Shown here: positions 1 to 64,000 of the stretch, piece by piece
Layout: every line of letters starts with the position of its first letter
Position numbering within the stretch: the stretch's first letter is position 1
From: an uncultured Clostridia bacterium
GTDB lineage: Bacteria > Bacillota > Clostridia > UMGS1883
Reading direction: 5' to 3'
Length of the DNA: 64,000 bases
NCBI GenBank assembly: GCA_947630975.1
Contig: CANRJP010000001.1
Location: forward strand, 18,712-82,711
Translations under genes and position numbers: made by a program
Notes under the pieces: model-generated
Databases searched by the model: none
What the model saw: only the letters and a program-made list of their open reading frames with translations
What the model was told of the DNA's origin: nothing

Positions 1-120
1 TGTGCTCAAGACCGTTTCGATGGTCTGGCGCTCAAGGTCGGAATCCTGGGTCATTTCAATGTCCCGATAGGCGGAGGAAATCACCACGTCATGATTTTGA
101 TCCAGACGGAAGCCCTTCAT
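1..120 (-). CDS. phage baseplate/tail protein, N-terminal part only (XkdS/GpW-like small baseplate protein); CDS continues beyond the window edge
   Basis: Reverse-strand ATG at 118-120 overlaps the stop of the upstream ORF (TAATG). The translated N-terminus is MKGFRLDQNHDVVISSAYRDIEMTQDSDLERQTIETVLST, typical of small baseplate-wedge proteins. Position in the tail module supports the call. Confidence 0.4.
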   Translation of the reverse strand, partial: MKGFRLDQNHDVVISSAYRDIEMTQDSDLERQTIETVLST

Positions 121-506
121 TATGGCAGCACCCCCACTATAACGGAATAGTTTTTGCTGTGCCGTCCCGCCTCGGGCAGCACATTCGCGCCCCGTATGTC
201 CTGCGATATGTCGTGGTCGCAGCACACGCAGATAACCAGATCGCCGGCGGAAATTTTCCTGTATGTCAGCAGCTCAAGCCCCTCGTGGGTCACGGGCTCA
301 AGCTTGTATCTTGCCGTCCACGCTATGGGTACGCTCACCGACGCCTGGGCCTTGGCCGCTTCGCCCCGCTGCTGTATCAGTCCCAGGGGCTGAACCTCCG
401 CCCTTGTCAGTCCGGCGTCCACGCTCAGCACACGGCCCACGAAGGCAACGCTTAGCTCCATGGACAGCCTTTGGCTCATGTCGTCAAAATATTTCTGTAT
501 TCCCAT
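120..506 (-). CDS. phage tail/baseplate-associated protein (XkdR-like position)
   Basis: 128-aa ORF tightly packed, 1-bp spacing or overlap, in the minus-strand tail operon between the XkdQ-like and baseplate genes. No recognisable motif. Positional inference only. Confidence 0.4.
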   Translation of the reverse strand: MGIQKYFDDMSQRLSMELSVAFVGRVLSVDAGLTRAEVQPLGLIQQRGEAAKAQASVSVPIAWTARYKLEPVTHEGLELLTYRKISAGDLVICVCCDHDISQDIRGANVLPEAGRHSKNYSVIVGVLP

Positions 507-507
507 G

Positions 508-1383
508 CTACATCACCTTGACCTCCGTGTAAAAATCGTTTTCGCTGACGGTGTGCTTCCCGCTCTTTACCCGAAAGCTTCCGTTGGCGAGGAGGCTGCT
601 CAGGTTTATTATTGACGCGGCCTGTATCCGGTGCTGGAGCAGCAGCTTAACGTTATAGCCATGAACCGTCTCGCTTTCGCCCCCGTCCTGCTCCTGCTCC
701 TCCTCGAACTCCTCCGGACTGCCGACCATGCCAGTCTCCTCGGAGACGGTAAAGCTTATGTCGTCGCCCTTGCTGAGAACCCGGGCGTAGAGCTTGCCCT
801 TAATGATGTACACCGATATTCCGCAGACCCGGGCATATTTTTTTATGTTTTCCATCAGGTCGCCGTCCACGATTTCAGCCTCGCCGTAGGTCTTGTCCCT
901 TACCGGCGTAAAATCCTCAATCGGGGTGCCCGTCTTTTCCAGCAGGGCCCGCAGAATGGTGCTGGCCTTTGTTCCGGCGGGGTATTTTATGCTTTCGACG
1001 GTTTTTGCCTCCACATCGTCCACGCATTTAATCACCGTGGCCCGGTCGGCGCCGTTCCATTGGGTTTTTACCCTGTCTATCACGCCGGAAAAAATCACTC
1101 CCGTGTCGTCGCCGTAACCGGCCTCGACGGTCAGCGTCTGCCCTTTTTCCAGCCGGGCGGCGTGATCCCATGTTATGTTGTACAGGGTAATCTCGGCCTC
1201 GTTGGGCTCCATGTCGTCGTCGAAGGGAACCGACACCTCCATGTCAATCTGCTCATAGTCAAAGGTCATGCCGCCGGTGCGGATCAGGCATTTTCGGCCA
1301 AAGGCCAGCGTGGGAGCCTTGGGGATGTCGTCCGCAGCCCATTCCTCCGCCGCCCGCGCCATAGCCTCGGCATATCCGCTCAT
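508..1383 (-). CDS. phage tail protein, XkdQ/late-control-D-like
   Basis: 291-aa ORF following the LysM tail protein in PBSX-like gene order. Acidic central linker EEFEEEQEQDGGESE. Overlaps its neighbour by 4 bp (operon). Confidence 0.45.
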   Translation of the reverse strand: MSGYAEAMARAAEEWAADDIPKAPTLAFGRKCLIRTGGMTFDYEQIDMEVSVPFDDDMEPNEAEITLYNITWDHAARLEKGQTLTVEAGYGDDTGVIFSGVIDRVKTQWNGADRATVIKCVDDVEAKTVESIKYPAGTKASTILRALLEKTGTPIEDFTPVRDKTYGEAEIVDGDLMENIKKYARVCGISVYIIKGKLYARVLSKGDDISFTVSEETGMVGSPEEFEEEQEQDGGESETVHGYNVKLLLQHRIQAASIINLSSLLANGSFRVKSGKHTVSENDFYTEVKVM

Positions 1384-1730
1384 TCGGCTTCACCCCAATC
1401 CGTGTCGGTCACCGACTCCTCGCCGTCATCGACATATAACTGTACTTCGTCGCCGAAATTATCCCATGTCACCCTGTCGGCAGTCCCCGACGAACCCCAC
1501 GGGATAACCGTCACAGCGGGATAGCCTTCGCCCACCCGGAGCTGCTCGAACAGCGGCCTACCGTATATCAAAGGCGCCCCGGCGCAGATCACCGTGCCGC
1601 CCTTGCTCAGAGCGGCGGTAAACATATCCGCCGAGGCGTTGTAACCCAGGGCGATGTTAAACATCTCGTCCCCCAGGGAAATATCAAAATTATATGGTAT
1701 CATCGTTTTTGAAACAGGTATCTTGCTCAT
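1380..1730 (-). CDS. phage tail protein (hypothetical)
   Basis: 116-aa ORF between the LysM protein and the XkdQ-like ORF, overlap-coupled in the same minus-strand operon. Confidence 0.4.
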   Translation of the reverse strand: MSKIPVSKTMIPYNFDISLGDEMFNIALGYNASADMFTAALSKGGTVICAGAPLIYGRPLFEQLRVGEGYPAVTVIPWGSSGTADRVTWDNFGDEVQLYVDDGEESVTDTDWGEAE

Positions 1731-1734
1731 TGTG

Positions 1735-2643
1735 CTATCTCCTTGTGCCCATCAGCAGCCTTGCTCCGACCGTCAGCGTTCTCGGGTCGCCGGGAGTTGA
1801 AAACGCGCCGGGGTTGTTTTTGATTACCCATTCGGCGGAGGTTTTCAGCGTTTTGTAGTGGTTGTTTACCAAATCCCAAAGGTTATCCCCGCTCCGCACC
1901 GTGTGATATACCGCGCCCTCGCCGTCGGTCAGCCGTTTTACACCGGCGTCGCTTTCGGCCTTGGTGTCGTTGCTGGGGCAGCCCTCCACCCGGTCGGCGT
2001 CCACCCAGCCGTCGATACCGCCCCCGTCCGTGGATTTCAGACAATAGGGATGCTCGGCGGCGTAAGCCCCGCCGGTCATTACACAGGTTCCGCGGCTCCG
2101 GCTGAAGGCCGGCATTAGCGAATAGGGCGTCATGTACACGTCTCCGCCCTTGAAGACCACCCGAACCTCCGACTCCGTTCCGGTCAGAAGGGCGGCTGTT
2201 GCCGTCACGGCGGCGTCAGGCTCAACGGCGGGCGGCTCCTGCGTCAAAAACGCGCTGGTCGGAGTGTCGGGATCGACATAGCTGTTTTTCGCTATCCGGG
2301 CCTGCCTCAGCGTTATGCTGAAATCCGCGCCGTTGGCTACCGTACTGGAATGTGTCGATGTAAATTTTGCAATCTGCATCTGCCACAGCCGGCACCGTCC
2401 CGAATAGCTCACCAGCGCTCCGGTCTTTTGCCACTGATAAATCCGCTCCACCGCCGAGGCCGCCGTGAGGCTGTCGCTGTCTACCACCGTGCCGCTGAGG
2501 TCAAGCTGTATCGCGTTGGGGCGCACATGGTCTGTCAGGTCGATGCCGGTCTCCGTGGGGTGGGACGGCAGGTCAACGTTCCTGTCAATATCCTCGCTTG
2601 TGACCGTTATGTATATGTCGTTCAAAAACGCCATAGCTTTCAC
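1735..2643 (-). CDS. phage tail protein with C-terminal LysM domain (XkdP-like)
   Basis: C-terminus YHTVRSGDNLWDLVNNHY...NNPGAFSTPGDPRTLTVGARLLM matches the LysM consensus. Located immediately downstream of the tape measure gene, as xkdP is in PBSX. Confidence 0.6.
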   Translation of the reverse strand: MKAMAFLNDIYITVTSEDIDRNVDLPSHPTETGIDLTDHVRPNAIQLDLSGTVVDSDSLTAASAVERIYQWQKTGALVSYSGRCRLWQMQIAKFTSTHSSTVANGADFSITLRQARIAKNSYVDPDTPTSAFLTQEPPAVEPDAAVTATAALLTGTESEVRVVFKGGDVYMTPYSLMPAFSRSRGTCVMTGGAYAAEHPYCLKSTDGGGIDGWVDADRVEGCPSNDTKAESDAGVKRLTDGEGAVYHTVRSGDNLWDLVNNHYKTLKTSAEWVIKNNPGAFSTPGDPRTLTVGARLLMGTRR

Positions 2644-2756
2644 CCTCTTTTGAGTTTTTCAGTAATATTTTGGTTATCTACAACTCACTTGACAGGCACC
2701 GCCGCCGTAGGCGGCGTTATTCCTCATTCCTCATTCCTAACTCCTCATTATCCAAA

Positions 2757-5700
2757 TCACGCCAGCCTCGGGGCCGGACGCTTCCGGCTCATGCTGTCAA
2801 ACTCGTCCGCTATCGCCTCTTTCACCCATTCCTTGACCCTGCGGGCCAAATCCCGATCGCTTGAGCTTCCGCCGTTGATCGTGAGGTTGAATGTGGGCGA
2901 ATAGTTATTTGTCTCGGACGAGCTGCTGTTCACGGTGGAATAGCCGCCGCCGGACTCCGGCGTGTAGTTCTGGGAATATGGGATAGCCATCTCGCCGGCG
3001 GCTTGAGCCGTATCTCGCATTTGCGGCATGGTTTTTTCCATACCGATTATGCCGCCCTCGATGAGGAATTGGCCTTTTTCCTGCCATACCTTGGAGGGCG
3101 AGCTGATTTTTTGTACCTTGTTGAACTCCGCGTTGACTGCGGTGGCCACGCCGCGAGCCGCTGCCACGGCGGCGGCCTTTCGGGAGTTTATACCGTTGAC
3201 AAGGCCGTTTATCATGTTGGCCCCGGCGGAGGAAAGATTTACCGCGCTGACGGCGGCTATTATCTGGCTTAGTCCGTTTTGCACCGCCGACAGGCAGGCC
3301 GCCATGCCGCTTGTAACGGACGTGGTTATCTCGGTCAGCTTGGCCGTTACCGTCTGCGAGGCCGTGCCCATGGCCGTATCGAAGACCTGCGGAATCTGCC
3401 CCACGGCGGTCTGGGTCTCGGCGACAAAGCTGTTCACCGCGCCGCTCGCCGCCGCAAGTCCGCTCTGGTCTACGGTCAGGTTTACGGCCACATCCTGCGC
3501 TCCGCCCAACTCCGTAAGTCCGGCGTTGAAGCCGCTGCTGAAGTTCATGGCCGAGTTTGTGCCCACGGAAGCAAAGTCTATTCCCATATCGCCAACGTCA
3601 ACGCTGGGAATATTTAAGTCGCCAAAAGTTCCGGAAAGAGAAGATTTCAGGTCGTTGGCCGACGCCTCAACAGAACCCTTGCCATTTTCAATTCCTTTTG
3701 CTACTCCGCTCGAAATTTTTTCACCGGCGGCCTCTGCGACTCCTCCGTCCAGCGAATCCGCGAATCCGCTTAGTCCGTCCGCCGCCTTTTTGAATACGCC
3801 GCCCACTTTATCGCCTATCCAGCTAAGAGCGCTCTTTATGCCGCTGAGTATTTTTTGCAGCGGTTCACAGTTCTTTACCCAGTCCACTATGCCGCTGATA
3901 AATTCTCCTATTTTGCCGACCACCCAGCCGATTATTCGTCCGAGGGAGTCGATGATTGTGCGGAAGGTCTCGCTTTTGTTGTAAGCGATTATAAGCACGG
4001 CGACAAGAGCGACAATGCTGGCTACTATCCGTGTTATGGGGCAAAGCAGCAGGCCCGAGTTAAGCGCCCACTGCGCGGCCGTTTCTATGGCCGTAGCTGC
4101 GGCGGCCAGTTTCTGAGCCGTTACAACAGCCATTATCGAGCCCGCCACAAAACCAAGAATAGGCAAAATGCTGTCCATGTTTTTGCCGAGGAACGCGAAA
4201 ACGCCCGAGGCCAGATTTAGCAGACCGCCGATCAGCGGCCCGGCGGCGGATATTATACCGCCGACAAAATCTCTGACGCCCGAGGCGAAGCCGACTATAC
4301 CGTCAAGAACGTTCTCAGCGGCATTTTGAATTGACGAAAACATTCCCTCCGGCATGGGCTGGCCCACTATCATTTCATACATTCCGCTGACAGCGGTCAT
4401 AACCACATCTTTTATCGCGGATAATAGTTCCGGCCCGTTTGCCTTGATAACGGCGGCGCCGGATTTAAACATCATAACCAGGCCGTTCGCAAAAGACTTT
4501 GCCAATGTGGGCGCAAGTTTTATCAGCGATTTGCCGAGAACAGATATTGCCATTGCCGCGAAATTCATAAAATAAGGCAAATACTTATTCAGTCCGGCTA
4601 TGCCTTTATCGGCCAAAGTTTCGACAGTATTTGCAATATCGCCAATATCCGAATCCTGGAAGCCGTCGCTCATAATATCGTTTAACGACGATAGCGTATC
4701 CGTAAACATTCCCAATAGGGAAACATATTTGCCTGAAAATACCGCGCCGATTTTTTCCTTGAGATCGCCGAACAAATTGTTCATCTGGGCCAGTTTGCCG
4801 GTAGGAGTATTGACAAAGCTTTCGGCCATTCCGCCCCAGCTTTCACCGATAATTTCCTGAATGGCGGCCACTTTTTCCATATCGGTGCCGGTTGTCAGGA
4901 TCTTTTTCTGCGCTTTAGTGACGACAAATCCCTTTTTGGTCATGGCGTCATAAGCGCCGGTGGTCATTTTAGCCAGATTTGTAGTGTAATCGACGATTTC
5001 CTGAGTGGAAAGAGCCGTTCCCCCGCTCATACCGGCGGCGTAATCGGTCACGGTTTTCATGAGGCCTTTAATCGCTTCGGGGTCGGTGAAGTAGGTCGCG
5101 GCTTCGGCGGCCGCGCCGATCATGGCCTCATCGCCGTACATGGTGACTTTTTGCAGTTCTCCGGCATAGTCTTTTATGCTGTTTATTGCCTCATCGGATA
5201 TCCCCATATTTTTAGCGGTGGTCGCCAACTGTGTTTCCATTGCCGTTTGTTCTCCCAGCACCGTCATACAGTTGTTTATCCCCGCTATTGCCGCCGCTGT
5301 GCCGCCGGTCAGGGCGCCTATGCCGACTTTTGCCGCCGTCTTTATTCCCTTGCCGAGAGCGCCGGACACCTTTTTTATCCCTGATGTCAGCTTTTCAAAT
5401 TTCTGGCTTGCCGCCTCCTTTAAAGCGACGGCCCAGTCCTTGGTTTTACTCCAGGCCTCCTTGATAGAGGAACCGACACCTTTAAATTTTTTCCCGCTGT
5501 CTTTCACTTTTTCGGAGGATTGATTTAATCCTCCCAGCTCTTCCTTGGCTTTGTCGGCTTCTTTTGCAATATTCTCAATGCCTTTTGCTGCCCCTTTTAT
5601 TCCTTCAACGCCCGCCGCGGCCTTCTTCGCCGTGTCTTTTATTTTGTCAAGGCCGCCTTCGGCTCCGGTGACAGAGGCCTTCAGCTTATCCATTTCAGCC

Positions 5701-5774
5701 GTGACTTTCGACAGCGGATTGTCGGCTATCTCAAAGCTGATTTTGACAACGTCCTCGCGTACAACGTTCGCCAT
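2757..5774 (-). CDS. phage tail tape measure protein
   Basis: 1005-aa ORF, coiled-coil/Ala-Gly-rich. Contains a hydrophobic TM-like stretch (ITRIVASIVALVAVLIIAY). Sits between the tail assembly chaperone and the LysM/baseplate genes. Confidence 0.8.
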   Translation of the reverse strand: MANVVREDVVKISFEIADNPLSKVTAEMDKLKASVTGAEGGLDKIKDTAKKAAAGVEGIKGAAKGIENIAKEADKAKEELGGLNQSSEKVKDSGKKFKGVGSSIKEAWSKTKDWAVALKEAASQKFEKLTSGIKKVSGALGKGIKTAAKVGIGALTGGTAAAIAGINNCMTVLGEQTAMETQLATTAKNMGISDEAINSIKDYAGELQKVTMYGDEAMIGAAAEAATYFTDPEAIKGLMKTVTDYAAGMSGGTALSTQEIVDYTTNLAKMTTGAYDAMTKKGFVVTKAQKKILTTGTDMEKVAAIQEIIGESWGGMAESFVNTPTGKLAQMNNLFGDLKEKIGAVFSGKYVSLLGMFTDTLSSLNDIMSDGFQDSDIGDIANTVETLADKGIAGLNKYLPYFMNFAAMAISVLGKSLIKLAPTLAKSFANGLVMMFKSGAAVIKANGPELLSAIKDVVMTAVSGMYEMIVGQPMPEGMFSSIQNAAENVLDGIVGFASGVRDFVGGIISAAGPLIGGLLNLASGVFAFLGKNMDSILPILGFVAGSIMAVVTAQKLAAAATAIETAAQWALNSGLLLCPITRIVASIVALVAVLIIAYNKSETFRTIIDSLGRIIGWVVGKIGEFISGIVDWVKNCEPLQKILSGIKSALSWIGDKVGGVFKKAADGLSGFADSLDGGVAEAAGEKISSGVAKGIENGKGSVEASANDLKSSLSGTFGDLNIPSVDVGDMGIDFASVGTNSAMNFSSGFNAGLTELGGAQDVAVNLTVDQSGLAAASGAVNSFVAETQTAVGQIPQVFDTAMGTASQTVTAKLTEITTSVTSGMAACLSAVQNGLSQIIAAVSAVNLSSAGANMINGLVNGINSRKAAAVAAARGVATAVNAEFNKVQKISSPSKVWQEKGQFLIEGGIIGMEKTMPQMRDTAQAAGEMAIPYSQNYTPESGGGYSTVNSSSSETNNYSPTFNLTINGGSSSDRDLARRVKEWVKEAIADEFDSMSRKRPAPRLA

Positions 5775-5932
5775 AGCCTCTCCTCACTCCTTACTTCTTT
5801 TTCTTCATCATCTTTGCGGCCATATCCAGCGCGATATTGGCCTCGTCCACCTCCTGCGGCGTCATGTGATTGAACACATAATCATGGGTGAAATGAGCAA
5901 AATCGCAGAATATCAGCCGCCAGCAGGCCCAA

Positions 5933-6238
5933 TTACGCCTTACTCTTTCCTTCAGCCTTGCCCGCGTCAGCTTCAGGCCGAAAATTACCCTGCATTACCT
6001 CGGTGCCGAAGCGCACAACCTCGTTGAGTTCGTCAGCGGAGTCAAAGTCGTCGGGGGTGAGGCCGCCGGGCTCCACAATGACGTTTTTCAGCACGTAGGC
6101 CGCCATCTTTTCAATGCTGGTGGTGTTTGTGCCGGGGATGTATGTCTCGTCCACGCTTTTCAGCGCGGCGGAAATGCCGTTGAACTGTGCGGTGTATTTT
6201 TTGCCGTTGATTTCTTTATCAACAGTGTAAAATTTCAT
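5933..6238 (-). CDS. phage tail assembly chaperone (XkdN-like); possible -1/+1 frameshift extension to ~5791
   Basis: 101-aa ORF between tail tube and tape measure. An alternative frame continues past its stop (…ERVRRNWACW…MAAKMMKKKK*) and ends 17 bp before the TMP start. This is the canonical G/GT chaperone arrangement. Confidence 0.5.
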   Translation of the reverse strand: MKFYTVDKEINGKKYTAQFNGISAALKSVDETYIPGTNTTSIEKMAAYVLKNVIVEPGGLTPDDFDSADELNEVVRFGTEVMQGNFRPEADAGKAEGKSKA

Positions 6239-6284
6239 GATTGCATATCTCCTTTTAATTTTAATTTTTTAGATAACGGTGAGT

Positions 6285-6607
6285 GGGCTGTAAAAAAACT
6301 TACTATGTAATCTGGAGGCACGGGGGCCGGTCGAAAAAATCGTGCAGAACGGACGAAAATCAGCTCTCGCAGGCGACAGGCGAAGCCTGCCGCCGAGAAA
6401 GCCCTCCCGACGGCGTACATAGGTACGCCAAGGGTGATTTTCGTTCGTAGTTCAAGGGCATAAAAATGAGAAAATTCGCTCGCAAGGGCGAATTTTTTAC
6501 ATTATGCAATTATTTTTATATTTATCGACTTATATTATAACACTCATATTTGCCTTAAATAAGTCATTCAGCCCTTGAACGGTCTGCGCGACTTTTTTTA
6601 CGGCCCC
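6285..6607. repeat. MITE-like TIR element, copy 1 (~323 bp, non-coding)
   Basis: Ends gggctgtaaaaaaa… and …agcccttgaacggtctgcgcgactttttttacggcccc. Its reverse complement aligns over ~180 bp plus ~60 bp at the far end with 45677-46216, and its ends match the 36-bp TIRs of 59937-60130. Fills the gap between the tail tube stop (6618) and chaperone start (6238). Confidence 0.75.
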
Positions 6608-6617
6608 CTCAATTCGG

Positions 6618-7019
6618 TTATATCGCTTCCGTCACGCCGTCAAACACCATGATGGTGAACTCCAGATCCTCAGCCTCGGCGCCCTGGCTGATCTCGGGGG
6701 CCTCCTGAATGGCGCCCTGTTCGCCGCCGTGTCTCAGGCCAAGCTCCTTGTTTATGCACCATACGGGGAAGTTATCCTTCCGTCCCTCAAGGCTGAGGAG
6801 ATACCCCAGCTGAGGGCTTGTGGGCTGAACGGAGAGGGTAAGGGTGTGGATGTTGTTGTTTATCTCGCTCTTGATGATGTCGCCCTGAGCGCCCACCACA
6901 GGCTCAAAGAAGGATTCCTCCTTGGCCCAGGTTATCATGTCCTCGCCCACGCCGGTAATGTACACGCCGCCGATCATTATGGTACAGTCTTTGGCGTTAT
7001 ATCTTGTAATGCGTTCCAT
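6618..7019 (-). CDS. phage tail tube protein (XkdM-like)
   Basis: 133-aa ORF immediately downstream of the sheath gene, in PBSX-like sheath-tube-chaperone-TMP order. Confidence 0.6.
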   Translation of the reverse strand: MERITRYNAKDCTIMIGGVYITGVGEDMITWAKEESFFEPVVGAQGDIIKSEINNNIHTLTLSVQPTSPQLGYLLSLEGRKDNFPVWCINKELGLRHGGEQGAIQEAPEISQGAEAEDLEFTIMVFDGVTEAI

Positions 7020-7037
7020 AATTTTTCACCTCCGAAG

Positions 7038-8105
7038 TTATATAACGGCCTCGCCGATTATGGTTGCCTCATGGATTGCTCCGGCAAGGTCGAAGCTGAA
7101 GCTGCCGTAGGGATACTTGCGGACCAGCCGGTCGTCGGGCGAGGTCTGCTCCCTGAGTACGAAGCTGGTACTGTACGCGGGCTTACCGTCCTCGCCGACG
7201 GCGATTATACCGTTGTTCCAAGCGTCCTTGAGAGCGCCCAGGGTGGCGCTTTCCAGCATGGCGATGCCGTTGTTGTCATAGGGCACCTTGGGCGAATTGT
7301 TCAGTACCTTCTGGGAACGGTAGGCTATATTCTGGATGGTGTAGTCCAGACCGTCCACCACGTCGATATACTCGCCGCCCACGGTCTTGCCCTCGGTGGT
7401 CACAATGTCCCCGGCCTTGGTCACAAGGCTCTGCGCTCCGGCGGCGTGGATCGTCTCGATCTCGGTGTCCGACAAATCCAGCGGGGGAACTCCCTTGATG
7501 ATCATGTTCTTGTAGGTGAATCCCCCGGCCTTGAGACCGGCGGTTGCGCCCACCACAGCAGCCGCCAGATATACGCTTTCATCGGGATAGTACCAGATGT
7601 TGGTGTAGTCACAGCCCGTCAGCTTGAGGCCGTCGATGGTTGTTTTAAGGCTCTTTATCTCGCCGGAAATCTGGGCGAACAGCATCCTGTCCTTTACGGT
7701 TTCGTAGTGCTCCGCCACCGCTTTCCAAGCCTCGGTTTCAGCGCCGGGCATTACGGTCTGCCGCCAGCCGCCCATCTTTCTCAGGTCGTCGATGCCGTCG
7801 GCGGTCGGGGTCTCCTCGTAAAGACCGACGGCAAATTTCTCGGGAATGTCGTCCTGAGTGAGCATTATCTTTGCCGCCTTGTAGACCGCGCTCTCGGTCA
7901 CCGTTCCGCTCTCCCCGTCGCTCTTGACGAAGCCCGCGTCCCGCAGCTCCTCAAGGTTGCGGAACTCGCCGTAAACGAAGTCGCCCAAGGCCTCGGTGTC
8001 AAGTCCCTCGTCTCCGGTTTTGTTCCCATAAATCAGCGGGAACCAGCTCCCCGGCCTGCCCGTGGGCTTCGCCAGGTCGATTTTTACTTTTACGTCCAAT
8101 GCCAT
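7038..8105 (-). CDS. phage tail sheath protein
   Basis: 355-aa ORF preceding the tube gene. Sequence resembles contractile-tail sheath proteins (e.g. IGEAVI C-terminus). A strong antisense ORF (6729-8126 +) is an artefact. Confidence 0.65.
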   Translation of the reverse strand: MALDVKVKIDLAKPTGRPGSWFPLIYGNKTGDEGLDTEALGDFVYGEFRNLEELRDAGFVKSDGESGTVTESAVYKAAKIMLTQDDIPEKFAVGLYEETPTADGIDDLRKMGGWRQTVMPGAETEAWKAVAEHYETVKDRMLFAQISGEIKSLKTTIDGLKLTGCDYTNIWYYPDESVYLAAAVVGATAGLKAGGFTYKNMIIKGVPPLDLSDTEIETIHAAGAQSLVTKAGDIVTTEGKTVGGEYIDVVDGLDYTIQNIAYRSQKVLNNSPKVPYDNNGIAMLESATLGALKDAWNNGIIAVGEDGKPAYSTSFVLREQTSPDDRLVRKYPYGSFSFDLAGAIHEATIIGEAVI

Positions 8106-8163
8106 GTAGATTTACATCTCCTTTGATAGATTTTTTTATTTACGCTGCGCTGTTGCAGCACAG

Positions 8164-8697
8164 TTATGTCACCGTGCGGTGATACTCTCTGCCGTTGACG
8201 GTGAGGTGCTCGATAACGCTGTCAAAATCCTCGCTCTCCTGCCCGGGCTCGCCGTATCCCGGCAGCGGCAGCTCGTCCATGAGCCACAGCACAGCGTCAA
8301 AGCCCTGTCGGTATTCGTACTCAAGGGTTATTAAATTGTCCCTGTTGGCAATGCCGCCCACCGACTGGACAATGACGCCGTTGTCGTTGAGATACGTCCT
8401 GCCGGCCCGGTCAAGCCACTCTCTGGCCTTCACGGCGAGGTTCAGAGACTCGCCGTAATTGTCGGACTGAGCGGTTATGCTCCAGGTCTGGGTGAAGGGC
8501 TTGCGGGCCTTTCCGTCGCCGTATTCGCCCCAGGTGCCGTTATCGGCGCTCATCGGCGTAGTAATCGTGTAGGACAAATACGGATATTTCGGTATCTCCC
8601 CTGTTTGATTGCTCCGTATGACCTGAACGTTCAGATAATTTTCCAGCCCTTTTATGACCGTCTCTCTCACCGCGTCAAGGTTTGCCATCGTCCCCAC
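8164..8697 (-). CDS. phage protein (tail completion/terminator-like position)
   Basis: 177-aa ORF between the head-tail joining genes and the sheath. Positional inference only. Confidence 0.35.
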   Translation of the reverse strand: MGTMANLDAVRETVIKGLENYLNVQVIRSNQTGEIPKYPYLSYTITTPMSADNGTWGEYGDGKARKPFTQTWSITAQSDNYGESLNLAVKAREWLDRAGRTYLNDNGVIVQSVGGIANRDNLITLEYEYRQGFDAVLWLMDELPLPGYGEPGQESEDFDSVIEHLTVNGREYHRTVT

Positions 8698-9052
8698 CTC
8701 CGAACACGCTTATAAACTTCAGCACATAGCAAAATGCGCCGGTAAAGGGGGAATTACCCACGCTGGGTTCCTCCTCCACACTGTACAGATCGCCTCCGTA
8801 GATTACCTTCACTCCCGTTATGTCGCCGAGGCTCTCTTTGGTGTACAAATGCTTGTCCCTTGCCGTCAGCACTCCGTCCGACCGGTAGACCTTGTTTTCA
8901 CTCAGGCCGATGATGGCGCCCCGCATCTTCACCGGCGGCAGCTTCCGCTTTATCAGGTCTCCCTTGCTGTCGTAGGACGAACACTCCTCCGGCAACAGCT
9001 CAAAATCGGAGCTGTACTTGTCTATCAGCCGGTCAAAGTTGTAGTACCGCAT
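8675..9052 (-). CDS. phage protein (head-tail joining region)
   Basis: 125-aa ORF overlap-coupled to its neighbours. Confidence 0.35.
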   Translation of the reverse strand: MRYYNFDRLIDKYSSDFELLPEECSSYDSKGDLIKRKLPPVKMRGAIIGLSENKVYRSDGVLTARDKHLYTKESLGDITGVKVIYGGDLYSVEEEPSVGNSPFTGAFCYVLKFISVFGGGDDGKP

Positions 9053-9053
9053 A

Positions 9054-9554
9054 TCATTCCACCTCGTAGCTTATACTCTCGATCATGTCGCCGGTGTCCA
9101 CAAGGGGATTGCCGCTGCCCTTGCGGTCCTGAGTGAAGGGATGGTTGGGCGGCGAATCAAGGTCGCGGGCATATTCCTTTATGGCCGTGGACAGCGTAAC
9201 GCCCACAGTCTCAAGAAAATCCTCCGGACTCATGCTCCCGTCAATTACCAGCGGCATCAGCCTTTCCGCGGAGGAAAGCACTTCTCCGTTTTTGGCGTCG
9301 AAGCCTCCCCGCAAAAAGGACCTTTCCGAGATTGTGATGTACTGGGTAGTCGGCTTCAGGTGCAGCCCGTGAGCGTGGAGCCAAACGCGCATCTTCGGCG
9401 TGACGGGTATTTTGCAGCCGTACTCATGTATTCCGGCCAGCCATGCGTGCTTTCCGCCCATAACTCCCACCTTAACGCTCCGTCCGTCCAGCCCCTTGAC
9501 CGCCGCCTCCACGTCGGGAAACCTGTTTTTTACCGTCGTCCATTTAACACCCAC
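9054..9554 (-). CDS. phage tail component, HK97 gp10-like family
   Basis: C-terminal PLVDTGDMIESISYEV motif resembles the HK97 gp10 family signature (L-x-D-T-G…S). Sits in the head-tail connector region. Confidence 0.55.
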   Translation of the reverse strand: MGVKWTTVKNRFPDVEAAVKGLDGRSVKVGVMGGKHAWLAGIHEYGCKIPVTPKMRVWLHAHGLHLKPTTQYITISERSFLRGGFDAKNGEVLSSAERLMPLVIDGSMSPEDFLETVGVTLSTAIKEYARDLDSPPNHPFTQDRKGSGNPLVDTGDMIESISYEVE

Positions 9555-9736
9555 GGGGATTTCATCTCCTAATTCCTAATTCTCCTGCCCGCCCTGCGGG
9601 TCACTAAAGGCTCACCGCTTACGGGTTCGCATTTTATGCGACAGTTTAAATGTATCAGGTCGCAAGTTAGTCGCAAGATTATAACCTACCCATCGACCAA
9701 CCATGACGGGCCCCCACTATTCCTAATTCCTCATTC

Positions 9737-10108
9737 CTAATTCCTAATTTTCCTCCATCCGCTTCGGGCCGTGCGGAACTTCACGTCCGATACGATGTCG
9801 CCGCCCAGCAGGCTTTTCAGCAGCTCCCACAGCAGGGCCGTCCTGTCCCTGTCAGAAAACGACTGGGACAGGTGGCCGCTTATGCTTTCGCTGGTCACGC
9901 CCGCCGTTACGCCCATGATTTCCACAAACTTCACCGCGAACAGCCGGACTCTGGCGGGAAGCTCCGCCAGCTCCTCGTCGCTGTTCAGGTCGAATTTAAG
10001 CCGTGTGTTCTCCAGCACGTACTGAAGGGCGGCCTCCACCATGAGCACGGTCTCCGGCGTTATGGGGTCAAGACCCAGATTTAAGGCCTTGACCTGCTCC
10101 TCGGTCAC
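9737..10108 (-). CDS. phage head-tail connector/adaptor (gp6-like)
   Basis: 123-aa ORF directly downstream of the major capsid gene (4-bp overlap). Size and position are typical of a head-tail adaptor. Confidence 0.5.
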   Translation of the reverse strand: MTEEQVKALNLGLDPITPETVLMVEAALQYVLENTRLKFDLNSDEELAELPARVRLFAVKFVEIMGVTAGVTSESISGHLSQSFSDRDRTALLWELLKSLLGGDIVSDVKFRTARSGWRKIRN

Positions 10109-11166
10109 TCTGCCACCTCAAGGGCGGCGCACTCGTCCACCCGTTCGAAGGAAGGCAGCACGATTTCCGACACGGTGGTCTTGGTGTTCACGGGATCCTC
10201 GGTCACGGTGACGGCCACGGCGATGCCGGTATTGACAAGCGTAACGTCGGCATTGCCGCTGCCCATGAGGGTGCGCTCCTCGGGGGTGGTGCCGTACCAT
10301 GTGCTGCCGAGACTGCTGTCGGGCAGAAGCATGATGATGTTGTCGGGGTAGAATTTCTTTTCCTTGCCGCTCTCGTCCTTGTAGGACTTGTTGTATATCA
10401 CAATCGTGATGTCCAGCGCCTCCTCGATGTAGCTGCGGACGATCTTGGTTGTGTAGTTCAGGTTGGCGGTGGTGTTCTGGGCGAGGACTCCGCTCCGCAC
10501 CTTGGCGCTGTTCTTGATGAGGTTGAAGGTAGCCTTGCTCATCAGCGCAACCTTGGGCCGGGTGCCGTACTTGTCCTCCTGCTTATCCATGGCGGCCTCA
10601 AGGTCGGCCACGGGGTCACAGTCGGCGGCGCTGCTCCACCGGGTGGCCGTCTTGGTGTAGTGACCCTTCTTCCACTCGCCGGTGGGGTCGTAGTTGTAGG
10701 TGTAATTTACGCCGTTGGCCTTGATCTCGATGCCAAGCTTGCCGCCGATGGGGGCCAGCAGCTGCATCCTCATGCGCTCGGGCACAACGTCGGCGCCGTC
10801 CACGAGGGTGGTCACATCGTCAAAAATGCGGTCAAGCACCTCGTCGGCGTAGGGGTCGTTGCTGTCCTGAACGCGCATGATCTCCTGCTCGTCCCTTTCC
10901 TTCACAAGTATACTCTCGCGGAAAAAGGGCATTTCGGTTTCGGTCTTGCCGATGCCTACCCTGTCGCGCAGGGTGCTCTTGGCGTCGAAGGTGGAAGGCA
11001 TCAGGGATACGGGCAGGCCCTTGTGTCCCCTTATCCATTTCAGGTCAAGGCCGTTTTTCTTCTGGGAAGGGAACAGCCCCGCGCCGAGATAGGCTTCCCT
11101 GTTGCTGGCCTCCTCGGTGTAGTGGGAGGCGATGGCCTCCGAGGTGAAAATGTCTCTCAAATTCAT
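10105..11166 (-). CDS. phage major capsid protein
   Basis: 353-aa ORF following the decoration and scaffold genes. Length and composition are consistent with HK97-fold (lambda E-like) capsid proteins. Confidence 0.75.
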   Translation of the reverse strand: MNLRDIFTSEAIASHYTEEASNREAYLGAGLFPSQKKNGLDLKWIRGHKGLPVSLMPSTFDAKSTLRDRVGIGKTETEMPFFRESILVKERDEQEIMRVQDSNDPYADEVLDRIFDDVTTLVDGADVVPERMRMQLLAPIGGKLGIEIKANGVNYTYNYDPTGEWKKGHYTKTATRWSSAADCDPVADLEAAMDKQEDKYGTRPKVALMSKATFNLIKNSAKVRSGVLAQNTTANLNYTTKIVRSYIEEALDITIVIYNKSYKDESGKEKKFYPDNIIMLLPDSSLGSTWYGTTPEERTLMGSGNADVTLVNTGIAVAVTVTEDPVNTKTTVSEIVLPSFERVDECAALEVAE

Positions 11167-11178
11167 GGTTTAACCTCC

Positions 11179-11493
11179 TTACTCTTCATCGAAGGGCAAA
11201 AATGTAATGTCCTTCAGCGCTGTCACGGCCGCTTCATCGGGAGCGGCGGGCAGCTTGTCCTTGTTGACGCAGCCCCGGATCACGATTGTACCGTTGGGAT
11301 TTTCGTCAAGCGCAACGTCGCTGAGCAGCACGCCCAAAGCCTGGGCGTCGTTGGAGGGGATTACCGTCCCCGCGGGAATGACGCCGCTCTGAGCCAGATT
11401 GCTGAGCTCGGTGCAGTCGTAGGGTATAGCGGTGTAATGGCTGTTAGCCAGAATTTCAATGCCTCCGGCCACAGCGGTTTCGGTAAATTTCAT
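11179..11493 (-). CDS. phage head decoration protein (gpD-like)
   Basis: 104-aa ORF between scaffold and capsid genes. The Gly/Val-rich beta-type sequence is typical of decoration proteins. Confidence 0.5.
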   Translation of the reverse strand: MKFTETAVAGGIEILANSHYTAIPYDCTELSNLAQSGVIPAGTVIPSNDAQALGVLLSDVALDENPNGTIVIRGCVNKDKLPAAPDEAAVTALKDITFLPFDEE

Positions 11494-11530
11494 GTGGTTT
11501 GCATCTCCTTTAAAAATTTTTTTGACCGGA

Positions 11531-12169
11531 TCAGTTCCTTCTCAGGTAATAATCCAGAATGTTGTTGGCCCTGTCTCGGGCCTCCGCCCGTTTCTTTCCC
11601 AGCTGACGGGCCTTTTCCGTGCCGGGATCCTTTGTCGGCTCCGTCTGCGTTCCGCCGCCGGGTATTCTGCCTGCGCCCTTAATCGCCGCGTCAACCCTAC
11701 GGGCGGCAAGGGCCTCCACCGCCGCTTTCAGAGCGGCCACGTTGGTGTTGATGGTCTGCTCGTCCTCGCCGATGACCAGCGGCACCAGCTCGAGGACTTT
11801 GTCGTCTCCGCTGTCCAGCTCGGCGGCTTTCAGGGCCTTAAGTGCGATGAGCTGGTTTTCCCGGTCTCTGAGGGCCTTTTCCTTGTCGGCCAGCTCCTTC
11901 TGCTTTTCCTCCAGCTCCAGGCTTTTCAGCTCCGCGTCGGACAGGCTCGCCTTACGCAGCTCGTTCAGCTTCCGCTGAAGGTCGGCGTTTTTCTTGCCAT
12001 AATTGGCAAGCAGCTTGTCGGCCTTCGACTGGGCCAGCCGCTCGACGCGTTCCTCAATGCTTTCGCCCGAAGGCTCCGGGGCGGGAGGATTGGGCGCGGG
12101 GTCCGTCTGGGGCGTCGGCTCCTGTTTTGGCTCCTGTGCGGGGTCGGGATTGGGTAAAGGTTCGTTCAT
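11531..12169 (-). CDS. phage scaffolding protein
   Basis: 212 aa. Low-complexity Pro/Glu N-terminus, then long coiled-coil (ELKSLELEEKQKELADKEKALRDRENQL). Located upstream of the decoration and capsid genes. Confidence 0.6.
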   Translation of the reverse strand: MNEPLPNPDPAQEPKQEPTPQTDPAPNPPAPEPSGESIEERVERLAQSKADKLLANYGKKNADLQRKLNELRKASLSDAELKSLELEEKQKELADKEKALRDRENQLIALKALKAAELDSGDDKVLELVPLVIGEDEQTINTNVAALKAAVEALAARRVDAAIKGAGRIPGGGTQTEPTKDPGTEKARQLGKKRAEARDRANNILDYYLRRN

Positions 12170-12598
12170 GATTCATTCCTCCATGTAGAAAAAATTTCAC
12201 CCTCCGTATAGAAAGGTTAAACAAATTGAACTCCTTCCGCCAATGAGGTAAAAAACATCAAAAACACGGGCGTGTACCGGGTTTTTGATACCTCAATCGG
12301 GGTAGGAAATTTGTCCGCGGACAAATTTCCGTAAGCGAAAGCGCCCGATGCGGAAAGGGGGCACGCGGGGAAAACCGCTCGGGTTGTCCCCGCGAGAGCG
12401 CTGTCAGCGCTCCTACCTTCCGTATAGAAAGGCATAAAAAAACGCCCACCGTATAGATGAGCGTAATATGTAATTTTTTATACTAATCCATAATTAAAAT
12501 CAGACACCGAGATGGCGCGGAAAAGGCCGTCGCAAATGTCTGATTTTAGTTGGGGATTAGTATTATGGACACAGTTTAGCGACCTGTCCGGGTCGGGC

Positions 12599-12922
12599 TC
12601 ATAGGCCGGGGATTATCTCTACCACGCCGCGCATGGCGTTGTGAGCCCGTTTCATCAGGGAATTATCATTGAGGTACTCTATACCCTTCAGCGTTATTCT
12701 GGGATTGCTGACGGTCAGCACAACGCTTCCGGTCGCTCCGTACTGAAGGCCGATCCCCTGAATAAGTTCGTTCCGGCAGAGCATCTCAATTATTCTTGTC
12801 CATCTGGTCTCGCTGATTTTCAGTCTTTCGGCCGAGATTTCCGCTATGTCAAACTCCTCGATGTCCATGGCCTTTTCAAGGGTTTTGAGTATCCGGTATA
12901 TGATTTTTATATTCTCGTCCAT
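12599..12922 (-). CDS. YjcQ-like small winged-helix protein (phage-associated)
   Basis: 107 aa (MDENIKIIYRILKTLEKAMDIEEFD…). Resembles the YjcQ family found in Bacillus prophage regions. A rho-independent terminator (12969-12995) separates it from the orphan toxin gene upstream. Confidence 0.4.
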   Translation of the reverse strand: MDENIKIIYRILKTLEKAMDIEEFDIAEISAERLKISETRWTRIIEMLCRNELIQGIGLQYGATGSVVLTVSNPRITLKGIEYLNDNSLMKRAHNAMRGVVEIIPGL

Positions 12923-13128
12923 ATTTTCCTCCGTGCAAAAAGCACGCTGCTAAACGCATCAAAAAAGCACTCTCGAAGTAAGAGTGCTTAATTATAGCTA
13001 AAATGGACTTTGGCGGGCGTCGCGTCTCCCGCATCTCTCGGGTTTCCCCTGTCATGCCATCGGCGTGTGGTCGCAACGAAATTTACCACCTCAAAGTCCA
13101 TCTTTAGCTCACTTATATTATACCACAA

Positions 13129-13647
13129 TTATTTGTTTTTGTAAAGTATCTTTTTGTTATTTATATAATTTTTCCAGCGCCGTTCACTAATTTTCCATGC
13201 AGATATTATCGAATTTTTATATCCTTCCACATCTGAAGTCGTATGTAAACGTAAAATCACTTGAAATGTCAAATTTTCAGCTTTAATGCTTTTTAAAATC
13301 AATGCTGAATTTTTCTTGTCCTCAAGAATATAATCCGGCTTCTCAACCGCAAGTTTTAAGAAAGGTTCAATTATTTCAAAATGACCCGGATGGCGTTCCT
13401 CAATATGAGCTATTCGTTCCTCGGTAATGATAACTTCATCTGTAGTTATATTGTCAGCAACACACTTATACAAATCCTTGTCTATACTACCAATGAACCT
13501 CACATTTCCTCCCGCCGTTTCATCCTTAGTTGTCTTTATTATACCACTTTCCGCAGGTTTGTCAAGAGTTTTTTCATTTGCGGGCTTGTCAATGACCACT
13601 TTATCAAAATGCCGCCCCGTGGCTTTAAAAAATTCCTCATCGCTCAT
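13129..13647 (-). CDS. orphan polymorphic-toxin C-terminal cassette (uncharacterised toxin domain)
   Basis: Begins MSDEEFFKATGRHF. The full-length MuF toxin (13898-15361) has M-NDEEFFKATGRHF at its MuF/C-terminal-domain junction (residues 300-314), and the following ~158 aa are unrelated. This is the classic orphan-module architecture. Confidence 0.5.
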   Translation of the reverse strand: MSDEEFFKATGRHFDKVVIDKPANEKTLDKPAESGIIKTTKDETAGGNVRFIGSIDKDLYKCVADNITTDEVIITEERIAHIEERHPGHFEIIEPFLKLAVEKPDYILEDKKNSALILKSIKAENLTFQVILRLHTTSDVEGYKNSIISAWKISERRWKNYINNKKILYKNK

Positions 13648-13701
13648 TAGCTTTTAAAAGCACGTCCGAAAACGTGCTTTTTTATTCGGTTGGTTGGTAC
13701 A

Positions 13702-13914
13702 TTAAAAATCTGACATATCTATGGATACATTGTTTACATGTATCATGCATCCACAATTATTACACCTGAAACAATTACAATGTGATAAATCCTTGCAATA
13801 CTCCGGAGCAACAAACACTCCATCATGACATTTATTACAAGATATTTTTTCTCCCGATTGAATTTTTTTCACAATTTCGAAAATGTCTTCCGAATCGCTA
13901 AAATTTTTTTCCAT
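13702..13914 (-). CDS. Cys-rich small protein, candidate immunity protein for the MuF toxin
   Basis: 70 aa with CxxC…CxC…CxxC motifs. Its start overlaps the end of the toxin gene (translational coupling). Confidence 0.4.
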   Translation of the reverse strand: MEKNFSDSEDIFEIVKKIQSGEKISCNKCHDGVFVAPEYCKDLSHCNCFRCNNCGCMIHVNNVSIDMSDF

Positions 13915-15361
13915 TAAAATAACCGCCCTTCTTCCATTGTAGTTCAGGATATGCCGCTTTCACACGTTTTATAATAAGCTTCTTCTCGGCAACCGTCAAT
14001 TCATTTCTGCCTTCATAGTGCATTTTTTCAGCTAAAAAACAATTTACCTCCGCCCATTGACAGTAACCCATATCGTATTTATGATGTGTAATTTCATGTA
14101 CAACAGCTTGCGCTGCATTCTTCTCATTTTTCGTGTTAGAAACAAAAATTTTTATAACATCGCCTTGTTGCACACCACGATTGGTATGAGGTTGCGGCTC
14201 ATAAATAAGCTGGGGTCTTATGCCGGTCTGTTGAATGTATTCCAGCGTCTCTCGTCCAATTGGCGTTGTTTCAAGATTATCAGCTATTTTCTGAGGGGTT
14301 ATTTCAACATTTTCGTCAATATTCTCATATTGGAAAATGTCTTCGGCTCTTGCATAATTTATTATATCACTTTTCCCCGATTTGTCAATAGGGAAATGCC
14401 GCCCCGTGGCCTTAAAAAACTCCTCGTCATTCATTAGTTTGTACTGGACGAAGCAGCGGCAGTTGATGTCCTGACTTGCCACGCCGCTTTTACCGGGGCA
14501 GTCGGCCATGCTACCGTCGGAGAGAGTGAACTGCTCATCGGCCAGCACCGTCACGCCCTCCATCATTTGATGGTCGGCCTTGCCGCCCACATAGGTTTTC
14601 CAGCCGTGCTTGGTCTTGACACGGTGATTGGGCCGGACGCGCTCGTCCTTCATGGTGCGCCATATCTTCACCATCCGCAAATCCGCGCCGCTCTCTCGCA
14701 GCCCCTCGTCCAGACGGGCCGCCGAATCGTACATACCGGCCTCCCGCACTCTGTGTGTCTCGGTGCGGGCTATCCTCACGGCCTTTTTGTAATCGCCCTC
14801 CACGCGGCCGGCGATCCGCCCGGCCATGGTCTCGATGCGGTCGCCGTTGGTCAGTCCGGTCATGATGTCCCGCTTTATATCATACACCACCTGACGGCGG
14901 TTCCGTTCCAGACGGGCGTTAAGCGTCAGACCGGCAATGGGATTTTCCACCGCCTGCTTTATCACCTCCGGCGTCACCGTGGGAACGCCTTTCAGCGCCC
15001 GCTTAAGCTCCGCCGTATCAGCGGCCCGTTCCACCGCCGCCGCCGTGTCCCTGTATGCCCGCTCGTAGGTCTCCGCCGCCAGCTCGGCGATGAGCTGCTT
15101 CGCCCGTGGGCTTACGCCGTCCAGCCGCCGCTGTATCTCCTCAAGAAATCCGGCGTAGCGGTTCTCCCGCATCAGGGCCTCGAAGGTCAGACGCCCGTCG
15201 ACGGCCATGTCGGCGTATTCCGTGCCAAGGAACATCTTAAGCTCCTTTATCAGCTCACGGTACAGCCGCCTCAGCTCTTTTTCCGCGCCCTGCTCCCGGT
15301 GCTCCGCTATGCGTCTGAGCTGCACCAGCGCCCGCTGAAGCTCCTTATCGTTAACGGCCAT
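13898..15361 (-). CDS. phage head morphogenesis protein, MuF/SPP1 gp7 family, fused to a C-terminal HExxH toxin-like domain (MuF polymorphic toxin)
   Basis: Residues ~1-299 carry MuF motifs (RIARTETHRV…DERVRPNHR…NCRCF) and the gene lies directly downstream of the portal. The C-terminal 173 aa are an extra domain containing HEITHH (HExxH). Confidence 0.7.
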   Translation of the reverse strand: MAVNDKELQRALVQLRRIAEHREQGAEKELRRLYRELIKELKMFLGTEYADMAVDGRLTFEALMRENRYAGFLEEIQRRLDGVSPRAKQLIAELAAETYERAYRDTAAAVERAADTAELKRALKGVPTVTPEVIKQAVENPIAGLTLNARLERNRRQVVYDIKRDIMTGLTNGDRIETMAGRIAGRVEGDYKKAVRIARTETHRVREAGMYDSAARLDEGLRESGADLRMVKIWRTMKDERVRPNHRVKTKHGWKTYVGGKADHQMMEGVTVLADEQFTLSDGSMADCPGKSGVASQDINCRCFVQYKLMNDEEFFKATGRHFPIDKSGKSDIINYARAEDIFQYENIDENVEITPQKIADNLETTPIGRETLEYIQQTGIRPQLIYEPQPHTNRGVQQGDVIKIFVSNTKNEKNAAQAVVHEITHHKYDMGYCQWAEVNCFLAEKMHYEGRNELTVAEKKLIIKRVKAAYPELQWKKGGYFNGKKF

Positions 15362-15367
15362 AACCTA

Positions 15368-16819
15368 TCACTCCAGACTGATTTCGCCCTCTTCCTCGCC
15401 GGTCCCGTCTGTCAGGGCGGGTATTCCTTCCGTCTCGGCCTCGGCCATTTCCAGCGCGTAGTCCACGTCGTCTATTTCCGGCACGGCTATGCCCCAGGCC
15501 AGAGACTTGGGCAGGCCCGCCGCCATGAGCGCCTGAGCCGCCTGAGCGTTGCTGAGTGTGTCCATGGGGAAGTTGCGTTTGAAGTCCATGGTTATCTGCA
15601 AGGGGTCAACCGCGATTTGCTTTAAAGTCCAGAAGCCCGCCAGCAGCCGCCACATATGGGTCGCCGCGTCCATCATCTTCGCCTGGAACATTCCGCACTT
15701 GGTTTCAAGGCCGTGAAGCTTGAATTTTAACGAGACGCCGCTGGCCGTGCCGAAGGTTTCGTCGCTGAGGTCCGGCGTCTTGCTGAAGCGGTAGATGTTC
15801 CCCTCGAGCCGGTCAAGCTGGTGCTCGGCAAAGCTGTCATTCACGTCCTTTGTCAGAAAGTATATCTTCCGCTCCGAGGTGGCTCCCGTGCCGGGAATGG
15901 AAAAGGCTCCGCTTCTGCGGGCCTCGTCGAGGGTTTCGTCGTCCGGACTTAAGCCCTGGAACACCATATAGGCGTGGGCGAAGCTCTCCACGTCGTTTAT
16001 GTTGTCGCTGAGCACCTTTTCGTAGGCGTCTATCTCGCTGAGAACCTTTTCCGCGTCCCCGATGCGCTCGTTGTTGTTTTCCACCGCCTGAAGGGGACAG
16101 CCGCCGAACAAGTGCATCCGGCTTTCAATCAGCTTCAGGTCGCCGAGCCCGCCCTCGTAGACGTGGTACATCTCGCTGTCGTAAAACTCGGCGTGCCAGG
16201 TCTTTGCCCCTCCGGCCAGCTCGGTATAATAATACCTTACGGCATATTCCGGCTCGGACAGGCGGGAGCTTGACAGGCTCACCGTCTCCCATGCCGGCAC
16301 CGGCATAACCCTCGCCTCGCCCTCGGGGTCAACATAGAACAGCCGCCCCGCGTATCCGGATATGGCGGCCATCTTCGTTATCTCCATGTCCACGCCGAAC
16401 ATATTGTTTCGCGTGACGAAATCGGTCACGGCTTTTGTAGCCCTGTCCACCGCCGCCGCTCCGCCGGTGACGGCCTCCGCCTCGGCGGTTCTGCTGTAAC
16501 CGTAGGCGATGGGCTTTCCGGCGAAATATCCCGTCTTGAAATCTACTATCTCGCCGACGAAATCGGTCTTGACCTTGTTGTTGATGGGGTCCGTCTCGTG
16601 GAACCGGGGCTCCCGCCCGTCGATGGGAGAGCTGCCGTCAAGGCCCATGTAACGGTTGTACATCTCGCGGCTGTATTTGGCGTTGAGCTTGTGCTTGCGG
16701 ATGATTTTTCCCAGCAGCGCCGGGGATATGGGCCCCCGGCCAAGCTCGCCCAGCTCCGCCTTTATCTCGGCCAGCTCCGCCGAATAATCAGGATATACGT
16801 TTGTTTTGTTTCTTCCCAT
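15368..16819 (-). CDS. phage portal protein, SPP1 gp6-like
   Basis: 483 aa, located between terminase large and the MuF protein. Length and sequence are consistent with SPP1-family portals. Confidence 0.8.
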   Translation of the reverse strand: MGRNKTNVYPDYSAELAEIKAELGELGRGPISPALLGKIIRKHKLNAKYSREMYNRYMGLDGSSPIDGREPRFHETDPINNKVKTDFVGEIVDFKTGYFAGKPIAYGYSRTAEAEAVTGGAAAVDRATKAVTDFVTRNNMFGVDMEITKMAAISGYAGRLFYVDPEGEARVMPVPAWETVSLSSSRLSEPEYAVRYYYTELAGGAKTWHAEFYDSEMYHVYEGGLGDLKLIESRMHLFGGCPLQAVENNNERIGDAEKVLSEIDAYEKVLSDNINDVESFAHAYMVFQGLSPDDETLDEARRSGAFSIPGTGATSERKIYFLTKDVNDSFAEHQLDRLEGNIYRFSKTPDLSDETFGTASGVSLKFKLHGLETKCGMFQAKMMDAATHMWRLLAGFWTLKQIAVDPLQITMDFKRNFPMDTLSNAQAAQALMAAGLPKSLAWGIAVPEIDDVDYALEMAEAETEGIPALTDGTGEEEGEISLE

Positions 16820-16945
16820 GGCTTTTTCTTCTCCTCACGGCCGGCAGCCGCCGGTCGAAGATGATTTTTCCGTCAAAGGTTCGTGTCAGGCCGCACTTGG
16901 CGCAGACCGACACGTTGTTTATTTGCGTCCAGAAGTGATTACACA

Positions 16946-18178
16946 TTACAGCCTCTTTCCCGCCTGAATACGGGCCTCGAGCATATCGCCCTCCACCGCG
17001 TAACGCAGGGCGTCCATCAGATGGTTGTCGGCGTCCACCGGCCGGGCCAGTGTGTTGCCGTATTTGTCCTCCTCCCAGCGGTACTGGGATATTTCTTTCT
17101 TGAAGTTTTCACAGCCGCTGTCCACGATGATTTCATAGTCCAGCAGCCACCGTATGCCACGGTTCACGCTGTCGGGGCCCTTCACCGCCGGAATGGCGTT
17201 GACGCCGTTGTCCGCCAGAAAGTCAATGGTCTTTGGGTCGGCGCTGTCGCAGGTTATGTAATTCCGCCCGGCGAACTCACCGGCCACCCTCAGCAGCTCG
17301 GCGTCGGACATTCCCGACCGGTACACCTCGCCGAGGATATATATCTTTTTCCGCTTGCGGTCGATGTGCAGCTTGATAAGGGCGTTGGGATCGGCGGCAT
17401 AGCCGAAGTCGCAGCCGAACCGGAGCCTGTCGAACTCCGCCTCCCGGCCGCTCAGATCCTCGACCTTCCAGTTGTCGAAGATGAGGCCCTTAGCCACGCC
17501 CCAGTTCCCCAGCCCCGCCACCTCGTAGCGCTTGGGCCGATTTTTCTTCATGTCCTCGAACAGCTGGCGGTCCCGGTCGTCCAGCCATTCGTTGCACATA
17601 TAGTTTGTGGTCAGGGCGAGGATGTCCGGGCTTACCGTGTCGAAAAACCGCCGCTTCAGCCAGTGGAGCTCGTTCCACGGGTTGAAGGTTATGGTGATCT
17701 GCTTGAACAGTCCCGGCGGTGCCGCGCCGCGTATGGATTCGTCGAGGGTGTTGAAGTCCTCCTCGTCCATTATCTCATAGCCTTCCTCGATCCACATCCA
17801 GCACAAAACGCCCACATCGACGGTTATGGACGTGACCTTGAGCGGGTCGTCAAGGCCCCGAAAATAAATCTTTTGTCCGGTGGGAAGGTAGGTCATTTCC
17901 AACGGGTTAAGCGTCACCCGCCACAGATGCTCGACGCCGAAGCGCCGGATGGCCCACCGAAGCTCGGTAAAGCAGGAGTTTTTCAGCGTGGCCGCCGTCC
18001 GGCGCACAACGAGAGTGTTGGCCTCGGGGTACTTCATCATGCTGAAAATATACCACAGAGCCGCCGTCTTGCTCTTTTTGCTGGCGCGGCTGCCCTTTAC
18101 CACACGGTAGCGGCCCTTGAAGTCCCAAAAGCGCTTGTAGCCGCCGCCCACGATTTCGCTGAGCCTGAGCGGGGGCAT
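16946..18178 (-). CDS. terminase large subunit, PBSX (XtmB) family
   Basis: 410 aa. N-terminal ATPase region (…GSRASKKSKTAALW…) and C-terminal nuclease acidic residues. Follows the small subunit with overlapping start and stop. Confidence 0.85.
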   Translation of the reverse strand: MPPLRLSEIVGGGYKRFWDFKGRYRVVKGSRASKKSKTAALWYIFSMMKYPEANTLVVRRTAATLKNSCFTELRWAIRRFGVEHLWRVTLNPLEMTYLPTGQKIYFRGLDDPLKVTSITVDVGVLCWMWIEEGYEIMDEEDFNTLDESIRGAAPPGLFKQITITFNPWNELHWLKRRFFDTVSPDILALTTNYMCNEWLDDRDRQLFEDMKKNRPKRYEVAGLGNWGVAKGLIFDNWKVEDLSGREAEFDRLRFGCDFGYAADPNALIKLHIDRKRKKIYILGEVYRSGMSDAELLRVAGEFAGRNYITCDSADPKTIDFLADNGVNAIPAVKGPDSVNRGIRWLLDYEIIVDSGCENFKKEISQYRWEEDKYGNTLARPVDADNHLMDALRYAVEGDMLEARIQAGKRL

Positions 18179-18600
18179 TATCCGTCCTCCGGCAGGTCTT
18201 CCACGATCTGCACCGGCGCGGCCCCGTCGATTTTAGTCCTGTCGGTGAACATGGCGTAATATTTGCCCAACAGCTCCGCGGCCTTAAGTCGTTCCCTGGC
18301 GGGCACGTCTATGCTGTCTATCGTCTGAACGCCGTCGCCCACCATGCGAAGCGTCTGTTCGGTCATTTCTCCCCGCAGCACTAATGTCAGATATTCCACA
18401 ATTTCTTGTACGCTGGCCGTTTTTTCATCGTGAATTTTTGCGAGTTGCTCCTCGATATAGCTTTTAATCTCAACATTTTTCAACATCCGCTGTCCCTGAC
18501 TGTAGGCTGTCCTCAGCGAATACCCCGCTCTGACGGCCGCCTGAGTGGCGTTAAGGTCAGTGAGATACTCGTCGCAAAATCTTTTCTGTTTCGGCGTCAC
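18178..18600 (-). CDS. terminase small subunit (Terminase_2/P27 type)
   Basis: N-terminus MTPKQKRFCDEYLTDLNATQAAVRAGYS is the canonical small-terminase HTH signature. Confidence 0.8.
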   Translation of the reverse strand: MTPKQKRFCDEYLTDLNATQAAVRAGYSLRTAYSQGQRMLKNVEIKSYIEEQLAKIHDEKTASVQEIVEYLTLVLRGEMTEQTLRMVGDGVQTIDSIDVPARERLKAAELLGKYYAMFTDRTKIDGAAPVQIVEDLPEDG

Positions 18601-18624
18601 AGCGGCCGCCTCCTTTCGCTCAGT

Positions 18625-18660
18625 TTGTAATCAAAAAGGCACCGGAGCCGTCCTCCCGTG
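18625..18660. terminator. bidirectional rho-independent terminator-like hairpin
   Basis: aaaaaGGCACcggagccgtcctcccGTGCCttattttt: a GC stem flanked by an A-run and a T-run. Confidence 0.4.
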
Positions 18661-18698
18661 CCTTATTTTTCAGCTTACAGTATAGCACAGATGGTTAT

Positions 18699-18738
18699 GG
18701 ACATTCAAGGACATTTATGGACATTTCAGGACATCTTT
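18699..18738. promoter_or_regulatory. four tandem 10-bp-phased direct repeats GGACATTYMA upstream of terS
   Basis: ggacattcaa|ggacatttat|ggacatttca|ggacatcttt, with an exact 10-bp period, ~100 bp upstream of the terminase small subunit start. Confidence 0.5.
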
Positions 18739-18783
18739 TGTTTTTTGGGGGAAAATTTTTTTAAAAAATTTTCAAAAAACACT

Positions 18784-18811
18784 TGACAAACCACGGATTT
18801 CGTGGTATAAT
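18784..18811 (+). promoter_or_regulatory. sigma-70-type promoter (TTGACA-16-TATAAT) for the small + strand gene
   Basis: TTGACA at 18784-18789, TATAAT at 18806-18811, preceded by an A/T-rich UP-like tract, followed by RBS AAAGGAGG. Confidence 0.5.
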
Positions 18812-18836
18812 AGAAACATAGAAAGGAGGTAAGACA

Positions 18837-18962
18837 GTGGCAAAGAAAAACAAAAAGCCCGCCAAGCGCAAGAACGAAATGTGGACAATCGTCATAAATG
18901 CGTTAGCGGACTTAATCATCGGAACTCTGCTGATACTCATCCAGAAGCTGATTGAGGATTAA
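18837..18962 (+). CDS. 41-aa small membrane protein (moron)
   Basis: GTG start 7 nt after AAAGGAGG. Protein is VAKKNKKPAKRKNEMWTIVINALADLIIGTLLILIQKLIED: a Lys-rich N-terminus followed by a single TM helix. Not in the ORF track because it is under 60 aa. Confidence 0.45.
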   Translation: MAKKNKKPAKRKNEMWTIVINALADLIIGTLLILIQKLIED

Positions 18963-19141
18963 CAGAGCGAGGGGAACGGGGCGGCGAGCCGCCCCACCCC
19001 TCAAAATCCATGATAACACAATAATCCGCCATTGTCAAGAGCCATGTCAAAAACTTTATTATTTCTTGGCGTGTTTTTTATCGCCATAGGTATCGCAAAA
19101 TTGGTTTACGTGCTTATCCGAAAGCGTAAGGGGGACTGACC

Positions 19142-19330
19142 GTGGAGACCGTGAAAGAGCTGCGCAAAGCGGCAAAAATGACCCAGCAGGCTTTTGCCGA
19201 TTACTTCGGTGTGCCGAAGCGCACCGTCGAGGACTGGGAGGGCGAAAAGAGCGCGGTAAAGCCTTATTTGCTGGAGCTTATGGAATATAAGCTGCGCCAT
19301 GAAAAAATTATAGCCGAGGCGGAGGGGTGA
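19142..19330 (+). CDS. XRE-family helix-turn-helix transcriptional regulator
   Basis: …LRKAAKMTQQAFADYFGVPKRTVEDWE… is a classical HTH_XRE motif. The + strand placement in a minus-strand region suggests a moron or regulator. Confidence 0.7.
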   Translation: METVKELRKAAKMTQQAFADYFGVPKRTVEDWEGEKSAVKPYLLELMEYKLRHEKIIAEAEG

Positions 19331-19344
19331 CCCTCCGCTTTTTT
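19319..19344. terminator. rho-independent terminator (bidirectional)
   Basis: gcggaggg-gtga-ccctccgc followed by tttttt. Overlaps the stop codon of the XRE gene and lies just downstream of the stop of the minus-strand late activator gene. Confidence 0.6.
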
Positions 19345-19370
19345 ATGCGAATTTTTTCGAGAACAGTCGT

Positions 19371-19829
19371 CTAAAATTCTTTTAATTCCGGGGCGTTCGC
19401 CTTTGCGAAGCTTTTCAACGCTCTGCCGTGCAGGCGTGTCACTTGCCTAATGCTGTAGTTCAGCTTGTCGGCAATATCCTCCCAGGCCATGTCGTTTATG
19501 TACCGCTCCCGGAGGATAAGCCGCTCATGTGGGCTGCTAAGCCGTTCGATAGCTACACGTATTTCCCGGTGAACTTCCACAAGGCGGTCGATCTCGGCGT
19601 TGATTTCCTCTTCGAGGGCGATTATCTTCACCACCGAATTTTCCACCTTGCTTTGGGGTATGCCGCCCTCTATGCGCTCTCCGTCCGTGGGCGGAGAGGA
19701 CACCGACGCGGCCAACTGACGAAGGCGCGACACCTCCCGAAGCCTGCTATCTATCAGTTCGTTAAGCCGCCGCCCACGGTTCAAAAATTCCTTGGCGCCA
19801 AGCCGTCCCGCGCCACGTTCATGTTCCAT
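19371..19829 (-). CDS. phage late-gene transcriptional activator, sigma-70 region-4-like (ArpU/RinA-type)
   Basis: C-terminal ERLILRERYINDMAWEDIADKLNYSIRQVTRLHGRALKSF is a sigma-region-4-type HTH. Positioned upstream of the terminase genes. Confidence 0.55.
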   Translation of the reverse strand: MEHERGAGRLGAKEFLNRGRRLNELIDSRLREVSRLRQLAASVSSPPTDGERIEGGIPQSKVENSVVKIIALEEEINAEIDRLVEVHREIRVAIERLSSPHERLILRERYINDMAWEDIADKLNYSIRQVTRLHGRALKSFAKANAPELKEF

Positions 19830-19868
19830 AGTTTGAATCCCCCTTTTCGCTGATTGCTTAACGCACGC

Positions 19869-19886
19869 AAACGCACGCGTGCGTTT
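19869..19886. promoter_or_regulatory. 18-bp perfect palindrome upstream of the late activator gene
   Basis: aaacgcacg|cgtgcgttt, preceded by an extra acgcacgc direct copy. Lies in the 5' region of the minus-strand late activator. Confidence 0.35.
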
Positions 19887-19921
19887 GAGCCTTACCGTGT
19901 AACGTTACGCTTCCCGCTGCA

Positions 19922-20329
19922 TTATTGCAGCTCCTCGGCCCTGATGTATATGCCGGGCTTTTCCGCCCAGAACTTTTCGTTGAGCTCGCTGGCAACCTGG
20001 GCGTCGTCATGCCAGAAGCCCAAGACGGTCATGCAGTCCTTGAGCAGCTTTATCAGGTTGTCCGTGTCGGGTTTGGTGTCCTTGTACTGTCCGTCGCTGT
20101 GGCCGGCGGTCTTGGGGAACAGCCAGCGCACCACCAGCCGGACAGGCCCGCTGAGCCGTCTTTCCGGCCGGTGCGGGCTCAGATGCGCCATAAGCTTCGA
20201 CCGGGCGTCCGCCAGCCTCGGCGGCTCGTAGTATACCGGCTTACCCTTAACCACGTGAACGGCCTTTTGCTGATGTGTCACCGTGGGCGGTTCCATTGGC
20301 ATAAAAAATTCAACCGTCAAAAACTTCAC
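19922..20329 (-). CDS. rusA: RusA-family Holliday junction resolvase
   Basis: 135 aa with a …KPDTDNLIKLLKD… motif and Asp residues typical of RusA. Confidence 0.7.
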   Translation of the reverse strand: MKFLTVEFFMPMEPPTVTHQQKAVHVVKGKPVYYEPPRLADARSKLMAHLSPHRPERRLSGPVRLVVRWLFPKTAGHSDGQYKDTKPDTDNLIKLLKDCMTVLGFWHDDAQVASELNEKFWAEKPGIYIRAEELQ

Positions 20330-20552
20330 AACCCCTCCATGTGCCCGTTTTCTTGTCGTAAACTATAATTTTTTTATGGGCCGCCACAGAAAACATTTTT
20401 TGTCGTATCTCCGGTCGATTTGCAATATATGCGGCCACATCACTGTCCATAATGTCGAAGTCTCCATCAAACTTTTTATGTTTTAGCGGAGGCATCCAAC
20501 GAAGGCAATCCAAAAATCCATAATCAATTCTGCCTTTTGCTACACCTTGCAT
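20310..20552 (-). CDS. phage hypothetical protein
   Basis: 80-aa ORF overlapping the start of rusA. Confidence 0.35.
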   Translation of the reverse strand: MQGVAKGRIDYGFLDCLRWMPPLKHKKFDGDFDIMDSDVAAYIANRPEIRQKMFSVAAHKKIIVYDKKTGTWRGCEVFDG

Positions 20553-20580
20553 TTTTCACTCACCTTTCAATTTGCATAGG

Positions 20581-20780
20581 GTCAGGTTTCAAAAGGGGGT
20601 ACGTTCAATTATTAGGGGGGATATACATCCCCCTAATAATTGAACCCCTTTTTTGAACCCTGACGGGGCTTCAATTTAACGATATTACATTTTTTGAACC
20701 CTTTTTTGAACCCGCTTTATACGATATATCATTTGAATTTTGGCTCAGGGTTCAATAAATATTTCGTTTTTTGAACCCTA
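20581..20780. repeat. iteron-rich region (candidate phage replication origin)
   Basis: Four direct TTTTTTGAACCC iterons (20649, 20690, 20702, 20767) plus inverted partial copies (gggttcaa). Also a perfect 17-bp inverted repeat gttcaattattaggggg/ccccctaataattgaac (20603-20645). Lies immediately 3' of the primase/helicase gene. Confidence 0.5.
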
Positions 20781-20781
20781 A

Positions 20782-22974
20782 CTATTGCGATATTCGGGTA
20801 ACATTGCCCTTTTTGTCTCTTTGAAGGAAGCCGGATTCATCAATGTGAGTTCTTACGGTGTTGCCGGACTTGCTGCCGCAATATTCCATAATGTCTTTCA
20901 TTTTAGCTACACCGTTTTCGTCCTTCAAGGCTTCAAAGGCGTTGTTAAGGGTCTCATTCCACTCGTCCTGCTTGCTTTTCTTTTTGGCGGGAGCTTTCCG
21001 GCTGCCGCGCCATTGTTTGTCCTCTTCGGGCTCGACGTCCTGGAGTATACCGTCGCCGTCCATTCGGTGAATAGGGTACTCAAACCACAGGTTCACGGGC
21101 TGAAATTTGGGATATTCCCGCAGGGTTCCCTCCACCCGCCAGGCGGTGAGGATTTTGGCCGCTCTCCGGGCCTCGTCCACGGCGCGGTCAAGCTCCATTT
21201 TTTCGGCAAGGCCCAGCCCTTCGCCGCACATCCGGAGAAGCTTCTCGGAGTTGTATCTGTCCTCGGGGGCCACCTCCCGCCCGCGGAGGGCGCGGAGACA
21301 GGCCTTGCACACGGCCCGGTTTTCCTGACGGGCCGTCATGTTCTCGTCCAGCTCCAATTCAATCAGGTCAAGCAGGGCGTCGGGGTCGCGGGCGAACACG
21401 CCGCTGCCGCTGGCGCGGTCCATGCTGCGCTTGGCGGCCTGGGCGCCCTTGCTGTGATGGTGGCAGTATATCACCGCGCAGCCCAGCTCGGCGGCCACCT
21501 TGTCAAACTGATTGCAGAAGTTCGCCATCTGGTCGGCGCTGTTTTCGTCGCCGGTTATGACCTTGTAGATGGGGTCAATGACGATGGCTATGTAATTCTT
21601 ACGGGCCGCCCGGCGGATCAGCTTCGGAGCCAGCCTGTCCATGGGTACGGCCTTGCCCCGAAGGTTCCATATATCTATGTTGCCAAGGTTGTCGGGCCGC
21701 CAGCCAAGAGCCGTGTACACGTCCTTGAAGCGGTGCAGGCAGCTGGCCCGGTCAAGCTCCAGATTAACGTACATCACCCGTCCCCGGGCGCAGTCGAAGC
21801 CGAACCACTGCCGCCCCTCGGCTATGGCGCAGCATAATTCAATGAGGGCGTAGCTCTTGCCCGCCTTGCTTGGCCCGGCCAGCAGCATCTTGTGTCCCTG
21901 ACGGAGAACCCCGTCGATGAGGGGCGGACTGAGGGGCGGCATTTCGTCCCACACGTCCGCCAGACCCTCGGGGTTGGGCAGGTCGTCGCTGACGTCGTCT
22001 ATCCAGTCCCGCCACTCGTCCCAACCGCTTTTGCCGATGTTGGTGGCAAGCAGATACTGCTTTTTGCCCTTGCGGGTCACGCCGGGGAGACGGGACAGGC
22101 GGGAGGGATTGCGGTTCTGTGTGTCGGGGTCGAGACCGTTCTTTTTGCACACGGAATACAGATAGTCCACCCGGTGCTTGTACTCCTTGTAATCGGCGGC
22201 GTCCACCCGCACGATGGCGTGGAGGCTTTTGCCGCCGCTGTACACCAGCGCCGCCACAGGCAGCTCCAGCTCCCGTATTATGGCGTTCTGCCGCGCGAGG
22301 TCAAGGCTGTCGCTCTCCACCAGAGCGAAGCGGAACTCGGTCACATTGTCGTTTTTCACACCCTTGCCGTCAAGGGGGTTGAAGCGCACCCAGGCTCCGG
22401 CGTCGGGGTCGTAATCCCCCAGAACCGCGCCTATGTCGCCCTTGCACCGTGACAGCTCCTGTATCAGCTTACCCGCCGTCCGGTCATAAACGCCCTTGGT
22501 GGGCACCGTCCGGCCCTCGCTGACATAGCTGCGCGTCACATAGCCCACGCACTCCTCGGCCTCGAACAGGGCCTCGAGGTAGGCGATTATCTGTTTGGCC
22601 GGTTCCCATTGGTCGGGGATTTCCAGCTCACGGCCCTCGACCCAGTTTTTGTCCACTATGGCGGGGCCGTCCTCCGCCGAAATAACATCGTCCCAGTCCA
22701 GCTCACGGCCTTCCCCGCTGAAGGGAACCCAGCCGTTTTCCTTTGCCAGCTGCACTATGGTGCCGCCGGTTACCGGATTGGAGGCTCCGTTGAAGCCTTT
22801 CCACTTTTTTTCGCACTCTCCGGTATGATAACGGGCAGCGTCACGCCTGCTCCATTCTTCCCATACCTCCACGCCCAGGCCCTCTTCCTTCAGGGCCATC
22901 CCAACGTTGAGCCATGCGGTGTAGTCCAGTGCTGACGGATCGATGTATTTCAGCAGTTCCTTGTAATCGGTCAT
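20782..22974 (-). CDS. phage replication protein: primase-polymerase N-terminal region plus P-loop ATPase/helicase
   Basis: 730 aa with a Walker A motif (LLAGPSKAGKSYAL) in the C-terminal half and a prim-pol-like N-terminus. The adjacent iterons support a replication role. Confidence 0.7.
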   Translation of the reverse strand: MTDYKELLKYIDPSALDYTAWLNVGMALKEEGLGVEVWEEWSRRDAARYHTGECEKKWKGFNGASNPVTGGTIVQLAKENGWVPFSGEGRELDWDDVISAEDGPAIVDKNWVEGRELEIPDQWEPAKQIIAYLEALFEAEECVGYVTRSYVSEGRTVPTKGVYDRTAGKLIQELSRCKGDIGAVLGDYDPDAGAWVRFNPLDGKGVKNDNVTEFRFALVESDSLDLARQNAIIRELELPVAALVYSGGKSLHAIVRVDAADYKEYKHRVDYLYSVCKKNGLDPDTQNRNPSRLSRLPGVTRKGKKQYLLATNIGKSGWDEWRDWIDDVSDDLPNPEGLADVWDEMPPLSPPLIDGVLRQGHKMLLAGPSKAGKSYALIELCCAIAEGRQWFGFDCARGRVMYVNLELDRASCLHRFKDVYTALGWRPDNLGNIDIWNLRGKAVPMDRLAPKLIRRAARKNYIAIVIDPIYKVITGDENSADQMANFCNQFDKVAAELGCAVIYCHHHSKGAQAAKRSMDRASGSGVFARDPDALLDLIELELDENMTARQENRAVCKACLRALRGREVAPEDRYNSEKLLRMCGEGLGLAEKMELDRAVDEARRAAKILTAWRVEGTLREYPKFQPVNLWFEYPIHRMDGDGILQDVEPEEDKQWRGSRKAPAKKKSKQDEWNETLNNAFEALKDENGVAKMKDIMEYCGSKSGNTVRTHIDESGFLQRDKKGNVTRISQ

Positions 22975-24582
22975 TTATATTACCTCCGGCACATAACGGG
23001 ACGGCACAATTCCCATTGGCAGACGCCAGTTGTTGGCGGCGATGCGGTTCATCATTCTGCTTGCGGCGTCAAAGCTCCACGTGCCCACATGAACAAAGCC
23101 GCGCTGTTCCAGATACCTTATCTGCCTTGGCGTCGCAAGCTTCAAGACGCTGCGCTTTATCAGCCGGTCGATGAGCATCGACGCTTTACCGGCGTTGTCG
23201 ATTTCTCCGGCGTAAATGCCGAATTTTTCCAATATCTGTATCTGTTTTTCGCTGGCGGGGGCCATTTCCCAGCCGAAGGCGGGCACGTAATTTGCGAGAT
23301 CCTCGGCCTGTATACTAAGCTCGAATTGAAGCGGGTCTACCAGCTTCCGCTTTCGATTTTTCATTTCGTCCAAGACCTTTGCCAGTGATTCTTCACGGGC
23401 GGCGACGACGTCGCTCTCCGCCTGCTTTTCGGCGTCCTCTATATCGAACACCTCGCCGGGGGCGGCGGCCATGTTTTCGGTCATCTTCTTCGCCACCTCC
23501 GCGCTTTCGGCGATAAGGCAGGCGGGACGGCAAAGCTCGTGCCGCTCGGTGTGCCACAAAAAGTCCAGCAAAAGCAGCTCCGACTTTCCGGGCGCCAGCC
23601 GTGTGCCACGGCCCACCATCTGGGAGTACAGGCCCCGCACCTTCGTGGGCCGCAGCACCACGACGCAGTCCACCGACGGGCAGTCCCAGCCCTCGGTGAG
23701 GAGCATGGAATTACACAGCACGTCATACTCTCCCGCCTCGAAGGCCGCTATGATGGCCCCGCGGTCGGAGCTCTCGCCGTTGACCTCGGCGGCCCGCAGT
23801 CCCTTTTCGTTCAATATGTCCCTGAATTTCCGTGATGTGGCTATCAGGGGCAGGAAAACCACCGTCTTTCTGCCCTCGCAGTAGTTCAGCATCTCGTCGG
23901 CAATCTGGTACAGATAGGGGTCGAGGGCGCTGCCCACGTCCGAAGCCTTAAAGTCGCCCTGCTGTATTCCCACGCCGCTCAGGTCCAGCTGAAGGGGGAT
24001 CGTCACGGCCTTGATGGGCGAGAGCCAGCCCTCTTTTATGGCCCGGGGCAGGGTGTATTCGTATGCCAGACTGTCGAACACCTGACCCAGGTTCTTTTTG
24101 TCGCCCCGGTCGGGAGTGGCGGTGACGCCCAGCACCCTCGCCTCGGGGAAGTGGCCGAGGATTTCCCTGTAACCGTCCGACAGGGCGTGGTGTGCCTCGT
24201 CAACGACGATGGTGTTAAAGTAATCGGCGGGAAACCGTTTCAGCCTTGAGGGCCGCTGCAGGGTCTGTACGCTGCCCACCGTGACCCTGCTCCACGTGTC
24301 GTCAAGACAGCTCTGCTCCGCCTTTTCCACCGAGGGGACGAGGCCGGTAACCTTGCGGAGCTTGTCGGCGGCCTGAGAGAGCAGCTCGCCCCTGTGGGCC
24401 AGCATCAGACAGCGGTCGCCCTCCCGCACCCTGTCCTCGACCACCTTGGAGAACACCACCGTCTTTCCTGTGCCGGTGGGCAGCACCAGCAGCGTGCGGC
24501 GGTTGCCCATGCCCCAGTGATTATGTATGCTCTCCCGGGCTTCCTGCTGGTAGGGGCGCAGCTCCATATTTGACGCGCCCAT
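22975..24582 (-). CDS. SF2 DEAD/DEAH-box DNA helicase (phage)
   Basis: Motifs LVLPTGTGKT (I), VVDEAHH (II, DEAH) and VTATPDR (III). Confidence 0.75.
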   Translation of the reverse strand: MGASNMELRPYQQEARESIHNHWGMGNRRTLLVLPTGTGKTVVFSKVVEDRVREGDRCLMLAHRGELLSQAADKLRKVTGLVPSVEKAEQSCLDDTWSRVTVGSVQTLQRPSRLKRFPADYFNTIVVDEAHHALSDGYREILGHFPEARVLGVTATPDRGDKKNLGQVFDSLAYEYTLPRAIKEGWLSPIKAVTIPLQLDLSGVGIQQGDFKASDVGSALDPYLYQIADEMLNYCEGRKTVVFLPLIATSRKFRDILNEKGLRAAEVNGESSDRGAIIAAFEAGEYDVLCNSMLLTEGWDCPSVDCVVVLRPTKVRGLYSQMVGRGTRLAPGKSELLLLDFLWHTERHELCRPACLIAESAEVAKKMTENMAAAPGEVFDIEDAEKQAESDVVAAREESLAKVLDEMKNRKRKLVDPLQFELSIQAEDLANYVPAFGWEMAPASEKQIQILEKFGIYAGEIDNAGKASMLIDRLIKRSVLKLATPRQIRYLEQRGFVHVGTWSFDAASRMMNRIAANNWRLPMGIVPSRYVPEVI

Positions 24583-25076
24583 CAGAACGTCCCCTTCTGC
24601 GGCACGGACGCGGGCATTGCCGTTTGACTGGGCGCTTCGAGGAACCGCTGTATTTCATTCCGTTTATAATTTTCGCCCTGATATGTATACTCGCGCACCT
24701 TCACCCTGCACCGCCCCGTCGCGCCGACAACGGCGTTCCAGTTCATGCGCAGGGGCTCGCCGTGCTTCTTCTGGCCTATGCTCAGGAAAAACGCGCTGAG
24801 CAGTCCCTCGGTTCGCTTGTGCAAAAACAGATTGTGCTCCAGCGTGGTCTTGCCGTTTTCGCCGCCGTCTATCTCGATGGTGAGAATCGCCTTGTTGCAG
24901 GCGGGGAGCTTGCTCCCCTCCCGGGGCTGGTAGCGGTCGCGGCGGAAATCCTTCACCGTGAAGCCGTACTCGCCCTCGGGGAGCAGAACAAAGGTCTGCT
25001 CCTCGCTTATGGTGGCGTCCCAGCCCAGCTCGTCGCTGTCGGCGGCGTTGTAACCGTTGTAGTTGTAGTCGTTCAT
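24582..25076 (-). CDS. phage protein commonly paired with Sak4-type ATPase (DUF669-like, tentative)
   Basis: 164-aa ORF immediately downstream of the AAA_24 gene. The family assignment is from memory of the gene-order pattern and was not verified. Confidence 0.35.
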   Translation of the reverse strand: MNDYNYNGYNAADSDELGWDATISEEQTFVLLPEGEYGFTVKDFRRDRYQPREGSKLPACNKAILTIEIDGGENGKTTLEHNLFLHKRTEGLLSAFFLSIGQKKHGEPLRMNWNAVVGATGRCRVKVREYTYQGENYKRNEIQRFLEAPSQTAMPASVPQKGTF

Positions 25077-25090
25077 GATAAATTCCTCCT

Positions 25091-26167
25091 CTAAAATGCG
25101 TTATTTCTCAGCCGGAAAACCAGCTCCTTCACCTGATCCCAGGCGGCGATAAGGTTGTTTTCAATGAAATCGACGGGATATTTCGTCGGCAGCATATCCT
25201 TGGGGAAATATCCCCGTTCGCCCACGGCCTCCTGAATGTCCCTGCCGCTGATATTGTCGGCCCTCATCAGCTCCTCCAGCCGCTTCAGGGCCTCGCCCCT
25301 GCGGACAAGCTCGGGGTCAACGTTTGGTGCGGGTTCCCGTGGTGCGGGTTCCCGTGATACGGGTTCGGATATGGGCTTGCCGTCGAGAATTATATCCTCC
25401 TCGGGTATGGGCTCCGGCTCCGGCTTGGGCGGCGCCGCAGGCTGACCGTTCGCGAAGGCCGCCGCCACCGCGCCGAAGTCCAGCGGCAGCTCCTCCGCCA
25501 GACCGTGGCGGTTTTTGGCGTCCCAGCAGGGATTGTGGGTGGTGTACATCACCCGCTTGCCGCCCCTGGCCTTGCCCTTGGACTTGTCGTCGCCGCCCAC
25601 GACATAGGTCTTGTAGTTGGCGAACAGCACCAGATCGGCCCATTCCTTTATCATGGGGGCGTTCTGCTTCAGCAGCTTCATTTCCCAGCGGTCATAAGCT
25701 CCCTGCTCGTCGGGCTGCTCAAATTTCCGCAGGGCGGCGTGGGCCGTCAGCAGAACGTTGACGCCCCGCTCGACAACCGCCGACAGCAGCTTCGGCAGCC
25801 GGCTGAACTCCTCGTTTAGATACACATAGCCCTTGCCGTAGCCAAATTCCTCAATGCCCTTTTTCTGGAACTTGTCCAGCACGGCGCGGAGGGCCAGCTT
25901 TTCCGCCCAGTCGAGGGTGTCCACCACCAGCGTTTTGCAGACGTTGGGATTTTCAATGACGTATGTAACCTGGGCCAGAAGCATATCCCAGTTGGCGGGC
26001 CGGTCGAAGCGGCTCACGTCCAGCATTCTGGTGCTGCCCTCGGTGTCGATGAACAGCGGGTCGGGGGCCTGGGCCGCGAAGGTGCTCTTGCCGATGCCCT
26101 CCACGCCGTAAAGCACGCACTTCACCGCGCCGGGGATCTTTCCTTTAGTGATATTCACGGTTCGCAC
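25091..26167 (-). CDS. AAA_24/Sak4-like RecA-fold ATPase (phage recombination)
   Basis: N-terminal Walker A (VLYGVEGIGKSTFA). The C-terminal region carries tandem PAPREPAPN linker repeats. Confidence 0.65.
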   Translation of the reverse strand: MRTVNITKGKIPGAVKCVLYGVEGIGKSTFAAQAPDPLFIDTEGSTRMLDVSRFDRPANWDMLLAQVTYVIENPNVCKTLVVDTLDWAEKLALRAVLDKFQKKGIEEFGYGKGYVYLNEEFSRLPKLLSAVVERGVNVLLTAHAALRKFEQPDEQGAYDRWEMKLLKQNAPMIKEWADLVLFANYKTYVVGGDDKSKGKARGGKRVMYTTHNPCWDAKNRHGLAEELPLDFGAVAAAFANGQPAAPPKPEPEPIPEEDIILDGKPISEPVSREPAPREPAPNVDPELVRRGEALKRLEELMRADNISGRDIQEAVGERGYFPKDMLPTKYPVDFIENNLIAAWDQVKELVFRLRNNAF

Positions 26168-26174
26168 TTCCTTT

Positions 26175-26744
26175 CTAACTGATTTTGTCCGGCTTGACCT
26201 CGAACTTCGCCATGCCGGGCGTCACGGTGATGCAGGGGACGATTTCGCCGTCCGCCGTAATCGCCCCGGCGTCGGTAAATTTCAGGGTCTTTTTGTATTC
26301 GCCCCACATTGCCGTCTCTTTGGTTTTTACGTACTCCGGCGCCGAAGCTTTGAGGAACTTCACAAGCTCGTTCTCATCGTAGTCGATATTCGGCGTGGGG
26401 TGCTTCCGTACCAGCTTGCCATAGAGCAGCCTGTAGCTCTCCTGCGTCGGGGACTTTTTCAGCCGGTTTTCCGGCACCTTTTCAAAATACTCCTCCAAAA
26501 GGGCGGTCAGATAGGCGGTGCTCCGCTCGAACTTCGCTTTTTCCTGCGCCAGCTTTTCCTTCAGGCGGTCGATGTTCAGCTCCGCCAGCTCCTGCAGCCG
26601 GTCAAACTCGGCCTTGTCCTCGCCGATTTTCCGGACTGCCCAGTCGGCCTTTTCGTCGTTGTCGATGGTGAAGCGATCCCGGCTTTCGCTGTTTTCGGCG
26701 TCCTCGTCGTCCATGTCCGGGAACAGATCGTATTCGTCATTCAT
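26175..26744 (-). CDS. Siphovirus Gp157-like protein
   Basis: 189 aa with an acidic N-terminus and coiled-coil. Lies upstream of the AAA_24 gene, as in the Gp157-Sak4-DUF669 modules of Firmicutes phages. Confidence 0.4.
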   Translation of the reverse strand: MNDEYDLFPDMDDEDAENSESRDRFTIDNDEKADWAVRKIGEDKAEFDRLQELAELNIDRLKEKLAQEKAKFERSTAYLTALLEEYFEKVPENRLKKSPTQESYRLLYGKLVRKHPTPNIDYDENELVKFLKASAPEYVKTKETAMWGEYKKTLKFTDAGAITADGEIVPCITVTPGMAKFEVKPDKIS

Positions 26745-27003
26745 TTTTATCTTCCTTTCTTTCCTTTTCCAGGTCTTCTTCGAGCGCCGCCAAAAGCTTT
26801 TCTACCGCTTCTTTTGCCTTGTAAATATAGTCGAATGCGACATTGGATACTTGCAAGAGAATGTCATACCGGTGTTTATACGCGTTTATGTCGGGCTCCG
26901 CCTTGGTAAAAATGCCCTCGGTTATAATTTCGTCCATGACGGTTGCGGTATCGATGGCATTTTGAGCGTCAACAAGAAGCTCCACTTTGTCAAATGTGTT
27001 CAT
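26737..27003 (-). CDS. phage hypothetical protein
   Basis: 88-aa ORF, overlap-coupled. Confidence 0.35.
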   Translation of the reverse strand: MNTFDKVELLVDAQNAIDTATVMDEIITEGIFTKAEPDINAYKHRYDILLQVSNVAFDYIYKAKEAVEKLLAALEEDLEKERKEDKNE

Positions 27004-27313
27004 TTTTATCTTCCTTCCTCCCGCCGCCGCGGGATTTTTTGTTTGCTGTGGCCTGCTGGGCCGCGTCCGTTCTGGGCCGGTAGGTTCTGGCTTCGATGTT
27101 TCCCTCGGCCTTCCTCAGCTCGCCAAGGAGCCTTTCCAACTCTGTTATCTCGCTTTTGTGCTCGTCCGCCCATTTGACCATATGCCCCAAAATCATGACC
27201 GTGTCCTTAGCTTTCCGGCAGCTCGGCAATCTGGCGGGCAAGCTCGGCGGCCGCTCGCCAGCCTCTACTGTCATAAGCGTATAACCATTGGTTATATAAA
27301 CCACCACTACCAC
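26990..27313 (-). CDS. phage hypothetical protein
   Basis: 107-aa ORF. Confidence 0.35.
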   Translation of the reverse strand: MVVVVYITNGYTLMTVEAGERPPSLPARLPSCRKAKDTVMILGHMVKWADEHKSEITELERLLGELRKAEGNIEARTYRPRTDAAQQATANKKSRGGGRKEDKNEHI

Positions 27314-27408
27314 AGTACCGCCCCATCGGCCATTCTATTGGACATAACTCGCAAATACCGTCGTTATTGTTATTGGTGTACTCACAACAATAACAATTGT
27401 GGAGCGGC

Positions 27409-27756
27409 CTATCTTCTTTTTCCCATCGCCTCTTTTAGCCTTTGGAGCTTGACCGCTACGGCCCTGCCCAGCGTTTTGTTGGAGATATTTTCAATCAACT
27501 GAATGTAACGTATTCCGATCAGCACATCGGCGCATTCTTCTATCAGTCCTAAATGGTCGCCCTTGCCGCGAATGGTTTTTGAAATTTCCTGCGCCAACTC
27601 GGCTAATTCCTCCATAACGATTATCATTTGCAGGTGGCCGCGCGGATTGCTACCATCGTCTGTGGACATAATGCTCGCCATTAAAATATCGTTGGCCTCC
27701 TTTTCTGGCAGCCGTTCAGCAAATCGAAGCAATTTTTCAAAATTTTCCCTGTTCAT
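27409..27756 (-). CDS. MazG-like nucleotide pyrophosphohydrolase
   Basis: EELAELAQEI and EECADVLI motifs (EExxE metal-binding helices of the MazG/NTP-PPase fold). Confidence 0.6.
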   Translation of the reverse strand: MNRENFEKLLRFAERLPEKEANDILMASIMSTDDGSNPRGHLQMIIVMEELAELAQEISKTIRGKGDHLGLIEECADVLIGIRYIQLIENISNKTLGRAVAVKLQRLKEAMGKRR

Positions 27757-28175
27757 TTTTCCTCCACCATCTTTCTAACATCTTCATAAAACTTCAAAAC
27801 CTCCGGCGCGGCTGCTTTGGCGTCATCTCGCGTTCTAAAACAATTTCCCATGGCAATCAGCCCTATATCGATTTCGGTGCCAAAATATACGCGGCTATCA
27901 GTTATATATCCTTCGTCATCGATATGCTTTCTTAATACTGTCCAATATATTCCGCCCATCCCGGGCCGCCACGGCTTGCGGATGATTTCCGCTGCGCCGG
28001 TTAAAATGCGTATAAAGGTATTATCATAAACAAGTGAGTGTCCTCTGTCTAAAATATACGAAACCCCTTTCTCAGTCAACTTACATTTGCCGGGGCCTTT
28101 TCCTTTAATTTCAAAAAACTCATCCATCTCCAAGCCCAGCATTTTCGCGATTTCGGGCATATGGTTTTCATTCAT
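27753..28175 (-). CDS. phage hypothetical protein
   Basis: 140-aa ORF. Confidence 0.35.
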   Translation of the reverse strand: MNENHMPEIAKMLGLEMDEFFEIKGKGPGKCKLTEKGVSYILDRGHSLVYDNTFIRILTGAAEIIRKPWRPGMGGIYWTVLRKHIDDEGYITDSRVYFGTEIDIGLIAMGNCFRTRDDAKAAAPEVLKFYEDVRKMVEEK

Positions 28176-28599
28176 TGCCGCCCACCTCCAGAAGCTCTGG
28201 ATTATCGGTCACATTGCCTATAACAACAGCTTTGTCCTCCTCTATCCAGAAAAGCAAATCGTTGCGGATGTATTCAGTGTGGGGCCACTTGCCCCAATCT
28301 ACGTAAAAACCGATGTATTTGTTGCCGTCTGTTGTATTGTATATGCCAAATCGAACAACGCCGACAAAAGTCTCATTATATTGGTTGTATTCGATTATGT
28401 CCCCCTCGAAAACCATCCCGTAGTGCTTGTCCTTTAAGCCGCTCCACAGGCCAACGCTTTTGGGAAGAACATGATATTTGTCCCCGCAATCAGAGATAAT
28501 ATAGTGCATTGGGTCTATTACTCCGTCTTTTAAGTATAATCCGTATACCCATTCGTTCCGCCCGCCATGCTCCTTTCCCCTGAATAAATACTCAGCCAT
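28168..28599 (-). CDS. YopX-family phage protein
   Basis: The C-terminal VIGNVTDNPELLE motif is characteristic of the YopX family. Confidence 0.65.
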   Translation of the reverse strand: MAEYLFRGKEHGGRNEWVYGLYLKDGVIDPMHYIISDCGDKYHVLPKSVGLWSGLKDKHYGMVFEGDIIEYNQYNETFVGVVRFGIYNTTDGNKYIGFYVDWGKWPHTEYIRNDLLFWIEEDKAVVIGNVTDNPELLEVGGNE

Positions 28600-28855
28600 T
28601 GCCGCTCACCTCCATCTCTCTTCGCAGTCTCTCCAGCTCACTCAAAAACTTGTCCCAATCGAAAGCTGTTTCACGGTTGACTTTGATTGCGGTGGCAACC
28701 ATATCCGCTAATATTACTGCCTCTTTTTCAGGGGGAACGCGATCAGGATCCTTTATGAACAAATTCAATCCTGTACTTAATTCTACCGCAATATCGAGAG
28801 CAGTACCTTTTGTGTCGAAATATATCTTTCCTTTACGCGTCTTTATCTTTACCAT
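28592..28855 (-). CDS. phage hypothetical protein
   Basis: 87-aa ORF. Confidence 0.35.
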   Translation of the reverse strand: MVKIKTRKGKIYFDTKGTALDIAVELSTGLNLFIKDPDRVPPEKEAVILADMVATAIKVNRETAFDWDKFLSELERLRREMEVSGNG

Positions 28856-29175
28856 AAACTATCACCCTTCTTCATCTGCTTGGGAACAGCCTTTTTTAAA
28901 CTCCCATTGTTCAAGAAATAAAGAACTGTTCTTAATTGCATAGACTTGAATGTCTCAACGTGTTTTGTGCGCCCATACCACATAACCCACGTTTCATTAA
29001 TCAAGTCTTGAATATTGGTAATAGGCTCTCCGACTTCATATTTTCTTTGCGTCTTAAGATACTCTTTATGGAGTGGCAATTTCTTGCAATCAGAGCATTG
29101 TTTTGAGTATCCGTGCTCATGTCTGTTTCTATATATTGTGTGAAAAGAGCAAGACCTACATGGATTTTTTATCAT
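28849..29175 (-). CDS. Cys-rich phage protein
   Basis: 108 aa with CxxC…CxxC pairs near the N-terminus. Confidence 0.35.
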   Translation of the reverse strand: MIKNPCRSCSFHTIYRNRHEHGYSKQCSDCKKLPLHKEYLKTQRKYEVGEPITNIQDLINETWVMWYGRTKHVETFKSMQLRTVLYFLNNGSLKKAVPKQMKKGDSLW

Positions 29176-29504
29176 AAATATTTCTCCTCTTGACTTTTCC
29201 TTTTTTGTATGTTACAATGAAATCACAGATCATTTTAACCCTTTCAAACTTGGTCTTGTCCTCGAAGGTTGCACCCCTTCGGGGACTTTTTTGATTTGAT
29301 TTGATAACTTCTGTCCGTCGCTGCGGGTCACTAAAGGCTCGCCGTCGTCGCCGCAAGCTCGGTATCGCTTGTTCCGATTTAAAAAATCGGAACGTGGCTT
29401 ACCTCGCTGCGTCTCCTCTTCCCCAAAAACAACTTCGTTGTTTTCGGGGGCCCCTTGAGAGGGAAACACGCTTGCGGTGGATGAGGTGTAGGCCGCAAGG
29501 CCGT

Positions 29505-29732
29505 TCATACCACTTCTGCGCCGCAAAAACCGTCATAGTCGTACCCCTGCATCAGCGCCAGATTTTCCAGCACCCGGAACACCGAACCCCCGACCCTCGG
29601 CGAGATAAATGCGCTGTCCTCGCCGAGGGTCAAAATGCTGGCCGCCCGGAAGTCCGTCATGGGCAGCACGACGCAGGTCTCGGACACGTCGTCTCCCGCC
29701 CGCATTTTATATGTGATACAGACCTTTTTCAT
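29505..29732 (-). CDS. phage hypothetical protein
   Basis: 75-aa ORF with an ATGA overlap with the upstream gene. Confidence 0.35.
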   Translation of the reverse strand: MKKVCITYKMRAGDDVSETCVVLPMTDFRAASILTLGEDSAFISPRVGGSVFRVLENLALMQGYDYDGFCGAEVV

Positions 29733-30238
29733 GTTTTCATCACCTCACTTATTTTTTGTCGCTCTTCGCTCCTCCGGGCGTCGGCTTCAAATTGCTCTTT
29801 GGTCTTGAAAAACGAACACTTTTCCGGCTCCGTCTCGATCAATACCGTACACTTGCCGTCCTTCCATGCGAAGCACTCGCACCGCTCACAGACCGTTGAC
29901 CTATCCTCGGACTTCTTCGCGGCCACAATTTGGCGGTACCGTTCCATTGCCCGCTCCCGAATTATGCGGTCGGCACATTCCGGGCAGTATTTCAGCCGTG
30001 GTTTGTACGGCATTTCCTTTCCGCAGACGGCGCAGATGATAGTGTCCGGTATATCGGCCTTTAATTTTGCCCGTCTGGCGGCGCGGCGTTCGTCCCTGTG
30101 GTTTTCATAATATCGGCAATCCCTTTCATGCTTGGCCACTTCCCGGCACCCGTCGCACAGTTTCCGGCCCCTGTGGTAATATGTGAACACTTTTCCGCAC
30201 CGTTCGCAGGTTATCTCATACTCCTTACTCGCCGTCAT
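29729..30238 (-). CDS. multi-CxxC zinc-finger phage protein
   Basis: 169 aa with at least six CxxC pairs. Confidence 0.45.
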   Translation of the reverse strand: MTASKEYEITCERCGKVFTYYHRGRKLCDGCREVAKHERDCRYYENHRDERRAARRAKLKADIPDTIICAVCGKEMPYKPRLKYCPECADRIIRERAMERYRQIVAAKKSEDRSTVCERCECFAWKDGKCTVLIETEPEKCSFFKTKEQFEADARRSEERQKISEVMKT

Positions 30239-30425
30239 CGTCAGTTCCCGCCAACAAATAAATCATCACGCACACATACGCCATCACCGGGATCCCTGTC
30301 CACGGCCACCGGGCCACCATCGCGGGGATAACTCCAGCCAGCAGACACAGCGCCACCAGCATTGTACTCCCGGCCATGAGCCGCCAATTCTCGCCCTTAA
30401 GCCGCTGTCTGAGTTTTCTTATCAT
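30225..30425 (-). CDS. small membrane protein
   Basis: 66 aa with two hydrophobic helices. Confidence 0.35.
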   Translation of the reverse strand: MIRKLRQRLKGENWRLMAGSTMLVALCLLAGVIPAMVARWPWTGIPVMAYVCVMIYLLAGTDDDGE

Positions 30426-30431
30426 TATGTA

Positions 30432-30782
30432 TCACATCTCCCTATATTCTTTAAAAAACGCCATTGCCTGTGTGCCGCATTTTTTGGCTATGCCGACAAG
30501 CTCGTCTATCCGCCAAAATCCCGGCTCTCTCAGCCGCTGGTTCAGCGTGGGCAGACTTATATTCGCGGCCTTGCTGGCCTCTTCTTTTGTCACTCCGCTG
30601 ACCGCCAGCGCGATTTTCACGTTTCGGCTTATCCCGGCCTTGAAATCTTCTTCGGCCTTCTTTGCCGCGTCCTCGGCCTTCTGGTAAGGCAGTCTGTACG
30701 GTCTTGGCATAATTTTCACCTCCTTTGTGTTGATGTTTCCCCGAGCCCGACGCCAACCGGACCCGAGATATATTCGGTTCAT
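30432..30782 (-). CDS. HTH DNA-binding protein (early-region regulator)
   Basis: VSGVTKEEASKAANISLPTLNQRL is HTH-like. Possibly preceded by a 16-codon leader ORF with an RBS (AGGAGG-7-GTG) at 30786-30842. Confidence 0.4.
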   Translation of the reverse strand: MNRIYLGSGWRRARGNINTKEVKIMPRPYRLPYQKAEDAAKKAEEDFKAGISRNVKIALAVSGVTKEEASKAANISLPTLNQRLREPGFWRIDELVGIAKKCGTQAMAFFKEYREM

Positions 30783-30906
30783 GTACCGCTCACTCTGCCG
30801 CCGCTTCGATGGCGTCCAGCTCTTTATCGCTTATTTTCACCTCATCACCTCCTGTGACACCGCGTCCGATTAATGCTATACTCACCTCGAAGGGAGGTGA
30901 CTGATA

Positions 30907-31125
30907 ATGAAACACAAATACAATATGTCCAGCAAGTCGGATATGCGTCGTTTTCAGCGGGATCTGAAAAAAGATATAAAAGCGTCGGTCGTATCAGCAA
31001 TAGAAAGCGGCCTATATGATGTAACTTGTCCGAATTGCGGGGCTGTTGTAAAAGTTCCGGCAGGAAAAAGCAAGTGTCCATCATGCCGGGGAGAGATAAA
31101 CTTAGAGCTCGATGTTGACCTTTAA
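30907..31125 (+). CDS. small zinc-ribbon protein
   Basis: 72 aa with CPNCG…CPSC. Own promoter (TGTGACA-17-TATACT) and RBS GGGAGG. Confidence 0.45.
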   Translation: MKHKYNMSSKSDMRRFQRDLKKDIKASVVSAIESGLYDVTCPNCGAVVKVPAGKSKCPSCRGEINLELDVDL

Positions 31126-31269
31126 ATTTATCTCATTGTCGTGGGTCAATTCCTTCAGGAGGGAGTTGACCTCTTTCAATTTTTCGCTTATGGCGGACAG
31201 CTTCGCAAAAAGCTCGTCCACTTGTCCAGTGTTGACCTTAACTGTCGCCGGAATATTGATCTTATCCAC
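31102..31269 (-). CDS. small coiled-coil protein (GTG start)
   Basis: RBS AAGGAGG-7-GTG. The 55-aa product is VDKINIPATVKVNTGQVDELFAKLSAISEKLKEVNSLLKELTHDNEINLKVNIEL. The longer track ORF (to 31611) overlaps the + strand gene and was rejected. Confidence 0.35.
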   Translation of the reverse strand: MDKINIPATVKVNTGQVDELFAKLSAISEKLKEVNSLLKELTHDNEINLKVNIEL

Positions 31270-31344
31270 CTCATCACCTCCTTGACACCATTTCCAATTA
31301 ATGCTATGATAAATTGTTGAAATACAAAAAGGGGAGTGATCTTC

Positions 31345-31710
31345 ATGCCGGAGCCAACCGCCATTGATTATAAGGTGCTCGGCTTCATCGGTAGTTCCGT
31401 ATCGGTGAGCCGCGCTCAGATTGACAAAAAATTTAAAAAATATTCGCCGTCCATAGACGCCCGCATAAGCTTTTTGTCTTATGATATGGGCTATATTGCC
31501 GAAGATACCACCCAACGGATAAGCGGCGCCGGTGATATAACCGTCACTCATCTCGGCATATATCGCATTACCGAGCCCGGCGTCCGTGCCCTTCAGGACT
31601 ATCGCCGGCAAAAGCGTGAAAACACCCGCCGTTTTTGGATTCCAGTTGCAATATCGATAATTGCCGTGATAATTTCCGCGTGTTCCCTGTATGTCGCTAT
31701 TTGCAAATAA
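31345..31710 (+). CDS. membrane-anchored protein (C-terminal TM)
   Basis: Promoter TTGACA-17-TATGAT (31280-31308), then RBS GGGGAG. The C-terminus FWIPVAISIIAVIISACSLYVAICK is a TM helix. Confidence 0.45.
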   Translation: MPEPTAIDYKVLGFIGSSVSVSRAQIDKKFKKYSPSIDARISFLSYDMGYIAEDTTQRISGAGDITVTHLGIYRITEPGVRALQDYRRQKRENTRRFWIPVAISIIAVIISACSLYVAICK

Positions 31711-31824
31711 TTACTATTGCAAGTGAAAGCATCGCCATCGCCATTGAAAAAATTGCGCTGTACAACGGCAAATTAGGGTGCCGTTCATAAATTGGCCTGT
31801 AATCCTTTTCCTTTTTCATGTCTT

Positions 31825-32004
31825 TCACCTCCGTCCTCCCAACAAAAGCTTTACCGCCTCAGTGGCGCAGGCCTTCAGCTCATCGTCTGTCGGTATGCGC
31901 CACTTTGTCTCGCAAAAGTATAACACCGCCAACGTGCTTATGTACCATTTCAGGCTTGTTATCGCCAAAATGGCTATAACAATGCCGAGTAAAATGTATA
32001 TCAC
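31825..32004 (-). CDS. small membrane protein (GTG start; N-terminal extension to 32097 possible)
   Basis: RBS GGGGAGG-7-GTG. Product is VIYILLGIVIAILAITSLKWYISTLAVLYFCET…. Confidence 0.35.
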   Translation of the reverse strand: MIYILLGIVIAILAITSLKWYISTLAVLYFCETKWRIPTDDELKACATEAVKLLLGGRR

Positions 32005-32071
32005 CTCATCACCTCCCCTCGGGCGCCGTGCGCGTTTCATGCGCTCACGGCCCGCGGCCGCCCCTTGCGCC

Positions 32072-32245
32072 TTACGATGCCTTTTCTGTTTGGTCAATGT
32101 CCATAGCCCTTAAACCCGCTCGAAGCAATTCCCTTATAATTTCCGAGTATGACGAGCGACAAAATCTGTCTGTTTTCCTAAGATTAACTATCGCCTGTTC
32201 CATATCGTCAGTCAGGGAAATGCTCATTCTTTTTGATTCGTTCAT
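32072..32245 (-). CDS. ribbon-helix-helix (CopG/Arc-like) transcriptional regulator
   Basis: MSISLTDDMEQAIVNLRKTDRF…SEIIRELLRAGL resembles an RHH fold. Divergent from the + strand RHH-like gene. Confidence 0.5.
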   Translation of the reverse strand: MNESKRMSISLTDDMEQAIVNLRKTDRFCRSSYSEIIRELLRAGLRAMDIDQTEKAS

Positions 32246-32266
32246 AAAATGCACCTCTTTTTGTTA

Positions 32267-32345
32267 TATTTTTCACCATTGGTGAACTCTTAATAATATA
32301 ATATCACACCAGTGGTGAAATTTTTCTTGACATTTTTGGTGAATT
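32267..32345. promoter_or_regulatory. divergent promoter/operator region with three TCACCA-N-TGGTGA-type palindromes
   Basis: tcaccattggtga, caccagtggtg and ggtgaattggtg, overlapping TTGACA (32327)-17-TATATT of the + strand gene. Confidence 0.45.
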
Positions 32346-32386
32346 GGTGTATATTGTATTTAGGAGAAAAAAAGGAGGCAAAAATA

Positions 32387-32695
32387 ATGGGAACAAATCG
32401 ACCCAGATTTTCCGTCACCATGTCAGAGGAAATGTATCAACAAATCAATGATTTTTGGCACAGCAATAAGTTTCCTACACAAACTAAAGCCATAACAAAA
32501 ATCCTTGAGCTTGGGATTGCGGCCTTAGATCAGGCCGGAGAGGAAGCAAAAAAAGAACCGCCAATCTTTGTCAAAGACGGCAGTATGGCAATGTATGAAG
32601 CTCTTGATGAAATTGACCGCGCGGAAATCCGCGGGGAAATGAAGCAAATGCTCAGGGCCGATAAATACCAGCAAGACAGCGCAAAAATGGCTTAG
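32387..32695 (+). CDS. ribbon-helix-helix-like regulator
   Basis: RBS AAAGGAGG. The N-terminus MGTNRPRFSVTMSEEMYQQINDFW is a beta-strand then helix (Arc/MetJ-like). Acidic C-terminus. Confidence 0.45.
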   Translation: MGTNRPRFSVTMSEEMYQQINDFWHSNKFPTQTKAITKILELGIAALDQAGEEAKKEPPIFVKDGSMAMYEALDEIDRAEIRGEMKQMLRADKYQQDSAKMA

Positions 32696-32762
32696 TTGTT
32701 AAAGATGGAATAATATATTTGAATAAAAATTAAAAATAATATACGACGAAAGGAGTTTCCAA

Positions 32763-33701
32763 ATGTCGGACATTGATCTTAACGATTTCATACCGCCTAA
32801 AACCATTCAGCCTTTTGAGGCAGAGCTTTCATACGGACAATTGCGTATGCTTCACTATCTGGCCCCGATTTGTGAAAAAGAGATTCATCTGCCAAATTAT
32901 TTAATGCCATATATAAATGACGCCTATAGCCTTGTTTCGCTCGGCTATCTTGGCGAAGCTGACGCGGCTGTTTTTCTAAAAAGAATAACCGTCCCGGAGC
33001 TGAAAGCTTTTCTTCAGGAGCACGGACAATCTGTTGCCGGTAAAAAAGATGTCCTGATACAGAGAGTTATTTCTTATATCAGCGCCGAAGAAATTGCGGC
33101 CCATTTCCAAATGAATAAGTACTACACTGTCACCCCCGAAGGACAGGCCATGATGGAACAATATCCGAGAGAAGTGGTGTATGACGCTGAAATGCGAAAA
33201 ATACTCATTCCGATACAAAGAAGAATGAACAAAAGTATTTTGGAGGAAAATAGAGATTTTGCGATGGCAGACATAAAATTTCTTGGCAAATATAAACAAT
33301 ACGATCTTCCTGTAAAAGCCCTTGTTTTGGCTTATAATCAAGTCGCTACTGCATGGGACTTTACGTCCAATCGACAGCGCGACAAAATGACGGATATGTT
33401 TTCCTTGCTTTATGACGTTTCCGTACCGAACAATGTATTTTATCAAGTTAAGCGGTATCTTCATGCCATGACGGAGTTAAAAAAGTTGCCGAAAGATACT
33501 TCATTCTTAACATATACTTATACTATTCAGACGATGGGAGACCAACGAACCTGTACGCATTGTCAATATATGCAAGGGAAAATGTTCAACCTTAGGGACG
33601 CTCAAATTGGCGTAAACTATCCGCCTTTTTATGATTGCAAAAGCGACTTTTGCCGTTGCTTCGTTAGGATAGGCTTTGATACAAAGGCGGTGATAAAATG
33701 A
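32763..33701 (+). CDS. SAP-domain protein with a C-terminal MuF (Phage_Mu_F)-like Cys motif
   Basis: SAP-like helix-turn-helix ITVPELKAFLQEHGQSVAGKKDVLIQRVISYI. C-terminal DQRTCTHCQYMQGKMFNL…NYPPFYDC…CRCF parallels the MuF tail motif D.RT…H…GK.F…PP.H.NCRC, also seen in the 13898-15361 MuF protein (…DINCRCFVQY). Confidence 0.45.
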   Translation: MSDIDLNDFIPPKTIQPFEAELSYGQLRMLHYLAPICEKEIHLPNYLMPYINDAYSLVSLGYLGEADAAVFLKRITVPELKAFLQEHGQSVAGKKDVLIQRVISYISAEEIAAHFQMNKYYTVTPEGQAMMEQYPREVVYDAEMRKILIPIQRRMNKSILEENRDFAMADIKFLGKYKQYDLPVKALVLAYNQVATAWDFTSNRQRDKMTDMFSLLYDVSVPNNVFYQVKRYLHAMTELKKLPKDTSFLTYTYTIQTMGDQRTCTHCQYMQGKMFNLRDAQIGVNYPPFYDCKSDFCRCFVRIGFDTKAVIK

Positions 33702-33898
33702 AATTTGGCATCCGTACCCCCTCGCTGAAAAAATCCCTGAAAGCCCGTACCACAGGGAAACTCAAGCGGTCAATAAAAAAATCCCTTCTCCCCGGATACG
33801 GAAAGAAGGGCGCCGGCTGGGTAAAAAACCCGAAGAAAGCGGCCTATAACAAAATCTATAATAAGACCTCAAAAAGCATTTTCGATTTATTTAAGTAA
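33698..33898 (+). CDS. highly basic small protein (Lys-rich), translationally coupled partner
   Basis: ATGA overlap with the upstream gene. 66 aa with ~30% Lys/Arg. Confidence 0.4.
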   Translation: MKFGIRTPSLKKSLKARTTGKLKRSIKKSLLPGYGKKGAGWVKNPKKAAYNKIYNKTSKSIFDLFK

Positions 33899-34042
33899 CA
33901 AAGAGGAATTTGACCATATTCGCATACTCGGTAAGGCCGTCACGTTTTTGAGTGATGTGCGATAGGGGGAGTGACACAAAAGCACTTGACAATTTAATAA
34001 CTTTTAAGTATAATATATATTGAGTGGGAGGGAATGATATAG

Positions 34043-34408
34043 ATGTACTCGGTAAAATTCTATAAAGACGCCGTCGGCAGAGAGCCGCTGCGGGAATATT
34101 TGGAAGAATTGGGAAAAAGGCAGGACAAAGACAGCCGTATTAATTTCACAAAAATAAGAGATTATATCAGAACCCTCAGCGAATACGGCACCGGAGCCGG
34201 AGCGCCTTATGTGAAGCACCTGACCGGCGATATTTGGGAGCTGCGGCCACTCAGAAACCGTATATTATTCTTCGGGTATGACGGCAGCAGCTTTATATTG
34301 TTATCCCATTTTATAAAGAAAACTCAAAAGACCCCGCGCCGGGAAATAGACAATGCTGAGAGACTGATGAAGGACTATATCGAAAGGAGCAAAGAACATG
34401 AAAGATGA
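34043..34408 (+). CDS. type II TA toxin, phage Gp49-like/HigB-like (RelE superfamily)
   Basis: MYSVKFYKD…REPLREYL…IWELRPLRNRILFF…HFIKKTQKTPRREIDNA matches the Gp49-like (DUF891) toxin pattern. Confidence 0.65.
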   Translation: MYSVKFYKDAVGREPLREYLEELGKRQDKDSRINFTKIRDYIRTLSEYGTGAGAPYVKHLTGDIWELRPLRNRILFFGYDGSSFILLSHFIKKTQKTPRREIDNAERLMKDYIERSKEHER

Positions 34409-34748
34409 AGAATACACTAAGGCAATAGATAAGGCAAAGGCCAATTTGGCCGACATTCGCGAGCGCGGATCGGCGGCGATTGGCAGTGATGCACTGGAGT
34501 TCATGGATTCTCTTTTAACCCCCGAGGAAATAGCGGAAAGCAATTTGCGGGTCGCTCTTATAGGTGAAATTATCAATGCCCGCACGGAAAAAGGTATCAG
34601 TCAAAAAAGGCTTGAGGAACTCAGCGGCGTGAAACAGCCTATCATAGCCCGCATGGAGCGCGGTGCGACAAGCCCCCAGCTCGACACTGTGCTCAAGGTT
34701 CTTGCCCCTCTTGGTAAAACTCTGGCCGTTGTTCCCTTGGAAGGGTGA
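34398..34748 (+). CDS. XRE-family HTH antitoxin (HigA-like)
   Basis: Overlaps the toxin stop. HTH is ISQKRLEELSGVKQPIIARMERG. Confidence 0.65.
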   Translation: MKDEEYTKAIDKAKANLADIRERGSAAIGSDALEFMDSLLTPEEIAESNLRVALIGEIINARTEKGISQKRLEELSGVKQPIIARMERGATSPQLDTVLKVLAPLGKTLAVVPLEG

Positions 34749-34754
34749 TGTCAC

Positions 34755-34916
34755 ATGAAAAAAGAGGGGTTTATCAAGCGCCTTGTCCTTGCATGGGACC
34801 CGGATTTCACAAAGGTGACCCCCGAGGAGGCGGCTCAAATCGATGCCGCCGAAAAAAGCGGATATATATTCGACGAGGATATAGACTGGGATAATCTGTC
34901 GAAGTATGCCGAATAA
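34755..34916 (+). CDS. 53-aa small protein
   Basis: Start context gggtgatgtcacATGAAAAAAG is nearly identical to that of the 35965 ORF. Confidence 0.35.
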   Translation: MKKEGFIKRLVLAWDPDFTKVTPEEAAQIDAAEKSGYIFDEDIDWDNLSKYAE

Positions 34917-34974
34917 AGTCTTTCACAGCGCTGTAAGGTAGGGGGAAAAACTCTTAAAAATTTAATATTGAACT

Positions 34975-35090
34975 ATTGACAATTCCGTTGCTTTGTGATA
35001 CACTAATGGTGAAAAGAGATTTTATATAGCCCAGTTCTCACCACCTGAATCGAAAGGCCCGGAGTTGCAGCTCCGGGCCTTTCTTTTGGG
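34975..35090 (+). ncRNA. candidate small RNA
   Basis: TTGACA-17-TACACT promoter (34975-35003). ~85-nt transcript ending in GGCCCGGAG-ttgca-GCTCCGGGCC followed by ttctttt. No ORF longer than 7 codons. Confidence 0.3.
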
Positions 35091-35328
35091 CTTCGTCGGC
35101 TACTTCTTTCCGTCAAGCCACTTGCAGATATAATATGTAATTATACCCGCCGCGACGGAAATGAAAAGAGAGACGTATTATAGCATATTTCCCCACATTT
35201 GTAAATAGCTTCGTAAAATAAAAATTGTGCACCTGTGTTGGCACCATACTCAGTGATGTGCGGCAAGGATAAATACGTATTGACAAAATACGTATAATAT
35301 GATATTATAATTAACGGAGGGCTGCGTA

Positions 35329-35520
35329 ATGCCGCTGAAATCAAAAGATATTGAGAAAATAATCCTTGATGACGGCTGGGTCTTCAAGTCACAAACCGGC
35401 TCGCACCGTCATTATACACACCCCACAAAGCCGGGCAAGGTAACAATACCTTTTCACGGCGGTGATATACCAAAAGGAACCGAGCTCTCTATCCTGAAAC
35501 AGGCTGGACTGAAAAAATAG
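35329..35520 (+). CDS. hicA: HicA toxin (mRNA interferase)
   Basis: …SQTGSHRHYTHP…VTIPFHGGDIPKGTELSILKQAGL is the HicA signature. Confidence 0.8.
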   Translation: MPLKSKDIEKIILDDGWVFKSQTGSHRHYTHPTKPGKVTIPFHGGDIPKGTELSILKQAGLKK

Positions 35521-35532
35521 GAGGTATTGAAA

Positions 35533-35952
35533 ATGTTATACGCATATCCGGCATGCTTTATCAAAGAAGACTGCGGTTATTCCGTTATTTTTCCTGATCT
35601 GAACGATTTGGCTACCTGCGGTCAAACTCTTGACGAAGCCCTTTTGATGGCCGTGGACTGTCTCGCCGGTCACCTGTATTATCTTAAGAAGTCCGGCGAA
35701 GCGCTTCCTCCGGCTTCACCTGTCGGCAAAATAGATGTCCACGGTATTTTAAGCGATCTTTCCCTTTCGTCAAACGAAGCGTTTGTGAACGTGATTACCG
35801 TTGATGTTGAGGAATACGCGAGAAAGCATTTTGAAAAATCCGTAAAAAAGACTCTCACCATTCCGGCGTGGCTCAATACCGCGGCAATGGAGCATAACGT
35901 TAATTTTTCCCAGGTTCTTCAGGATGCGCTTAAGGAACGGCTGCATGTGTGA
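35533..35952 (+). CDS. hicB: HicB antitoxin
   Basis: RBS AGGAGG-8-ATG. N-terminal HicB RNase-H-like fold, C-terminal RHH (TLTIPAWLNTAAMEHNVNFSQVLQDALKERL). Confidence 0.75.
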   Translation: MLYAYPACFIKEDCGYSVIFPDLNDLATCGQTLDEALLMAVDCLAGHLYYLKKSGEALPPASPVGKIDVHGILSDLSLSSNEAFVNVITVDVEEYARKHFEKSVKKTLTIPAWLNTAAMEHNVNFSQVLQDALKERLHV

Positions 35953-35964
35953 GGGTGATGTAAT

Positions 35965-36105
35965 ATGAAAAAAGCCGAATTAAAACAAGACGATACCGTT
36001 CGCATTAAAACCGACCTGACCGAAGAGGAAAAGGAGATTGTGAAGCGCGGACGTGAGGAGTACGCCAAAGGCGGTTTTGTCCCGCTGGACAGCGTTTCGC
36101 TGTAA
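35965..36105 (+). CDS. 46-aa small protein
   Basis: Start context gggtgatgtaatATGAAAAAAG matches that of the 34755 ORF. Confidence 0.35.
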   Translation: MKKAELKQDDTVRIKTDLTEEEKEIVKRGREEYAKGGFVPLDSVSL

Positions 36106-36269
36106 ATATTAGCAAAATAAAAAGGAGCCCCGGTGTTGGCGCACCGAAGCTCCGAGTGGTACATGATACAAAGAGGAGGATCACATACCAGAACCATATC
36201 TATTGTATCATGTACGCTCCGTTTTGTCAATATTTTTTCAATTTTTTCAACAAAAGGAGTGTATTTTTT

Positions 36270-37304
36270 ATGGCAAATGCAAAAAAATTGCCCAGTGGGA
36301 GCTGGAGCGTGAATATCTATATCGGCAAGGACAAGAACGGTAAGCGCAAGTACAAGCGTTTTACCGGCGCCGACAAGCGCAAGGTCGAGCGGGAGGCCGC
36401 CGCCTATGCCGATGAGCACCGTGGCGAGGTCAGCACCGACACCTTCGGCTATGCGGCGCGGCAGTATATTGAAAATCGAAAAAACATTCTTTCCCCGTCA
36501 ACGATATTAAATTACAACAGGATTTACAGGAACTACCTTCAGCAGTGGGAATGTGTCGCGATTTCAGATATTGGGTCAAAGGCAATCCAACAACTGGTAA
36601 ATAACAAGGCCACGGAGCTGTCGCCCAAAACGATCCGTAATATATACGGTTTTATTACGGCGGTCATTTATTCGGTCGATCCATACGCAAGAATAAAGGT
36701 TGCTCTGCCGGCGCCGGTTAAGACATTTCGGGAACTGCCGCCGCCCAAAGATGTCATTAAGGCGGTCATTGGGACCAAGTGCGAGCTTCCGGCACTTCTC
36801 GCCCTCTGGGAAAGTCTGAGGATGTCGGAAATTCGCGGGTTAAGGTTCGGTGATCTGGCAGGCAATATCATAACCGTGCGCAACGTAAAGGTAAAGGGCG
36901 AAGATGGCGACGTCCTCAAGAGCCGTACAAAGAATTATGACAGCACTCGGCGGCTGGCTTTGCCCCAATATATAATGGACCTTATCCCGAGGGATAAGGA
37001 GCCTACTGATTTTATAGTGCCGTATAGTGCCCGCCGTATATATGGTTGGTTTCAGGACGCGCTTGACGCTGCCAGACTGCCGCACATGAGTTTCCACGAT
37101 CTCCGGCATATGTACGCGTCTATTGCGCTAAGTATCGGCATACCGGACAAATATGCGATGGAGAGCGGCGGGTGGCGAAGCCCTCATGTTTTAAAGGGAG
37201 TGTACCAAGAAACTTTCAGCGCCGAGCGCCAAGCCGCCGACGCGAAAATGAACAATCATATTTACACCTTGATAGATATTGCCCGGCGTGAAAATGCAAC
37301 ATGA
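36270..37304 (+). CDS. int: tyrosine recombinase/phage integrase
   Basis: C-terminal …LRFGDL…HDLRHMYASIALSIGIPDKYAMESGGW… contains the R…HxxR…Y catalytic signature. Start at MANAKK after RBS AAAAGGAG. Confidence 0.85.
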   Translation: MANAKKLPSGSWSVNIYIGKDKNGKRKYKRFTGADKRKVEREAAAYADEHRGEVSTDTFGYAARQYIENRKNILSPSTILNYNRIYRNYLQQWECVAISDIGSKAIQQLVNNKATELSPKTIRNIYGFITAVIYSVDPYARIKVALPAPVKTFRELPPPKDVIKAVIGTKCELPALLALWESLRMSEIRGLRFGDLAGNIITVRNVKVKGEDGDVLKSRTKNYDSTRRLALPQYIMDLIPRDKEPTDFIVPYSARRIYGWFQDALDAARLPHMSFHDLRHMYASIALSIGIPDKYAMESGGWRSPHVLKGVYQETFSAERQAADAKMNNHIYTLIDIARRENAT

Positions 37305-37390
37305 ATATGCAACACGGGAAAATAAAACCGCTTGACTGTCGGCATTTTACCGCATTAGTTATATGTTCAAGTCCCGTCACTCCGACCATA

Positions 37391-37425
37391 AATGGCTTAA
37401 AACCTATGTTTTAAGCCATTTTTTA
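37391..37425 (+). terminator. rho-independent terminator after int
   Basis: aatggcttaaaa-cctatg-ttttaagccatt followed by ttttatttaa. Confidence 0.5.
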
Positions 37426-37440
37426 TTTAATTCAAATAAT

Positions 37441-37710
37441 TCAAAATTCATAATGCGTCCACATACTGACAATTTTAACCGTTTTATTTTCATCGTCAAC
37501 CTGATACACGAGCCTGTGCTGTAAATTTATTCGCCGCGAAAACGCGCCGATCAAATCACCGGTCAGCTTTTCATAAGGCGGCGGCGTCCTGTATGGATTT
37601 TCGCGCAGTATGTCAATAAGCTTCCTGACTTTGTCATCCAGATGCGCGGCCTTCAGCCTCGGAATGGATTTTAACGACGTCTTTGTATAAAATATTTTGT
37701 ACATCACCAC
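37441..37710 (-). CDS. yoeB: YoeB/Txe-family toxin
   Basis: …RINLQHRLVYQVDDENKTVKIVSMWTHYE is the YoeB signature. Confidence 0.8.
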   Translation of the reverse strand: MVMYKIFYTKTSLKSIPRLKAAHLDDKVRKLIDILRENPYRTPPPYEKLTGDLIGAFSRRINLQHRLVYQVDDENKTVKIVSMWTHYEF

Positions 37711-37952
37711 TCAACCGCGCTTTCCTCAACGCACTCCTCAAGCGGCGTATTAATGCCTTCGACAATTTCATCTTTTACTTTTTGATTGCGCGATAAATAC
37801 AGAGTTTCCATAAGTCCGTTATAGTCCGACTCGCTGATAATAATGGCATTTCCCGCCTTAGTGTTAACGTTTATTACATCGTTAAATTCCACAGCCTGAT
37901 TAATATAGTCAAACAGATTTTTTCTGAGATTGGTTATATTTATATTGGTCAT
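37704..37952 (-). CDS. yefM: YefM/Phd-family antitoxin
   Basis: MTNINITNLRKNLFDYINQ…IIISESDYNGLMETLYL. Start ATG follows RBS GGAGGTGG (the track ORF begins at an upstream GTG). Overlaps yoeB. Confidence 0.8.
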   Translation of the reverse strand: MTNINITNLRKNLFDYINQAVEFNDVINVNTKAGNAIIISESDYNGLMETLYLSRNQKVKDEIVEGINTPLEECVEESAVEW

Positions 37953-37968
37953 ATTCTCCACCTCCAGT

Positions 37969-38004
37969 ATCGTTATATGTACATTATAACGTACATATAA
38001 CGAT
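37969..38004. promoter_or_regulatory. 14-bp perfect inverted repeat operator upstream of yefM
   Basis: atcgttatatgtac-attataac-gtacatataacgat, located 17 bp upstream of the yefM start codon. Confidence 0.5.
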
Positions 38005-38067
38005 TTGTCAAGATATATATTAAAATATTTCTCCGTGATATTAAAGCATTTTTGGTCATAAAGGGCG

Positions 38068-38613
38068 TCAGCTCTCTTTGCCCGGTTCGCCGGATCTCAT
38101 TACCTTCGCCGGCGGCTCGTCATATCCGCCGACCGTCTTACCCAGCCAGACGACCCCCAGCCAACGGCCCAGCTTATAGCCGCAATTTTCAAAACAACCG
38201 ATATATTTATAACCAAGCCTCTCGTGAAAGGCTATGCTTTCGGCGTTGGTATCGGTTATGCAGGCGTAAAGGTTGATTATGCCCTGACCCTTGAGCATTT
38301 TTTCCAATTGAAGGCAAAGAGCCTTCCCCACTCCGCAGCCACGGCGGTCGCGGCGGACATATACCGTCGTTTCCGCAGACCAGACAAAGGCCGAACGGGG
38401 CCTGAATTCATGGGCGTAGGCATAGCCCAATACCTCACCGTCCTCCTCGGCGGCGATAAAAGGGTAAAACTCCGTTATCCTCCTTATTTTTTCTTCAAAC
38501 AACTCCGCCGTCGGAATTTCGGTGTCAAAGGTCACGTCGGTCTCTGTTACATACGGCGAGTATATCTCCGCGAGGGCCGCGGCATCGGCAAGCTTTACTG
38601 GTCGTATTTCCAT
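38068..38613 (-). CDS. GNAT-family N-acetyltransferase
   Basis: …RRDRRGCGVGKALCLQLE…ESIAFHERLGYKYIG is the acetyl-CoA-binding motif A (R-x-x-G-x-G/A). Confidence 0.7.
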   Translation of the reverse strand: MEIRPVKLADAAALAEIYSPYVTETDVTFDTEIPTAELFEEKIRRITEFYPFIAAEEDGEVLGYAYAHEFRPRSAFVWSAETTVYVRRDRRGCGVGKALCLQLEKMLKGQGIINLYACITDTNAESIAFHERLGYKYIGCFENCGYKLGRWLGVVWLGKTVGGYDEPPAKVMRSGEPGKES

Positions 38614-38621
38614 TTCGCACC

Positions 38622-39596
38622 TCAAAACTCAAGAACATATTTTCCGTTCACAACGGGCGTTTCTCCCTCCGACAGAGAAAGTTCCACGCCTTTTTCCGTG
38701 AAATACAGGGCGTTACAGCGTCTCGGGCCGATTATCTTACTGAAATATTTTTTCGGCGCCCTGATATCCAGCCTGTTATCCTCGACCATGCTCTCCATCT
38801 GATTGCGGACATAGCGGCTCACAACAAGCTCTCCGACAGCGGGATGATACGGGCCGGCCACGCAGCCGCCCTTAAGCTCCTCACTGTCGCTTAGCCCGAT
38901 GCGGAGCACTTTCACCCCGGCCTTACGGAATTTTTCGTATAATAACGCCCCCAGCCCCGTCGCCTCCTCCACGGTCTGGGGCAGATACGCTCCGGCCCGG
39001 TACATATCGGCGAGGCGAGTGTTTTCCATGACGAGGGTGGGGTAAATACGGGTTTCCCTCGCGCCGAGAGCGATGAACTCGTCCGCGGTGGCAAGGGACT
39101 TTTCGGGAGTGTCAAGGGGCAGGCCCGTCATCATCTGGAGTCCAAGGACAAAGCCGTGCTCCGTTATCATATGCGACGCGCGGCGGACGGCCTCCGCGTC
39201 ATGCCCCCTGCCGGCGGCCGCGAGTACCCCGTCGTCCATGGACTGGGCTCCCAGCTCGATGTTCGTGACCCCGTATTCCGCCAGAAAATCAAGCTCCGGA
39301 AGGTCGATATAGTCGGGTCGGGTGGAAATGCGGATGCCGGATATTTTACCGGCGTCAAGGTATTTTTTCGCCTGAATAAGGTAACGGCGCTGGAGTTCTG
39401 GCTCTATTCCGGTGAAGCTGCCGCCGAAAAAGGCGATCGTGCTGCCCCCCGTTTTTCCGCCGGAAAGATACCTGTCGGCAATAACGCCCACCTCCTCGGG
39501 AGCCGGAGCCTCCAAAACCCCGGTTATCGAGCGCTGATTGCAGAAAGCGCAGTCGTTGGGACAGCCCACGTGCGGCACAAAAACGGGGATATTCAT
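38622..39596 (-). CDS. radical SAM protein
   Basis: N-terminal VFVPHVGCPNDCAFCNQ contains CxxxCxxC. Overlaps the downstream GNAT gene by 4 bp. Confidence 0.7.
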   Translation of the reverse strand: MNIPVFVPHVGCPNDCAFCNQRSITGVLEAPAPEEVGVIADRYLSGGKTGGSTIAFFGGSFTGIEPELQRRYLIQAKKYLDAGKISGIRISTRPDYIDLPELDFLAEYGVTNIELGAQSMDDGVLAAAGRGHDAEAVRRASHMITEHGFVLGLQMMTGLPLDTPEKSLATADEFIALGARETRIYPTLVMENTRLADMYRAGAYLPQTVEEATGLGALLYEKFRKAGVKVLRIGLSDSEELKGGCVAGPYHPAVGELVVSRYVRNQMESMVEDNRLDIRAPKKYFSKIIGPRRCNALYFTEKGVELSLSEGETPVVNGKYVLEF

Positions 39597-40366
39597 GACT
39601 GTTCCCCGCCCAACAGCTCGTGAAGTATCGAAGTCGGGTCGGACGCCTCCCCACGGCCTTTCAATTCATCCTCTATGTGTCCGATTTTTTCCATAGCCGC
39701 CCGGGCAGCCAACTGCTGGGCCTTTTTTTTGCTGTTGGAAACGCCGGTGCCAATATATGCGCCGTCGATGGCCGCCGCCACCGTGAAAATACAGTCGTGA
39801 ACCGGCCCCACCTCGCTTATGGTTTCATAGGTCAGTTTTCGGTCCTTACCCTGAATTTTTTCCTGGAGACGGCTCTTATAGTCATGATCGATGAAATGTC
39901 CCTCGGTTATCATATCTTTAATTCTTTCGCCATACACTTTGAGCACATAGCTTCTTGTGGGCTCAAGGCCGGCGTCCAGATACATGGCGGCAACATGGGC
40001 TTCAAACATATCCGCCAAAATGGACTTTCGGTGACGCTCGCCGCAGTTTTCGGCGCCGGTACCCAGCAGAGCGAACTCGTCGATGCCTATTTGGGCGGAA
40101 AGCTCCGCCAAAGTGTCCTCGCATACCAGCGCCGCCCTGATGCGGGTGGACATACCCTCGGGAAATTTTTTGTCCAGGTAAAGCTCTTGGGCGATGATAA
40201 AGCCAAGTATAGCATCGCCCAAAAACTCTAACCGTTCATAGCTCTCAACCCCAAACTGATGAGCGTAGGATGTGTGGGTAAGGGCCGTGCGAAGGAGCTG
40301 CCGGTTACGGAAAGTATAGCCCATACGCTTTTCGAGCCGTTCAAAATCAGGCTGCCTTGTACTCAT
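39593..40366 (-). CDS. rnc: ribonuclease III
   Basis: ERLEFLGDA catalytic signature plus a C-terminal dsRBD. Start at MSTRQP after RBS AAGGAAGGA. Confidence 0.9.
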   Translation of the reverse strand: MSTRQPDFERLEKRMGYTFRNRQLLRTALTHTSYAHQFGVESYERLEFLGDAILGFIIAQELYLDKKFPEGMSTRIRAALVCEDTLAELSAQIGIDEFALLGTGAENCGERHRKSILADMFEAHVAAMYLDAGLEPTRSYVLKVYGERIKDMITEGHFIDHDYKSRLQEKIQGKDRKLTYETISEVGPVHDCIFTVAAAIDGAYIGTGVSNSKKKAQQLAARAAMEKIGHIEDELKGRGEASDPTSILHELLGGEQS

Positions 40367-40417
40367 ACATATCCTTCCTTTCTTTTGTGTAATCATATAT
40401 TATAATAAAGCACAAAA

Positions 40418-40478
40418 TCCCAGGTCGAGCCTGGGATAGTGCGTCCGGCAGAGAGTGAGGGCCTCACGGCCCTCACTC
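40418..40478 (-). terminator. tandem terminator hairpins downstream of the SLH protein gene
   Basis: gagtgagggcc-tcac-ggccctcactc and tcccagg-tcgagc-cctggga, the latter with a T-run on the minus strand. Confidence 0.5.
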
Positions 40479-40495
40479 CGCCGCGCCGGTTAAGC

Positions 40496-43400
40496 TTAGT
40501 GAATGATATAAATCATTCTGAAGGGGCTGGCACTGTTTGTGGTGTCGCCGGTGGAGAAGGTGACAACAACGCTGCCGTCGCTGCCGTCCTCATAGGCCTG
40601 AAGTTCGTCGAAGGCGTCTTCGCCGTCGATATACTCGGCGCCGCTCCTGCCATTGTAGACAAATACCTTTGTGCCGCTGCCGTAAAGGTGAGCCACAACG
40701 CCGGTACCGCTGTCCACCATATCGATATCATCCTCAACAATGGTGGGAGTAACGGTGATGCTCTTTATGTCGGTCTCATGACGGAGAACCGTACCGTAGG
40801 CCAAACGGAAGGCCGCGTTGTAAGCGTCGCCGTCGACGGGCTGAGTGGAGTTGCTCCTGATAGCAAGGATACGGTTTTCAAGAGCTTCTCTGACACTGCC
40901 GACAGGCTCGTCCTGAACGGGATCGGAAGCGTCGAGCCAAAGCTCCATATCGGTAATCCTGCCGTCGGAGCCCACCAGATAGCGGACAATATCGCCCTTG
41001 CCCAAATCGTCATACGCATTTCTCGCGCCGGAATCCATCTGACTGTAGTTAAGCTTAAGCGTAGTCTTGGATGTGGAGACAGAGCCGCCGCCGTTGTAGT
41101 TGCCCCTGTAGCCGGATACCGTTTCCTCGTCATCGTCATCAGGCCCAAAATCCGTAACGATGAGGAACGAGGACTTGGAGTTGAATACCATGGTGTCGTC
41201 CATCTTATAGATGAATACCACGTCGGCTCTGTTGGTGCTTGTGGTGCCGATATTGTAGGCCTCCACATAATAACTGTTGCCGCTGGTAAACGTAGAGGTC
41301 GTGCGCTTGCCGTACATTTTGTAATCGGTCCTGTTGTCGGGGATAAAGTATATCTTGGTAGTGCTGCTTATCACGAAGTGAGCCTCTTTGCCGTCCTCGT
41401 CGTCATACGCAAAGCCGCTGGAACGGTTGTACTGACGGAGGCCGTCGTCCGTGGTGCTGTCGTCGATGCGGGCGGAAAGAACAAGATCGTTGCCGTCAAT
41501 ATCGGATTCGGCCACGGTGTCTATGGCGGAAATCAAATTCTTGCTGTTCAGCTTGTACCTTATGGGCTGCTGATATGTGAGGTTATCCACTTCGTCGCCG
41601 GCGGGAGTGTTGAGATAAGACTCGTTGGCCTCGTTGGCAGAATCCTCGAGGGCGTCAAGAACGTCATTGTCATCGGTGTCATATCTCTTGCCGTCGATCT
41701 GTATGGTTGAACCGGTGCCGCGTTCGTGGAGGGTGCCGTCGGACTCCATGATATAGAATTCCAGATCATAATCGCTCTCGCTGTCGTTCTGGATAAGGCT
41801 GAGCAAGTAGCCGTAAGCATAGGAGCCGTTTTCGCCGGTTTCGGAAACAGTCACAGCCGCTATCTGACCGATATGGTCAAGATAGAGGTTCACGCCGGAA
41901 GAGCCGCGCTGAAGAGGAGTGACGTCCTTATTATCCTCGTTCACAAAATTCTCGTACTCGTAATTGTAGCAGTAGTAGCGGTCGCCCATCATGAACATAT
42001 TGCTGTCGTCACTGTTGACGGAGGTCACACGCTGGCCGGTAACGCTGTTCCTGGTGACCTCTATTTTCATTACGGTGGGGCCGTCAAGCTCCTCGGGCGA
42101 ACGGAGAATGTTCAGTACGTCATAGGCCCTGATCTCATTTCTCTTATTATCCTTTTCGGCAATATTGGTGTTGCCGCGGCGGAAGGTGAAGTAGTCGGCG
42201 TCCTCGCTGACAGGCATCTCCATCCTGTTGTTGCTGTCGATAAACTCATCGTCGTAATCGTACTTGAAGGTAATGTATTCAATGTTGTTTCTGGAGCTTG
42301 TGCCGCTGACAACATAGGTGTCATAGTTGGATATCTTTACAAAATTAAATCTGCCGTTCTCGGCTATTTCAATGACACCGTTCTTAAAATAGTAAGGGCT
42401 GTCGGGATCGTCAAGATCCTCGACCTCAAAATCCTCCACGAGTCTGCCGTTGTAGATAACGCTGCCCTTGAGAGCAACGGAGTTTATCTTGAATGTGTCG
42501 GGGTTGCTGGCATACTGTATCTTGCCGTCCTCAACACCCATGTAGAACTTGTTGCTGCCGCCGACATAGCCGGAATATATGTCGGTGGAATCATAATCGG
42601 TCACGCTGATCGTGGTGATAAGGTCGTCCATTTCATCATAGACCATCTTGACTTTTTTGCCCAAAAGATCGTAGATATCCACGGTCTCCATGCACTTTTT
42701 GCCTATGGTGTAGAGCTTGTCGCCGACAATTATATCATTCTTGTTGAGGTCTTCGTCGGGCTCCTCAAGATAGGCCAGATATGTCGCGGTAACGATGCCG
42801 TTGATTATGTTGTCGTCGTCGTTCTTGGAGCTGGAATTTTTACCGCTGCCGGAGCCGGAGCCGCTGCCGCTGCCGCTTTTGACACCGCTGGGCTGATAGC
42901 TTATCGAACCGGTATTGGGATCGACCACGGTCTCAAGGTTGCGGATACCGCGGGAATTGTCGGCCAGAACAGCTACCACGCCGCGGGTAACGGCCTGGGT
43001 CGGGTCACTCTGACTGGACAGGGTGTTCTTTGTGAGTCCCTCGGCGTTTCCGTGCTTGATATAGGCATAGGACCAGGTGGCGTTTTTGGTTATCTGAGCC
43101 TCATAGTCACAGGTCGGGCCCCAGCCGTGCATACGCATGAGAACGGCCACGGCCTGCTCATAGGTGACAGGATCGCCGGCGGCGAACATATTGTTGCCAA
43201 CGCCGTCCATATAACCAAGGCTTTTGGCTATTCCCACATAAGGGCGGGCCCACTTTACGCTGTCGTCGGCGTCATCGGCGTCCAGATCGGAGAAGCCGGA
43301 CATGGCGTCTTTGTTTAAGCCTGTGTCCATATTGTTCAGACGCACAATTATAGCCGCGAACTCGGCGCGGGTTATGTTTTCGTCAGGGCCGAACGTCCCG

Positions 43401-43618
43401 TCGCCGCGGCCGTTGATTATACCTCTGATGGCAAGCTCCGTAACGGCTTTGCCCACAACGGTGTTGGGATCCACGTCAGAAAAGCTTGTCACGATTTCTC
43501 TTTCGGTACCGTCTTCCGTCACGACCGCCGTGTCACCGTCGGCGGCAAAAACCGTGAAGCAGGTGAACAGCATCGTCAGAGCAAGAAGTACGGAAAGTAC
43601 AGATCTAAATCTCTTCAT
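40496..43618 (-). CDS. S-layer homology (SLH) domain cell-surface protein
   Basis: Signal peptide, then three SLH repeats (FSDV…AV..L…GII.G…F.P…ITRAEFAAIIVRL; FSDLDAD…), a GSGSGSGSGSG linker, and a large Asp/Thr-rich beta region. 1040 aa. Confidence 0.7.
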   Translation of the reverse strand: MKRFRSVLSVLLALTMLFTCFTVFAADGDTAVVTEDGTEREIVTSFSDVDPNTVVGKAVTELAIRGIINGRGDGTFGPDENITRAEFAAIIVRLNNMDTGLNKDAMSGFSDLDADDADDSVKWARPYVGIAKSLGYMDGVGNNMFAAGDPVTYEQAVAVLMRMHGWGPTCDYEAQITKNATWSYAYIKHGNAEGLTKNTLSSQSDPTQAVTRGVVAVLADNSRGIRNLETVVDPNTGSISYQPSGVKSGSGSGSGSGSGKNSSSKNDDDNIINGIVTATYLAYLEEPDEDLNKNDIIVGDKLYTIGKKCMETVDIYDLLGKKVKMVYDEMDDLITTISVTDYDSTDIYSGYVGGSNKFYMGVEDGKIQYASNPDTFKINSVALKGSVIYNGRLVEDFEVEDLDDPDSPYYFKNGVIEIAENGRFNFVKISNYDTYVVSGTSSRNNIEYITFKYDYDDEFIDSNNRMEMPVSEDADYFTFRRGNTNIAEKDNKRNEIRAYDVLNILRSPEELDGPTVMKIEVTRNSVTGQRVTSVNSDDSNMFMMGDRYYCYNYEYENFVNEDNKDVTPLQRGSSGVNLYLDHIGQIAAVTVSETGENGSYAYGYLLSLIQNDSESDYDLEFYIMESDGTLHERGTGSTIQIDGKRYDTDDNDVLDALEDSANEANESYLNTPAGDEVDNLTYQQPIRYKLNSKNLISAIDTVAESDIDGNDLVLSARIDDSTTDDGLRQYNRSSGFAYDDEDGKEAHFVISSTTKIYFIPDNRTDYKMYGKRTTSTFTSGNSYYVEAYNIGTTSTNRADVVFIYKMDDTMVFNSKSSFLIVTDFGPDDDDEETVSGYRGNYNGGGSVSTSKTTLKLNYSQMDSGARNAYDDLGKGDIVRYLVGSDGRITDMELWLDASDPVQDEPVGSVREALENRILAIRSNSTQPVDGDAYNAAFRLAYGTVLRHETDIKSITVTPTIVEDDIDMVDSGTGVVAHLYGSGTKVFVYNGRSGAEYIDGEDAFDELQAYEDGSDGSVVVTFSTGDTTNSASPFRMIYIIH

Positions 43619-43814
43619 CCTTATCTCTCCTTAAAAAATAATATGAAAGCCATATGAAAGCCGTAACGCAAACTATCACAGACTGACACATTTATAATTT
43701 TATACATTTAATATAAGGTTGTCAAGTAGTTTCAACAGTTTGTCACAATTTTTTAACAATTAGTCAAGTGACGCGGCTTCCCGCACCAACGGGCAGACGG
43801 AGAAACGGCGGTTC

Positions 43815-44609
43815 TCACTTACGCGGTTTTTTTCGCCCGACAGCGGTGATTATAAGCCCGGCCAGCCCGGCCAGCGCCGTTACGGCGGCCACTATCTGCG
43901 ACACCCTGACTCCCGGCAAGACATAGAGGCTGTCGGTTCTCAAACCCTCGATAAAAAACCGGCCCGCACCGTACCACATAAAATAGATGAAAAGGGCGCT
44001 GCCCGCCGGAAGGCATTTTTTCACAACAACGACCAGTATCGCCAGTCCGATAAGGCTCCACAGGCTCTCATACAGGAAGGTCGGATGCACCGGCTCCGAG
44101 CCGTTGATAGTCATGCCCCAGGGCAGAGAGGTCTCCCCGCCGTGAGCCTCGCCGTTGACGAAATTGCCCCAGCGGCCAAGGCACTGGCCCAAGGCCAGAC
44201 CGGGAGCGCACACGTCGGCAAACTCCAGAAAAGCGATCCTCTTCAACCGGCAAAAAACCAAGGCCACAATAAATCCGGCTATTATGCCTCCATATATGGC
44301 AAGGCCGCCGTTCCACACACGGACGATCTCCATGGGATCATCGGCGTACGAGCCGCTGTCCCAGGAAAAAAACACATAATAAAGCCTCGCGCCGATTATG
44401 CCGAAGGGCAGGGCCCAGAGCAGGAAATCCACAATCTCCTCGGGCTCCCTTCCCCTGCTTTTGTACAAATATCCGCAAAGCAGCAGAGCCAGCATGACAC
44501 CGACCGCTATTATCACGCCGTACCAATGTATGCCCCCGTCCCCAATGTGGAGGAGAATAGGGTCGATATTGAAGCTTAGGCCAAGCTTTGGAAAAGCAAC
44601 GGTTTTCAT
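43815..44609 (-). CDS. lgt: prolipoprotein diacylglyceryl transferase
   Basis: Lgt signature motifs GARLYYV and GRWGNFVNGE. Start taken at MKTVAF (the track ORF extends 55 codons upstream). Confidence 0.85.
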   Translation of the reverse strand: MKTVAFPKLGLSFNIDPILLHIGDGGIHWYGVIIAVGVMLALLLCGYLYKSRGREPEEIVDFLLWALPFGIIGARLYYVFFSWDSGSYADDPMEIVRVWNGGLAIYGGIIAGFIVALVFCRLKRIAFLEFADVCAPGLALGQCLGRWGNFVNGEAHGGETSLPWGMTINGSEPVHPTFLYESLWSLIGLAILVVVVKKCLPAGSALFIYFMWYGAGRFFIEGLRTDSLYVLPGVRVSQIVAAVTALAGLAGLIITAVGRKKPRK

Positions 44610-44894
44610 TATTTCACCATCCCAAACGACGATAATTGACGATAATTTATTATACCGCATTTCCCGTCTGATGTCAACGCTTAAATTCGGCTCCTTTACC
44701 AAAAAAAATTTGTAAATTTTGTTCTCTTCGCCCTTGACGGAAGGGCCGCGAAAGTATATAATATTATTTGACAATACCGTACAAAAAGCGCGGACGGCTC
44801 CGTGTCCGATTTGCCGGTGATTTCCCCTTTAACTTTACGCCGCACGGTATTGACGTAAAGTTGTTAGACTGACTGCAAGAGGTGTTCTCGACTT

Positions 44895-45674
44895 ATGACC
44901 AACCATCCCGAACTGCCGCAGAATGTTCTGCCCCATGTCACATATATAGCCTGTCAAAAGCCCCGCGACAAGAGCTGGGTCCTTGACCGATGGCTGGATC
45001 ACTGGGCCATAATAATCGTTCACGAGGGCTCCATAAGCTGCGAGATAGACGGCGTGATAAACACCGTCAACAGCGGCGAGGTCTTTCTTATCGCGCCCGG
45101 AGTTTGGCGCAAGGCCTGGGTCAATTCCGACAGATTTATAATTTCCGCTCTGGACTTTCATGCGCCGCGCTCGACCTCGCCCACCAAAACGGCAATTTTC
45201 AAGCCCTCCAGCATGAACGCTTTGATGGATATTCTGCATAAAATGAACTATATATACATATCGCGTCCCACCGGCTTCCAGATGGATCTGGACGGAATGA
45301 TGGTGCTCTTCCTGTCCCATCTGTTCAACAAGAGCGAGCTGAAAAGCTCTCACCCGGCGGTGGAAAAGATGAAGCGCTACATAATCGAATACTATATGCA
45401 CCCCATCACCGCCCGTGAGCTGGCGAACCTTGTCAATCTTGACCCCGCCTACTGCGGCAAGCTGTTCAAGGCCGAACAGAACTGCTCCATACCCCAGTAT
45501 ATCAACAGAGTGCGCATAAAGGTGGCCTGCAACCTGCTGGATCAGAGCGGCTATTCGCTGGACGAGATCGCGTCCATGTGCGGCTTTTGCGACAAATTCC
45601 ACCTGGGTAAAAATTTCAAGGCGGTCATGGGCGTGTCGCCGAAGAACTACGCGCGGATGAAGGCCGCGGAGTGA
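44895..45674 (+). CDS. AraC-family transcriptional regulator (cupin + HTH)
   Basis: C-terminal AraC-type HTH pair (…ARELANLVNLDPAYCGKLFK…; …LDEIASMCGFCDKFHLGKNFKAVMGVSPKNYAR). Confidence 0.8.
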   Translation: MTNHPELPQNVLPHVTYIACQKPRDKSWVLDRWLDHWAIIIVHEGSISCEIDGVINTVNSGEVFLIAPGVWRKAWVNSDRFIISALDFHAPRSTSPTKTAIFKPSSMNALMDILHKMNYIYISRPTGFQMDLDGMMVLFLSHLFNKSELKSSHPAVEKMKRYIIEYYMHPITARELANLVNLDPAYCGKLFKAEQNCSIPQYINRVRIKVACNLLDQSGYSLDEIASMCGFCDKFHLGKNFKAVMGVSPKNYARMKAAE

Positions 45675-45676
45675 AA

Positions 45677-46216
45677 GCTGTATGTAGAAAAGTCGCGCAG
45701 ATCGTTCAAGGGTTGAATGACTTAATTTAAGGCAAATTTGAATGTTATGTAACCAATCATTAAAAATAAAATAATTGCATAATGTAGAAAATTCGCCCTT
45801 ACGAGCGAATTTTCTTATTTTTATGCCCTTGAACTACGAACGAAAATCACCCTCGGCGGCGTCGGGGCAAAGCCCGTCTATGCTCCGACATTTTTTCAAA
45901 AATGCCGTCGCACGAGGGCTTGCCCCTCCTTCTTCGCAAAAGGTCACGCGGCGCTCCGGCTATTCGGGCGGATAAGCCGCCCTCATTACGCCTGCGCTTG
46001 CTACCAACCTTTTGCGAGTTTTACGCCACCACTCCCCACAAACAACAAAGTTGTTTGTGGGGAAAAGGAGGAGCAGCCGAACGAGCCAAACGATGACTTT
46101 TTTGCAAAGCATAAAAAGTCGCCGCAAGCGAAGGGAGGCTTGCGACGACGCCGTTCTGCACGATTTTTTCGACCGACCCCGCGCTTCCAGGCTACAGAGT
46201 GAGTTTTTTTCTATCC
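45677..46216. repeat. MITE-like TIR element, copy 2 (~540 bp, inverted relative to copy 1)
   Basis: Both ends align with the reverse complement of copy 1. The longer, divergent middle contains the hairpin ccccacaaacaac-aaa-gttgtttgtgggg. Lies between the convergent araC-family and nth genes. Confidence 0.7.
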
Positions 46217-46229
46217 ATAATTAATTTTT

Positions 46230-46871
46230 TTAATTACCGTTCCCGGCCGTTTCGCATATTTCTCTGGCGGGGCAAATCTCGCACTTGGGACGTCGGGCGT
46301 CGCAGAGCTCCCGTCCATGGATAACCAGCCGGTGGCAGAAATCCGACTGCTTTTCCCTTGGGATCAGCGTTTCCACATCAAATTCCACCTTGGTCGGGTC
46401 GGTCTCCTTTGTAAGTCCCACCCGCTTGAGTATACGTTTGGCGTGAGTGTCTATGACCATGCCGCCCTTGTGGAACACGTCGCCCAAAATCAGATTGGCG
46501 GTTTTGCGCCCCACGCCCGGCAGACTGAGCAGATCCTCCATGGTGTCGGGCACCTTGCCGCCGTACACGTCAATAAGACGGCGGCAGCAGCCTATTATAT
46601 TTTTCGCCTTATTGTGATAAAAGCCCGTGGGTTTAATGTCCTGCTCCAGCTCACTCAGGTCGGCGCCGGCATAAGCGTAAACGTCGGGATATTTCGGAAA
46701 AAGCGTCCGTGTGACTATATTCACTCTGGCGTCGGTACACTGAGCCGCCAGTTGGACGGAAATCAGAAGCTGAAGAGGATCCTCACACTCCAGCGAGCAC
46801 ACCGCGTCGGGATAGGTCTCCTCCATAATTTTCACAAATTTGTCCGCAAGCTCCTGTCTTTTCATTTTCAA
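46230..46871 (-). CDS. nth: endonuclease III
   Basis: HhH-GPD motif (LPGVGRKTANLIL) and C-terminal [4Fe-4S] cluster CDARRPKCEICPAREIC. Confidence 0.9.
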   Translation of the reverse strand: MKMKRQELADKFVKIMEETYPDAVCSLECEDPLQLLISVQLAAQCTDARVNIVTRTLFPKYPDVYAYAGADLSELEQDIKPTGFYHNKAKNIIGCCRRLIDVYGGKVPDTMEDLLSLPGVGRKTANLILGDVFHKGGMVIDTHAKRILKRVGLTKETDPTKVEFDVETLIPREKQSDFCHRLVIHGRELCDARRPKCEICPAREICETAGNGN

Positions 46872-47049
46872 GGCCTCGATTCATTACTTATGATATGATT
46901 ATACGTCAAATTTTCAATATTGTCAATAGGTTTTCGGAAACATATTTGAACGCCGCGACAAATTTTTTCAAAAAATTCACGTAAAATACTTGTAAATAAC
47001 ATTAAAACCTATTATAATATTAGTGGAAGAATTTCAAGGAGGTAACAGG

Positions 47050-48288
47050 ATGTATAATATCGACAAAGTAAAGGCTTTTGACCCGGAAGTCGCCGCGGCC
47101 ATCGAGGCCGAGGTCAACCGCCAGCGCTCGAAAATCGAGCTCATAGCCAGCGAGAACTTCGTCAGCGAGGCGGTTATGGAAGCCATCGGTACCCCCCTCA
47201 CCAATAAATACGCCGAGGGCTACCCCGGCAAGCGTTATTACGGCGGCTGCGAGTTTGTTGACGTGGTGGAAAATCTGGCCATCGAACGCGCAAAGGAGCT
47301 TTTCGGCGCCGAAGCGGCCAACGTCCAGCCCCACAGCGGCGCCCAGGCCAACATGGCGGTGTTCTTCGCCTGTCTTGAGCCCGGCGACACCGTGCTGTCC
47401 ATGAGTCTTGCCCACGGCGGCCACCTCTCCCACGGCAGCCCCGTGAACATGAGCGGCAAGTATTTCAACATAGTTCCCTACGGCGTTACCGAGGACGCTC
47501 AGGTCATCGACTATGCCGAGGTTCGCCGTCTTGCGCTGGAGAGCAAGCCCAAGCTCATCCTCGCCGGAGCCTCCGCCTATCCCAGAGAGATAGATTTCGC
47601 CAAATTTGCGGAAATAGCCGAGGAGGTCGGCGCTTATTTCCTTGTCGATATGGCCCATATCGCGGGGCTTGTGGCGGCGGGGCTGCACCCAAATCCCGTG
47701 CCCTTCGCAGACTTCGTGACGACCACCACCCACAAGACCCTTCGTGGGCCGAGAGGCGGACTTATCCTTTGCAAGGAAAAGCACCTCAAAATGATAAACA
47801 AGGCTATCTTCCCAGGCATACAGGGCGGCCCCCTTATGCACACCATCGCCGCCAAGGCCGTTTGCCTGAAGGAGGCTCTGTCGCCCGAGTTCAGGGAATA
47901 TCAGCTCCAAATCAAGAAGAACGCTTCCGCTCTGGCCGCTGCCCTGACCGCAAAAGGGTTCGATCTCGTCAGCGGCGGCACCGACAACCACCTTATGCTG
48001 GTCGACCTTCGCAATAAGAACATTACCGGCAAGGAGGCCGAAAAGCTCCTCGACGAGGTGGGCATAACCGTAAATAAGAACGCCATTCCCTTTGATCCGC
48101 AAAGTCCCTTTATCACCAGCGGAATCCGCATAGGCACTCCCGCCGTCACCACAAGAGGTATGAAGGAAGCGGATATGGACGAGATAGCCGACCTCATATT
48201 CCTGACCCTCACCAATCCGGACGGCAGACGCGCCGAGGTAACGGCCCGGGTAGCCGCCCTTTGCGGCAAATATCCCCTCTATCAATAA
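47050..48288 (+). CDS. glyA: serine hydroxymethyltransferase
   Basis: Highly conserved SHMT sequence (…LIASENFVS…; PLP-lysine region …[13 protein letters not shown]…). Start at MYNIDK after RBS AAGGAGG. Confidence 0.95.
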
Positions 48289-48369
48289 CGCGGGATAAGG
48301 ATTTGGGAATATTATTTCCCGGGGAATAATAAACTGGAACAAGCCTTCCATATATTAAATATAAAGGAG

Positions 48370-50679
48370 ATGGACGAGGTGCTTGAAATCGCGTCTGTGA
48401 TTTTGGCAGTTGTAGCCGTGCTTTTCGGTGTCTGCCTGACGATCTTTATCAAGAGCTACCAGAAATACACCAATGAGGACGAGGACGGCGAGCGGGAGGA
48501 ACGTTCGGAAAACCGCCGCAAAAAGCCGGCTGAAAGATCTGACGCCGACGTGAAGTCCGACAGGCCGAAACGGACGGAAGGCGCGGAAAAGGCCGAAAAG
48601 GCCGTTACAAAACGGCCCAAGGAGCCTGAAAAGCCCTCTGCCGGCGAGGCCGCGCGGCCCGAGACGGTCAAGAAGGACGCTCCCGCCGCCGGCCAACCTG
48701 TCAAAAATGAGGCTCAAACTCCTCTCCGTCCCGAAAAAGAAGAGGATATCCGGCCCGCACAGACGCCCGCGCCCAAGGATGACGAAACAGTCCGGGAGGA
48801 CATTTCCGACACGAGAGTTCCCTCTCCCGAGGAAATACAAAAGTTGAGGGACGCAGCCCAGATTCCCCCTTCCAAAAACACAAGCCGTTTCCGTCTCAGG
48901 GTTCCCGACGAGCCCGAGCCCGACGTTCCCGAATCGGAAGATGAGAACGCCGAAGGTACCGATTTCGCCAAATTCAAGCCCGCCATAATCGGCGGCGCCG
49001 CACTGGCGGCAGTTTTGATACTGGCCGTCATTGCGGTCGCTTTCACACACATGGCAAAAAAGCACGACGAGCCTCAACTCCCCGAAACCGTGGCCGTCAC
49101 CGTTCAGGATATTCAGCTTCAGGAAACTCTCGACGGTAAAATTTCCAGCCCCGACGTCATAACATCCATGTTTGCCGCAACCGGCAAGGTCACAGGACTC
49201 AAAGTCAAGGAAGGCGACTACGTCAGCAAGGGCAACACCATATATACCGTAGACAGCTCAAATCTCGAGGCCCGTATAGACTTGCTCGAGGAAAGGATAG
49301 CCGCTCTTTCCTCATCCTCAAGCTCCTCTGCACGCACCGAAACCACCCGCGCAAACATCACCGCTTCCACCGGAGGCACCGTTACATCTCTTAACGTGTC
49401 CGGCGGCGACACCGTCAGCGCCGGCGACATAGTGGCGGAGATAACCGTTCCCGCCACAAATCAGGTTACGGTTACGCTTAAAAACCGCATTTCCGTGGGT
49501 CAGAGCGTCAGTGTGTACAGCAACGGCTCTACCACCCAGGGAACCGTCCGCTCGGTAACTCAAGTAAGTCCCGCTCCGGCCGCGCCCGAAGATGAGGAAA
49601 GCTCCTCGGAAGATACGGACAGTCCCGCCGACAATTCGGATAACGACAAGAGCGCCGACAGTAACGGCGGCGCCGAAACCGATACCCAAACCGGCGCACA
49701 GCCGGACAGCCAGACCGGGTCACAGACCGGCGCCTCGACCGACACTCAAACCGACAACGACGGCACAGGCGGATCCGGCCAAAATACCGGCGATACCGCC
49801 CAGCCTCTTTGGAGCGCGGTCATAAACTTTTCCTCCAGCACGGCCGCGGGCTCCACAGCCACCGTCGCCGTCAACGGCGAGCGGGTGTCCGGCAGCGTCA
49901 CCAGGGGAAGAACCTCCGTCATATCCGTTGCCGCCACCTCCGGCGGCAAGATAACCTTCCGTGTAAGCGAGGGCGACCGGGTAAACTCCGGCAGCATAAT
50001 CGCAACCGTCGAAAATCAGCGTCAGGTGGCCGGTTCCTCTTCCGACGGCGGCTCCAATAGCTTTGAGGCCAGGGAGGCCAGGCTGGAGCTTGAGCAGTTG
50101 GAGACCGAGCTGGAGAACTACACCGTCAAGGCCACCGTGGACGGCTATGTACAGAAGCTCTTCCTCAAGGAAGGCGACACCGCCGCCGTGGGCATGAACG
50201 CTGTGACGGTCATTCCGGCCTCCGGTCTCATGCTCACCGTGGAGATGAGCGCCTCCCTCGCCGCCGAGCTTGAAACGCCTCTTGCCGCCACCTACAGACT
50301 GATAAGGAGCAGCAATTTTGACAGCTCAGTCTGGGAAAAGCTGAACACTTCCACCAATCAGATCGCCTCTATCGAAAATATAGTTCCGTCCGAAAGCGAT
50401 CCCGACAAATATATCGGCTATATAACTCTGGACGACCCTTCTCTTTACCGTGACGGCATGATGGCAGACGTCACAATAGTGTCCTACTACGCTCCTCACG
50501 CCATTACAATTCCCCAAGAGCTGGTGAAGGACGGCAAGGTCAAAATTCTCCGCGAAGGGGGTCAGACCACCGATGTGCCGGTCACGACCGGAGCGGTGAC
50601 AAAGGACGGCTACATCGAAATAACCGACGGTCTGTCCTCATCCGACAGAGTCGTCACGGAACAGGGGGCCGCTCAGTAA
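48370..50679 (+). CDS. HlyD-family membrane-fusion/efflux adaptor protein with long charged N-terminal extension
   Basis: TM1 at the N-terminus, a ~200-aa K/E/P-rich disordered segment, then TM2. Followed by an HlyD-like coiled-coil (LEARIDLLEERIAAL) and barrel-sandwich motifs (YVQKLFLKEGDTAAVGMNAVTVIP). Confidence 0.55.
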   Translation: MDEVLEIASVILAVVAVLFGVCLTIFIKSYQKYTNEDEDGEREERSENRRKKPAERSDADVKSDRPKRTEGAEKAEKAVTKRPKEPEKPSAGEAARPETVKKDAPAAGQPVKNEAQTPLRPEKEEDIRPAQTPAPKDDETVREDISDTRVPSPEEIQKLRDAAQIPPSKNTSRFRLRVPDEPEPDVPESEDENAEGTDFAKFKPAIIGGAALAAVLILAVIAVAFTHMAKKHDEPQLPETVAVTVQDIQLQETLDGKISSPDVITSMFAATGKVTGLKVKEGDYVSKGNTIYTVDSSNLEARIDLLEERIAALSSSSSSSARTETTRANITASTGGTVTSLNVSGGDTVSAGDIVAEITVPATNQVTVTLKNRISVGQSVSVYSNGSTTQGTVRSVTQVSPAPAAPEDEESSSEDTDSPADNSDNDKSADSNGGAETDTQTGAQPDSQTGSQTGASTDTQTDNDGTGGSGQNTGDTAQPLWSAVINFSSSTAAGSTATVAVNGERVSGSVTRGRTSVISVAATSGGKITFRVSEGDRVNSGSIIATVENQRQVAGSSSDGGSNSFEAREARLELEQLETELENYTVKATVDGYVQKLFLKEGDTAAVGMNAVTVIPASGLMLTVEMSASLAAELETPLAATYRLIRSSNFDSSVWEKLNTSTNQIASIENIVPSESDPDKYIGYITLDDPSLYRDGMMADVTIVSYYAPHAITIPQELVKDGKVKILREGGQTTDVPVTTGAVTKDGYIEITDGLSSSDRVVTEQGAAQ

Positions 50680-51173
50680 TGGTTCAGCGCCGCGACAAGC
50701 ACAACTATTATCTGGATATAGCCGAGTCCGTAATCGAGCGGGGCACCTGCCTGCGGCGGAACTACGGCTCTATAATCGTAAACAACGACGAGATAATCTC
50801 CACCGGTTATACCGGCGCCCCACGGGGCCGCAAAAACTGCACCGATCTGGGTTTCTGCCGGCGGGAGCAGCTTCAAATTCCGCGCGGTCAGCGCTACGAG
50901 CTGTGCCGCAGCGTCCACAGCGAGGCCAACGCCATAATCAGCGCCCCCCGACGGGACATGATAGGGGCGACCCTCTATCTGGCCGGACGGGACTGCAAGA
51001 CCGGCGAGCTGGTGCCCGACGCTTCGAGCTGCGCCATGTGCAAGCGCATGATAATCAACGCCGGCATAGCCAAGGTCGTCGTCAGAAATACCCGTGACGA
51101 GTACACAGTCATCGACGTGCAGCGGGACTGGATAGACAACGACGACAGCCTCGGCGACATGATGGGATATTAA
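50679..51173 (+). CDS. dCMP deaminase (ComEB-like)
   Basis: Zinc-binding HSEANAI and C..C (CAMCKRMIINAGIAKVVV) motifs. TAATG overlap with the upstream gene. Confidence 0.8.
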   Translation: MVQRRDKHNYYLDIAESVIERGTCLRRNYGSIIVNNDEIISTGYTGAPRGRKNCTDLGFCRREQLQIPRGQRYELCRSVHSEANAIISAPRRDMIGATLYLAGRDCKTGELVPDASSCAMCKRMIINAGIAKVVVRNTRDEYTVIDVQRDWIDNDDSLGDMMGY

Positions 51174-51174
51174 A

Positions 51175-51209
51175 AGACGAACCCCTCGGTTTCGCCGAGG
51201 GGTTCGTCT
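51175..51209. terminator. bidirectional rho-independent terminator
   Basis: agacgaacccctcgg-tttcg-ccgaggggttcgtct, flanked by aaaa and tttt. Sits between convergent genes. Confidence 0.6.
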
Positions 51210-51210
51210 T

Positions 51211-51744
51211 TTAATTGTACAGCAGACTGTACACCCTTTTATACCATTTGACCTTGTTCACATACTTTTTTGTCTCGCCGAAGGGGATTTCCTTCATGTC
51301 CCCGTCGGCGGACAGCCATTTGTCCACATTGCCCTCGCCGGCGTTGTACGCCGCCGTGGCCCTGCGCTGGTCGCCGTCGTACTTCCGGAGAAGATAGCGC
51401 AGGTAAACGGCGGCAAGGCCGATGCTTTTTTCCGCGTCGAAGGCGTCGCCGAAGCCGTACTCCTCGCCGGCCATCTCGGCGGCGTATTGGGCCGTCGCGT
51501 CGGTGAGCTGGGCCAGTCCCTTGGCCCCGGCGCGGCTGACGGCGGCGGGGTCAAAGTTGCTTTCGGCCTTTAGCACCGCGTAGATGAGCGAGCTCTCCAC
51601 CCCGTAGCGTATGGCGCAGTCCTCCACGGTGTCCCGGTAAGGGGCGGGGAAAAAGCCGTAAAGCAGGGCGGTGCAGAGGGCGGCGATGAGGCCGGCGCAG
51701 ATCAGGGACAGCAGCCGTTTATTATATTTCTTTTCCATAAACAC
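51211..51744 (-). CDS. lytic transglycosylase (SLT domain) with N-terminal TM anchor
   Basis: …VLKAESNFDPAAVSRAGAKGLAQLTDATAQYAA… is the SLT catalytic E-S motif. Confidence 0.75.
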   Translation of the reverse strand: MFMEKKYNKRLLSLICAGLIAALCTALLYGFFPAPYRDTVEDCAIRYGVESSLIYAVLKAESNFDPAAVSRAGAKGLAQLTDATAQYAAEMAGEEYGFGDAFDAEKSIGLAAVYLRYLLRKYDGDQRRATAAYNAGEGNVDKWLSADGDMKEIPFGETKKYVNKVKWYKRVYSLLYN

Positions 51745-52312
51745 CTCTTATTTGACCCAGCGCCGTATTCAAATTGCGCTCCAGCATATCTGTACCGGCG
51801 CTGTTGTCAACATCTATCCAACCGTCCGAATGGTTCGTCTGGGCTGAAATTCGCCTTTCGGCTTCATCCTCGGTCAGGCCGTCCCTTTCCATTATGCGGC
51901 GCTTGCGCAGCTCCGCCGGAGCGGTTATCCGCAGTACGGCGGCGCAGTGTTCCGTCAGGCCGCACTCTTTCAGCACGGCGCCGTCGATGACGACGGGGCC
52001 GTCGGCCTCCGCCGCCTCCCGCAGCACGGTCTCCCTTATGGCCGGATGAGTGATGGCGTTGAGCCGCCGCAGCTTTTCCGGGTCTGAAAACACGATATTC
52101 CCCAGTGCCCGGCGGTTTAAGCTGCCGTCAGGCTCTATCACGCCGCCGCCGAAGGCTTTTTTTATTTCTTCCAATATCTCCGGTCTTGCGGCTACCTCGT
52201 GGCCAACCTCGTCCCCGTCTATAACGTGGAAGCCCTTATTTTTCAATATTGACGCCGCAAGAGATTTTCCGGCCCCGGTCAGGCCGGTGAGTCCGATAGT
52301 AATCGCAGACAT
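51722..52312 (-). CDS. coaE: dephospho-CoA kinase
   Basis: P-loop IGLTGLTGAGKS at the N-terminus, CoaE-like throughout. Start taken at MSAITIG. Confidence 0.85.
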   Translation of the reverse strand: MSAITIGLTGLTGAGKSLAASILKNKGFHVIDGDEVGHEVAARPEILEEIKKAFGGGVIEPDGSLNRRALGNIVFSDPEKLRRLNAITHPAIRETVLREAAEADGPVVIDGAVLKECGLTEHCAAVLRITAPAELRKRRIMERDGLTEDEAERRISAQTNHSDGWIDVDNSAGTDMLERNLNTALGQIRGVYGKEI

Positions 52313-52334
52313 AAACGCATCACGTCCTGTTATG

Positions 52335-54836
52335 TTATTTTGCCTCGTACCAGCTATGGCCGCTCTTGACCTCGGCCACAAGGGGAACGTTCAGCTTCGC
52401 GGCGTTCTCCATTTCCCGCCGAAGCACCTGACCGGCCCTCTCCGCCTCGTCATATGGGGCCTCGATGATCAGCTCGTCGTGTATCTGTAAAATCAGCCGT
52501 GAGTTGGGACACTCGTCCTTCAAAGCCTTATAGACCTTTACCATGGCGATTTTGATAATGTCCGCCGCGCTGCCCTGAATGGGGGTGTTCATTGCCACCC
52601 GCTCGCCGAAGGAGCGGAGGTTGAAGTTGCGGGCCTTCAGCTCCGGCACATAGCGGCGGCGTCCGAAAATCGTGGACACATAGCCCTTTTCTCTGGCCTC
52701 GGCGATGGTTTTATCCATGTAGGCCCTGACCCCGCTGTATTTTTCAAAATAGCTGTCGATGTAGCGCTTGGCCTCCTTGCGGCTTATTTTCAGCTCGCCT
52801 GCAAGGGAAAACTCGCTCTGGCCGTAGATTATGCCGAAGTTCACCGTCTTGGCCCGGGAGCGCATCTCCGGCGTGACGCAGAAGTCCGGCACTCCAAAGA
52901 CCTGCATGGCCGTCATGGTGTGTATATCCTCGTTTTCACGGAAAGCACGGCACATATTTTCGTCTCCTGAAATGTGGGCCAGAACCCGCAGCTCTATCTG
53001 GCTGTAGTCCGCGTCCACAAGCACATGGCCCTCCTTGGCGACGAACATTTTTCTTATCTCGCGGCCCAGCTCGGTGCGGACGGGAATGTTCTGGAGGTTG
53101 GGCTCGGTGGAGCTGATGCGTCCGGTGGCGGTGACGGTCTGGTTAAGGCTGGAGTGAACCCGGCTTTCCCCGTCCACAAGGGGCAGCAGGGCGTCGGTGT
53201 AGGTGCTCTTGAGCTTGGCCGCGTGGCGGTACTCCATGATGTAGTCTATTATCTCGTGGCGGCCCCGAAGCTTTTCCATGACGGCGCTGTCGGTGCTGTA
53301 GCCCCGCTTGCTTTTCTTCACCACCGGCAGCATGAGCTTCTCGAACAGCACCTCGCCAAGCTGCTTGGGAGAATTTATGTTGAACTCTTCCCCCGCCATG
53401 AAGTATATGGCCTGCTCCAGCTCGGCAATGCGCACTCCCAGCACCTGCCCGAAGGCGGCAAGCTGATCCGTGTCTATTTTGCAGCCCTCTTCCTCCATGG
53501 AAAAAAGCACTTCCTCAAGGGGCAGCTCTATTTCGTCAAGCAAGCTCAACTGTCCTCTGGCCTCTATCTCTCTCAGCTGCGCTTCCATGACCGCCTTAAG
53601 GGCCGAAGGGCCGAAAGGCTTTCCCTCGCGGCGGCAAAGCTCCCGCAGGTCGTAGTCCGACTGCTGGGGGTCAAGAATGTACTCGCCTATCTCGGTGTCA
53701 TAGTACGGCCCGTTCAGGGCGGCGCCCTCCTTTGCCAAGGCGTGGCGGGCGGCCTTCCACCGGTGGGTTATCTTTTTGCCGCCGCTTTCGAGGGCGGCTT
53801 TCATTTTTTCAGCGGGGGCGGAATATGTCTCGCCGCCAAGGTCGAAAAGTATTTCGCTTCCGTCCGTCAGAAAAGCCAGCTCACCGGCTTGGGCGGCGGC
53901 CCTAATCTCATCCTCCCCGGCCTTGTTTATCTCGGCCTTCTGTTCGGGGATTTCTTCATCGGGGGCGGAGGGAATGTTCATGCGCTCGGCTATCCGTTTC
54001 AGTTCAAGCTGCTCCAGCTTCTTTGTCAGGGCCGGGCCGTCATAGGGACGGATCGCCGCCGCCTCGACGGTGAAGTCGATGGGAACGTCCCGCTTTATTT
54101 TACACAGCTCATAGCAGAAATAGGCCATTTCCTTACCGTCCAGCAGCTTCTGCCGCTGTCCCTTTTTTATGGAGGGATCGTCTATATTTTCGTATATGCC
54201 GTCCAGGGAGTGGAAGCTTTTTATCAGTTCAACGGCGGACTTTTCTCCGATACCGGCCACGCCGGGTATGTTGTCGCTCTGGTCGCCCATCAGGGCTTTG
54301 ACCGCGATAAACTCCTCGGGAGTGACGCCGTATTTTTCAATCACGGCCCTGTCGTCGTAATCCTCGGTGGTCGTTCGGCCATAGCCGGTAGTGGTCAGCA
54401 GCACGTGAGTTTCGGGGCCGGCAAGCTGAAGATCGTCACGGTCGCCGGTGGCAATTCCGCACCACACTCCGCTGTCGAGACAGATCTTGCTGACGGTGCC
54501 GATTATGTCGTCGGCCTCATAGCCCTCCATGGAGAGCTGAAGAATATTCATGGCGGAAAGCAGCTCCTTGAGGTGGGGCATCTGGGCGGCCAGATCGTCG
54601 GGCATTCCCTTTCGCTGGGCCTTGTAGTCCTTGTACATCTTGTGGCGGAAGGTGGGGGCCTTGAGGTCAAAAGCCACGCAGAGGCAGTCTGGCCCGTAGT
54701 CCTCCTTAAGCTTCAGCAGTATGTTCATAAAGCCCAAAATACCGTTGGTGGGTATGCCGTCGGCGGTGGACAGGGGACGTATGCCGTAATAGGCACGGTT
54801 GACTATGCTGTTGCCGTCTATGATTATAAGCTTCAT
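52335..54836 (-). CDS. polA: DNA polymerase I
   Basis: 5'-3' exonuclease N-terminus (MKLIIIDGNSIVNRAYYG), Klenow-like polymerase motifs (…DYSQIELRVLAHIS…, …QIHDELIIEAP…). Start taken at MKLIII. Confidence 0.95.
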   Translation of the reverse strand: MKLIIIDGNSIVNRAYYGIRPLSTADGIPTNGILGFMNILLKLKEDYGPDCLCVAFDLKAPTFRHKMYKDYKAQRKGMPDDLAAQMPHLKELLSAMNILQLSMEGYEADDIIGTVSKICLDSGVWCGIATGDRDDLQLAGPETHVLLTTTGYGRTTTEDYDDRAVIEKYGVTPEEFIAVKALMGDQSDNIPGVAGIGEKSAVELIKSFHSLDGIYENIDDPSIKKGQRQKLLDGKEMAYFCYELCKIKRDVPIDFTVEAAAIRPYDGPALTKKLEQLELKRIAERMNIPSAPDEEIPEQKAEINKAGEDEIRAAAQAGELAFLTDGSEILFDLGGETYSAPAEKMKAALESGGKKITHRWKAARHALAKEGAALNGPYYDTEIGEYILDPQQSDYDLRELCRREGKPFGPSALKAVMEAQLREIEARGQLSLLDEIELPLEEVLFSMEEEGCKIDTDQLAAFGQVLGVRIAELEQAIYFMAGEEFNINSPKQLGEVLFEKLMLPVVKKSKRGYSTDSAVMEKLRGRHEIIDYIMEYRHAAKLKSTYTDALLPLVDGESRVHSSLNQTVTATGRISSTEPNLQNIPVRTELGREIRKMFVAKEGHVLVDADYSQIELRVLAHISGDENMCRAFRENEDIHTMTAMQVFGVPDFCVTPEMRSRAKTVNFGIIYGQSEFSLAGELKISRKEAKRYIDSYFEKYSGVRAYMDKTIAEAREKGYVSTIFGRRRYVPELKARNFNLRSFGERVAMNTPIQGSAADIIKIAMVKVYKALKDECPNSRLILQIHDELIIEAPYDEAERAGQVLRREMENAAKLNVPLVAEVKSGHSWYEAK

Positions 54837-54960
54837 ATTACTCACTCTCCTCGTACGTAAACGCTGCTCCTTTGACACTGCAATAAATTTATTATACTCT
54901 ATCAAAATAAAAATTTCAATATATTTTTTATTAATTTAGGGTAACGGCGGCAGTTTTTTA

Positions 54961-55026
54961 CACCTTCAAAAAAGTTCAAAAAAATTCAAAAAAGGTATTG
55001 ACAAACGGGATTTTTTATGGTATCAT
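54961..55026 (+). promoter_or_regulatory. tRNA operon promoter with phased A-tract UP element
   Basis: A6-gttc-A7-ttc-A6 tracts at 54966-54994. TTGACA (54998-55003)-17-TATCAT (55021-55026), located 24 bp before tRNA-Thr. Confidence 0.5.
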
Positions 55027-55050
55027 ACTTAATGTTCGGGGTCAAAGCCT

Positions 55051-55126
55051 GCCGGCGTAGCTCAGTTGGTAGAGCAGCTGATTTGTAATCAGCAGGTCGT
55101 AGGTTCGAGTCCTATTGCCGGCTCCA
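55051..55126 (+). tRNA. tRNA-Thr (anticodon TGT)
   Basis: Cloverleaf: acceptor gccggcg/tgccggc, D-arm gctcagttggtagagc, anticodon stem gctga/tcagc with loop ttTGTaa, T-arm gtaggttcgagtcctat, and encoded CCA. Confidence 0.85.
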
Positions 55127-55144
55127 CTTTACTTAACTTAATAT

Positions 55145-55229
55145 GGAGGAGTTCCCGAGCGGCCAAAGGGGGCAGACTGTAAATCTGTTGTCACTGACTT
55201 CGGTGGTCCGAATCCACCCTCCTCCACCA
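55145..55229 (+). tRNA. tRNA-Tyr (anticodon GTA), class II with long variable arm
   Basis: Acceptor ggaggag/ctcctcc, anticodon loop ctGTAaa, long variable arm tgtcactgacttcggtggt, T-arm ggtgg-tccgaat-ccacc, and encoded CCA. Confidence 0.85.
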
Positions 55230-55230
55230 C

Positions 55231-55256
55231 AAAAGCGCCAGTCATGGCGCTTTTGT
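55231..55256 (+). terminator. rho-independent terminator after the tRNA genes
   Basis: aaaagcgcc-agtcat-ggcgctttt followed by gttatt. Confidence 0.55.
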
Positions 55257-55288
55257 TATTCGCAATAAGATAAAGGATGTGTATTTTT

Positions 55289-55891
55289 ATGATGACCGTG
55301 CTTTATGCCTATCGGGGCAATCTCTATGTAAATCTTACCAACCGCTGTCCCTGCCGCTGCACCTTCTGCCTGCGTCAGACAAAGGACGAAATGGACGGCT
55401 GCGGCAGTCTCTGGCTGGAACGGGAGCCGACCGTCGGCGAGGTGAAGTCCGAGCTGGACAGGCATGACCTTTCCAAATACGGGGAGCTGGTGTTCTGCGG
55501 CTTCGGCGAACCAACCGAAAGGCTGGACGCCATCGTTGACATAACGAAATATGTAAAGGAAAAATATCCCTCCGTTTCCGTTCGGGTAAACACCAACGGC
55601 CTTTCCGACCTGATAAACGGCCGTGACACGGCGGCGGACTTCGCCGGCGTCGACGCCGTCTCCGTCAGCCTCAACACTCCCGACCCCGACGAGTATCTCC
55701 GCCTGACCCGGAGCAAATTCGGCCCCGGCTCCTTCGAGGCCATGCTAAAATTCGCCGGTAATGTAAAAAAATATGTTCCAAAGGTCACTCTCAGCACCGT
55801 AAGCACGACCATAACAAAGAAAGACGAGGAGTGCTGCGCCGAGATATGCCGCGATTTGGGCGTCACCTATCGTATACGGCCCTTTGAATGA
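55289..55891 (+). CDS. small radical SAM protein (TatD-associated radical SAM-like)
   Basis: N-terminal NLTNRCPCRCTFC (CxCxCxxC). ~200 aa. Confidence 0.6.
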   Translation: MMTVLYAYRGNLYVNLTNRCPCRCTFCLRQTKDEMDGCGSLWLEREPTVGEVKSELDRHDLSKYGELVFCGFGEPTERLDAIVDITKYVKEKYPSVSVRVNTNGLSDLINGRDTAADFAGVDAVSVSLNTPDPDEYLRLTRSKFGPGSFEAMLKFAGNVKKYVPKVTLSTVSTTITKKDEECCAEICRDLGVTYRIRPFE

Positions 55892-55961
55892 GGCGTTGGC
55901 GGCAAAAAACATTGACAACAGTACCGTCTTATGATATAATATAGTTTAAGGAAGTGATGAT

Positions 55962-58391
55962 ATGAAAAAAACGGCATCTCTTTTATTGGCGCTGACACTG
56001 ATATTTGCCCTCGCTCCGTGCTCCATGGCAGAGGACGCCATTTCCGCCACCGTGGGCGGCGCTCCGGTTCTGTTCCGCGACGCCCGTCCGTATATGGACG
56101 ACGGCGTCTTTATGCTGCCCGTGGGGCCCATGGCCGACGCCATGGGGCTGGGATGCGGCTTCTATCCTCTTAGCGGCAGCGCCGTCATCTCCAACGGTGA
56201 ACAAAGCGTAGAGCTCATATCAGGGCAGCGCACCATAAAACTCAGCGGCTCCACCTTCATAGCCGACGAGCCACCCGCCATCGACGAAAGCGGCCTGCTG
56301 TATGCCAGCGGCGCCACCGTGGCCCGGCTGGCACAGTATTTCGGCCTTAAGGTAAAATTGGGCGGCCGAAGCATCGACATCACCTTTGACAGCATTTTTC
56401 CCGTATTCGTCAACGGCGGGCGGATAACCTCCTCCGCCCCGGTTATGCGCGACGGAATATTGTATCTGCCCGTTGAACCACTGGCCGCGGCCCTCGACCT
56501 TGAGTACGCCTGGAACGGCGAATATATGGGCGCCGTCATAAGTCAGCCGGAAACAGGCCGCACGGTCACGGTAAGCGTGAGCGAAAACACCGTAAACGTG
56601 CCCGATATAACCTTTTTGAATGAAGGATACCGCATACTCTATGAGGATTACAAGCTCTACCTGGACGCCGATACCGTTATCGGCATATCGGAATATTTCG
56701 GCGCTCCGGCCTCGTACAGTTATTACCAAAACGGTCTCATCGTTTCTTCCGGTCGGACTTACAACGTAAAGGTCAACGGCGTTGTGGTGAATTTTCCTGA
56801 CGTTCAGCCGAAAAACGACGGCGAGGGCGGTCTAATACCTCTGCGTCCCGTGGCCGAGGCTCTTGGCTGTTTTTTGAATTGGGACGGTGCGGAAGCCAAT
56901 CTCATCGCCGGGAACAAGACCCTTACCCTTGTCCCCGGTCAGTCTGTTATGAAAGACGGTCGGACAAGCGTGGAGCTTGATCGGGCGCCGGTTCTGGACT
57001 CAAACCGGCTTACCGTAAGTCCCGCAGACTTGCTCAAAATAGCGGAGCGTCTGTCGCTGACCGCCGAAACGGAAGGTTCCACCCTGATTTTCACAGACCC
57101 GAACGCCCTGCCCCACACTCCGGTGGAAACAGAGACGTCTTCCGACGGTACGGAAGATAATGCCGGTATAAGAGTCAGCATGGACGGGAAGGCCGTGGAA
57201 TTTTCCGACATGGCCCCTTTCGTAGTAAACGAACACACTCTTTTCCCCGTAAGGGTAATTGCCGAGGAAATGGGTCTTGACGTAAAATGGGACGGCGGAA
57301 GCGGCGTTCTCATAAGCGACGGCGGCGACAGCCTCAGTCTTACAATAGGGAGCGACCTTGTGACCGGCGTCAAGGACGGCGAAAAATCGGAGTTCCGGCT
57401 CGATGTGCCGGTATCCGCGCCCGAGGGACACACAAGCGTGCAAATAAGGCCGATAATGGAGTTTTTCGGCGCCATCGTGGGTTGGGACGGCCGGACGTCG
57501 ACCATAACCATAACCTCTCCCCGGGACAGACGCGAGACGTCTGTCAGAGACGTGGACTCCTCCGAGGATTTCGCCGTGGATTTGGGCTTCACCGTAAAAG
57601 CTCCACCGTCCGCCGAGAACGTGAGCTTCGCCGTGGTGAACGAAAACACCGCCCGCGTCAATTACACCCTGAACGGCTCCGAGTACCGGTTCAACGCCGC
57701 TCTTTCCGACGGGGGCGCCGTTCTTAACGCGGACGACTTTTCCGGCTCCCTTGTGAGCCGCAAGACGGCGGTAAACGGAGTGCCCGTCACGGTATACACC
57801 GGCTCCACGCTTTACTCCACCGTAGGGGCCATTTGGACAGTCGGCGGCTTAAGCTTCAGTCTCGAAACCTCGGCGGCGCTATCCTATACCGCCATGCTGA
57901 ACGCCGCCGAAACAGCGGCGGCGACCTTCACGCTTGTCCGGGAAGTGGAACCCGAGGAGGTCGTATTTTCCCCGACTATGGAAGCCGTAAGCGTGGAAAG
58001 CTCCTCTTTCTTCAATGATCTCGGACTGACTTTAAACGCGCCCGAGGATGCCTCCAGCGTGGAATTTTGTATATATGACGGCAGAATAGCCGAAGTGCGC
58101 TTTTATATGCACAGCTATCCGTACATCCTGAGGGCCGCCAGGAACGGCGGCGATCTGACCGGTCTTGTGCTGGATACGGACAGCGTCATGGACAGCTTTT
58201 TGTTGTCCGGCGCTTCCGACAATGCACGGGTCAGCGTTTATCGGTCGGTGGAAGGCGGCAGAGCGGGACTCTGGAGCTGGGGCGGCGCCGACTTTGCCCT
58301 GATATGCACCGAGCCGTCTCTTCCCTCAATGGACTTCAATAACGTCTGTACCATGTGCGGCAGGATAAGCTCACCCACACTTGATATGTAA
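55962..58391 (+). CDS. secreted protein with repeated copper-amine-oxidase N-terminal-like (stalk) domains
   Basis: Signal peptide. At least five repeats of the …[LV]P[LV]R.[IV]AEA[LM]G…WD… stalk motif. Confidence 0.6.
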   Translation: MKKTASLLLALTLIFALAPCSMAEDAISATVGGAPVLFRDARPYMDDGVFMLPVGPMADAMGLGCGFYPLSGSAVISNGEQSVELISGQRTIKLSGSTFIADEPPAIDESGLLYASGATVARLAQYFGLKVKLGGRSIDITFDSIFPVFVNGGRITSSAPVMRDGILYLPVEPLAAALDLEYAWNGEYMGAVISQPETGRTVTVSVSENTVNVPDITFLNEGYRILYEDYKLYLDADTVIGISEYFGAPASYSYYQNGLIVSSGRTYNVKVNGVVVNFPDVQPKNDGEGGLIPLRPVAEALGCFLNWDGAEANLIAGNKTLTLVPGQSVMKDGRTSVELDRAPVLDSNRLTVSPADLLKIAERLSLTAETEGSTLIFTDPNALPHTPVETETSSDGTEDNAGIRVSMDGKAVEFSDMAPFVVNEHTLFPVRVIAEEMGLDVKWDGGSGVLISDGGDSLSLTIGSDLVTGVKDGEKSEFRLDVPVSAPEGHTSVQIRPIMEFFGAIVGWDGRTSTITITSPRDRRETSVRDVDSSEDFAVDLGFTVKAPPSAENVSFAVVNENTARVNYTLNGSEYRFNAALSDGGAVLNADDFSGSLVSRKTAVNGVPVTVYTGSTLYSTVGAIWTVGGLSFSLETSAALSYTAMLNAAETAAATFTLVREVEPEEVVFSPTMEAVSVESSSFFNDLGLTLNAPEDASSVEFCIYDGRIAEVRFYMHSYPYILRAARNGGDLTGLVLDTDSVMDSFLLSGASDNARVSVYRSVEGGRAGLWSWGGADFALICTEPSLPSMDFNNVCTMCGRISSPTLDM

Positions 58392-58497
58392 TATTTATAA
58401 AAAAATAAAAAATTTTTTCAGCCCGGCGTGCAGCAAAACGCCGGGCCGAATCGTTTTATTAGTGTATCGCGATACAGACGAAACGGAGGCGACCGAA

Positions 58498-58995
58498 TTG
58501 AACAGTGAGGACTACGATTATTTTTCCGCCGCTTACGAAAGGTATGCGGACACGGTGTTCCGGCTGGGGCTGGTGTGGCTCGACAGCCGGGCCGACGCCG
58601 AGGATATGACCTCGGATCTCTTTGTGAAGCTCATGACCGGCAAGCGTCCGGCCTTTAAAAGCGGCGAGCACGAAAAGGCTTTTATCCTCCGCTCGGCCAT
58701 AAACCTCTGCAAGGACAGGCTGCGGCGGCGGAGGCTCCTGCGGGAAACGGATTACGACGACGGCATCCTCGCCTATATGGAGGCTCCGGAGGAAATAGGT
58801 CTGATGAAGGAAATACTGGCTCTGCCACCAAAGTACCGGGCGGTCATCTACCTCCACCACTGTCAGGGCTATTCCACCGCCGAGGTGGCGAAAATGCTGG
58901 GTTTGAGAGAGGGGACCGTCCGCAGCCAGCTCTCCCGGGGGCGGGAAAAGCTGCGGTCACAACTGAACGAGGGAGGTATACACTGTGTACAATAA
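58498..58995 (+). CDS. ECF-type RNA polymerase sigma factor
   Basis: Sigma region 2 (…YADTVFRLGLVWL…DAEDMTSDLFVKL) and region 4 HTH (…YSTAEVAKMLGLREGTVRSQLSRGREKLR). TTG start after RBS GGAGG. Confidence 0.7.
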   Translation: MNSEDYDYFSAAYERYADTVFRLGLVWLDSRADAEDMTSDLFVKLMTGKRPAFKSGEHEKAFILRSAINLCKDRLRRRRLLRETDYDDGILAYMEAPEEIGLMKEILALPPKYRAVIYLHHCQGYSTAEVAKMLGLREGTVRSQLSRGREKLRSQLNEGGIHCVQ

Positions 58996-59872
58996 AATAT
59001 TCGACAAAATCACCGTTGACAGCGGTCTCAAACAAAAAATCGAAGAAAGGATAGACGGAAACATGAACAACAAAAAGCACTTTGCGTTTAAAACCGCCGC
59101 TTTGGCGGCCTGCCTTGCCCTTGCCCTTTCGGCGGGCGCCTTCGCGGCCTATCGCTATCTGACGGCGGGACAGGCGGCCAGAGAGCTGGGCGATGAAAAA
59201 CTGGCTCTCAGCCTGGACGGCGGCGAGATCATGAATGTCGCCGCCGAGGAGGCCCCCTATCGGGCCGCGCTGCTGGGCACCTGCTCCGGCAAAAACCTCA
59301 GCGACTTCGGCGGCTCGGACGGGGAAATTTCTCCCGAGCGCACATACGCGGTGCTGGCCATAGAGCGCACCGACGGCCGGGAAATGACTTATGACGACAA
59401 TATTACGGTTTCGCCCCTTATTCAGGGACTCGACCCCATGCGTTACAGCATCTTTTCTTTGGGCGGCGGCAGCTCGAGCACCGTAATCGACGGCGTGATG
59501 TACCGCATCGTGGAGTGCGACAGCATAGAATGTCTGGCCGACAGGCAGCTATATCTGGCGGTTTACGAGGGACTTGCCCCCAACTCGGCCTACGCCATGG
59601 ACGCCGACACCGGCATTATCAGTCCCAAAGCGGACTATGACGGGGTAAATATGCTCCTCGAGCTCAACCTCGACCCCGCCAAGGCCGACCCTGCCAAGGC
59701 ACAGGCCCTCATAGACCGGGTGGAAATCAGGACGAGCGGAGAGGATAACGGTAACGAAGCCGAGGACGAAGCCGAAAGGTACAGCGTCGTCGAAGGCGAT
59801 CCCCGGCTGGTCGAGACCGCCGCCGGCGCCGTATCGAAAGAGGACGTGTTTATAATCGAACAAAATTATTAA
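58985..59872 (+). CDS. membrane-anchored putative anti-sigma factor
   Basis: Overlaps the sigma gene stop. N-terminal cytoplasmic segment, then a single TM (AALAACLALALSAGAFAAY), then an extracytoplasmic domain. Confidence 0.4.
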   Translation: MYNKIFDKITVDSGLKQKIEERIDGNMNNKKHFAFKTAALAACLALALSAGAFAAYRYLTAGQAARELGDEKLALSLDGGEIMNVAAEEAPYRAALLGTCSGKNLSDFGGSDGEISPERTYAVLAIERTDGREMTYDDNITVSPLIQGLDPMRYSIFSLGGGSSSTVIDGVMYRIVECDSIECLADRQLYLAVYEGLAPNSAYAMDADTGIISPKADYDGVNMLLELNLDPAKADPAKAQALIDRVEIRTSGEDNGNEAEDEAERYSVVEGDPRLVETAAGAVSKEDVFIIEQNY

Positions 59873-59915
59873 TGGACAATTAAATACCGCCCAATAGTAA
59901 AACCAATATTGCACT

Positions 59916-60130
59916 CACTATGTAACCTTGAGGCACGGGGCTGTAAAAAAATGGCGCAGACCGTTCAAGGGCTGTATATGGTTTGATTTAAGGCATTTTA
60001 AGTATTGAAAAATAAAACGTTAAAAGTTAAATAGCTGTCAATTAATGTGGAAAAACCGCCGTTTTTTGAAACGGCGATTTTTCTTTTATCTTATGCCCTT
60101 GAACGGTCTGCGCCATTTTTTTACAGCCCC
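59916..60130. repeat. MITE-like TIR element, copy 3 (minimal ~215-bp unit with perfect 36-bp TIRs)
   Basis: 59937-59972 ggggctgtaaaaaaatggcgcagaccgttcaagggc is the exact reverse complement of 60095-60130. The leader cactatgtaaccttgaggcac matches copy 1. Internal hairpin ccgccgtttttt-gaaacggcg. Located between convergent genes. Confidence 0.8.
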
Positions 60131-61209
60131 TATTCCTCCATCATCTGATTTACGGTGCGTATAATACCGGCGGTTATGCCCTCGGCGACGGCGCTCTGTC
60201 CCTCGGCGCTGACCAGATAGGCCCTGTCGCTGTCGTTGCTGAGATAGGCCGTCTCCACACGCACCGCCGGCTGGCGTGTCATGCGGACGACGTAGAGGGT
60301 GGAGCCGTCATGCACCTGAGCGCCCTGAAGGTCGGAATGAGCCAAAATTTCGTTATATATGTTCTGTGCAAGGATAGTGCCGTACATGGAATCCGGGTCA
60401 TAATAGACCTGGGTTCCGTTGGCGGAGGTGTCGTCAAACGAGTTACAGTGTATGCTTACAAAAACCGCCGGAACGGCGCCGCTGGCGGTGGGACGGTTGG
60501 CTATGTCCACGCGCCCCTGTGACGAGACCTGATAATCGGACTCACGGGTCATTATCACGTTGTATCCCGCCGCCGTCAGATTGTCGCTGACTCTCATGGC
60601 GATGGCGAGCGAAATTTCGTCCTCGGTGACTCCGGCATAGTTCGCTCCGGTGCCGCCGCCGTTCCCCGGGTCGATAACTACCGAGCCGTAGTCAAAGGCG
60701 ACGGTGTTTGTGGTGTCCACCGTGCCGGAGGTGTCCAGATGCACCATATCCGCGCCCATATGGGGATCGTTCATGGTAACGGCGCCCGTGGCTGCATCCC
60801 AGCCCACCTCATAGCCTATCAAGTCGGCTATCTGACGGATGTGAACCACCGTTTTGCCGTCTATTAGCATGGGGGTGGGTTCATCTTCGGGTATAACGCG
60901 GGGCTGACCGTTGACATACAGATTTCTGCCGCCAAGAGTGAAGAGCAGTTCTTTTCCGTCAAAATACACCTTGGCCTGATTTGTTTCGGTAATCCAGACA
61001 ACGGTGCCGCCGATGGCCTCGAAAAATTCTCTGATGGGCACCATGGTGCGCTCGTTGTAAAGAACCGGCGGCTGTTCAAAATATATGGGCCAGCCGTTGA
61101 CGCTGATATTTACGTCGGCGAAGGCCGCCGGAGCGCTCAGTGTCAGGGCCGCCGCCGTCACGGCGGCTATAATTCTTTTCTTTTTCATGTTATCGCTCGA
61201 ACCTTTCAA
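60130..61209 (-). CDS. N-acetylmuramoyl-L-alanine amidase (Amidase_3) with N-terminal stalk domains
   Basis: Signal peptide. Amidase_3 motifs (DPGNGGGTGA…E…IMTRESD…VFVSIHCNSFDD…AYLSND). Confidence 0.75.
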   Translation of the reverse strand: MKGSSDNMKKKRIIAAVTAAALTLSAPAAFADVNISVNGWPIYFEQPPVLYNERTMVPIREFFEAIGGTVVWITETNQAKVYFDGKELLFTLGGRNLYVNGQPRVIPEDEPTPMLIDGKTVVHIRQIADLIGYEVGWDAATGAVTMNDPHMGADMVHLDTSGTVDTTNTVAFDYGSVVIDPGNGGGTGANYAGVTEDEISLAIAMRVSDNLTAAGYNVIMTRESDYQVSSQGRVDIANRPTASGAVPAVFVSIHCNSFDDTSANGTQVYYDPDSMYGTILAQNIYNEILAHSDLQGAQVHDGSTLYVVRMTRQPAVRVETAYLSNDSDRAYLVSAEGQSAVAEGITAGIIRTVNQMMEE

Positions 61210-61212
61210 ACA

Positions 61213-62721
61213 TCAGACAAGACCTCTGTCTTGCATCATCTGCTGAACCGTCTTTATTATACCCGCCGTAATTCCGTTGGCCAGGGCTTCCTGTCCTTCC
61301 TCGCTGGTGAGGTATGCCCGGTCGCTGTCGTTGCTGATAAAGGCCGTTTCGACCAACGCGGCAGGCTGAACGGTCTTGCGAACCACGTACAAATCGGAGC
61401 CGTCTCTTATCCTCGAACCCTTGAGCGTCGTATTGGCCACGTCAGCGTCATATATGTTCTGGGCCAAGATAGTGCCGTAATGGGACTCCGTATGGTAGTA
61501 CACCTGGGTGCCGTTGGTGGATGGATCGTCGAAGGAATTGCAGTGTATGCTGACGAAAACAACGGGTATGGCATTGCCGTTAGTGGGCCGGCTGGCAATA
61601 TCCACCCGGCTTTGAAGAGAGACCTTGACATCCGATGTACGGGTCATAACCACGTTATATCCCGCCGCCGTCAGCTTGTCCCTTACCTTCAAAGCGATGG
61701 CGAGAGTTATGTGATCCTCCATTATGCCGCCGGAGGAAGCGCCGGTATAGCCGCCGTGGCCGGCGTCGATGACTACGGAGCCGTAGTCGTACTCCGCATC
61801 CGTGACCGCGTTGGCGCCGCCTGCGCTTACAATGACGGACGTCTGTTGGGGAATGCTGTCCACAAAGGCCGTGGGGTCAAAATATGCCCCGTTCCGTAAA
61901 TCGTCCGTAGAGGTGACGGCGCCGCCCTGATCCGCCGGAGAGACGGCGATAACTATGCCCGTCTCGGTGCGGCTCAGCAGCACGTTTGGCTGATTTCTGA
62001 CGTCGAGCACTATACGGGCCGTATTTTCATGGTTGGCGCAGCGGACGGAGATAACGTTCGCCCCGTTCACACTGTACTCGCTGTAATCCTCCGTCAGCTT
62101 GGTATTCGGAAAATCCAGCACCACTCTGTCGGGAGAGCCGTAGCGGTTCACCGTGGGCTCCGCCGGACTGTCATAGGCCAGATAAACCATGTCCGCCCTG
62201 TCCACCGTGGCGGGTACGATCTTTGAGATATAACCGCCGCCGAAGGGACTTGTGAGGGTGGCCGCGCCGGAATTTCCGTCCCAGCCAACGTCAAAACCGA
62301 GTTTTTCGGCTATGAGCCGCATGGGAGCCATGAGCTCACCGTTGATCACAATGGGAGCGGGCTCATCGGCGGGCAGGCTGTCGAGCTCGCCGTTCACATA
62401 TATGCTCCGGCTGTCAGCCGTAAGCTGAAGCGTTCTGCCGCCGTAGCTTATCAAAAAACCGTCGGCGCCGCTCAAGCCGGTCACGGAACAGCCCACGGCC
62501 TCGAAAAACTCCCTGACGGGCACAAAGGTCTTTTCGTTCAAAACGATTGGGGGCATTTTATTTGTAACAATTTTTCTTCCGTCAACAAGTATATTTATAT
62601 CGTCCGCACTGTAGCGGTGCGTCTCTCCGCCGTAAACGAGATCCATCTCCCGCCCGAAGGCCGTGGCCGCCGTAAGCAGCATGGCGGCCGTAACAGCGAA
62701 AATCACAGCTAAACGCCGCAT
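61213..62721 (-). CDS. N-acetylmuramoyl-L-alanine amidase (Amidase_3) paralogue with extended stalk region
   Basis: C-terminal half near-identical in motif layout to 60130-61209 (VVFVSIHCNSFDD, MTRTSD, AFISNDSDRAYL). N-terminal half has additional stalk repeats. Confidence 0.75.
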   Translation of the reverse strand: MRRLAVIFAVTAAMLLTAATAFGREMDLVYGGETHRYSADDINILVDGRKIVTNKMPPIVLNEKTFVPVREFFEAVGCSVTGLSGADGFLISYGGRTLQLTADSRSIYVNGELDSLPADEPAPIVINGELMAPMRLIAEKLGFDVGWDGNSGAATLTSPFGGGYISKIVPATVDRADMVYLAYDSPAEPTVNRYGSPDRVVLDFPNTKLTEDYSEYSVNGANVISVRCANHENTARIVLDVRNQPNVLLSRTETGIVIAVSPADQGGAVTSTDDLRNGAYFDPTAFVDSIPQQTSVIVSAGGANAVTDAEYDYGSVVIDAGHGGYTGASSGGIMEDHITLAIALKVRDKLTAAGYNVVMTRTSDVKVSLQSRVDIASRPTNGNAIPVVFVSIHCNSFDDPSTNGTQVYYHTESHYGTILAQNIYDADVANTTLKGSRIRDGSDLYVVRKTVQPAALVETAFISNDSDRAYLTSEEGQEALANGITAGIIKTVQQMMQDRGLV

Positions 62722-62816
62722 TTTTCATCACCTCTTTTAAAAGTTCGACAATATTATAGCTCTTTCTCTTTACACATTCGTTAAACAAATGTAACATTTT
62801 TGTAAAACTTTTTTGT

Positions 62817-63848
62817 TTATTGGTCAAGAGTGAGCTGACCGCCGCCCTGGTCGAAGGGCACGCCGTAGTGCTCAAAGGCCAATCTTGTAGCGCAGCGTCC
62901 CCTTGGCGTCCGGCTTAAGAAGCCGAGCTGCATAAGGTACGGCTCATAAACGTCCTCGATGGTAGAGGCGTCCTCGCCTATTGTGGCGGCGAGGGTGTCC
63001 AGCCCTACGGGGCCGCCGCCGAAGGTGGTGATAATCGACATCACCATGCGCTTGTCCACGGCGTCAAGCCCCAGATCGTCGATCTCCAACATTCTTAGGG
63101 CCTTATCGGCTATGTCCTTCGTTATGTTCCCGTCGGCCATTATCTGGGCGAAGTCCCGGACGCGCCGGAGCAGCCTGTTGGCGATGCGGGGCGTCCCTCT
63201 GGAGCGGGAGGCTATCTCCGCCGCTCCGCTGTCCTCGATCTCTATGCCGAGAATTCCGGCGCTGCGCTTGATTATGGTCATAAGGTCGCCGGTATTGTAC
63301 AGCTCAAGCCGTGAGATTACGCCAAATCTGTCCCTCAATGGCGCGGACAGCAGTCCGGCCCTCGTGGTGGCTCCCACAAGGGTGAAGGGCTGGAGACTCA
63401 GGCGGATCGATTGGGCGCTGGGGCCTTTTCCCACGATTATGTCCAGCGAAAAATCCTCCATCGCCGGATAGAGTATCTCCTCCACGCTTCGGGACAGACG
63501 ATGTATCTCGTCGATGAAAAGCACGTCCTGCGGCCCCAGATTGGTGAGTATGGCCGCAAGATCCATGGGTTTTTCAATGGCGGGGCCGCTGGTGACACGT
63601 ATGCTGACCCCCATCTCGTTGGCGATTATTCCCGCCAGAGTGGTCTTGCCCAAGCCGGGCGGGCCGTAAAGCAGACAGTGATCCAGCGCCTCTCCCCGTT
63701 CAAGAGCGGCCCTGATATAGATTTTAAGGCTCTCCTTCACCTTGTCCTGACCGATGTACTCGTCCATGGTTCGGGGCCTGATAGAGAAATCCAGCTCGCT
63801 GTCGCCGCTGAGCTGGCGGCCGGAGATTATTCTGTCGTCAAATTCCAT
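62817..63848 (-). CDS. ruvB: Holliday junction branch migration helicase
   Basis: Walker [14 protein letters not shown] and Walker [12 protein letters not shown]. Highly conserved RuvB throughout. Confidence 0.95.
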
Positions 63849-64000
63849 TGCTCATCCTCCTCAGGGCTTCCTTGATAATGTCCTCGGTGCTCATGCCCTC
63901 CGCCGGTATCTGGGTCACGGTTTTCTGGGCCTCGCTGGGAGAACAGCCCAAAGCGATAAGGGCGTTGATGGCGCTGACGTCCGCCGAGGGAGAGTAGGGC
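63838..64000 (-). CDS. ruvA: Holliday junction DNA-binding protein RuvA (C-terminal part only); CDS starts beyond the window edge
   Basis: Translation of the minus strand gives …[47 protein letters not shown], a RuvA domain III. Overlaps the ruvB start by 11 bp. Confidence 0.75.

Follow-up and report, generated by a model that had tools for sequence, protein, structure and literature searches.

The 323-bp non-coding element between the tail tube gene and the following gene of a prophage contractile-tail operon belongs to a non-autonomous, non-coding palindromic repeat family that has proliferated within one narrow clade of uncultured Clostridia from the gut. As judged from alignment with close prophage relatives, it entered the prophage secondarily, at the exact place of an ancestral GC-rich stem-loop. 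The best explanation overall, which we regard as probably correct, is that a palindromic repeat of the host clade inserted in the prophage, replaced the native stem-loop and acts in cis. We refer to the whole 64,000-nt stretch of DNA that was analysed as the window, and to its three members of the family as copies A (in the tail operon), B and C.

The minus strand of the window over 1-10 kb encodes the contractile-tail module of the prophage, where PHROG matches around the spacer back sheath, tube, tail terminator, TMP and baseplate hub. The spacer between the tube gene and the 101-aa ORF that follows it is 379 bp long, and consists of the element and two native remnants:

7038-8105, minus strand: sheath gene (phrog_205)
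6618-7019, minus strand: tail tube gene, 133 aa (phrog_280, E=8e-23; placed between sheath and TMP)
6607-6617, minus strand: native spacer remnant 3′ of the tube stop codon (aligned with L105 3403-3413)
6239-6283, minus strand: native spacer remnant before the 101-aa gene (aligned with L105 3437-3475)
5933-6238, minus strand: 101-aa gene between tube and tape measure (phrog_1778, function unknown), a putative tail assembly chaperone assigned by position only
2757-5774, minus strand: TMP gene (PHROG match)

Several other features of the prophage were recorded. At 13005-13099 on the minus strand is a skipping-rope RNA (Rfam RF02924), which scored 51.7 bits where the gathering score is 36.7; a TGGTATAAT box is immediately upstream on the same strand. 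Short tandem runs of 3-5 units of the heptamer AGGAAT(G/T)(A/T), Shine-Dalgarno-like in appearance, occupy three spacers between phage structural genes on the minus strand (2718-2753, 9567-9600 and 9718-9753). A 50-nt direct repeat (13607-13656 and 14394-14443, 86% identical) is found at the apparent starts of two adjacent, probably paralogous, minus-strand genes, and an AT-rich phage spacer contains a possible operator or terminator, a 27-nt inverted repeat (12480-12506 / 12537-12563, 89%, arms 30 nt apart).

Empty alleles of the site were found by a search for homologues of the tube protein, in which P0001 (98% identity) led to six contigs (L105-L110) carrying the same prophage in six assemblies, including GCA_947626145.1 (MAG Lapin-008__bin63). 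Positions 450-3413 of L105 align with window 9570-6607 at 95.5% nucleotide identity over 2964 bp (blastn); homology is then lost between window 6607 and 6262, and resumes at L105 3452, equivalent to window 6262. Gene order around the 101-aa gene is the same in L105, and the tube-chaperone spacer in L105-L110 measures 73 bp. By hand alignment, the empty site of L105 reads ...TAACCGAGTTGAGG[AGTGAGGTGTCCGTGCCTCACTC]CTCTCCATTATCT..., and the filled site, on the minus strand of the window, reads ...TAACCGAATTGAGG[323-bp element, 6606 down to 6284]CTCACCGTTATCT.... Folding of the empty spacer gives a hairpin with a 12-bp stem (-25.5 kcal/mol, z = -5.1) and no U-tract. The element stands in for the inner stem and loop of this native hairpin, leaving its outer GAGG...CTC: the last bases of the remnant at 6607-6617 are GAGG, once the outermost 4 nt in the left arm of the hairpin that was lost, and the remnant at 6239-6283 is intact, with CTCACCGTTATCT, an A-rich stretch and the ribosome-binding site AAAGGAG. 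Both the ribosome-binding site and the start codon of the 101-aa gene are preserved beside the element, and no bases are duplicated, leaving no target-site duplication at this filled/empty site. More distant relatives likewise lack the element. L111, whose tube is 80% identical, has a GC-rich short hairpin spacer (GAGGGGGC-GAAA-GCCCCCTC), as does the IMG/VR contig L103 (66%). The preliminary description had taken tube and chaperone genes to be normally adjacent; in these relatives a GC-rich hairpin separates them, and it is this hairpin that the element replaced.

Within the spacer, a 323-bp non-coding element with inverted-repeat ends had been placed at 6285-6607, and the nhmmer match of copy A to the family profile has exactly these limits (E=3.6e-94). 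The limits of the foreign DNA given below (6284-6606) come from blastn against L105 and hand alignment, and are ambiguous by a few bases. The parts of copy A, whose plus strand is antisense to the tail operon, are as follows:

6284-6606, plus strand: copy A, 'A-type', 323 bp, foreign by comparison with the empty prophage allele
6285-6298, plus strand: outer left terminal repeat GGGCTGTAAAAAAA, which pairs with 6593-6606 and is conserved at family termini
6299-6321, plus strand: 23-nt conserved 'leader' CTTACTATGTAATCTGGAGGCAC, a motif in all three window copies
6322-6352, plus strand: internal left arm (IRL′), imperfect complement of the right arm 6571-6606
6349-6448, plus strand: structured module, with a long closing stem ACGAAAATCA/TGATTTTCGT, two hairpins and a three-way junction
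6450-6459, plus strand: left half of the core stem GTTCAAGGGC, which pairs with 6571-6580 (100% complementary)
6461-6496, minus strand: internal intrinsic-terminator-like hairpin from a terminator scan, with stem 6496-6471 and U-rich tail CTCATTTTTA
6497-6570, no strand assigned: AT-rich spacer, poorly conserved in the family conservation profile
6571-6606, plus strand: right arm (IRR) GCCCTTGAACGGTCTGCGCGACTTTTTTTACGGCCC, the family signature by conservation and shared motif

The terminal inverted repeat of copy A extends over 6280-6298 / 6593-6611 (19 nt, 89%), with several nested ones inside, and its left arm is interrupted and imperfect. The U-rich tail CTCATTTTTA of the internal hairpin is on the strand transcribed for the tail operon. 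Upstream of this terminator, also on the operon's sense strand, copy A has a strong extended -10 (TGTTATAAT, minus strand, 6542-6534) that is private to it. The only ORFs of copy A are 55-61 aa long, and family indels of many lengths cross them. One of these, a 61-aa ORF at 6235-6420, had been called spurious and said to lie entirely within the element; it is indeed not conserved, since family members differ there by indels of many lengths, but it starts outside the element and overlaps it.

Two further copies are present in the window, where a shared 18-mer (CCCTTGAACGGTCTGCGC) occurs 4 times against an expectation of 0.05:

45683-46216, minus strand: copy B, 'B-type', about 534 bp, with ends as in copy A and a larger structured module of about 300 nt
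59912-60130, plus strand: copy C, leader and minimal palindromic body, between convergent genes

Copy B sits between convergent nth and AraC-family genes. The copy at 45.7 kb had been described as matching the reverse complement of copy A base-for-base over ~240 bp. The length holds (about 233 bp), but the match is in two pieces (172 bp at 89% and 61 bp at 87%, BLAST) that flank a different, larger centre in copy B, and this larger central module rules out a base-for-base correspondence. The module of copy B (45850-46150, ~300 nt) is hairpin-rich, with compensatory change between copies and CCTCCTTTTCC and AAGGAGGGG motifs, and has no Rfam match. Copy C has a perfect 36-nt inverted repeat (59937-59972 / 60095-60130, arms 122 nt apart) and a body inverted relative to most family members. 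Synteny beside copies B and C differs in the relatives L044 and L035, so the precise empty-site comparison is that of copy A. In the same part of the window, two adjacent tRNA genes were found by Rfam at 55051-55226 (plus strand), and copy C abuts the stop codon of the first of two tandem paralogous genes for N-acetylmuramoyl-L-alanine amidases with Cu_amine_oxidN1 domains (60130-61209 and 61213-62721, minus strand; ~70% identical in DNA).

The family extends well beyond the window. A genome scan with a 19-mer core gave at least 98 loci, 80 of which were listed, and six rabbit-gut 'uncultured Clostridia' MAGs, each with at least 7-16 loci, account for about 85% of the 80. Among the matches listed, one is in a Hadza MAG, which the family profile did not confirm, one is in an Oscillospiraceae MAG, and the rest are chance matches in unrelated phyla. 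The window's own genome is not among the matches listed, and the best chromosomal synteny is 80-84% identical. A search for further copies had been proposed, and dozens were found in related genomes: a profile built from 26 copies recovers 46 full-length elements, together with many partial or variant ones. The family has one general order, in which an outer left repeat (GGGGCTGTAAAAAAA) is followed by a 23-nt leader (CTCACTATGTAAYCTGGAGGCAC), also present as a motif in 38 elements of related genomes, and then by the internal left arm. One fixed point then holds nothing (minimal or 'C-type'), a module of ~95 nt ('A-type', as in copy A) or a module of ~300 nt ('B-type', as in copy B). Located 3′ of this point are the 10-bp core stem, the terminator-like hairpin, the variable AT-rich stretch and the 36-nt right arm. 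Members of this modular family range from ~200 to ~540 bp. Neither the INPHARED phages nor the PLSDB plasmids had a BLAST match to the spacer or the element, two exact motifs gave 0 matches in IMG/VR and 0 in JGI metagenomes, and Rfam searches (the whole window at gathering score, copies A and B to E 10) returned nothing relevant to the element, whose best sub-threshold match (E=0.1) scored under half the gathering score.

Folding of copy A is exceptionally stable relative to shuffles on both strands, at -139.9 kcal/mol (z = -9.2) on the element's plus strand and -131.2 kcal/mol (z = -7.9) on its minus strand. In an RNAalifold consensus of 46 copies, the internal left arm pairs with the right arm (alignment columns 46-72 with 369-394), the module is closed as a three-way junction and the core stem is paired (194-203/357-366). 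The module (6349-6448 in copy A) is the most conserved part of the family, with columns at least 95% conserved; the right arm is conserved to the same degree and the AT-rich stretch drifts, which points to constraint and not just to recent copying. In the module, 99.1% of cells are paired, a level reached by 0 of 500 shuffles and compared with 28-47% in slid controls. Six pairs carry a change in both partners, among them U-A to C-G (14 copies) and G-C to U-A (10 copies), and this covariation rests on few independent events. Cells with G·U outnumber those with A·C by 95:4 in the arms (8 pairs against 1) and by 36:6 in the module. Such an excess identifies the element's plus strand as the folding strand, as RNA or as single-stranded DNA, and the bias could be partly inherited from a master copy. 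The three-way-junction module and the strand-biased G·U together suggest that it is in the form of a folded single strand, either RNA or ssDNA, that the element acts or is recognised. In the internal hairpin, at least 4 different stem sequences all preserve the stem, so that structure is conserved and not sequence, and the A-rich run that precedes it on the plus strand supplies a canonical U-tail on the minus strand. No conserved sigma-70 promoter was found in the family on either strand. A pseudoknot between leader and module, proposed by eye from GGAGG/CCUCC pairing, was rejected, being without covariation support.

Copies of the family sit mostly at gene 3′ ends, in places where relatives have ordinary stem-loops. 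With the strands of flanking genes called by GC phase, 36 copies were callable on both sides: 18 are between convergent genes, 15 between tandem genes (9 in one orientation and 6 in the other) and 3 between divergent genes. The replacement seen in the prophage has chromosomal parallels. In L096, a B-type copy in sense orientation (2855-3373) takes the exact position of a hairpin present in the sister species L098 and in L079, with a TGGTATAAT box before it and the T-run and ribosome-binding site of a parB/noc-like gene after it; in L010, an element follows an orthologous gene where L078 and L068 have ordinary terminator hairpins. The leader of that parB/noc-like gene in L098 (3680-3740), with its TGGTATAAT box, hairpin, T-run and ribosome-binding site, is itself attenuator-like in appearance. 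One orthologous convergent spacer holds three different repeat forms, in both orientations, in three species (L073 5898-6208, L096 7222-7672, L098 7556-7713), which suggests a hot spot, or else copies that were remodelled and inverted where they lie.

Among 25 copies, searched with movable boundaries, direct repeats of 4-9 bp are no commoner than in shuffled flanks. Flanking bases extend the palindrome by a mean of 1.76 nt, against 0.70 in shuffles (shuffle maximum 1.44), with A making up 46% of the left flank and T 54% of the right. The autonomous transposase-encoding partner that had been envisaged was found neither between paired arms nor near elements at the 98 loci. Paired arms in L003 and L029 enclose only housekeeping genes, namely those for FtsK, GreA, a YcdB-repeat protein and the like, and all-against-all clustering of 1165 ORFs from the 98 loci revealed no multi-copy ORF family, the largest clusters having at most 3 members that look like orthologues across MAGs. 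Mobility is therefore deduced from presence/absence and copy number only. The term MITE-like fits in size, non-coding nature, inverted repeats, copy number and insertion polymorphism, but, with no target-site duplication, it holds only in a loose sense.

We entertain one more far-reaching model, which we consider doubtful: that the family is a structure-dependent mobile element homing to terminator or attenuator hairpins and replacing them without target duplication by way of a folded single strand, with the three-way-junction module as its recognition or catalytic part. If true, the family would transpose by a new route, or would be a 'portable terminator/RNA module' that spreads itself and can travel between hosts in a phage.

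It is also possible, if unlikely, that the family is a structured ncRNA gene or module copied around the genome, with copy A giving an RNA from the window's plus strand, antisense to the tail operon, that would work independently, perhaps as antisense regulator, protein sponge or ribozyme-like element. The conservation of the module next to a drifting AT-rich spacer, the compensatory changes in its helices and the great excess of G·U over A·C on the plus strand would all fit such an RNA. The family nevertheless has no conserved promoter on either strand, no match to an Rfam family even at E up to 10 and no orientation bias relative to the flanking genes that would supply transcription; its minimal members lack the module altogether, and single-stranded DNA explains strand-biased folding equally well.

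It is improbable that the element is an inverton, in which a recombinase would flip the segment between the inverted repeats, turn a terminator or promoter on and off and make tail-gene expression phase-variable. The perfect inverted repeat of copy C, the opposite orientations seen at one orthologous intergenic site in different species and the asymmetry of the internal terminator would fit such a switch, and the body is inverted relative to the leader in copy C and in the rearranged L043, though not in L014, L028, L044 or L077. Against a switch, half of the copies are between convergent genes, where there is nothing to switch, no promoter is conserved, no recombinase gene adjoins copies A, B or C, the copy C locus is oriented alike in the second assembly (the only other one), and the left arm of copy A is interrupted and imperfect.

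It is scarcely credible that the element is native, conserved regulatory DNA of the tail operon with chromosomal copies that are coincidental or phage-derived: relatives too have a regulatory-looking hairpin at this position, but the 95.5%-identical prophage (six assemblies), L111 and L103 lack the element, INPHARED and IMG/VR hold no matches, and dozens of chromosomal copies lie beside housekeeping genes, so that this reading is already contradicted. The contrary expectation, of a recent mobile or duplicated sequence, is what the comparison bears out; had it been wrong, related phages should all carry the sequence with no copies elsewhere, and the opposite was observed. An assembly error that misplaced a repeat in the prophage contig can be dismissed with as much assurance: short contigs of this phage, recovered from four further samples (L099-L102, reached by exact-protein look-ups), do break inside the element, but their junctions, on the tube side in L099 and on the chaperone side in L100-L102, are identical to those of the window in independent assemblies. 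Absence from close prophage relatives and dozens of copies elsewhere make the element a multi-copy, TIR-bearing insertion from the host repeat pool.

Returning to the insertion of a host-clade repeat that acts in cis, we can outline what it would do in the tail operon. Since the minus strand of copy A is the operon's sense strand, an RNA transcribed past the tube gene would include first the right arm, next the internal hairpin and its U-rich tail (6496-6461), and last the remainder of the fold. On the tail-operon mRNA the element would fold into a very stable long hairpin, and its internal terminator-like hairpin would present a U-tail in sense orientation. It would thereby be a cis substitute for the native stem-loop, and probably a stronger one, which may shield the sheath/tube message at its 3′ end and reduce read-through into the chaperone, TMP and baseplate genes. 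The attenuation point would fall between the abundant sheath and tube genes and the low-copy chaperone, TMP and baseplate genes. An attenuator role is plausible, its concrete basis being the internal terminator-like hairpin with a U-tail on the operon's sense strand: a GC-containing stem-loop (6496-6471) followed by the U-tract CTCATTTTTA has the pattern of an intrinsic terminator and is predicted to be one. Two points temper this model. As the native hairpin has no U-tract, a 'replacement of function' assumes that the native hairpin mattered, and the lack of orientation bias in tandem contexts (9 versus 6) argues against a strong one-directional terminator effect under selection. The same folded single strand could underlie the family's spread.

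In its workings the element is like a MITE or an ERIC/BOX-type intergenic palindrome. The Correia (CREE) elements of Neisseria are small, non-coding, multi-copy and intergenic and bear terminal inverted repeats; they can be co-transcribed with their neighbours, and their long hairpins affect mRNA. The present family is built alike, but differs from such bacterial MITEs in that no target-site duplication or autonomous partner was seen, a pre-existing stem-loop was replaced where DNA would otherwise simply be interrupted, and an internal three-way-junction module is conserved. ERIC/IRU and the pneumococcal BOX/RUP elements are modular, imperfect palindromes of transcribed intergenic regions, in which longer forms arise by insertion at fixed internal sites and RNA structure is kept by compensatory change. 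The minimal, A-type and B-type forms described here likewise differ by a module at one fixed site. The present family has no sequence relationship to these elements, however, its host clade is one of uncultured Clostridia, and near-identical prophages with and without the element show recent mobility. REP/REPIN and IS200/IS605-derived palindrome-associated elements are found at gene 3′ ends, are handled as folded single-strand hairpins and leave no target duplication. A single-strand intermediate of this kind fits the strand-biased G·U seen here, but the present element is much larger, has true long terminal inverted repeats, and no RAYT/TnpA-like gene was identified in the element loci covered.

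The GGGG...AAG shape of the arm suggested an affinity to Tn3 or TIME elements, as the 36-nt arm has the GGGG start and ...AAG end that we take to resemble Tn3-family inverted repeats. TIMEs also have long terminal repeats starting GGGG, of 38 nt compared with 36 nt here. Membership was nonetheless ruled out, because TIMEs, whose inverted repeats are common to Tn3-family transposons, need target duplications of 5-6 bp (PMC4133298); here there is no duplication, and no Tn3-like gene was seen. For the proposed effect on expression, the closest comparison is with the internal terminators that control ABC-transporter stoichiometry in Clostridia, as described in PMC9045158. The likeness is that low-copy genes follow a highly expressed structural gene with a stem-loop in between; the difference is that here a mobile repeat which displaced the native hairpin would supply the stem-loop function.

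The family described here is new, is of an ordinary kind and has a few unusual features. It replaces one hairpin by another, leaves no target duplication and has a structurally constrained module, and these three features make it of interest to work on bacterial repeats and structured RNA; in kind, it remains an intergenic palindromic repeat. The insertion links this phage with the clade of its host, and none of the other phage records searched carries the element. Related samples contain this tail operon both with and without the insert, a natural experiment in which the effect of the insert on the tube-to-chaperone/TMP expression ratio and on phage viability would be directly measurable. The prophage also illustrates the entry of a host repeat into a phage genome, by which such elements might spread.

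Follow-up and report, generated by a model that had tools for sequence, protein, structure and literature searches.

A probably displaced PBECR2 cassette and promoter-like linkers at the variable end of a MuF gene in a Clostridia prophage

The 64,000-nt stretch of Clostridia DNA analysed here (the window) carries a prophage head gene which we read, with a probability of roughly 0.7, as part of a polymorphic effector locus of MuF type, from a temperate Clostridia phage, whose variable end holds two cassettes in tandem (Table 1). According to this reading, a PBECR2 cassette would once have formed the C-terminus of the MuF gene, and a cassette with a HExxH domain and a zinc-ribbon gene would have recombined in at the junction and its linker, displacing it. 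The MuF core would carry its C-terminal enzyme into the capsid and then, with the DNA, into the next host; this carriage model rests on knowledge of SPP1 gp7 and on the proposals made for MuF toxins and polyvalent proteins. A promoter predicted within the linker would transcribe each cassette independently of the late genes. On such a transcript from the HExxH cassette, the zinc-ribbon gene would be the first ORF in a suitable position, allowing an immunity or partner protein to be expressed in the lysogen. A free 124-aa RNase would be translated from the conserved SD and GTG of the PBECR2 cassette, and the RNA that follows would be made from its own promoter.

Table 1. Features of the MuF locus, in window coordinates.
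Feature	Coordinates	Strand	Remarks
Portal gene, SPP1 gp6-like, directly upstream of MuF	15368..16819	-	PF05133, E 4.6e-73
MuF (SPP1 gp7-like) head protein with C-terminal zincin-like domain, 487 aa	13898..15361	-	
Junction motif MNDEEFFKATGRHF	14393..14434	-	MuF residues 310-323
Promoter-like element 1, in the codons of linker IDKSGKSDII	14361..14388	-	TTGACA-16 nt-TATAAT, TG extension, 12/12
C-terminal cassette domain, predicted minimal zincin-like metallopeptidase	13901..14392	-	residues 324-487; HEITH at 14084-14098
Zinc-ribbon-like ORF, 70 aa	13702..13914	-	CxxC...HCxxxxCxxCGxxIH; start overlaps MuF stop by 17 nt
Hairpin and short T-tract closing the active cassette	13656..13691	-	common to window and L008
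Displaced (orphan) cassette, whole, 710-bp segment	12947..13655	-	blastn breakpoints against L008
Orphan ORF, 172 aa	13129..13647	-	54 nt after zinc-ribbon ORF
Parts of the orphan ORF			residues 1-14, MuF core-end remnant (13606-13647); 15-48, disordered linker; 49-172, PBECR2
Promoter-like element 2, in the codons of orphan linker LDKPAESGII	13538..13565	-	TTGACA-16 nt-TATAAT, TG extension, 12/12
Proposed nested gene, 124-aa PBECR2	13129..13513	-	SD GGGAGGA 13513-13507; in-frame GTG 13503-13501, Val49
Promoter-like element 3, overlapping the last PBECR2 codons, upstream of the RNA	13117..13145	-	TTTACA-17 nt-TATAAT, TG extension, 11/12
Skipping-rope RNA, 95 nt	13005..13099	-	Rfam RF02924, 51.7 bits (gathering 36.7)
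Intrinsic terminator closing the skipping-rope RNA	12965..12989	-	10-bp stem, then T-run

The open reading frames of Table 1 are all present, on the minus strand, in the ORF list of the window. Together with Pfam matches they give the head-module order terminase, portal, MuF, scaffold and capsid, and an integrase (36156-37304) that has host genes on its far side identifies a prophage. An earlier note on this DNA had assigned the first 300 residues of the head protein to a MuF domain and placed a HExxH domain after it. In a profile search, Phage_Mu_F (PF04233) matches residues 161-305 above its gathering score (E 7e-12, 46.5 bits against 29.6), and head-morphogenesis families of PHROG match with E as low as 1.5e-30. 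The motif NCRCFVQYKL, at residues 300-309, is followed by the junction motif, and HEITHH lies beyond both at residues 422-427, where the HExxH domain had been proposed. The GC content drops from ~0.62 to ~0.38 around 14,400-14,500, which is the core/cassette junction within the 200-nt resolution of the scan. Two metagenome contigs encode a protein, P0121, that is identical to it.

What follows the core differs from one relative to the next. Relatives with cores 45-59% identical to this one are 313-1308 aa long and end in an ADP-ribosyltransferase (ADPrib_exo_Tox), in Ntox50, PF15644, M90 or other domains, or in none, a set with the four named types and other C-termini spanning 313-814 aa. The representatives of 50%-identity clusters measure 318-1308 aa, and in just 3 of the 150 does the alignment extend as far as the HExxH region. 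Even L008, a prophage 95% identical to the present one, has a different C-terminal cassette between the same two boundaries. The C-terminus is therefore variable, as had been supposed, and not an integral part of gp7 orthologues. The stretch DEEFFKATGRHF, which the earlier note had taken for a recombination junction, does mark this boundary and is not an unrelated element; its description needs correction, since relatives that consist of MuF only stop within a few residues of the motif and fused relatives diverge shortly past it. The core closes with M-x-D-E-E-F-F-x-x-T-G-R-H-F, and judged from these alignments the motif is where MuF cores of this clade naturally end.

The domain now attached to the core is predicted to be a rare zincin-like metallopeptidase family at the edge of DUF6782, a putative metallopeptidase of Pfam. 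The window protein scores 27.1 bits against a threshold of 27, covering only 72 of the 241 profile positions, and for its relatives P0122 and P0214 the scores are 13.0 and 17.4 bits. HExxH, E115 and E122 are invariant in the alignment of the peptidase domain with its relatives, and the AF2 model (pLDDT 79.7) has a zincin fold with HExxH on a helix and the third ligand on the next one. The Cys-rich ORF that overlaps the MuF stop, already described as an immunity candidate, has homologues of 58-63 aa after the peptidase domain in L003/L004, L006/L007, L216 and L217/L218. Domain and ORF are co-inherited in five of five lineages, including two non-MuF carriers, which fits an immunity protein or a partner and does not by itself prove immunity; we therefore call the zinc-ribbon ORF a candidate immunity protein or partner/cofactor. 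In the HExxH cassette, no internal start in frame with the peptidase was seen.

Possibly, the HExxH domain acts not as an interbacterial or self-poisoning toxin but as an injected host-takeover or anti-defence effector, or as a processing peptidase, roles that have been proposed for polyvalent proteins, with the zinc ribbon as a cofactor encoded in trans rather than an immunity protein. The best structural neighbours of the domain are Wss1/SprT-type proteases, the protease domain of ArdC and CapP, and its viral fold matches, which are weak, are to SprT-like and polyvalent-protein peptidases. A zinc-ribbon cofactor would be akin to the zinc ribbon found at the C-terminus of SprT-type proteases, and the small ORF of L008 has weak matches to zinc-ribbon families including Zn_ribbon_SprT. 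Further, Iyer et al. 2017 (PMC5512222) predict a post-injection action on the host for enzymes fused to MuF. However, the zinc-ribbon ORF is a separate gene in all five lineages, has never been seen fused to the peptidase and occupies the canonical immunity position, and a cofactor needed only in the virion would not require a promoter upstream of the cassette. Moreover, a small ORF follows 89% of MuF toxins (PMC5576092), and the validated MuF toxins have protein immunities (PMC12226406).

The ORF downstream of this cassette, whose domain the earlier note had left unassigned, contains PBECR2 (PF18810, E 2e-9, 38.1 bits where the gathering score is 27.1), a known MuF-associated domain of the BECR-fold RNases. 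All 31 residues invariant in the subfamily are kept, including H81, H86, H135-T136 and K144-N145-S146. Aligned residues of catalytic type, with putative roles, are a His in the N-terminal helix and a Thr/Ser near the C-terminus, and the model is confident and has the BECR fold. Elsewhere the subfamily is found as the in-frame C-terminus of Phage_Mu_F or Phage_min_cap2 proteins, or solo. The ORF begins with MSDEEFFKATGRHF, and its junction motif agrees with that of the MuF protein in 12 of 14 residues, with a 17-nt exact run in the DNA, a likeness beyond chance. Its 5' remnant matches the phage's own junction in 36 of 42 nt and the L008 junction at 86% over 50 nt, the signature expected of recombination at the junction. 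By these comparisons, the 172-aa ORF is a predicted intact PBECR2 orphan that retains the last 14 codons of a MuF core.

L008 and the window form a natural before-and-after pair with breakpoints defined to the base pair. As determined from blastn breakpoints, the 710-bp orphan segment is missing from the near-isogenic L008; the hairpin that closes the active cassette is 97% identical to L008 7643-7678 over 36 nt despite the unlike cassettes; and the two phages cease to be homologous at 14360, a single nucleotide beyond the -10 hexamer of element 1. The earlier suggestion of a displaced module, and its estimate of a gap of about 50 bp between zinc-ribbon ORF and orphan (Table 1), stand up well: the segment is absent from L008, the subfamily is normally fused to MuF, and 14 core codons are kept. 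We consider it rather unlikely that the 172-aa ORF is instead an ordinary stand-alone PBECR2 gene that was inserted downstream with its RNA as a moron, its MuF codons having come from the donor. Stand-alone PBECR2 genes of 124-150 aa are certainly common, those of 124-130 aa starting at the position of the proposed nested gene; the cassette brings a promoter match, an SD and a start of its own; and no orphan of this kind was seen in the 73 other unique loci of the clade. The 5' remnant, on the other hand, matches the junctions of this phage and of L008. The rearrangement may have run either way, by insertion of the HExxH cassette upstream or of a PBECR2 fragment downstream. In both cases the segment would derive from a MuF-PBECR2 fusion, and would therefore be an orphan C-terminal module in the CDI/Rhs sense.

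A consensus scan of the window found two perfect promoter matches (12/12) and one of 11/12. The codons of the conserved DKSxxSGII linker contain a perfect sigma-70-type promoter match, in the MuF gene as well as in the orphan. Element 1 is also present at 12/12 in L008, L003 and other relatives, before unlike C-termini, although the linker match is not universal, being found in 23 of the 67 extended MuF proteins of the clade (about a third). In PBECR2 loci, a site of 10-12/12 occupies the same position in 21 of 22 unique cases, and none of 401 coding control windows reached 10/12 or more. The peptide over the site varies (VANRSNNAIIKP, VEKPAARDTMEK, LTLATIGSIIKN, IEKTLGFAIMTK, FDISDKNVIIK), while the DNA keeps TTGAnn, a spacing of 16-17 nt, TG and TAnAAT. 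We infer that at the DNA level the linker is a predicted sigma-70/sigma-A-type promoter. It seems unlikely that the hexamers arise from selection on the linker peptide, for example with D-K-S-x-x-S-G-I-I as a protease-cleavage or packaging signal, and are no working promoters. The linker motif is visible at the protein level too in many relatives, and AT-rich Ile-Ile codons readily yield TATAAT; yet the wide variation of the peptide under constant hexamers, spacing and TG, the empty controls, the SD and GTG that conservedly follow the site in PBECR2 cassettes and the homology break with L008 immediately after the -10 hexamer all argue against a by-product.

At the position homologous to the GTG of the proposed nested gene, all 23 unique sequences have an in-frame GTG or ATG with an SD of at least 4/5, whereas 79 of 847 control windows do. 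Since PBECR2 cassettes keep the promoter match, the SD and the in-frame GTG, they look like nested genes, a prediction from sequence. No SD precedes the full 172-aa ORF, which begins 8 nt after a hairpin; this hairpin, directly upstream of the orphan at 13660-13677, is followed by only four T and falls below the threshold of the terminator scan. With promoter match, SD and GTG all intact, the orphan is probably still expressed and not a silent relic. That it is a decaying relic without current function is very unlikely, for the missing SD of the long ORF, the nearby hairpin and the existence of RNA loci without PBECR2 (see below) are set against 31 intact invariant residues, a confident model, a perfect promoter match with SD and GTG, and a single observed variant, L002, whose in-frame 24-nt deletion is confined to the leader.

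Contrary to the earlier note, the orphan gene does not run directly into the terminator. A skipping-rope RNA lies between stop and terminator, matching model positions 1-80 of 80, with a fold z-score of -7.6. No protein immunity ORF follows the orphan before the terminator, and the RNA holds that position; the YjcQ-like ORF further on, once considered as a partner, proved not specific when relatives were compared. The RNA follows PBECR2 genes of this subfamily in 79 of 79 evaluable loci, on the same strand and with the PBECR2 stop ~20-30 nt upstream. Matches to it were obtained in 19 of 20 diverse loci (the 20th is truncated) and with nhmmer in 78 of 80. In the reverse test, 92 of 109 RNA loci had PBECR2; the 16% of RNAs without it suggest that a displaced PBECR2 can be lost. 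The RNA is usually single, two copies being present only in L018 and L019. Upstream of it, a promoter match of at least 10/12 occurs in 66 of 81 unique regions, with 24-27 nt separating the end of most best matches from the RNA core. The skipping-rope paper, Weinberg et al. 2017 (PMC5737381), describes an unexplained link to a nearby protein and neither riboswitch nor ribozyme activity. Tentatively, the RNA could be the cognate partner of the PBECR2 RNase, an immunity factor or antitoxin (for instance a substrate mimic) that takes the place of an immunity protein in such MuF and minor-capsid toxin cassettes. With the nested 124-aa PBECR2 it might then make up a protein-RNA toxin/antitoxin or exclusion module, expressed in the lysogen and hidden in a phage head gene, whose linker would be both promoter and recombination boundary.

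For the described class of MuF toxins, the locus offers handles on the timing of immunity, the exchange of cassettes and the immunity used with nuclease types. It resembles the polymorphic MuF toxins which Jamet et al. 2017 (PMC5576092) describe in temperate phages, a set with ~20% metallopeptidases and more than half nucleases among its C-termini, and the experimentally validated Apk2/IapK/Aph1 system (PMC12226406). As in the set of Jamet et al., an N-terminal Phage_Mu_F domain is encoded beside the portal gene in a prophage, with a variable C-terminus and a small downstream ORF. It differs in a HExxH domain of a rare family, bordering on DUF6782, that has a zinc-ribbon ORF as its dedicated candidate partner, in the promoter-like element of its pre-toxin linker, in a nuclease cassette whose immunity position holds a structured RNA instead of an ORF, and in its displaced orphan cassette. 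The word 'orphan' is absent from Jamet et al. 2017 (PMC5576092), and the cassette in the window would be the first orphan module found for the class. In the available text of Iyer et al. 2017 (PMC5512222), the PBECR domain, predicted to be a BECR-fold RNase, occurs fused to MuF or portal proteins or solo as a phage gene, and its injection with the DNA is a proposal. Here, unlike there, the domain is detached from its carrier and keeps carrier codons, and that text makes no mention of a conserved internal promoter match, of SD and GTG, or of a constant skipping-rope RNA.

As in the skipping-rope RNAs reported by Weinberg et al. (PMC5737381), the match is full-length and followed by a 3' terminator. 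Beyond the consulted part of that work, the neighbour is identified here as PBECR2, and a promoter-like element of the RNA's own overlaps the last PBECR2 codons. By tying the RNA to one particular RNase domain, the locus opens its function to direct assays of co-expression, binding and cleavage. In type III toxin-antitoxin systems such as ToxIN, a tandem-repeat RNA stands upstream of an endoribonuclease toxin gene, separated from it by a terminator. The PBECR2 cassette likewise sets an endoribonuclease-type toxin gene beside a small structured RNA and a terminator, and the two might be a pair, expressed in the lysogen, in which the RNA neutralises the protein. In contrast to type III, its RNA is downstream and usually single-copy, the toxin fold is different, and 16% of the RNAs lack PBECR2. 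Because of the place and copy number of the RNA, we do not file the cassette as a type III member; the resemblance to ToxIN is a hypothesis about the mode of action.

A close counterpart of the displaced cassette is the orphan module of cdiA-CT/cdiI and rhs-CT/rhsI loci (Poole et al. 2011, PMC3150448). The cassette too lies downstream of the main pair as a C-terminal module that keeps part of the conserved boundary stretch, here MuF codons and linker, and has no delivery domain. It departs from those modules in lacking a cognate immunity gene of its own, in having a phage head protein as carrier where theirs is a secreted CdiA or Rhs protein, and in a boundary formed by TG[KR]HF and a DKSxxSGII-type linker and not by VENN or PxxxxDPxGL. 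Main and orphan rhs genes of Salmonella have internal promoters (Starsta et al. 2020, PMC7043789). Both copies here have a promoter match in the conserved region before the toxin domain, and an internal RBS and start would give the free toxin domain. In T6SS, promoters inside effector genes serve the immunity genes (Miyata et al. 2013, PMC3857813), and a predicted promoter inside the toxin ORF would similarly allow the downstream gene to be expressed independently of the toxin operon. The mode of delivery is different, and in the MuF locus the element coincides with the linker that marks the recombination boundary. The promoter-like linker is a concrete and mutable candidate for the expression of a cassette outside the late operon, which parallels the internal promoters of Rhs and addresses the question raised by the Rhs authors about other polymorphic toxins.

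The window is a prophage: a tyrosine integrase comes after its structural and replication modules, with host genes such as those for an SLH-domain protein and an amidase beyond it. The earlier note had read its head module as a MuF (SPP1 gp7-like head protein) polymorphic toxin with a displaced orphan module. This reading is essentially right and the finding is real: the ORF coordinates and minus-strand layout agree exactly with our ORF calls (see table), and the supposed MuF domain is matched by Phage_Mu_F. Two details had to be changed. The domain of the 172-aa orphan ORF, which had been called unassigned, is matched above threshold by Pfam PBECR2 (E 2e-9), and the gene does not run directly into its terminator, as a skipping-rope RNA comes first. 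PADLOC found nothing, and NCBIfam gave no informative match. Between YjcQ and the scaffold gene there is a 430-nt non-coding stretch (12170-12598, minus strand) in which a CTATACGG-containing element occurs three times, two of the copies forming terminator-like hairpins (12464-12442 and 12217-12199); this stretch has no Rfam match at E ≤1.

Features of the MuF locus and its prophage setting
Feature	Position	Strand	Context or basis
Portal gene	15368-16819	-	ORF call; Pfam SPP1_portal, E 4.6e-73
MuF protein, 487 aa	13898-15361	-	ORF call; Phage_Mu_F at residues 161-305, E 7e-12 (Pfam)
Promoter-like element 1, perfect TTGACA-16-TATAAT + TG	14388-14361	coding strand	IDKSGKSDII codons in MuF; promoter scan
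Cys-rich ORF, 70 aa	13702-13914	-	ORF call; 17-nt overlap with MuF stop
Orphan ORF, 172 aa, N-terminus MSDEEFFKATGRHF	13129-13647	-	ORF call; 54-nt gap after 70-aa ORF
Promoter-like element 2, perfect TTGACA-16-TATAAT + TG	13565-13538	coding strand	LDKPAESGII codons in orphan; promoter scan
Proposed nested PBECR2 start	SD 13513-13507, GTG 13503	-	Window sequence
Promoter-like element 3, 11/12 + TG	13145-13117	coding strand	Last PBECR2 codons, the RNA's own; promoter scan
Skipping-rope RNA (RF02924), full length	13005-13099	-	Rfam, 51.7 bits vs 36.7
Terminator of skipping-rope RNA	12989-12965	-	Terminator scan
YjcQ	12599-12922	-	Pfam, E 1.8e-29
Scaffold gene	11531-12169	-	ORF call
Tyrosine integrase	36156-37304		Beyond structural and replication modules

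The two copies of the junction motif, at the end of the MuF core and at the start of the orphan ORF, share 12 of 14 residues, with an exact DNA run of 17 nt. Among 120 MuF relatives (core identity 45-59%), MuF-only proteins of 313-339 aa end at most a few residues from ...TG[KR]HF(P), and the sequences of longer ones (up to 814 aa) part ways soon after it, their C-termini being an ADP-ribosyltransferase, Ntox50, PF15644, M90 or PF12294 domain, or having no assigned domain. The alignment used for an exhaustive profile search (A2) retained the MuF columns (485 positions), and its best 150 matches are therefore MuF cores; representatives measured 318-1308 aa, and only 3 of these best 150 align into the HExxH region, which shows this end to be rare. 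GC content falls from ~0.62 to ~0.38 near 14,400-14,500 and stays low until ~13100, a drop that coincides with the boundary between MuF core and extension within the resolution of the 200-nt windows used. Because MuF-only relatives end, and fused ones diverge, shortly after the motif, the comparison identifies it as a real boundary followed by a polymorphic C-terminus, as the earlier note had proposed; the C-terminal domain is not a conserved part of all orthologues, since many different ones follow the same core.

Even a near-isogenic prophage (L008, MAG contig CANQRB010000005) differs from the window in this way, while remaining ~95% identical over terminase, portal, MuF core, YjcQ, scaffold and capsid. 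The alignment runs unbroken through the junction and the linker, the DKSxxSGII-type stretch between MuF core and C-terminal domain, up to window position 14360, is then lost, and comes back for 36 nt at a hairpin (13691-13656); window positions 13655-12947 are missing from L008, and the match restarts at 12946, just short of YjcQ. Since homology breaks 1 nt past the -10 hexamer of the promoter-like element in the linker, this element is also the left boundary of an exchangeable unit, with the shared hairpin as its right boundary. The 710 bp without counterpart in L008 hold the orphan ORF and its downstream part, and over the initial 50 nt they are 86% identical to the junction of L008 itself. 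Within the same boundaries L008 carries a replacement cassette (6970-7630, plus strand) encoding another C-terminal domain with an HExxxH-type motif (...AHEYYGH...), followed by another zinc-ribbon ORF of 65 aa (CxxC...CxxC). We considered this pair as a distant allele of the window's and rejected the idea, as no homology between them could be detected (hhalign probability 3%; BLASTP E 0.05). Peptidase-like MuF cargo may repeatedly be served by zinc-ribbon partners.

In the window's MuF protein, the C-terminal domain is predicted to be zincin-like from its sequence and structural model. Its match to DUF6782 ("putative metallopeptidase", MuF residues 356-428) is marginal, at 27.1 bits against a Pfam threshold of 27. 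Only a few other proteins were found to carry the same domain, namely the identical P0121, the MuF fusions P0122 and P0214 (overall identity 49% and 40%) and the short non-MuF proteins P0241 and P0242, found in head modules. Among the residues invariant in the domain are R72-G73, H99-E100-x-x-H103, Y106, G109, E115, C118 and E122, and its AF2 model (pLDDT 79.7, pTM 0.79) combines a small sheet with the HExxH helix and, after it, a helix bearing both Glu residues. The domain has no sequence relatives in the PDB, a BFVD fold search gave only weak SprT-like matches (E at least 0.011), and a word-indexed search querying just this domain returned two matches only.

A homologous ORF of 58-70 aa, with the pattern C-x2-C ... 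(H)C-x4-C-x2-C-G-x2-[IF]-H, follows or overlaps the stop of the HExxH domain in 5/5 lineages, so that domain and zinc-ribbon ORF are inherited as one unit. We did not count P0123 (545 aa) in the family; it aligns around HExxH, but its next small ORF differs from the zinc ribbon. The zinc-ribbon protein is a putative inhibitor of the peptidase, that is, an immunity protein, or else a putative helper, an SprT-like ribbon given in trans. The overlap of MuF stop and zinc-ribbon start (13898-13914, minus strand) contains an A7 run (GGAAAAAAATTTTTAG). Fusion of the two products by frameshifting or slippage at this run was rejected, the run being absent in locus L003 and the ORF of L006 being separate (+6 nt); as relatives do not conserve the run, translational coupling is the likelier explanation. 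In a further locus (L217) a portal protein fused to an Ntox50 toxin domain (3263-4837) is followed by an overlapping 61-aa ORF (4834-5019), which mirrors the MuF toxin arrangement with portal as the carrier, and on the same contig an HExxH and zinc-ribbon pair stands alone.

None of the 31 residues invariant in its PBECR2 subfamily is missing from the orphan ORF, and in its AF2 model residues 49-172 reach pLDDT >93 and residues 17-46 are disordered. Across 80 viral loci this subfamily mostly forms the C-terminal end of 480-565-aa Phage_Mu_F or Phage_min_cap2 proteins and in some cases stands solo, so that the orphan ORF, which retains the final 14 codons of a MuF core, is best explained as the detached end of a MuF-PBECR2 fusion gene. 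Orphans of this kind are rare: in the window's MuF clade, 73 other unique loci yielded no second junction motif downstream of MuF, and among 120 listed PBECR2 relatives only P0001, a 95% twin, has the motif. The only other examples come from the same prophage on two metagenome contigs, one identical (L001) and one whose leader has lost 24 nt in frame (L002). The leader of the window's orphan (13566-13605, minus strand) includes a duplication in tandem (VIDKPANE / TLDKPAES) that contains TTGACAA twice; L002 (1756-2250) lacks the 24 nt between these copies, which leaves a spacer of 19 nt between the -35 and -10 hexamers. The HExxH cassette may have come in upstream, or a PBECR2 fragment downstream.

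Both linkers of the window hold perfect promoter matches, for which the chance expectation in the region is, by a rough estimate, ~0.001. A site scoring 10-12/12 stands at the equivalent linker position in 21 of 22 unique PBECR2 loci, and 0/401 control windows of upstream coding sequence reach 10. Over this site the encoded peptide varies widely; hexamers, spacing and TG are conserved. In 23/23 unique PBECR2 sequences, against only 9% of control windows, a G-rich SD with a start codon in frame lies 30-40 nt after it; this codon is GTG in every fused form and ATG in a solo form. This internal start corresponds to the first residue of stand-alone 124-aa relatives and to the start of the folded domain in the AF2 model. 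PBECR2 cassettes thus look like nested genes. The linker site is also found in the window's MuF clade, at 10/12 or better in 23 of 67 unique extended proteins (nine of them perfect), ahead of different C-terminal domains, with no perfect site of this type in the clade's control windows. Finally, 66 of 81 unique regions upstream of skipping-rope RNAs contain a promoter-like element of at least 10/12.

The skipping-rope RNA region of the window folds far better than shuffled sequences (z -7.6). With nhmmer, the RNA was found in 78 of 80 PBECR2 loci, on the same strand and 2-30 nt past the PBECR2 stop; one of the remaining two, L028, has it according to Rfam, and the sequence of the other, L022, stops at the RNA position, giving 79/79 evaluable loci. 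In a diverse set of 20 PBECR2 loci, Rfam scores it over the gathering threshold in 19, and it occurs with every carrier type (MuF, minor capsid 2, or none). In reverse, we scanned viral contigs with the invariant core of the RNA alone, counting only matches with enough upstream sequence, and a PBECR2 domain ended ~40 nt upstream in 92 of 109. The pairing is near-constant and stands at the position expected of an immunity gene, and the two elements, like the peptidase and its zinc-ribbon ORF, are co-inherited. For PBECR2 the RNA may act as an antitoxin or RNA immunity factor, or as substrate or decoy; it may also be an unrelated sRNA that only shares the slot. In the 17 exceptions of the reverse scan, 16% of the RNAs, PBECR2 is absent from the entire locus. 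In 10 exceptions examined, the gene upstream encodes MuF, minor capsid 2 or a fragment of either, ending in an ADP-ribosyltransferase, Ntox50, DUF6883 or Tox-MPTase4/5 domain or in none assigned, and in most exceptions a small ORF comes before the RNA. They look like later stages of the window's own kind of turnover, in which a new cassette has come in and PBECR2 has been lost with the RNA kept. YjcQ was rejected as the specific partner or immunity protein, since L008 has it without PBECR2 and only 4/100 skipping-rope RNAs have it within 3 kb, so that it is not a general neighbour either.

Weinberg et al. 2017 (PMC5737381) report an unexplained link of skipping-rope RNA to a nearby-encoded protein. 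A further terminator-ended RNA from that study and likewise of function not known, DUF3800-I (RF02969, 88.7 bits vs 44.2), comes next after the HExxH and zinc-ribbon pair in L006 (6649-6765, plus strand), a MuF locus 40% identical to the window's and carrying the same pair. RNAs of this group may generally be housed in the slot that follows MuF cassettes. Two tandem skipping-rope RNAs follow a single MuF-PBECR2 gene in L018 (2971-3067, 3118-3216) and likewise in L019 (2974-3072, 3104-3200). Other Rfam motifs (GP20-b, gut-2, int-alpA) occur in the same head-module intergenic regions, in L020, L023, L026 and L028 around 3240-3435 and in L020 and L022 at 1298-1364, and tRNA genes stand upstream of some MuF-PBECR2 genes (L047, L048, L070, L091).

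We propose that the MuF core would put its C-terminal enzyme into the capsid and deliver it with the DNA, a step based on what is established for SPP1 gp7 and on two earlier proposals, for MuF toxins (PMC5576092) and for polyvalent proteins (PMC5512222). Because each cassette brings its own predicted promoter, its downstream partner could be made in the lysogen while the late genes are off: the zinc-ribbon protein from the HExxH cassette, and from the PBECR2 cassette a free putative RNase, with the skipping-rope RNA expressed from the RNA's own predicted promoter. For this reason the displaced PBECR2 cassette is probably still active, and recombination between the two junction/linker copies could fuse it to MuF again. 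The class itself, MuF polymorphic toxins and PBECR-MuF fusions, has been described; new are an orphan module with base-pair breakpoints, a promoter-like element within the pre-toxin linker together with putative nested PBECR2 genes, and the PBECR2/skipping-rope RNA pairing. The internal promoters are here sequence-level matches; the same logic has been demonstrated experimentally for rhs genes of Salmonella, main as well as orphan (PMC7043789), and for T6SS immunity genes (PMC3857813), and the 172-aa ORF is an orphan module in the same sense as those of CDI and Rhs loci.

What the first reader, a model, noticed from the sequence alone, without database searches (positions are those of the whole stretch)
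18699..18738. Four 10-bp-phased GGACATT direct repeats in front of the terminase small-subunit gene
The repeats ggacattcaa / ggacatttat / ggacatttca / ggacatcttt have an exact helical-turn period. That implies a protein binding on one face of the DNA. The site is ~100 bp upstream of terS and downstream of the sigma-like late activator gene. The repeats are candidate binding sites for the late activator or for TerS (a pac-like site).
Basis: seen in the sequence. Interest (0 to 1): 0.5.

Follow-up and report, generated by a model that had tools for sequence, protein, structure and literature searches.

The report
Late-regulator binding repeats at phage late promoter
The four evenly spaced repeats are real and are most likely the docking sites of the prophage's small late-gene regulator at the single promoter that switches on the packaging and virion genes, a known kind of switch; here it is always followed by a terminator that the late transcripts must somehow pass.

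Summary
Observation confirmed. GGACAT occurs four times at an exact 10-bp period (18699-18734). It is the only array of at least 4 phased copies in the 64 kb, and none is expected by chance.

All neighbouring phage genes run on the minus strand, where the array reads (A/G)ATGTCC x4. It sits at about -28 to -63 of an extended -10 promoter (TGcTATACT, 18687-18679). Next come a strong hairpin plus U-run (18664-18633), an RBS and terS.

The "sigma-like" gene (19371-19829) is a DUF1492/LtrB late transcriptional regulator: a coiled coil plus a sigma region-4-like HTH. Published work shows that Ltr proteins bind direct repeats upstream of terS.

In relatives the cassette (repeats, -10, hairpin) travels with the regulator and not with TerS. 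The repeat core also co-varies with the regulator's recognition helix. So the late-activator reading is supported and the TerS/pac reading is not.

This is a new member of a known kind.

By-product: the order repeats, -10, terminator-like hairpin, first late gene is conserved in about 20 LtrB clades. It also holds in phi11 (RinA), phi13 (LtrC) and phiFL2A (ArpU). This window's late operon also contains internal sense terminators. Together these suggest that Ltr-dependent transcription bypasses terminators, as with lambda Q. That is untested.

The parts
18699..18738 (-). Four direct repeats with a 10-bp period. On the minus strand they read AAAGATGTCC TGAAATGTCC ATAAATGTCC TTGAATGTCC. The cores lie at about -28..-33, -38..-43, -48..-53 and -58..-63 of the inferred start. 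Proposed Ltr operator array.
   Evidence: conserved in L109, L110-112, L120, L108, L047, with a concerted variant ATGTCA in L119
18703..18708 (-). -35-like hexamer TTGAAT, 18-nt spacer. It overlaps the proximal repeat.
   Evidence: promoter scan; the proximal repeat occupies the -35 position in all clades
18679..18687 (-). Extended -10 element TGcTATACT of the inferred late promoter. It lies a fixed 11 nt after the proximal repeat in every ATGTCC-type locus.
   Evidence: the phi13 TSS23 published in PMC13123087 lies 7-8 nt after the equivalent TATAAT
18672..18677 (-). Second -10-like hexamer TAAGCT, 1 nt after the -10. Its function is unexplained.
   Evidence: TAnnnT at offset 0-2 in 14 of 23 representatives; also in phi11, phiFL2A and SAP2
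18671..18671 (-). Inferred transcription start (G of the conserved GAAAAA), accurate to +/-1-2 nt.
   Evidence: Inference from the -10 position; conserved GAAAAA after the hexamers
18633..18664 (-). Leader hairpin (stem 18662-18638, GGCACGGGAG-GACGG-CTCCGGTGCC) followed by TTTTT. It looks like an intrinsic terminator at about +8..+39.
   Evidence: hairpin in the MFE structure; -16.7 kcal/mol for the stem alone; compensatory GGCGC/GCGCC in L110
18609..18617 (-). Ribosome-binding site GAAAGGAGG of terS. Only about 30 nt separate the U-run from the GTG, and no promoter-like sequence lies there.
18178..18600 (-). terS (Terminase_2), the first gene of the late operon. It is followed by terL (16946-18178) and the portal gene (15368-16819).
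19371..19829 (-). ltr: DUF1492/LtrB late transcriptional regulator, 152 aa. N-terminal helical hairpin plus C-terminal sigma region-4-like HTH. Recognition helix YSIRQVTRLHGRAL.
18739..18782 (.). A/T-tract region between the repeats and the divergent promoter. It resembles an UP element for the + strand promoter.
   Evidence: partly shared with L109 and L119
18783..19345 (+). Divergent accessory insert between ltr and its target. It holds a consensus promoter (18783-18811), a 41-aa membrane peptide ORF (18837-18962), a 62-aa HTH_3 ORF (19142-19330) and a terminator (19319-19345). It is not part of the switch: it is absent in L110 and L119, and L109 carries different cargo at the same site.
12965..12989 (-). 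Strong sense-strand intrinsic terminator inside the late operon, at the end of the skipping-rope RNA unit.
12442..12464 (-). Strong sense-strand intrinsic terminator inside the late operon, 270 nt upstream of the scaffold gene. No promoter is predicted after it.

Best explanation
The four repeats are the operator array of the prophage's own late transcriptional regulator, an LtrB/DUF1492 protein encoded at 19371-19829. They sit at the single late promoter that drives terS, terL, the portal gene and the rest of the virion genes on the minus strand.

Proposed working:
- Several regulator molecules bind head-to-tail, one per helical turn, through their sigma region-4-like helix-turn-helix. The N-terminal coiled coil probably holds them together.
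- The promoter-proximal molecule occupies the place where sigma region 4 normally reads the -35 element. The extended -10 element TGcTATACT follows 11 bp later.
- These transcripts must cross a hairpin plus U-run at +8..+39, and further terminators inside the operon. The switch therefore probably includes a way past terminators.

Status of each step:
- Shown here: the anatomy, its conservation, and the co-variation of repeat and recognition helix.
- Shown in the literature for other Ltr proteins: binding to such repeats and dependence of late transcription on the regulator.
- Inferred: binding by this protein, the start site, the stoichiometry, and terminator bypass.
For: 1. Family: Pfam DUF1492 at 5.8e-11 plus Sigma70_r4; PHROG 'transcriptional regulator/activator'. 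The gene lies at the end of the replication module (helicase, primase, RusA). DUF1492 is Ltr family III, and one member was tested by reporter (PMC3753634).

2. Fold: AlphaFold pLDDT 84, helical hairpin plus a 3-helix C-terminal domain. The best structural matches are sigma region-4 domains, including sigmaE r4 bound to -35 DNA. A profile search of PDB sequences also hits only sigma r4.

3. The cassette follows the regulator:
- L109 (regulator 91% identical) has identical repeats, -10 and hairpin, but a different insert and an unrelated first late gene.
- L110-112 (69%) have ATGTCC x4 overlapping the ltr stop and an unrelated packaging module.
- L120 (60%) has the same core.

4. Co-variation:
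- L119 has the same N-terminal domain as L110 but a different C-terminus (SVRQVLRVHG). All three of its repeats read ATGTCA.
- L108 is only 33% identical outside the helix but 9/14 identical within it, and has ATGTCC x5.
- L047 was found by DNA pattern alone. Its regulator has the helix YSIRQTTRIHG.
- Clades with the helix S[IM]RT[IV]HRIH have TGGCAC repeats. Clades with ADKST[IV]RRWH have AAGCAC repeats.

5. Geometry: a fixed 11-nt gap separates the proximal repeat from TGnTATAMT in all ATGTCC-type loci, although the spacer sequence varies.

6. This is the only such array in the window. That matches the published single Ltr-dependent late promoter (PMC3152322, PMC3753634).

7. Phi13 TSS23 was mapped experimentally just after the equivalent TATAAT next to the repeats (PMC13123087).
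Against: - There is no binding or expression data for this protein or this DNA.
- The regulator gene is 633 bp from the repeats, not immediately next to them as in the described systems. Relatives without the insert explain this as a secondary insertion.
- The core promoter (TTGAAT, 18-nt spacer, TG-extended TATACT) looks strong enough to fire without an activator. The role of the bound protein may therefore not be simple activation of initiation.
- The terminator-like hairpin downstream of the promoter is awkward for a plain activator model.
- For phi11 the published RinA-dependent 5' end lies downstream of the terminator (PMC3152322). This does not fit a start next to the repeats.
- Co-variation rests on about 8 independent lineages read by eye, not on a formal statistical test.
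Confidence: 0.8

Rival explanations
1. Same binding sites, different mechanism (lambda-Q-like or AlpA-like antitermination). The TG-extended -10 promoter fires constitutively, but its transcripts stop at the leader hairpin/U-run, giving an RNA of about 40 nt. The regulator bound at the repeats loads onto RNA polymerase at the promoter and makes it terminator-resistant. The polymerase then reads through the leader terminator and the terminators inside the late operon.
For: - The order repeats, near-consensus -10 (mostly TGn-extended), hairpin plus T-run, RBS is conserved in about 19 of 20 LtrB clades from Oscillospiraceae, Streptococcus, Gardnerella and Terrisporobacter. There is no room for a promoter after the hairpin.
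- The same order is found in phi13 (LtrC). There the published TSS23 lies upstream of a hairpin at +28..+46 plus U-run (PMC13123087).
- It is also found in phi11 and SAP2 (RinA) and in phiFL2A (ArpU).
- The published constructs show that the intergenic terminator blocks Pcad read-through to background when ltr is mutated (PMC3152322, PMC3753634).
- The 59-nt 'repeat block' that confers specificity in the published chimeras spans, at the equivalent position in phi11 and SAP2, the -10 identified here.
- The window's late operon has strong sense-strand terminators at 12989-12965 and 12464-12442, but only one repeat array.
- As in lambda, the regulator gene sits directly upstream of the late promoter.
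Against: - The fold does not resemble Q proteins; only a sigma4-like domain is seen.
- The second -10-like hexamer lies 0-2 nt after the -10, not in the clearly transcribed region where lambda-type pause elements lie.
- For phi11 and 80alpha the published triphosphate-selected 5' end is downstream of the terminator (PMC3152322).
- The hairpin could simply be the early-operon terminator and/or a 5' stabiliser, tolerated because the activated promoter is very strong.
- No paper in the searchable library proposes antitermination for Ltr proteins. The idea is untested rather than supported.
Confidence: 0.35
2. The repeats are a pac-type recognition site for the small terminase. TerS oligomers bind phased boxes next to their own gene to start headful packaging, as at SPP1 pacL/pacR.
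For: - The array is about 100 bp upstream of terS. TerS here is a Terminase_2 protein with an SPP1-like portal and TerL.
- Phased short boxes are a known feature of SPP1 pac (own knowledge, not checked here).
Against: - Identical repeats precede unrelated first late genes in L109, L110 and L120.
- Homologous TerS in L119 (71%) and L113 (35%) goes with different repeats.
- 79 of 80 TerS-homologue loci lack ATGTCC pairs. The one exception (L047) has the matching regulator helix.
- The fixed register to a -10 element is a promoter property.
Confidence: 0.05
3. The repeats are an operator of the divergent insert. For example, they could be sites for the 62-aa HTH_3 protein controlling the consensus + strand promoter at 18783-18811 or repressing the late promoter in the lysogen.
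For: The array lies 45 bp upstream of the -35 of that promoter, and an Xre-type HTH gene is encoded in the insert.
Against: - The same repeats occur in L110-112, L120, L108 and L047 without this insert.
- They also occur in L109 with a different insert that has no recorded HTH_3 match.
- Direct repeats in head-to-tail arrangement are unusual for dimeric Xre repressors (own knowledge).
Confidence: 0.03
4. The repeats are chance or a structural feature only: bent DNA, or iteron-like origin repeats next to an A/T-rich tract.
For: An A/T-rich tract lies directly beside the array.
Against: - Chance is excluded.
- The core is conserved across lineages with 33-91% regulator identity while the flanks diverge.
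- The replication genes are elsewhere, and a 10-bp unit is short for iterons (own knowledge).
Confidence: 0.02

Closest known systems
Ltr superfamily late promoters of Gram-positive siphophages (RinA of phi11/80alpha, ArpU of phiFL2A, LtrC of phi55/phi13, LtrB = DUF1492; Quiles-Puchalt 2013, PMC3753634; Ferrer 2011, PMC3152322; PMC13123087)
   Same: [quoted passage not shown]
- Two to four direct repeats distal to it and upstream of terS.
- Specificity lies in the C-terminal domain and a single late promoter is used.
- DUF1492 is family III of this superfamily.
- The -10, the second hexamer and the leader hairpin found here are also present in phi11, SAP2, phi13 and phiFL2A.
   Different: - The core sequence is new (ATGTCC), with a strict 10-bp unit.
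- The repeats are separated from ltr by a 560-bp divergent accessory insert.
- The host is a gut Clostridia/Oscillospiraceae-type lineage rather than staphylococci, streptococci or enterococci.
- The LtrB family itself has only one published reporter test and no binding-site definition.
Alt activator and P-late of lactococcal phage TP901-1
   Same: Four imperfect direct repeats from -76 to -32 upstream of the late start site in front of terS, as cited in PMC3152322 and PMC13123087.
   Different: Alt is described as a separate, narrowly distributed protein family (PMC3753634). Homology to this protein was not examined here.
Lambda Q / Q21 / Q82 and Pseudomonas AlpA antitermination modules
   Same: - The regulator gene lies directly upstream of the late promoter.
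- A DNA site for the regulator lies at the promoter.
- An intrinsic terminator lies between the promoter and the first late gene.
- Terminators (morons) lie inside the late operon.
   Different: - There is no sequence or fold similarity to Q proteins.
- There are four phased sites rather than one Q-binding element.
- No clear pause-inducing element lies in the transcribed leader.
- Antitermination is untested for any Ltr protein.
T4 MotA/AsiA sigma appropriation and class II activators
   Same: An activator site replaces or overlaps the -35 element, combined with a good -10 element.
   Different: Here the activator itself carries a sigma region-4-like domain and binds as a phased array. No co-factor is evident.
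SPP1 pac site (TerS G1P boxes)
   Same: Short phased boxes next to terS of a Terminase_2-type small terminase.
   Different: The repeats do not co-vary with TerS and sit in fixed register with a promoter.

Membership tests
Ltr-controlled late promoter (Ltr superfamily system) | [quoted passage not shown] | tested here: met
   152 aa; Pfam DUF1492 at 5.8e-11 (family III/LtrB); lies after helicase, primase and RusA and before terS; PHROG transcription regulation
Ltr-controlled late promoter (Ltr superfamily system) | [quoted passage not shown] | tested here: met
   Four repeats lie 99-138 bp upstream of terS. In this window they are 633 bp from the ltr stop because of an insert. In L110-112, L119, L120, L108 and L047 the same repeats abut or overlap the ltr stop.
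Ltr-controlled late promoter (Ltr superfamily system) | Repeat sequence is specific to the regulator's C-terminal domain | tested here: met
   Co-variation of repeat core and recognition helix, including the natural C-terminal swap between L110 and L119 and the pattern-first find of L047. This evidence is computational only.
Ltr-controlled late promoter (Ltr superfamily system) | Regulator binds the repeat DNA and is required for late transcription | not testable with these tools
   Needs EMSA or footprinting, plus a reporter or a prophage mutant
Ltr-controlled late promoter (Ltr superfamily system) | Single regulator-dependent promoter for the whole late cluster | tested here: met
   No second ATGTCC array in 64 kb
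TerS pac recognition site | Site sequence co-varies with the small terminase | tested here: not met
   same repeats with unrelated first late genes; homologous TerS with different repeats
Q-type antitermination module | Intrinsic terminator between the late promoter and the first late gene | tested here: met
   Hairpin at 18662-18638 plus T5; conserved in about 19 of 20 clades and in three other Ltr families
Q-type antitermination module | Core promoter able to fire without the regulator | tested here: inconclusive
   TTGAAT, 18-nt spacer, TG-extended TATACT by sequence. Near-consensus -10 elements, mostly TGn-extended, in most clades. Activity not measurable here.
Q-type antitermination module | Sigma-dependent pause element (-10-like) in the initially transcribed region | tested here: inconclusive
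   A conserved second TAnnnT hexamer exists, but only 0-2 nt after the -10, at about -5..+2
Q-type antitermination module | Regulator homologous or structurally similar to Q-lambda, Q21 or Q82 | tested here: not met
   Foldseek against the PDB returns sigma region-4 domains only
Alternative sigma factor | Sigma region 2 (-10 recognition, core binding) present | tested here: not met
   Only region-4 matches. The model shows a helical hairpin plus a sigma4-like domain.

The most novel reading that the evidence does not exclude
Ltr proteins in general (LtrB/DUF1492 here, but also RinA, LtrC and ArpU) are not simple activators of initiation. They are loaded at the phased repeats onto RNA polymerase at a largely self-sufficient extended -10 promoter. 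They then let it run through a conserved promoter-proximal intrinsic terminator and through terminators inside the late operon. This would be a Gram-positive functional analogue of lambda Q built on a sigma region-4-like domain. It would also explain two published puzzles. One is that RinA sites lie more than 155 bp and one terminator away from the mapped phi11 5' end. The other is that the phiFL2A 'start site' lies 2 nt after a tRNA-Arg 3' end, so it is probably a processing end.
Probability: 0.4. Interest if true: 0.75.

Novelty: new member of a known kind. Interest (0 to 1): 0.42.

Why it matters
As found, the array gives a clean, compact example of the late switch of an uncultured gut Clostridia prophage. 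It includes a readable protein-DNA code: recognition helix S-x-R-Q..R-x-H-G pairs with ATGTCC, and other helices pair with TGGCAC or AAGCAC. This can be used to annotate late promoters in metagenomic phages and to predict cross-talk between co-resident prophages and satellites.

The wider pattern is more important if it holds. In four Ltr families the late promoter is followed at once by a terminator-like hairpin. That makes a 15-year-old open point directly testable with one in vitro transcription experiment: how RinA-type regulators act across a terminator. It would also change how late-gene control, and hence transduction and pathogenicity-island transfer, is understood in Gram-positive phages.

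Tried and rejected
- BLASTN of the region against deposited phages gave only short hits in terS and in the insert.
- The genome-contig scan gave no relative above 44% identity. Close relatives came only from the protein search plus contig look-ups.
- Rfam found nothing for the leader in the window or in relatives. A sub-threshold ctRNA hit in L154 is just the hairpin.
A 9-sequence alignment was used instead.
- The fold search gave no Q-like or other antiterminator fold.
- Literature searches linking Ltr, RinA or ArpU with antitermination found nothing relevant.
- I considered a promoter downstream of the hairpin, as the phi11 5' end would suggest. I rejected it for this window because only about 30 nt, including the RBS, remain and no -10-like sequence is found there.
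- I considered the hairpin as a 5' stabiliser only. This is not excluded, but it does not explain the conserved U-run.
- I considered a full sigma factor. Rejected, because there is no region 2.

Full report
OBSERVATION

The + strand reads ggacattcaa ggacatttat ggacatttca ggacatcttt at 18699-18738. GGACAT starts at 18699, 18709, 18719 and 18729. Tandem Repeats Finder gives period 10 and 4.0 copies. A pattern of three phased GGACAT with up to 3 mismatches matches only here. 0.05 matches are expected, and no shuffle of 100 reaches 2. A scan for any hexamer repeated at a 9-12 bp period finds only this array with at least 4 copies in the 64 kb. None appeared in 100 Markov simulations.

CONTEXT

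The phage genes here run on the minus strand (PHROGs):
- helicase, 22975-24582
- primase, 20782-22974
- RusA, 19922-20329
- a 152-aa DUF1492 / Sigma70_r4-like protein, 19371-19829
- TerS (Terminase_2), 18178-18600
- TerL, 16946-18178
- SPP1-type portal, 15368-16819
- MuF-like head protein, then scaffold, capsid, sheath, tape measure and baseplate genes down to the window start

A divergent unit on the + strand lies between the regulator gene and the repeats. It contains:
- a perfect TTGACA-17-TATAAT promoter (18783-18811)
- a 41-aa membrane peptide ORF
- a 62-aa HTH_3 ORF
- a terminator

ANATOMY ON THE MINUS STRAND

Read in the direction of the late genes, the sequence is:

AAAGATGTCC TGAAATGTCC ATAAATGTCC TTGAATGTCC ATAACCATCTG TGcTATACT G TAAGCT GAAAAAT AA-GGCACGGGAG-GACGG-CTCCGGTGCC-TTTTTGATT ... 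GAAAGGAGG ... GTG (terS)

- The scan finds TTGAAT, an 18-nt spacer and TATACT with a TG extension.
- With the start inferred at G18671, the repeat cores lie at about -28 to -63. The proximal one covers the -35 position.
- The hairpin plus U-run occupies about +8 to +39.
- Only about 30 nt, including the RBS, separate the U-run from the start codon.

THE PROTEIN

- A profile search of PDB sequences hits only sigma region-4 segments of FliA, SigF and SigA.
- An AlphaFold model (pLDDT 84) shows a long helical hairpin (residues 18-41 and 59-95) and a three-helix C-terminal domain.
- Foldseek matches the C-terminal domain to sigma region-4 domains, including sigmaE r4 on -35 DNA. There is no sigma region 2 and no Q-like fold.
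- It is therefore a sigma4-like DNA binder, not a sigma factor.

WHAT IS KNOWN

Quiles-Puchalt et al. 2013 (PMC3753634) define the Ltr superfamily: RinA, ArpU, LtrA, LtrB = DUF1492 and LtrC.
- They bind direct repeats just distal to their gene and upstream of terS.
- They are the only phage factor needed for the late operon.
- The repeats and the C-terminal part set specificity, shown by EMSA, repeat mutations and chimeras.
- One DUF1492 member was tested by reporter.

Phi13 Ltr needs 3.5 x 18-bp repeats at -107..-42 (PMC13123087). TP901-1 Alt binds four repeats at -76..-32, as cited in that paper and in PMC3152322. The finding fits this paradigm.

COMPARATIVE TEST: CLOSE RELATIVES

Close relatives exist only in metagenome assemblies.
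- L114-116 carry the identical regulator and locus (L117 holds only the ltr gene).
- L109 (regulator 91%) keeps the four repeats, TGcTATAAT and the hairpin exactly. It has a different divergent insert and an unrelated first late gene.
- L110-112 (69%) have ATGTCC x4 overlapping the ltr stop, no insert, TGaTATACT, a hairpin with compensatory GGCGC/GCGCC, and an unrelated packaging module with a P22-type portal.
- L120 (60%) has ATGACC/ATGTCC/ATGTCC.
- L119 has an N-terminal domain identical to that of L110 but a different C-terminus. All three of its repeats read ATGTCA, while its TerS is 71% identical to the window's.
- L113 has a homologous TerS (35%) but ATGGCA-type repeats.
- L108 has a regulator only 33% identical outside the recognition helix but 9/14 identical within it. 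It carries ATGTCC x5 plus ATGTCA, with the same 11-nt gap to TGcTATAAT.

Among 80 TerS-homologue loci, only L047 has ATGTCC pairs. Its upstream gene encodes a regulator with the helix YSIRQTTRIHG, which is 36% identical over 94 aligned residues.

Other clades pair other helices with other cores:
- S[IM]RT[IV]HRIH with TGGCAC: L001 (x3) and L154 (x3, helix not read here). The related core TGGCAT/C (x4) is in Gardnerella phage vB_Gva_AB1.
- ADKST[IV]RRWH with AAGCAC/GAGCAG: L007, L008. The same repeat cores are in Streptococcus phage Javan630, whose helix was not read here.

The repeats therefore track the regulator's DNA-reading helix and not TerS, the insert or the host. This supports the late-activator reading and argues against the pac reading.

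CONSERVED MODULE

In about 19 of 20 LtrB clades the order is the same:
1. ltr stop
2. two to six repeats with a 10-11 bp period
3. a near-consensus -10, mostly TGn-extended
4. 5-30 nt
5. a strong hairpin (about -9 to -27 kcal/mol)
6. a T-run
7. the RBS and the first late gene (HNH or terS)

Two further conserved details remain unexplained. A second TAnnnT hexamer lies 0-2 nt after the -10 in 14 of 23 representatives, where about 7% would be expected. A GAAAAA motif lies at the inferred start.

THE SAME DESIGN IN OTHER Ltr FAMILIES

Phi11 (RinA):
- TGGCAG x2 follow directly after the rinA stop.
- Then come TATTAT-GA-TAGTGT, an 80-nt leader and the terminator GGGTTGGCT...AGCCAATCC+T6.
- The published 5' end (C, 23 nt before the ATG) lies after that terminator.
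- The authors themselves found the distance of more than 155 bp to the RinA sites puzzling (PMC3152322).

SAP2 (RinA-type):
- GTYTGGAAAAA x2, then TGtTAATAT-GA-TAGCGT, then the same leader. The depositor annotated a terminator in that leader.
- Many staphylococcal phages share the region only from the -10 onward. The module boundary therefore lies at the -10.

Phi13 (LtrC):
- Repeats, then TTGATG, an 18-nt spacer and TATAAT.
- The published TSS23 falls at about 2067/2068.
- A hairpin CTCTCAC-ATTAA-GTGAGGG lies at +28..+46, followed by TTTTTATTTTT.
- The published reporter ends at +50, inside the U-run.
- That paper never mentions a terminator (0 occurrences).

PhiFL2A (ArpU):
- TTGGCGG x3 follow directly after the arpU stop, then TGcTAATAT-AG-TAATAT.
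- A tRNA-Arg gene lies at 14629-14703 in the leader.
- The published start (G, 118 bp before the ATG at 14823, i.e. 14705) is 2 nt after the tRNA 3' end. It is probably a processing end.
- A strong hairpin plus U-run lies at 14763-14795, just before the RBS.

MECHANISM

The best-supported statement is that the repeats are the regulator's operator at the single late promoter. What the bound regulator does is less certain.

A plain class II or 'sigma4-surrogate' activation fits these points:
- the proximal site sits at the -35 position
- the protein has a sigma4-like fold
- the published reporters depend on the regulator

Several points favour an additional or alternative terminator-bypass function:
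- The core promoter looks self-sufficient.
- The terminator lies downstream of it in four Ltr families.
- The published constructs show that this terminator silences Pcad read-through.
- In this window two strong sense terminators (12989-12965 and 12464-12442) lie between terS and the scaffold, capsid and tail genes. They belong to a moron island with its own consensus promoters and a skipping-rope RNA. No second repeat array and no predicted promoter lies after them.

I rate the operator reading at 0.8. Within it, I rate the antitermination variant at about 0.35-0.4.

VERDICT

The finding itself is of moderate-to-low surprise. The conserved promoter-proximal terminator across Ltr families is the part worth an experiment.

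Noticed in passing
window 18783-19345 (+), with a convergent promoter at 19038-19010 (-): An accessory insert lies between ltr and its operator. It holds a perfect sigma-70-type promoter, a 41-aa basic/hydrophobic peptide ORF (18837-18962), a near-consensus promoter on the opposite strand pointing back across that ORF, and then a 62-aa HTH_3 ORF. The layout resembles a type I toxin-antitoxin or another moron. L109 carries different cargo (77-aa and 50-aa ORFs) at exactly the same site, so this looks like an insertion hot spot. Transcripts from the 19038 promoter would run into the late promoter region and meet the leader terminator.
   Followed up: partly
window 12200-13900 (-): A low-GC moron island lies inside the late operon, between the MuF-like gene and the scaffold gene. 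It contains a 70-aa Cys-rich ORF, consensus promoters at 13565-13538 and 13145-13117, a duplicated MuF fragment (DEEFFKATGRHF), a skipping-rope RNA (Rfam RF02924, 13005-13099, 51.7 bits), a 107-aa PHROG 3675 ORF, and strong terminators at 12989-12965 and 12464-12442.
   Followed up: partly
window 12457-12449, 12428-12420 and 12212-12204 (-): Three copies of TCTATACGG occur, the last two within CTTTCTATACGGA/GGG. One is in the terminator hairpin, one just after it, and one just before the scaffold-gene RBS. They may be duplication scars of the island insertion or a further control site.
   Followed up: no
window 9719-9749, 9567-9582 and 2719-2749: 7-bp tandem repeats AGGAATT (minus strand, 2-4.4 copies) occur in three intergenic spots of the late operon, directly before ORF starts. 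They look like strings of Shine-Dalgarno-like units. Their function is unknown.
   Followed up: no
window 19869-19886: A perfect 18-bp palindrome AAACGCACGCGTGCGTTT, with an adjacent AACGCACGCA repeat, lies between RusA and the ltr start. It could be an operator or a hairpin in front of the regulator gene.
   Followed up: no
L158 (Enterococcus phage phiFL2A, GQ478084) 14629-14705: A tRNA-Arg(acg) gene sits in the 800-nt leader between arpU and terS. [quoted passage not shown] This suggests a tRNA-processing end rather than a true start.
   Followed up: partly
L157 (phage phi13, AF424783) 2095-2126 of the locus: A hairpin plus U-run lies at +28..+59 of the published TSS23. The published P23 reporter (-200..+50) ends inside the U-run, so it keeps the hairpin. 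The paper does not discuss a terminator.
   Followed up: partly
L139, L148 and L145, about 20-90 nt after the leader hairpin: A conserved structured element of about 60 nt (CCCGGTGGGGTACTCATAGCCGATTTCGGGCATAGTCGGTGAACTCCTACCCACCGGG) lies in the late leader of one LtrB clade, before a Terminase_2 terS. It has no Rfam match.
   Followed up: partly
window 18672-18677, and the equivalent position in L001, L108, L113, L139, L145, L148, L153, L154, phi11, SAP2 and phiFL2A: A second -10-like hexamer (TAnnnT) lies 0-2 nt after the late-promoter -10, followed by a conserved GAAAAA. The pattern is shared across Ltr families and is unexplained.
   Followed up: partly
window 54965-54994 (+): TTCAAAAAAG x3 with a 10-bp period lies directly upstream of a TTGACA-17-TGgTATCAT promoter, in front of two tRNA genes (55051-55226). 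This is a phased A-tract/UP-like element of a host stable-RNA promoter, and the only other intergenic phased array in the window.
   Followed up: no
L109 3210-3235 of the locus: Two GGACAA units with a 10-bp period (CGGACAAATCCGGACAAAA), inverted relative to the ATGTCC array, lie in the leader between the hairpin and a different terS-like gene. They are absent from the window.
   Followed up: no
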